Origin: a virus | Lineage: Duplodnaviria > Heunggongvirae > Uroviricota > Caudoviricetes | Strand: one strand, 5' to 3' | Virus record (IMG/VR): IMGVR_UViG_2609460053_000006 | DNA length: 7,242 nucleotides | In this document: piece by piece, positions 1-7,242 of the stretch | Layout: every line of letters starts with the position of its first letter | How positions within the stretch are numbered: the first letter of the stretch is position 1 | Made by a program: the position numbers and the translations under genes | The notes under the pieces: model-generated | Seen by the model: only the letters and a program-made list of their open reading frames with translations | Told to the model about the DNA's origin: nothing | The model's database searches: none

Positions 1-1741
1 GTGGGGGCTGAAGTTGCCGACGTTGCGTCAGCGCCTGTTCCGCTGTGTGAGTATCCGTGAGAACGATGACGGCACGTATGCCATCACTGCCGTGCAGCAT
101 GTACCGGAAAAAGAAGCCATCGTGGATAACGGGGCGCACTTTGACGGCGACCAGAGCGGCACGGTGAATGGTGTCACGCCGCCAGCGGTGCAGCACCTGA
201 CCGCCGAAGTCACCGCAGACAGCGGGGAATATCAGGTGCTGGCGCGCTGGGACACGCCGAAGGTGGTGAAGGGCGTGAGCTTCCTGCTCCGTCTGACCGT
301 AACAGCGGATGACGGCAGTGAGCGGCTGGTCAGCACGGCCCGGACGACGGAAACCACATACCGCTTCACGCAACTGGCGCTGGGGAACTACAGGCTGACA
401 GTCCGGGCGGTAAATGCGTGGGGGCAGCAGGGCGATCCGGCGTCGGTATCGTTCCGGATTGCCGCACCGGCAGCACCGTCGAGGATTGAGCTGACGCCGG
501 GCTATTTTCAGATAACCGCCACGCCGCATCTTGCCGTTTATGACCCGACGGTACAGTTTGAGTTCTGGTTCTCGGAAAAGCGGATTACCGATATCAGGCA
601 GGTTGAAACCACAGCCCGCTATCTTGGTACGGCGCTGTACTGGATAGCCGCCAGTATCAATATCAAACCGGGCCATGATTATTACTTTTATATCCGCAGT
701 GTGAACACCGTTGGCAAATCGGCATTCGTGGAGGCCGTCGGTCGGGCGAGCGATGATGCGGAAGGTTACCTGGATTTTTTCAAAGGCAAGATAACCGAAT
801 CCCATCTCGGTAAAGAGCTGCTGGAAAAAGTTGATCTGACGGAGGATAACGCCAGCAGACTGGATGAGTTTTCGAAAGAGTGGAAGGACGCTAACGATAA
901 ATGGAATGCCATGTGGGGCGTCAAAATTGAGCAGACCAAAGACGGCAAACATTATGTCGCGGGTATTGGCCTCAGCATGGAGGACACGGAGGAAGGCAAG
1001 CTGAGCCAGTTTCTGGTTGCCGCTAACCGTATCGCGTTTATTGACCCGGCAAACGGGAATGAAACGCCGATGTTTGTGGCGCAGGGCAACCAGATATTCA
1101 TGAACGACGTGTTCCTGAAGCGCCTGACAGCCCCCACCATTACCAGCGGTGGCAGTCCTCCGGTATTTTCCCTGACATCAGACGGAAAGCTGACCGCTAA
1201 AAATGCGGATATCAGTGGTAGTGTGAATGCGAACTCAGGAACGCTCAACAATGTCACGATTAACCAGAACTGTACGATTAAGGGCATGCTGGAGGCGACT
1301 CAGGTCAGAGGTGACTTCGTTAAAGCTGTATCCAAATCATTTCCGAAACAGGCTGGTACGTGGGGTAACACGGAAACACCAAACGGGACGGTTACAGTCA
1401 CCATCAGCGATGATCATAACTTTGACCGTCAAATCATTATTCCGCCCATTATCTTTAACGGAATAGCGTATAGCGATCCGGGAAGTGGTAATAACCCGGG
1501 AGGTACAAGATACACGGGTTATGGTTTTGAAGTTCGCAAAAACGGTGTATTAATCGCATCCAGAGAAACTAAAGGGGCCATTCCCGGTAGCTACAGTGCG
1601 GTTATTGATATGCCGAGTGGCAGGGGAAGCGTCACTCTGGAGTTTAAGGTTTTCCATAAAGGCAATCAGTGGGCAGGTAATATCACCGACTGTACGGTGA
1701 TTGTGACCAAAAAAGCCGCTTCCGGCATCAGTATTCGTTGA
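1..1741 (+). CDS. J: Central tail fibre / host specificity protein J, C-terminal 575 aa (5' end lies upstream of the window)
   Basis: Open frame runs from position 2 to TAA at 1739-1741; the track ORF 14..1741 is its in-frame tail. Translation matches my recollection of lambda gpJ C-terminal half ([63 protein letters not shown]...; [60 protein letters not shown]). Gene order J-lom-stf-tfa is the lambda arrangement. Confidence 0.9.
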
Positions 1742-1762
1742 AATTGTTATAACCCATATAAG

Positions 1763-1789
1763 GGCACCAGAAATGGTGCCTTTTTTATT
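1763..1789 (+). terminator. Rho-independent terminator after J
   Basis: Perfect 6-bp stem GGCACC (1763-1768) / loop AGAAAT / GGTGCC (1775-1780), immediately followed by TTTTTTATT (1781-1789). Confidence 0.6.
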
Positions 1790-1810
1790 GCAGAAAAGCG
1801 AGAGGTAATT

Positions 1811-2410
1811 ATGCGTAAACTTTATGCCGCCATTTTGTCCGCAGCCATTTGTCTGGCCGTATCCGGTGCGCCTGCATGGGCGTCTGAACATCAGTCCACG
1901 CTGAGCGCGGGGTATCTTCATGCCTCGACGAACGTTCCCGGCAGCGATGATCTGAACGGGATTAACGTGAAATACCGTTATGAGTTTACGGACACACTGG
2001 GGCTGGTGACGTCATTCAGCTATGCAGGAGACAAGAATCGCCAGCTTACCCGTTACAGCGATACCCGCTGGCATGAAGATTCCGTGCGTAACCGCTGGTT
2101 CAGCGTGATGGCGGGGCCCTCTGTGCGCGTGAATGAATGGTTCAGTGCGTATGCGATGGCGGGCGTGGCTTACAGCCGTGTGTCGACTTTTTCCGGGGAT
2201 TATCTCCGCGTAACTGACAACAAGGGGAAAACGCATGATGTGCTGACCGGAAGTGATGACGGTCGCCACAGCAACACGTCTCTGGCGTGGGGGGCTGGCG
2301 TGCAGTTTAACCCGACCGAATCCGTGGCCATTGATATTGCTTATGAAGGTTCCGGCAGTGGTGACTGGCGCACTGACGGTTTCATCGTGGGTGTCGGTTA
2401 TAAGTTCTGA
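1811..2410 (+). CDS. lom: Outer membrane protein Lom (Ail/Lom family beta-barrel), phage moron
   Basis: 199-aa ORF with SD GAGAGG (1800-1805) 5 nt before ATG 1811. N-terminal signal peptide [25 protein letters not shown]-terminal aromatic residue (..GVGYKF) typical of outer-membrane beta-barrels. Sequence matches my recollection of lambda Lom; position directly after J. Confidence 0.9.
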
Positions 2411-2438
2411 TTAGCCAGGTAACACAGTGTTATGACAG

Positions 2439-2463
2439 CCCGCCGTTTCAGGCGGGATTTTTT
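2439..2463 (+). terminator. Rho-independent terminator after lom
   Basis: Stem CCCGCC (2439-2444) / loop GTTTCA / GGCGGG (2451-2456), followed by ATTTTTTGT with T-run 2458-2463. Confidence 0.6.
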
Positions 2464-2474
2464 GTGGGGTGAAT

Positions 2475-5400
2475 ATGGCAGTAAAGATTTCAGGTGTACT
2501 GAAAGACGGCACAGGAAAACCGGTACAGAACTGCACAATCCAGCTGAAAGCAAAACGTAACAGCACCACGGTGGTGGTGAACACGCTGGCCTCAGAAAAT
2601 CCGGATGAAGCCGGGCGTTACAGCATGGACGTTGAGCACGGTCAGTACAGCGTTATTCTGTTGGTGGAGGGATTCCCGCCATCACATGCCGGGACCATTA
2701 CCGTGTATGAAGATTCCCGACCCGGTACGCTGAATGATTTTCTCGGTGCCATGACGGAGGATGATGCCCGTCCGGAGGCACTGCGCCGTTTTGAGCTGAT
2801 GGTGGAAGAGGTGGCGCGTAACGCGTCCGCGGTGGCACAGAACACGGCAGCCGCGAAGAAGTCAGCCAGCGATGCCAGCACATCAGCCCGTGAGGCGGCA
2901 ACCCATGCGACTGATGCTGCAGGCTCAGCACGCGCAGCCAGCACGTCAGCCGGACAGGCCGCGTCGTCGGCTCAGTCAGCGTCTTCCAGCGCAGGATCGG
3001 CATCAACAAAGGCTACTGAAGCATCAAAAAGTGCTGCCGCTGCAGAGTCCTCAAAAAGCGCGGCGGCCACCAGTGCCGGTGCAGCAAAAACGTCAGAAAC
3101 GAATGCGGCAGCGTCACAACAATCAGCCGCCACTTCTGCATCCACCGCGACTACGAAAGCGTCAGAAGCAGCCTCCTCAGCCCGGGATGCGGCGGTTTCA
3201 AAAGAGGCGGCAAAATCATCAGAAACGAACGCATCCTCGAGCGCCAGTAGCGCAGCTTCCTCGGCAACGGCGGCAGCAAATTCCGCGAAGGCGGCAAAAA
3301 CGTCCGAGACGAACGCTAAGTCTTCTGAGACGGCAGCGGAACAGAGTGCCTCCGCAGCAGCAGACTCAAAAACAGCGGCTGCATCATCTGCCAGCGCCGC
3401 GTCAACAAGTGCCGGGCAGGCCTCAGCCAGTGCCACCGCTGCCGGAAAGTCGGCAGAAAGTGCTGCATCGTCTGCTTCAACAGCCACAACGAATGCTGGC
3501 GAAGCCGCTGTACAGGCCAGCGCAGCCGCGAGGTCAGCTTCCGCAGCGAAGACATCCGAGACGAACGCGAAAGCGTCGGAAACCAGCGCAGAATCCTCAA
3601 AAACGGCTGCCGCATCATCCGCCAGTTCGGCGGCGTCATCGGCATCATCTGCGTCTGCTTCAAAAGATGAGGCGACCAGACAGGCGTCAGCAGCGAAGGG
3701 CAGCGCCACGACAGCATCCACGAAGGCGACAGAGGCAGCTGGCAGTGCGACGGCGGCAGCACAGAGCAAAAGTACGGCGGAATCCGCGGCAACGCGCGCC
3801 GAGACAGCGGCAAAACGGGCAGAGGATATTGCATCCGCCGTGGCGCTTGAGGATGCGAGCACGACGAAAAAGGGGGTAGTACAGCTCAGCAGTGCGACCA
3901 ACAGTACGTCTGAAACGCTGGCGGCAACGCCAAAGGCAGTAAAATCAGCCTATGACAATGCAGAGAAACGTCTGCAGAAAGACCAGAACGGCGCTGATAT
4001 ACCCGATAAGGGACGCTTCCTGAACAACATTAACGCGGTCAGTAAAACAGACTTTGCTGATAAGCGCGGTATGCGTTATGTGCGGGTTAACGCTCCTGCA
4101 GGTGCAACATCTGGAAAATATTACCCTGTTGTTGTTATGCGTTCTGCTGGCTCAGTAAGCGAACTGGCATCAAGGGTCATTATCACCACGGCAACGCGAA
4201 CCGCAGGCGATCCGATGAATAACTGCGAGTTTAACGGATTTGTTATGCCTGGTGGCCGGACTGACAGGGGGCGTTATGCTTATGGAATGTTCTGGCAATA
4301 TCAAAACAATGAACGAGCCATCCACTCAATAATGATGAGTAATAAGGGCGATGATTTGCGCTCTGTGTTCTATGTTGATGGCGCTGCTTTCCCTGTTTTT
4401 GCGTTTATCGAAGATGGCCTGTCAATATCCGCACCTGGTGCTGATCTGGTTGTTAATGATACGACCTATAAGTTTGGGGCAACAAATCCGGCGACTGAAT
4501 GTATCGCGGCGGACGTTATCCTTGATTTTAAGAGTGGGCGTGGTTTTTATGAGTCTCATTCGTTAATCGTTAACGATAACTTGTCGTGCAAAAAACTTTT
4601 TGCCACAGACGAAATTGTAGCGCGTGGTGGTAATCAGATTCGAATGATAGGTGGGGAGTATGGTGCATTATGGCGTAATGATGGCACTAAAACTTACCTG
4701 CTGCTTACCAATCAAGGTGATGTTTATGGTGGCTGGAATACATTAAGACCGTTTGCTATTAATAACGCAACCGGCGAACTGATTATTGGAACCAAACTGT
4801 CCGCAAGTCTGAACGGTAATGCATTAACAGCAACAAAGCTGCAAACGCCAAGACTGGTTTCTGGTGTTGAGTTTGATGGTTCCAAAGATATTACTTTAAC
4901 CGCCGCGCATGTGGCTGCTTTTGCCAGAAGGGCAACGGATACATATGCCGATGCGGATGGTGGCGTTCCCTGGAATGCCGAATCAGGCGCTTACAATGTC
5001 ACCCGCTCTGGCGACAGCTATATTCTGGTTAACTTCTATACCGGAGTCGGAAGTTGCCGGACCCTGCAGATGAAGGCGCATTACAGAAATGGAGGTCTGT
5101 TCTACCGTTCCTCAAGAGATGGCTATGGTTTTGAGGAAGACTGGGCAGAAGTTTATACCTCGAAAAATCTTCCACCAGAAAGCTACCCAGTCGGCGCACC
5201 AATCCCGTGGCCATCAGATACCGTTCCGTCTGGCTATGCCCTGATGCAGGGGCAGACTTTTGACAAATCTGCATACCCGAAACTTGCAGTGGCTTATCCG
5301 TCAGGCGTTATTCCTGATATGCGTGGCTGGACGATTAAGGGCAAGCCCGCCAGTGGTCGTGCCGTATTGTCTCAGGAACAGGACGGCATTAAATCGCACA

Positions 5401-5873
5401 CCCACAGCGCCAGCGCATCCAGTACGGATTTGGGTACGAAAACCACATCGTCGTTTGATTACGGCACTAAATCCACGAATAACACCGGGGCTCATACGCA
5501 TAGTCTGAGCGGCTCTACAAGCTCGGCTGGAGCACACTCGCACGTTGATGGGCGCAGGTTTAATACAAGCACTTTTAAAGACACCTATCAGTATGGTTCT
5601 ACAGCTGTCGGAAGTAACTCATACCAGGTACAAGGGGCGGTTGGTCTGGGCGTTGGTACGATGGCGAATACGAACTCTGCTGGCGCGCACACCCACTCAC
5701 TGTCCGGCACTGCTGCAAGCGCAGGCGCACACGCACATACTGTCGGTATTGGTGCACACACGCACTCCGTTGCGATTGGTTCACATGGACACACCATCAC
5801 CGTTAACGCTGCTGGTAACGCGGAAAACACCGTCAAAAACATTGCATTTAACTATATTGTGAGGCTTGCATAA
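2475..5873 (+). CDS. stf: Side tail fibre protein Stf, intact long form (1132 aa from ATG 2475; the track ORF uses in-frame GTG 2469)
   Basis: N-terminus [26 protein letters not shown] matches my recollection of lambda Stf; GGGGTG lies just upstream of ATG 2475. Contains a long Ala/Ser-rich repeat region, a [28 protein letters not shown] fibre-repeat motif, and a C-terminal His-rich HxH region ([45 protein letters not shown]...GAHTHS...) shared by lambda Stf / T4 gp37-type fibres. Stop TAA 5871-5873. Confidence 0.88.
2811..3861 (+). repeat. Degenerate in-frame tandem repeats encoding the Ala/Ser/Thr-rich low-complexity shaft of Stf
   Basis: Recurrent nucleotide unit aaaacgtcagaaacgaatgc and variants at about 3087, 3213, 3297 and 3548, encoding AAK(T/S)SETNA; surrounding sequence is GCN-rich alanine codons. 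Spacing is irregular (43, 27 and 84 codons). Confidence 0.7.
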
Positions 5874-6457
5874 TGGCATTCAGAATGAGTGAACAACCAC
5901 GGACCATAAAAATTTATAATCTGCTGGCCGGAACTAATGAATTTATTGGTGAAGGTGACGCATATATTCCGCCTCATACAGGTCTGCCAGCAAACAGCAC
6001 CTATATTGCACCGCCAGATATTCCTGCTGGCTTTGTGGCTGTTTTCAACAGTGATGAGGCATCGTGGCATCTCGTTGAAGACCATCGGGGTAAAACGGTT
6101 TATGACGTAGCGTCAGGGGGCGAGTTATTTATTTCTGAACTCGGTCCGTTACCGGAAAATGTTACCTGGTTATCGCCGGAAGGGGAGTTTCAGAAGTGGA
6201 ACGGCACAGCCTGGGTGAAAGATGCAGAAGCAGAAAAACTGTTCCGGATCCGAGAGGCGGAAGAAATAAAAAACAGCCTGATGCAGGTAGCCAGTGAGCA
6301 TATTGCGCCACTTCAGGATGCTGTAGATCTGGAAATCGCAACGGAGGAAGAAACCTCATTGCTGGAAGCCTGGAAAAAGTATCGGGTGTTGCTGAACCGT
6401 GTTGATACATCAACTGCACCTGATATTGAGTGGCCTACGAACCCTGTCAGGGAGTAA
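5873..6457 (+). CDS. tfa: Tail fibre assembly protein Tfa (chaperone for Stf)
   Basis: 194-aa ORF; SD TGAGG (5860-5864) 8 nt upstream; ATG overlaps the stf stop (TAATG). Sequence [34 protein letters not shown]... matches my recollection of lambda Tfa and sits immediately 3' of stf. Confidence 0.9.
6293..6370 (+). repeat. Direct repeat copy 1 (tfa 3' module); copy 2 is at 7165-7242
   Basis: agtgag[c/t]atattgcgccact[t/g]caggatgctgtagatctggaaatcgcaacggaggaagaaa is shared with 2 mismatches over 61 nt, and similarity continues with more mismatches to the window end. Same orientation and same reading frame in both copies. Confidence 0.85.
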
Positions 6458-6470
6458 TCATTGGGATTAT

Positions 6471-6520
6471 GCCGCAGCACGTCTTAAGCAAGAACGTGCT
6501 GCGGTTGGATGCTATTTTTT
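6471..6520 (+). terminator. Hairpin between convergent genes, probable tfa terminator (possibly bidirectional)
   Basis: Inverted repeat GCCGCAGCACG (6471-6481) / 13-nt loop / CGTGCTGCGG (6495-6504), then a T7 run at 6514-6520 about 10 nt after the stem. It lies between the tfa stop (6457) and the stop of the reverse-strand gene (6512-6514). The U-tract is not directly adjacent, so confidence is moderate. Confidence 0.4.
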
Positions 6521-7003
6521 CCCTGAAGCGGAAAACATTACTACAGTACCTTGAACCTTGGTTTTAACATTCTCGAAATGCTCTGAGAGTATATGTGTTA
6601 AGCCTTCTTCGGAATCTTTTGTGTTTGAAAAGATGCCTTTGGAATCAAATTGACCATGTAACGCCGCGGGATAAGGTTCAAAAACATCATGGCTAATTTT
6701 ATGTTTAATTTTTGATTCCCCAGCCCTTGTAGATGCCGCGTTCAGGCTAGCTTCGTTCAAATCCATTAAAGATATCAGACTACTCTCAGGTACGTGAGTA
6801 AGGTAAAACCCAGTTCCAACACCAATATCCAGATGGTTGTTACCTACATGTTCCAGAAAGTGTGGAAGAAGGTGTTCCTTTGTAGGACATCCCCATGCAA
6901 GCCGATTTGATACTCCCAAAACCCACCAGTCATAAAGCTTTAGGGTAAGTGGTGTGTAAATTTTAGCCCCATCATCTGTGTTTTTTTTCATTGATTTCAC
7001 CAT
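6512..7003 (-). CDS. Short class I SAM-dependent methyltransferase-like protein (Rossmann-fold core only; possibly truncated) on an AT-rich accessory island
   Basis: 163-aa reverse-strand ORF. Motif I HLDIGVGTG (verified by reverse-complementing 6808-6835), acidic post-I residue in LISLMDLNEASL, motif II/III-like HDVFEPYP...GQFDSKGIFSN, and an N-terminal YDWW..SNRLAW element resembling UbiE-type methyltransferases. Markedly AT-richer than flanking tail genes. Start ambiguous: ATG 7003 has no SD, while in-frame ATG 6991 is preceded by GGTGA. Only about 100 aa follow motif I, shorter than typical class I enzymes. Confidence 0.55.
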   Translation of the reverse strand: MVKSMKKNTDDGAKIYTPLTLKLYDWWVLGVSNRLAWGCPTKEHLLPHFLEHVGNNHLDIGVGTGFYLTHVPESSLISLMDLNEASLNAASTRAGESKIKHKISHDVFEPYPAALHGQFDSKGIFSNTKDSEEGLTHILSEHFENVKTKVQGTVVMFSASGKK

Positions 7004-7032
7004 GTTATAGTTTTATTTGTGAATTAAATCAA
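7004..7032 (-). promoter_or_regulatory. Candidate sigma70 promoter for the reverse-strand methyltransferase-like gene
   Basis: On the - strand: TTGATT (complement of 7027-7032), 17-nt spacer, TATAAC (complement of 7004-7009), inside an AT-rich divergent intergenic region. The predicted start site would fall near 6997, which favours ATG 6991 as the true start. Sequence pattern only. Confidence 0.25.
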
Positions 7033-7059
7033 TTATGGCGATGAATTACAAGGGGTTAA

Positions 7060-7242
7060 ATGCTGCCGCAGCATAGCGATATTGAAATAGCCTGGTATGC
7101 TTCGATACAGCAGGAGCCGAATGGCTGGAAGACCGTCACCACACAGTTCTACATCCAGGAATTCAGTGAGTATATTGCGCCACTGCAGGATGCTGTAGAT
7201 CTGGAAATCGCAACGGAGGAAGAAAGATCGTTGCTGGAGGCA
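7060..7242 (+). CDS. Second tail-fibre-assembly-like gene, N-terminal 61 codons (runs off the 3' end of the window)
   Basis: ATG 7060 preceded by SD AAGGGG (7050-7055); open to the window end. Translation [61 protein letters not shown] has a novel N-terminus, then becomes near-identical to Tfa residues [25 protein letters not shown] (nucleotides 7165-7242 vs 6293-6370). Confidence 0.7.
   Translation, partial: MLPQHSDIEIAWYASIQQEPNGWKTVTTQFYIQEFSEYIAPLQDAVDLEIATEEERSLLEA

Follow-up and report, generated by a model that had tools for sequence, protein, structure and literature searches.

The window, which is the whole 7,242-nucleotide stretch of viral DNA analyzed here, covers the right-hand end of a lambdoid prophage. 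Open reading frames (ORFs) and domain searches revealed the gene order J, lom, stf, tfa, a methyltransferase gene on the minus strand, and a short tfa-like ORF (Table 1). The closest complete genome is that of E. coli TUM13867 (locus L002), which is 99.9% identical to window positions 1–6640 and 99.7% identical to positions 6640–7242. The counterpart of stf in TUM13867 is annotated as stfR or phage tail protein, and its tfa is 100% identical to that of the window. Residues 72–191 of the window's Tfa match the Pfam family Caudo_TAP (E 4e-44) over profile positions 1–130 of 131, which constitutes a full-length family match, and the protein matches phrog_105 with an E value of 6e-99. Homologous proteins of 194 amino acids encoded at loci L011–L013 contain both Caudo_TAP_N (PF28596, the N-terminal domain) and Caudo_TAP (PF02413). 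At least 80% of window positions 5800–7242 was found in 1,492 of 5,426 complete E. coli genomes; the block is also present in inducible phages, examples of which are PhiR26_1, 2G7b, ev243, and Turner.

Table 1 Features of the window and the evidence or description attached to each
Feature	Position	Strand	Evidence or description
J, tail-tip protein, C-terminal part	14–1741		ORFs and domain searches
lom	1811–2410		ORFs and domain searches
stf, side tail fibre gene, upstream partner of tfa	2475–5873	+	Pfam phage_tail_N (E 3e-71), Gp34_trimer, Collar, Phage_fiber
tfa, complete, tail fibre assembly protein, 194 aa	5873–6457	+	Caudo_TAP, phrog_105
Left copy of direct repeat	6281–6412	+	tfa codons 137–180, conserved C-terminal module; 132 nt, 88% to second copy in TUM13867
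Putative gene-conversion tract inside repeat	6322–6361	+	Eight consecutive informative sites
Hairpin, terminator-like, between convergent tfa and methyltransferase genes	6471–6503	.	RNA fold
ybcY-like class I SAM-dependent methyltransferase (predicted), cargo gene	6512–7003	-	Pfam and PHROG, through the full-length TUM13867 form
AT-rich divergent intergenic region	7004–7059	.	One promoter-like site for methyltransferase
tfaX-like ORF, 5' part	7060–7152	+	From a phrog_3893-type 79-aa ORF, not tfa
Right copy of direct repeat	7153–7242	+	tfa codons 137 onward; cut by window end

Downstream of the short ORF, which resembles tfaX of E. coli K-12, TUM13867 carries genes for an alpha/beta hydrolase, ompT, envY, ybcH, and nfrA. 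This neighborhood is the chromosomal site of the cryptic prophage DLP12 in K-12. A preliminary description of this DNA had suggested checking this position for a second stf-like or an invertase gene; neither follows in the closest relatives, which have the hydrolase gene, ompT, and envY instead.

The locus has the tfaD-ybcY-tfaX configuration known from the annotation of E. coli K-12, a genuine but commonplace arrangement. In DLP12 of strain MG1655, tfaD-ybcY-tfaX (b0561–b0563) has the same gene order, strands, and neighborhood (ompT, envY, ybcH, nfrA) as the window and TUM13867. Its DNA is 98% identical to window positions 6019–7238, and the direct repeat described below is present in both. 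In contrast to the window, DLP12 has decayed: tfaD is truncated at its 5' end, ybcY is a pseudogene, and tfaX stops at codon 62. K-12 has appY after tfaX, whereas TUM13867, the window's relative, has the alpha/beta hydrolase gene. In the window J, lom, stf, and tfa have all remained intact, and the methyltransferase gene has its own in-frame deletion of 177 bp.

A repeat finder aligned window positions 6281–6369 with positions 7153–7241 over 89 nt with 89% identity. The 78-nt repeat noted in the preliminary description (6293–6370 and 7165–7242) is direct and in the same codon register, with 7 mismatches (91% identity), and the 61-nt core that it had delineated (6293–6353) contains exactly two mismatches, at 6299 and 6313. 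The repeat begins 12 nt farther to the left than proposed, at 6281 and 7153. Also borne out was the assignment of the repeat to tail-fibre-assembly sequence, as both copies correspond to tfa codons 137 onward. The register of the two copies is identical in their own ORFs (codon 141 of tfa and codon 36 of the second ORF). The direct repeat is not a chance similarity, a possibility that the preliminary description had judged unlikely: the window's longest exact direct repeat measures 40 nt (6314–6353), whereas in 200 first-order Markov shuffles this length averaged 12.4 nt and never exceeded 16 nt.

The preliminary description had suggested extending the sequence past position 7242; the repeat does continue there, where the sequence is that of relatives and not of the window's genome. 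In TUM13867 the repeat spans 132 nt (window 6281–6412) with 88% identity and then diverges; in K-12 DLP12 it spans 157 nt with 85% identity. An older form of the locus (L010–L013) contains a repeat of 233 nt that extends from tfa position 409 through the stop codon to the downstream hairpin. Because this 233-nt repeat takes in the stop codon and the hairpin, the original duplicated unit would have been the 3' end of tfa together with its terminator hairpin, a segment that reaches beyond coding sequence. Tfa proteins are described in published structural work as modular: the N-terminal domain varies and binds the fibre, and the C-terminal domain, which is helical and conserved, mediates trimerisation (PMC9608196, citing North et al. 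2019). What is repeated here is this conserved C-terminal module, which many otherwise different tail-fibre cassettes have in common.

The second ORF opens at position 7060 on the plus strand and runs off the window; in TUM13867 it encodes 101 amino acids. Pfam aligned the part inside the window to Caudo_TAP profile positions 75–105 only. In the TUM13867 form, BLASTP aligned residues 32–77 alone to Tfa, at Tfa residues 137–182 with 85% identity, and the final ~25 residues bear no relation to the end of Tfa. The second ORF of the window/TUM13867 lineage has lost the true C-terminus of Tfa. Its other end has a different source. Residues 3–37 match phrog_3893, and BLASTP revealed 53% identity (E 6e-12) between the N-terminus and a 79-amino acid ORF of Klebsiella phage Kp4882-3 that is a full-length member of phrog_3893. 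Phage Ayreon contains an unfused homologue of the 79-amino acid ORF, now a pseudogene, whose alignment with the Klebsiella ORF extends to residue 50. The DNA homology between Ayreon and TUM13867 ends at the equivalent of window position 7146, just short of the start of the repeat at 7153. Because the first ~31 codons are of phrog_3893 type and the remainder is the tfa module, tfaX is an in-frame chimera of ~31 codons from an unrelated small gene and tfa codons 137 onward.

A search of 5.8 billion proteins produced 652 matches, and among the 120 of these that were listed there is no full-length Tfa that covers the N-terminus of tfaX; the 120 listed proteins have only the C-terminal module in common or are variants of tfaX. 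In RefSeq the second ORF of TUM13867 is a tail fiber assembly pseudogene, flagged as incomplete and without an N-terminus. The ORF is without the variable N-terminal, fibre-binding part of Tfa and falls outside the full Tfa family. Where the preliminary description saw tandem tfa paralogues, the shared C-terminal module holds, but a paralogue with a different N-terminus does not, given that the first ~31 codons are phrog_3893-type. A more complete and older form of tfaX is found in P2-like prophage remnants adjoining smpB (L010–L013). This form is an 89-amino acid ORF that terminates in a genuine Tfa C-terminus, ...APDIEWPAVPVME.

Between the two copies of the repeat lies an island that begins with the hairpin. 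Its predicted fold has a free energy of -28.5 kcal/mol (z = -6.2), which was equaled in none of 200 shuffles, and in L011 the hairpin is duplicated along with the 3' end of tfa. Despite the strength of this hairpin, a scan for consensus terminators returned no match. The methyltransferase gene of the window carries its 177-bp in-frame deletion at position 6640, as mapped against relatives. The full-length protein of TUM13867 (222 amino acids) matches Methyltransf_12, 23, 25, and 11 in Pfam and phrog_2132 with an E value of 8e-157; NCBIfam and PADLOC gave no informative assignment. The ybcY-like protein is predicted to be a generic class I methyltransferase. GC content across positions 6500–7100 is 0.37–0.44, compared with 0.45–0.60 in stf and tfa (~0.5 in the flanks). 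The divergent region upstream of the methyltransferase gene contains a promoter-like site on the minus strand (7059–7032, TTAACC-16-CATAAT). Such sites are no more numerous than expected from shuffled sequence, and as a methyltransferase promoter this one is only suggestive.

Morons, a concept of the Hendrix laboratory, are extra cargo genes that lie between conserved late genes of lambdoid phages. The island seems to behave like such a cargo gene. It consists of a gene of unrelated function on the opposite strand, with a 3' hairpin and a GC content lower than and unlike that of its flanks; it lies beyond the tail-fibre genes; and it is missing from some related genomes. The genes on its two sides are adjacent in relatives: in nine E. 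coli genomes tfa leads into appY-ompT, and Ayreon is without ybcY. In both cases the absence of ybcY looks like a derived deletion rather than the ancestral state. The loss in Ayreon is a separate deletion (window equivalent of about 6549–7033) that kept the final 37 nt of the gene. Unlike morons, the island is bracketed by a 132–233-nt duplication of phage sequence and contains part of a second small gene, fused to tfa. Nor does it resemble a transposable element, as the window contains no transposase ORF, no terminal inverted repeats surround positions 6457–7152, and the flanking duplication of 132–233 nt differs from the short target-site duplication of such elements.

To characterize the relationship between the two copies, we compared those of the window/TUM13867 lineage with the two copies of L011. 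At all eight informative sites between positions 6322 and 6361, the two copies of one genome group together, whereas at the remaining 7 informative sites within 6281–6412 it is the orthologues that do so. The probability that all eight sites would be contiguous is about 8/6435. Convergent selection on the protein does not explain this pattern, because most of the sites in the tract are synonymous third positions. The comparison shows gene conversion: a ~40-nt core has been homogenized by non-reciprocal exchange between the copies.

Recombination between direct repeats would, as the preliminary description proposed, excise the island and create a chimeric tfa. We searched for such products with a junction query composed of the tfa-specific left flank, the repeat, and the sequence downstream of tfaX, and required 80% coverage in one place, which a two-copy genome cannot attain. 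The K-12/appY-type junction was found in nine of the 5,426 complete E. coli genomes, each time as one contiguous match at the same chromosomal site; these are the related prophages without the island that the preliminary description had said to look for. The hydrolase-type junction was absent from all 5,426 complete genomes, and IMG/VR contained neither the hydrolase nor the appY type. Three of the loci (L016–L018) were fetched with long flanks and read J-lom-stf-tfa-appY-ompT-envY-ybcH-nfrA, without ybcY and without tfaX. Eight of the nine one-copy loci were read site by site, and each of the eight is a clean chimera whose left part is of tfaD type and whose right part is of tfaX type. These loci exhibit four switch patterns, with at least three clearly distinct breakpoints inside the repeat. 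The one-copy chimeras show that crossovers between the copies can delete the island and leave a single hybrid tfa. Such a deletion would shorten the window by about 0.87 kb, and relatives with the full-length methyltransferase gene by about 1.05 kb; the hybrid Tfa proteins comprise a 191-amino acid form ending in DIEWLIQP and a hydrolase-type form with 26 foreign residues. Two of the eight (L017 and L020) carry the TGA stop of tfaX, which is annotated as an "internal stop"; since this is the TGA of the decayed tfaX, these loci derive from a two-copy ancestor and do not precede it.

In the hydrolase-type lineage, which is the window's own, a gapped-pattern scan, validated with known positives, recovered the same deletion in three metagenome contigs (OIPA01000587.1, OLFH01002446.1, and OHAV01003872.1). 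The proposal that recombination removes the island extends to this lineage with some reserve: in all three contigs the switch falls within the 40 identical nucleotides, a place where mis-assembly could also occur, and the deletions could be real or could be assembly joins.

These observations bear on the manner in which the island came to be bracketed. According to one explanation, which the preliminary description adopted, the cargo island was inserted into or exchanged within a once-continuous tfa so that the 3' module became duplicated on both sides, and the single-tfa genomes represent the ancestral empty site. The direct repeats around the island, its lower GC content, and the existence of uninterrupted tfa to appY-ompT genomes at the same site are all in keeping with this explanation. 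However, the right copy is immediately preceded by the 5' end of a phrog_3893-type gene that remains unfused in Ayreon, the duplicated unit passes the tfa stop codon and continues through the hairpin, the single-tfa loci switch from tfaD-type to tfaX-type at different points, and L017 and L020, with the TGA of the decayed tfaX, represent a derived and not an ancestral state. That an insertion split a single tfa is the less likely course because the duplicated unit exceeds the gene, the flank is a fragment of another gene, and the one-copy genomes are derived; we regard it as improbable, though it retains more weight than the other alternatives considered below.

We infer instead that an illegitimate join took place on the right side of the island, since in its most complete form the second copy extends over the tfa stop codon and the hairpin, and Ayreon keeps the unfused homologue of the 79-amino acid ORF. 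Prior to the join, the small ORF would have lain beside ybcY, downstream of tfa. One illegitimate join would then have fused this ORF, at codon ~31, to a further copy of tfa, at codon 137; that copy would have retained its stop codon, hairpin, and right arm, and a redundant tfa 3' end would have been left behind. The second tfa may have come from a second phage genome or from a tandem duplicate, two routes that are indistinguishable here. The resulting arrangement consists of an intact tfa followed by the hairpin, a low-GC cargo methyltransferase on the opposite strand, and the chimeric remnant tfaX. The two copies still recombine: conversion has homogenized them in part, and crossovers remove the island. 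Taken as a whole, this account of tfaD-ybcY-tfaX (a chimeric tfaX remnant, an origin by illegitimate join, and copies that still recombine) is in our judgment probably correct.

Several features of tfaX invite the question of whether it encodes a functional second protein, a short Tfa-like product with trimerising helices on a new N-terminus that serves a second fibre or acts as a modulator. The start codon and first ~60 codons are retained in many lineages; the protein has its own PHROG (phrog_2341, 88 amino acids); some clusters are large, the 82-amino acid form being present on about 1,000 contigs; and dN/dS of the ORF between lineages is 0.19. This last value is not used as a sign of function because conversion imports selected variation from the functional tfa, which can account for a low dN/dS. 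Set against a functional role are the missing N-terminal fibre-binding domain, C-terminal ends that differ across lineages (61, 82, 89, and 101 amino acids, plus frameshifted forms), the premature stop in K-12, the RefSeq label of incomplete pseudogene, and the loss of tfaX in nine genomes in which the remainder of the prophage late region is intact. We consider a functional second gene highly unlikely; tfaX most likely has no function in the tail fibre.

A more specific proposal is that tfaX (phrog_2341, ~88 amino acids) is a working chimeric protein in which the trimerising helices of Tfa, placed on an unrelated N-terminal peptide, act as a dominant-negative decoy. Expressed from the prophage, it would form mixed assemblies with Tfa from a superinfecting phage and disrupt the assembly of that phage's fibres. 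This reading we rate as marginally less credible still. The conserved start, low dN/dS, and wide spread of tfaX are compatible with a decoy, whereas its variable C-terminal ends, premature stops, and repeated loss are opposed to one.

The preferred account, a chimeric remnant whose repeat still recombines with tfa, can be placed beside other systems in which tail-fibre genes rearrange. Haggard-Ljungquist in 1992 and Sandmeier in 1994 reportedly described mosaic tail-fibre cassettes that are exchanged through conserved linker sequence. Similarly, junctions at the present locus fall in or beside the conserved 3' module of tfa. In 2G7b and ev243, a different fibre cassette joins the window sequence at 6338 and leaves a 120-nt tfa remnant. 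ev099, PhiR42_1, PhiR68_2, and Turner diverge from the window at 6435; PhiR68_2 and Turner then have a 1.76-kb pin-ynaE block before homology returns at 6472. On the side of tfaX, the two types of right arm (hydrolase and appY) branch off at the equivalents of about 6412 and 6437. Unlike cassette exchange between phages, both recombination partners are present here in tandem in one genome, so that exchange yields deletion or conversion rather than a swap of host range.

Two candidate observations from these comparisons were set aside. ev099, in which tfa is followed by a gene for an AraC-family regulator, was considered as an "empty site" and rejected, as its DNA shows no homology to tfaX-appY of K-12. 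Megablast homology from 6292 in Kati, PhiR68_2, and Turner had suggested a third tfa remnant upstream of ybcY, but this was an artefact; direct blastn revealed that megablast had joined non-colinear pieces and that the real order is tfa, the 1.76-kb pin-ynaE block, and ybcY-tfaX.

The Mu G, P1 C, and e14 P segments likewise contain tail-fibre and tfa genes with duplicated tfa-related sequence, and the locus might be viewed as part of an invertible host-range switch of this type. Such content is usual for a switch, and a pin invertase gene lies between tfa and ybcY in Turner and PhiR68_2. The known segments have inverted repeats, alternative genes in opposite orientation, and a Gin, Cin, or Pin invertase, none of which applies here. 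The repeats are direct, an orientation that already refutes this reading; both tfa sequences are on the same strand; and neither the window nor the next 6 kb downstream in TUM13867 contains an invertase gene. We assign an invertible switch essentially no probability.

The processes at this locus are those of textbook phage mosaicism, and the value of the analysis lies mostly in good annotation. Genes annotated as "TfaX" or "second tail fiber assembly protein" are chimeric remnants and not extra chaperones. For the engineering and typing of prophages, the repeat is a predictable site of low-frequency deletion, and deletion of the island removes the ybcY methyltransferase and alters the C-terminus of Tfa. 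The conserved C-terminal module of Tfa is a patch of homology at which the tail-fibre regions of E. coli prophages are joined, homogenized, and trimmed.

Comparison with relatives revealed that the window lacks 177 bp of the methyltransferase gene (ybcY in K-12), which corresponds to an in-frame loss of 59 codons encoding approximately residues 122–180 of the 222-residue protein. This segment is present in phage PhiR26_1 (L001), E. coli TUM13867 (L002), phage 2G7b (L004), and K-12. A search of 5,426 complete E. coli genomes with a 45-nt query centered on the deletion junction gave no match. The shortened gene product is probably a dead enzyme because much of its fold has been removed, although the SAM-binding motif is retained.

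Phage Ayreon has lost all of ybcY except its last 37 nt through a separate deletion. Ayreon retains a short remnant of the 3' end of tfa behind a fibre gene of a different type, which appears to be chaperone-independent, together with the phrog_3893 ORF, which persists unfused as a pseudogene copy. In PhiR68_2 (L006) and Turner (L009), tfa and ybcY are separated by a block that contains ynaE and a serine invertase of the pin type, but these two phages show no alternative fibre segment in inverted orientation.

Coordinates of features in the window and its relatives
Feature	Coordinates	Strand	Remarks
Methyltransferase gene	window 6512-7003	minus	deletion point at window 6640
45-aa ORF	window 6430-6567	plus	RefSeq hypothetical protein WP_001309429.1 in L002
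stf direct repeats	window 2800-3850		26-45 nt, 60-85% identity
Ayreon region with the ybcY deletion	L014 3286-3653		deletion at window-equivalent about 6549-7033
pin-ynaE block, 1.76 kb	L006 and L009 2243-4001		window-equivalent 6435-6472
Alpha/beta hydrolase cassette	L002 7667-9548	minus	494-aa hydrolase; PADLOC 'TAP-like protein', E 2e-56
appY cassette	L005 (K-12) 7105-8635		alternative to hydrolase cassette
tfaX/appY intergenic region	L005 ~7060-7680		listed promoter island

Within the window, the interior of stf contains several families of imperfect direct repeats that code for the Ala/Ser-rich, 'KTSETNA'-type portion of the fibre shaft. The 45-aa ORF overlaps the end of tfa, extends across the hairpin, and reaches into the methyltransferase gene at its 3' end; it looks like an over-call.

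The interval between tfaX and ompT, which encodes an outer-membrane protease, holds either of two cassettes: an alpha/beta hydrolase in TUM13867 versus appY in K-12. The left boundary of this swap falls within the tfa remnant, and a published table (PMC3661553) of 'promoter islands' in DNA gained by horizontal transfer includes the K-12 tfaX/appY intergenic region. ompT is cargo in PhiR26_1, 2G7b, ev243 (L007), and Turner, all of which are sequenced phage genomes, several with a recorded propagation host. In these phages, ompT is flanked by the tail-fibre region on one side and by the integrase or the genome end on the other.

The tfa-ybcY-tfaX trio is also found in P2-like (myovirus-type) prophage remnants adjoining smpB in four E. 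coli contigs (L010-L013), where its neighbors are P2 baseplate and fibre genes; in L010, the block directly abuts gpD. It follows that the block has moved between P2-like and lambdoid prophages.

Follow-up and report, generated by a model that had tools for sequence, protein, structure and literature searches.

A shortened methyltransferase gene in a lambdoid late-region cassette is probably a decayed allele of the widespread ybcY family

Introduction

Among described prophage genes, the closest counterpart of the gene considered here is ybcY of the DLP12 prophage of E. coli K-12, annotated as a pseudogene, where the gene order is tfaD', the frameshifted methyltransferase, tfaX', appY, ompT and envY; in other strains the prophage end adjoins ompT, envY, ybcH and nfrA. 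The RpoD holoenzyme promoter given for K-12 ybcY is TTGATT-17-TATAAC (Shimada et al., PMC3946193), and H-NS was flagged in the K-12 ybcY/tfaX spacer on the basis of in vitro data (PMC3946193). Apart from that promoter/H-NS table entry, the mentions of ybcY that we found in the literature are as a positional landmark and as a mutant without effect on Hha toxicity, the latter in the sole screen that mentions the gene (PMC2408971). We found no functional study of ybcY in the literature, and our search on methyltransferase, tail fiber assembly and moron returned nothing.

The full-length gene is also present in 14 records of isolated or induced phages, and intact copies are carried by isolated temperate phages such as ev243, 2G7b and the PhiR series. 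In ev243 the methyltransferase (gp26, YP_009910063.1, equivalent to WP_000239881.1) lies in an accessory zone that separates the tail genes from int and that also encodes an alpha/beta-hydrolase and OmpT. Such a gene resembles the morons lom and bor in being a late-region insert of distinct composition, with its own promoter and hairpin, that is dispensable for virion assembly; lom and bor, however, encode envelope proteins with known phenotypes, whereas the methyltransferase is a cytoplasmic-type enzyme with no reported phenotype.

Here we describe a relative of ybcY in a 7,242-bp stretch of phage DNA (hereafter the window). An earlier sequence-only reading of this DNA had drawn attention to a short reverse-strand gene with a methyltransferase signature, and had considered that it could be a lysogenic-conversion enzyme, a defence or anti-defence methyltransferase or a degraded remnant.

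Results

Layout and composition of the window

The window, which is contig JFFO01000013.1 of the E. coli draft assembly GCA_000599825.1, covers the last part of a lambdoid late operon. It comprises the 3' part of J (14-1741), lom (1811-2410), the side tail fibre gene stf (2469-5873) and the tail fibre assembly gene tfa (5873-6457, plus strand, 194 aa), which forms the upstream flank of the island of interest, matches phrog_105 (E 6e-99) and Caudo_TAP Pfam models, and is annotated as "tail fiber assembly protein" in near-identical genomes. The methyltransferase ORF follows on the minus strand (6512-7003), with 163 aa from its first ATG and 159 aa from its second (6991). The downstream flank is a plus-strand, tfaX-type ORF resembling the C terminus of Tfa (7060-7242; phrog_2341, E 4e-42), of which the window holds the first 61 codons before the contig ends (positions 1-61 of the 88 in phrog_2341). 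Its intact length is 88-101 aa, with 89-aa and 101-aa versions at loci L014, L015, L001 and L008, and elsewhere it has been annotated as a partial tail fibre assembly protein. The description of a reverse-strand ORF between two tfa-type genes was therefore borne out by the phrog_105 and phrog_2341 flanks, and an accessory gene at this position after tfa is already documented in the form of K-12 ybcY. Incorrect was the statement that it is the only gene in the window outside the tail-fibre programme, as lom is also an accessory gene.

The island itself (6458-7059) had been called AT-rich and foreign, and its composition agrees with that: it is the lowest-GC stretch, at 39.9% GC relative to 52.0% overall, and a GC content as low as this is found in just 0.7% of the 602-bp segments of the window. 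The same tendency is seen in GC3, which is 0.335 in the methyltransferase ORF vs 0.44 in tfa, 0.49 in stf and 0.61 in lom, and the spacer from which the methyltransferase gene and the tfa-like ORF diverge (7004-7059) is more AT-rich still at 26.8% GC. No structured RNA known to Rfam was found in the island, the sole match above a gathering score being IS009, inside tfa.

A cassette with its own promoter and hairpin

The proposal that the gene has its own promoter was confirmed. A sigma-70 promoter, TTGATT-17-TATAAC, lies at 7032-7004 on the minus strand; it is an exact match to, and identical with, that documented for K-12 ybcY, was reproduced in none of 200 shuffles, and is exact in 48 of 71 viral contigs that carry the gene. 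The -10 hexamer directly borders the first ATG, which makes a transcript start near 6997 likely and the second ATG the probable start codon; the homologues and the PHROG 2132 profile likewise begin at the second Met. Judged from these sequences, the true product is probably 218 aa for the intact parent described below and 159 aa for the window allele. A second, weak promoter-like site is found at 7059-7032 on the same strand. The K-12 spacer in which H-NS was flagged is homologous to 7004-7059. We would expect the parent to be transcribed independently of the late operon, with H-NS probably keeping its expression low.

A strong hairpin (6471-6505) lies between tfa and the methyltransferase gene, which converge on it, with perfect 11-nt arms (6472-6482 and 6494-6504), MFE values of -28.6 and -25.4 kcal/mol and z scores of -3.67 and -3.93. 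The sequence-only reading had named it a terminator hairpin; the hairpin stands, and the canonical terminator does not, as a scan of 6380-7242 found no intrinsic-terminator pattern and the T-run, out of position on the plus strand, is missing from the minus strand. Nonetheless, the hairpin is probably the end of the late-operon transcript. It lies to the left of the methyltransferase gene in 62 of the 71 viral contigs and stays with the 3' end of the cassette at loci whose upstream gene differs; it also aligns with the final 32 positions of the CssrB model in Rfam, at a score below gathering.

Taken together, these elements constitute a self-contained cassette: the hairpin, the minus-strand gene, a sigma-70 promoter for that gene within a spacer of 27% GC, and the small tfa-like ORF. 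Depending on the feature, this setting (tfa 3' end with hairpin, reverse gene, promoter, tfaX-type ORF) recurs in 56-68 of the 71 viral contigs, and the layout of the window also matches that of K-12 and other E. coli genomes. The cassette is bracketed by two copies of an 89-nt direct repeat, D1, which share 89% identity and derive from tfa 3' sequence: the left copy (6281-6369, plus strand) is tfa 3' coding sequence and the right copy (7153-7241, plus strand) runs to the window end. In E. albertii, a module of the tfa 3' end, its stop codon and the hairpin recurs after the downstream tfa-like ORF. We infer from the bracketing tfa 3' repeats that the cassette is able to move between prophages by homologous recombination, in which case modular exchange from prophage to prophage would take place at tfa 3' ends.

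Identity of the methyltransferase gene

The ORF contains motif I (GxGxG) of the class I SAM-dependent methyltransferases, HLDIGVGTG, at residues 57-65, and the Pfam methyltransferase domain alignments begin at residue 58, within it. In an alignment of 32 homologues, H57, D59, G61, G63, G65 and D81 are invariant, so that the SAM-binding signature and acidic residue noted earlier are genuine features of the family. D81 is the end of a model strand (76-81), which places an acidic residue at the end of beta2 as expected for class I enzymes, and by analogy with the family it would bind the ribose hydroxyls. A UbiE-like N-terminal element had also been suggested, but this is a resemblance of pattern only, and the UbiE/COQ5 Pfam family is absent among the matches of the window protein.

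The parent of the gene is WP_000239881.1, PHROG 2132, the K-12 ybcY gene: a protein of 222 aa (218 aa from the second ATG) which in complete E. coli genomes is encoded by a 669-bp CDS annotated as "class I SAM-dependent methyltransferase". The family has a mean column identity of 64%. Outside a single gap, the window protein is 98-100% identical to the intact form (protein P0002), from which it differs by that 59-aa gap and two or three substitutions, depending on the reference allele. Its match to phrog_2132 (E 4e-104) falls into two separated stretches, the first of which stops at profile position 117, and it fails full-length coverage of the 218-position profile. The window protein is also below every Pfam gathering score in five families (at best 18.6 bits vs 27, for Methyltransf_25), whereas the 222-aa parent passes those of Methyltransf_12 (35.9 vs 30), Methyltransf_23, Methyltransf_25 and Methyltransf_11. 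These scores agree with the earlier judgment that the protein is too short for a complete class I methyltransferase, and the full-length homologue that was called for does exist and is widespread.

An internal 177-bp deletion

Why is the ORF short? Pairwise alignment with L001 gives near-identity apart from one gap of 177 nt, with an in-frame junction at 6639/6640 whose position is ambiguous by 1 nt, and the best matches in complete E. coli genomes cover 1,547 bp for a 1,370-bp query. In the protein alignment, residues 122-180 of the 222-aa protein are removed and D120-S121 is joined to K181. The ORF is thus short because it is a common 222-aa methyltransferase gene with an exact in-frame deletion of 177 bp. 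As both gene ends are kept and the missing segment is internal, the suggestion of a degraded remnant holds, although not in the form of a 5' fragment of a longer gene. Between the breakpoints there is 1 nt of microhomology and a weak similarity of 8 of 13 positions; repeat slippage, which we considered as the cause of the deletion, is not established by them.

The deleted segment contains 15 of the 53 family-invariant columns of the 32-homologue alignment. Most of beta4, the invariant LHCLPG loop (within FYLLHCLPG), the helix at 139-148, beta5 and the helix at 169-180 are lost. What is kept is the SAM-binding half, beta1-beta3, with motif I, D81 and H105-D106, plus the C-terminal helix and beta6-beta7. 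It had been asked whether the C-terminal strands are missing; they are retained, and it is the beta4/beta5 region that has gone.

Predicted structures of the parent and the deleted form

AlphaFold modelled the full-length parent with all seven strands (pLDDT 90.9, pTM 0.87), namely beta1 56-60, beta2 76-81, beta3 99-104, beta4 119-125, beta5 149-160, beta6 202-210 and beta7 213-221, and with helices at 139-148, 169-180 and 191-199. For the deleted form, modelled at equal alignment depth, pLDDT was 70.3 and pTM 0.62, values that express the confidence of AlphaFold and are not an assay of stability, and the N-terminal helices were less confident. A compact core was predicted at residues 41-120 (pLDDT 70-88), and a small sheet was still proposed, with KGIF in place of beta4. 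Nevertheless, the seven-stranded sheet of the family (order 3-2-1-4-5-7-6) is incomplete in the window protein. Since beta4 and beta5 are central to the sheet and also form walls of the substrate pocket, a protein without most of this region would be unable to adopt the family fold and would be catalytically dead. From the predicted structures and the conservation pattern, we consider that it is almost certainly inactive.

Abundance of the gene and rarity of the allele

A 40-nt control probe inside the gene matched 3,799 of 5,426 complete E. coli genomes, at a total of 4,796 places and as many as four in one genome. The 40-nt probe centred on the deletion junction had no match in the same 5,426 genomes, in a megablast search whose 28-nt seed meant that only a contiguous junction was able to seed a match. 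Similarly, a 33-nt junction sequence was absent from viral and metagenome contigs, whereas at least 120 viral contigs contain its intact counterpart. Among protein records, the deleted product comes solely from contig JFFO01000013.1 of assembly GCA_000599825.1, as opposed to 6,589 members in the intact cluster. All 71 assessable viral contigs encode the intact 218-aa protein, but these contigs were selected by the intact left breakpoint and are consequently uninformative on the deletion in the window.

Other lesions of the gene are on record. In-frame deletion alleles with different endpoints are represented by proteins P0004, P0016/P0023, P0041, P0012, P0028 and P0092, and there are also frameshift alleles, among them P0021 (445 members) and the K-12 copy. 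As far as these sequences indicate, the gene is usually intact, yet repeatedly decaying.

What kind of enzyme is the intact parent?

The best Foldseek match of the parent is a bacterial phosphatidylethanolamine (PE) N-methyltransferase (8ys9), in a structural ranking that forms a flat plateau. The folds nearest to it are those of PE N-methyltransferase, JHAMT, phosphoethanolamine methyltransferase and C-methyltransferases, the 50-60 top structural neighbours are small-molecule, lipid or tRNA methyltransferases, and the best PDB profile matches are JHAMT and UbiG. Identity to the parent is 13-21% for the PE N-methyltransferase 8ys9, JHAMT 7ec0, the Plasmodium phosphoethanolamine methyltransferase 3ujc and UbiG 4kdr, and the PmtA NCBIfam model NF045882 gave 15.6 bits and did not reach its cut-off of 390. 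Given those low identities, the flat plateau and a PmtA score so far below cut-off, the match to solved structures indicates a fold class and not one family.

The family was found at 493 loci among species-representative genomes, in taxa that include Enterobacterales (Yersinia, Proteus, Erwinia and others), Pasteurellaceae, Pseudomonas, Xanthomonadales and Oxalobacteraceae. Outside E. coli prophages the gene is typically isolated and chromosomal, or else beside an integrase. At 80 loci from many genera, none of the neighbouring genes is conserved from one genus to another, and synteny was seen only within Pseudomonas and within Proteus. On the strength of its sequence, predicted fold and gene neighbours, the intact parent appears to be a stand-alone class I methyltransferase of the small-molecule type, and the enzyme would then methylate a small molecule or a lipid, not DNA.

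Discussion

We conclude, with a probability of about 0.8, that what lies at 6512-7003 is a decayed ybcY-family allele of a known cassette-borne accessory methyltransferase, functionally a pseudogene. The comparison with K-12 illustrates this well. The location and orientation of K-12 ybcY match those of the window gene: it too has a tfa gene or fragment on one side and a tfaX-type ORF on the other. It is the same gene, its promoter is identical to that of the window allele, and it is inactivated, as the window copy almost certainly is. The two copies differ in how this came about and in what surrounds them: in K-12 the gene is frameshifted and the upstream tail genes have been lost, whereas in the window there is a 177-bp deletion and the J 3' part, lom, stf and tfa are kept. 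With the intact parent (WP_000239881.1; gp26 in ev243), the window has the hairpin, the promoter and the tfa-like ORF in common; what the window allele is without are residues 122-180, a passing Pfam score and a confident seven-strand model. The window allele is, then, an ordinary decayed gene and not a new system, and the accessory gene from which it derives is one that is already known.

Could the deletion be an artefact of assembly or sequencing in a draft genome, the strain itself carrying the intact 222-aa gene? The allele occurs in just one 7,242-bp draft contig, both ends of which lie in repeated prophage sequence, the presence of up to four gene copies in an E. coli genome complicates short-read assembly, and the junction, which has as little as 1 nt of microhomology, is absent from the complete E. 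coli, viral and metagenome collections. The breakpoints, however, have no repeat able to collapse an assembly graph, the loss is of exactly 177 nt with clean flanks, and comparable rare in-frame deletions with other endpoints exist in other assemblies, which makes real deletions in this gene plausible. We regard an artefact as unlikely, and the deletion in the window as probably real. If it is real, might the short protein still be a working methyltransferase of minimal size, or a SAM-binding protein that has taken on a new task in lysogenic conversion or regulation? With its open frame and intact promoter, the window allele may well yield a protein, and one with motif I, D81, H105-D106 and the compact predicted core. 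But that protein has lost two strands from the middle of the sheet, two helices and 15 invariant residues, the LHCLPG loop among them, every Pfam gathering score is failed, and the allele is unique against thousands of intact copies of a gene in which many other inactivating lesions are found. Such lesions indicate neutral decay, and a functional short form seems to us highly improbable.

Decay of the window allele leaves the question of what the intact gene does. That it is a DNA methyltransferase serving self-protection, defence or anti-defence was a natural thought for a prophage-borne gene in an accessory slot, and PADLOC did return one weak match for the full-length protein (mad2, E 0.029, 11 bits), although this was its only match and there was none for the window protein. 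Nothing else points in that direction. By direct reading, the motifs [DNS]PP[YFW] and PCQ are absent from both the 222-aa and the 163-aa sequences; the 218-aa protein is modelled as a bare Rossmann domain with no target-recognition domain; no restriction, nuclease or specificity partner is encoded in the window, in the E. coli, phage, Enterobacter, Salmonella and Erwinia contexts or at the 80 loci; the top structural neighbours act on small molecules, lipids or tRNA; and close homologues stand as isolated genes on the chromosomes of Enterobacter, Erwinia, Pseudomonas and others. We therefore consider a DNA-modifying role extremely unlikely, and with no significant PADLOC match, catalytic motif or partner gene behind it, the defence or DNA-modification idea for the ybcY-family gene can be dropped. 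A different suggestion is that the intact parent is a lysogenic-conversion enzyme which methylates a host lipid head-group or a small metabolite. The Foldseek match to a PE N-methyltransferase is consistent with it, as is the accessory zone of ev243, shared with the envelope factors OmpT and Lom, and yet we would offer so specific a role only as a speculative and rather doubtful one. If it were true, the window allele would be a natural knock-out and a useful comparison.

Reading the ORF as a decayed ybcY-family allele, we find the short methyltransferase of the window explained: the gene is one that thousands of genomes have in their annotation, and this copy has a rare deletion within it. 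RefSeq WP_157834380.1 should be read as that deleted allele and not as a distinct short methyltransferase. The intact family, in turn, is a widespread prophage enzyme, present in about 70% of complete E. coli genomes, and what it does is a modest question that lipidomics or metabolomics could approach.

Alleles and copies of the methyltransferase gene

Different in-frame internal deletions of the methyltransferase gene that lies on the reverse strand of the island (6512-7003) were found in several other E. coli assemblies. The alleles P0004, P0012, P0016, P0023, P0028, P0041 and P0092 have lost from 19 to approximately 72 aa, and the majority of these are singletons, which may be either real deletions or assembly errors. 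Two further copies of the gene, at the compared loci L016 and L025, share 99% identity with that of E. coli and are found on short contigs of metagenome-assembled genomes that carry the labels Bacillus sp. and Planococcaceae; most likely these represent E. coli prophage DNA that entered those genomes as binning contamination.

Repeat, RNA-family matches and doubtful reading frames

Each edge of the island carries one copy of a perfect 10-nt direct repeat, TGCCGCAGCA. The left copy (6470-6479) belongs to the left arm of the hairpin that follows tfa, and the right copy (7064-7073) spans codons 2-5 of the tfa-like ORF, a placement that could reflect either a recombination scar or chance. The same hairpin, 3′ of tfa, contains a segment (6472-6503, forward strand) which aligned to the Rfam model for CssrB, a chromosomal sRNA of Shigella, over the final 32 of its 180 positions (149-180), at 36 bits and thus short of the gathering score (76). 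The match suggests that hairpins of this type act as transcript 3′ ends elsewhere.

The Rfam search of the window also returned a full-length forward-strand match to IS009 (RF02111), which is listed in Rfam as an E. coli candidate sRNA family. This match (6216-6414; 227.8 bits vs. a gathering score of 117) lies wholly within the tfa coding sequence, and a second, partial one (7083-7242, forward strand; 65 bits), truncated by the contig end, falls in the downstream tfa-like ORF. The IS009 family may be nothing other than a model of conserved tfa 3′ coding sequence.

Some of the reading frames are themselves doubtful. A forward-strand ORF of 45 aa (6430-6567) overlaps the hairpin together with the 3′ ends of the two genes on either side of it, tfa and the methyltransferase gene. 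It is annotated in RefSeq genomes as "hypothetical protein" (WP_001309429.1), its equivalent in a K-12 record is labelled "nucleocapsid protein" (WP_071592174.1), and a PHROG profile search gave no match to it; it is probably a spurious call. The long ORFs (335 aa and 309 aa) that our scan of the window detected across the Ala/Ser-rich repetitive part of stf (2850-3900), in alternative frames or on the complementary strand, are probably spurious as well; the source record itself calls one such ORF (245 aa) as a gene.

Accessory genes of the region

A second accessory gene of the window is lom (1811-2410, forward strand), which encodes an Ail/Lom outer-membrane beta-barrel and has a GC3 of 0.61, the top value among the genes measured. 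Full genomes and phage ev243 have, beyond the methyltransferase gene and the tfa-like ORF, a gene for a 494-aa alpha/beta-hydrolase (7854-9338 at L001, the aligned locus with an intact methyltransferase gene, and 2971-4455 at L008, another compared locus) and then ompT, and together these genes make up an accessory cluster with the tail genes on one side and int on the other. An alpha/beta-hydrolase of unrelated size is also found downstream of the Enterobacter homolog of the methyltransferase, which may be coincidence.
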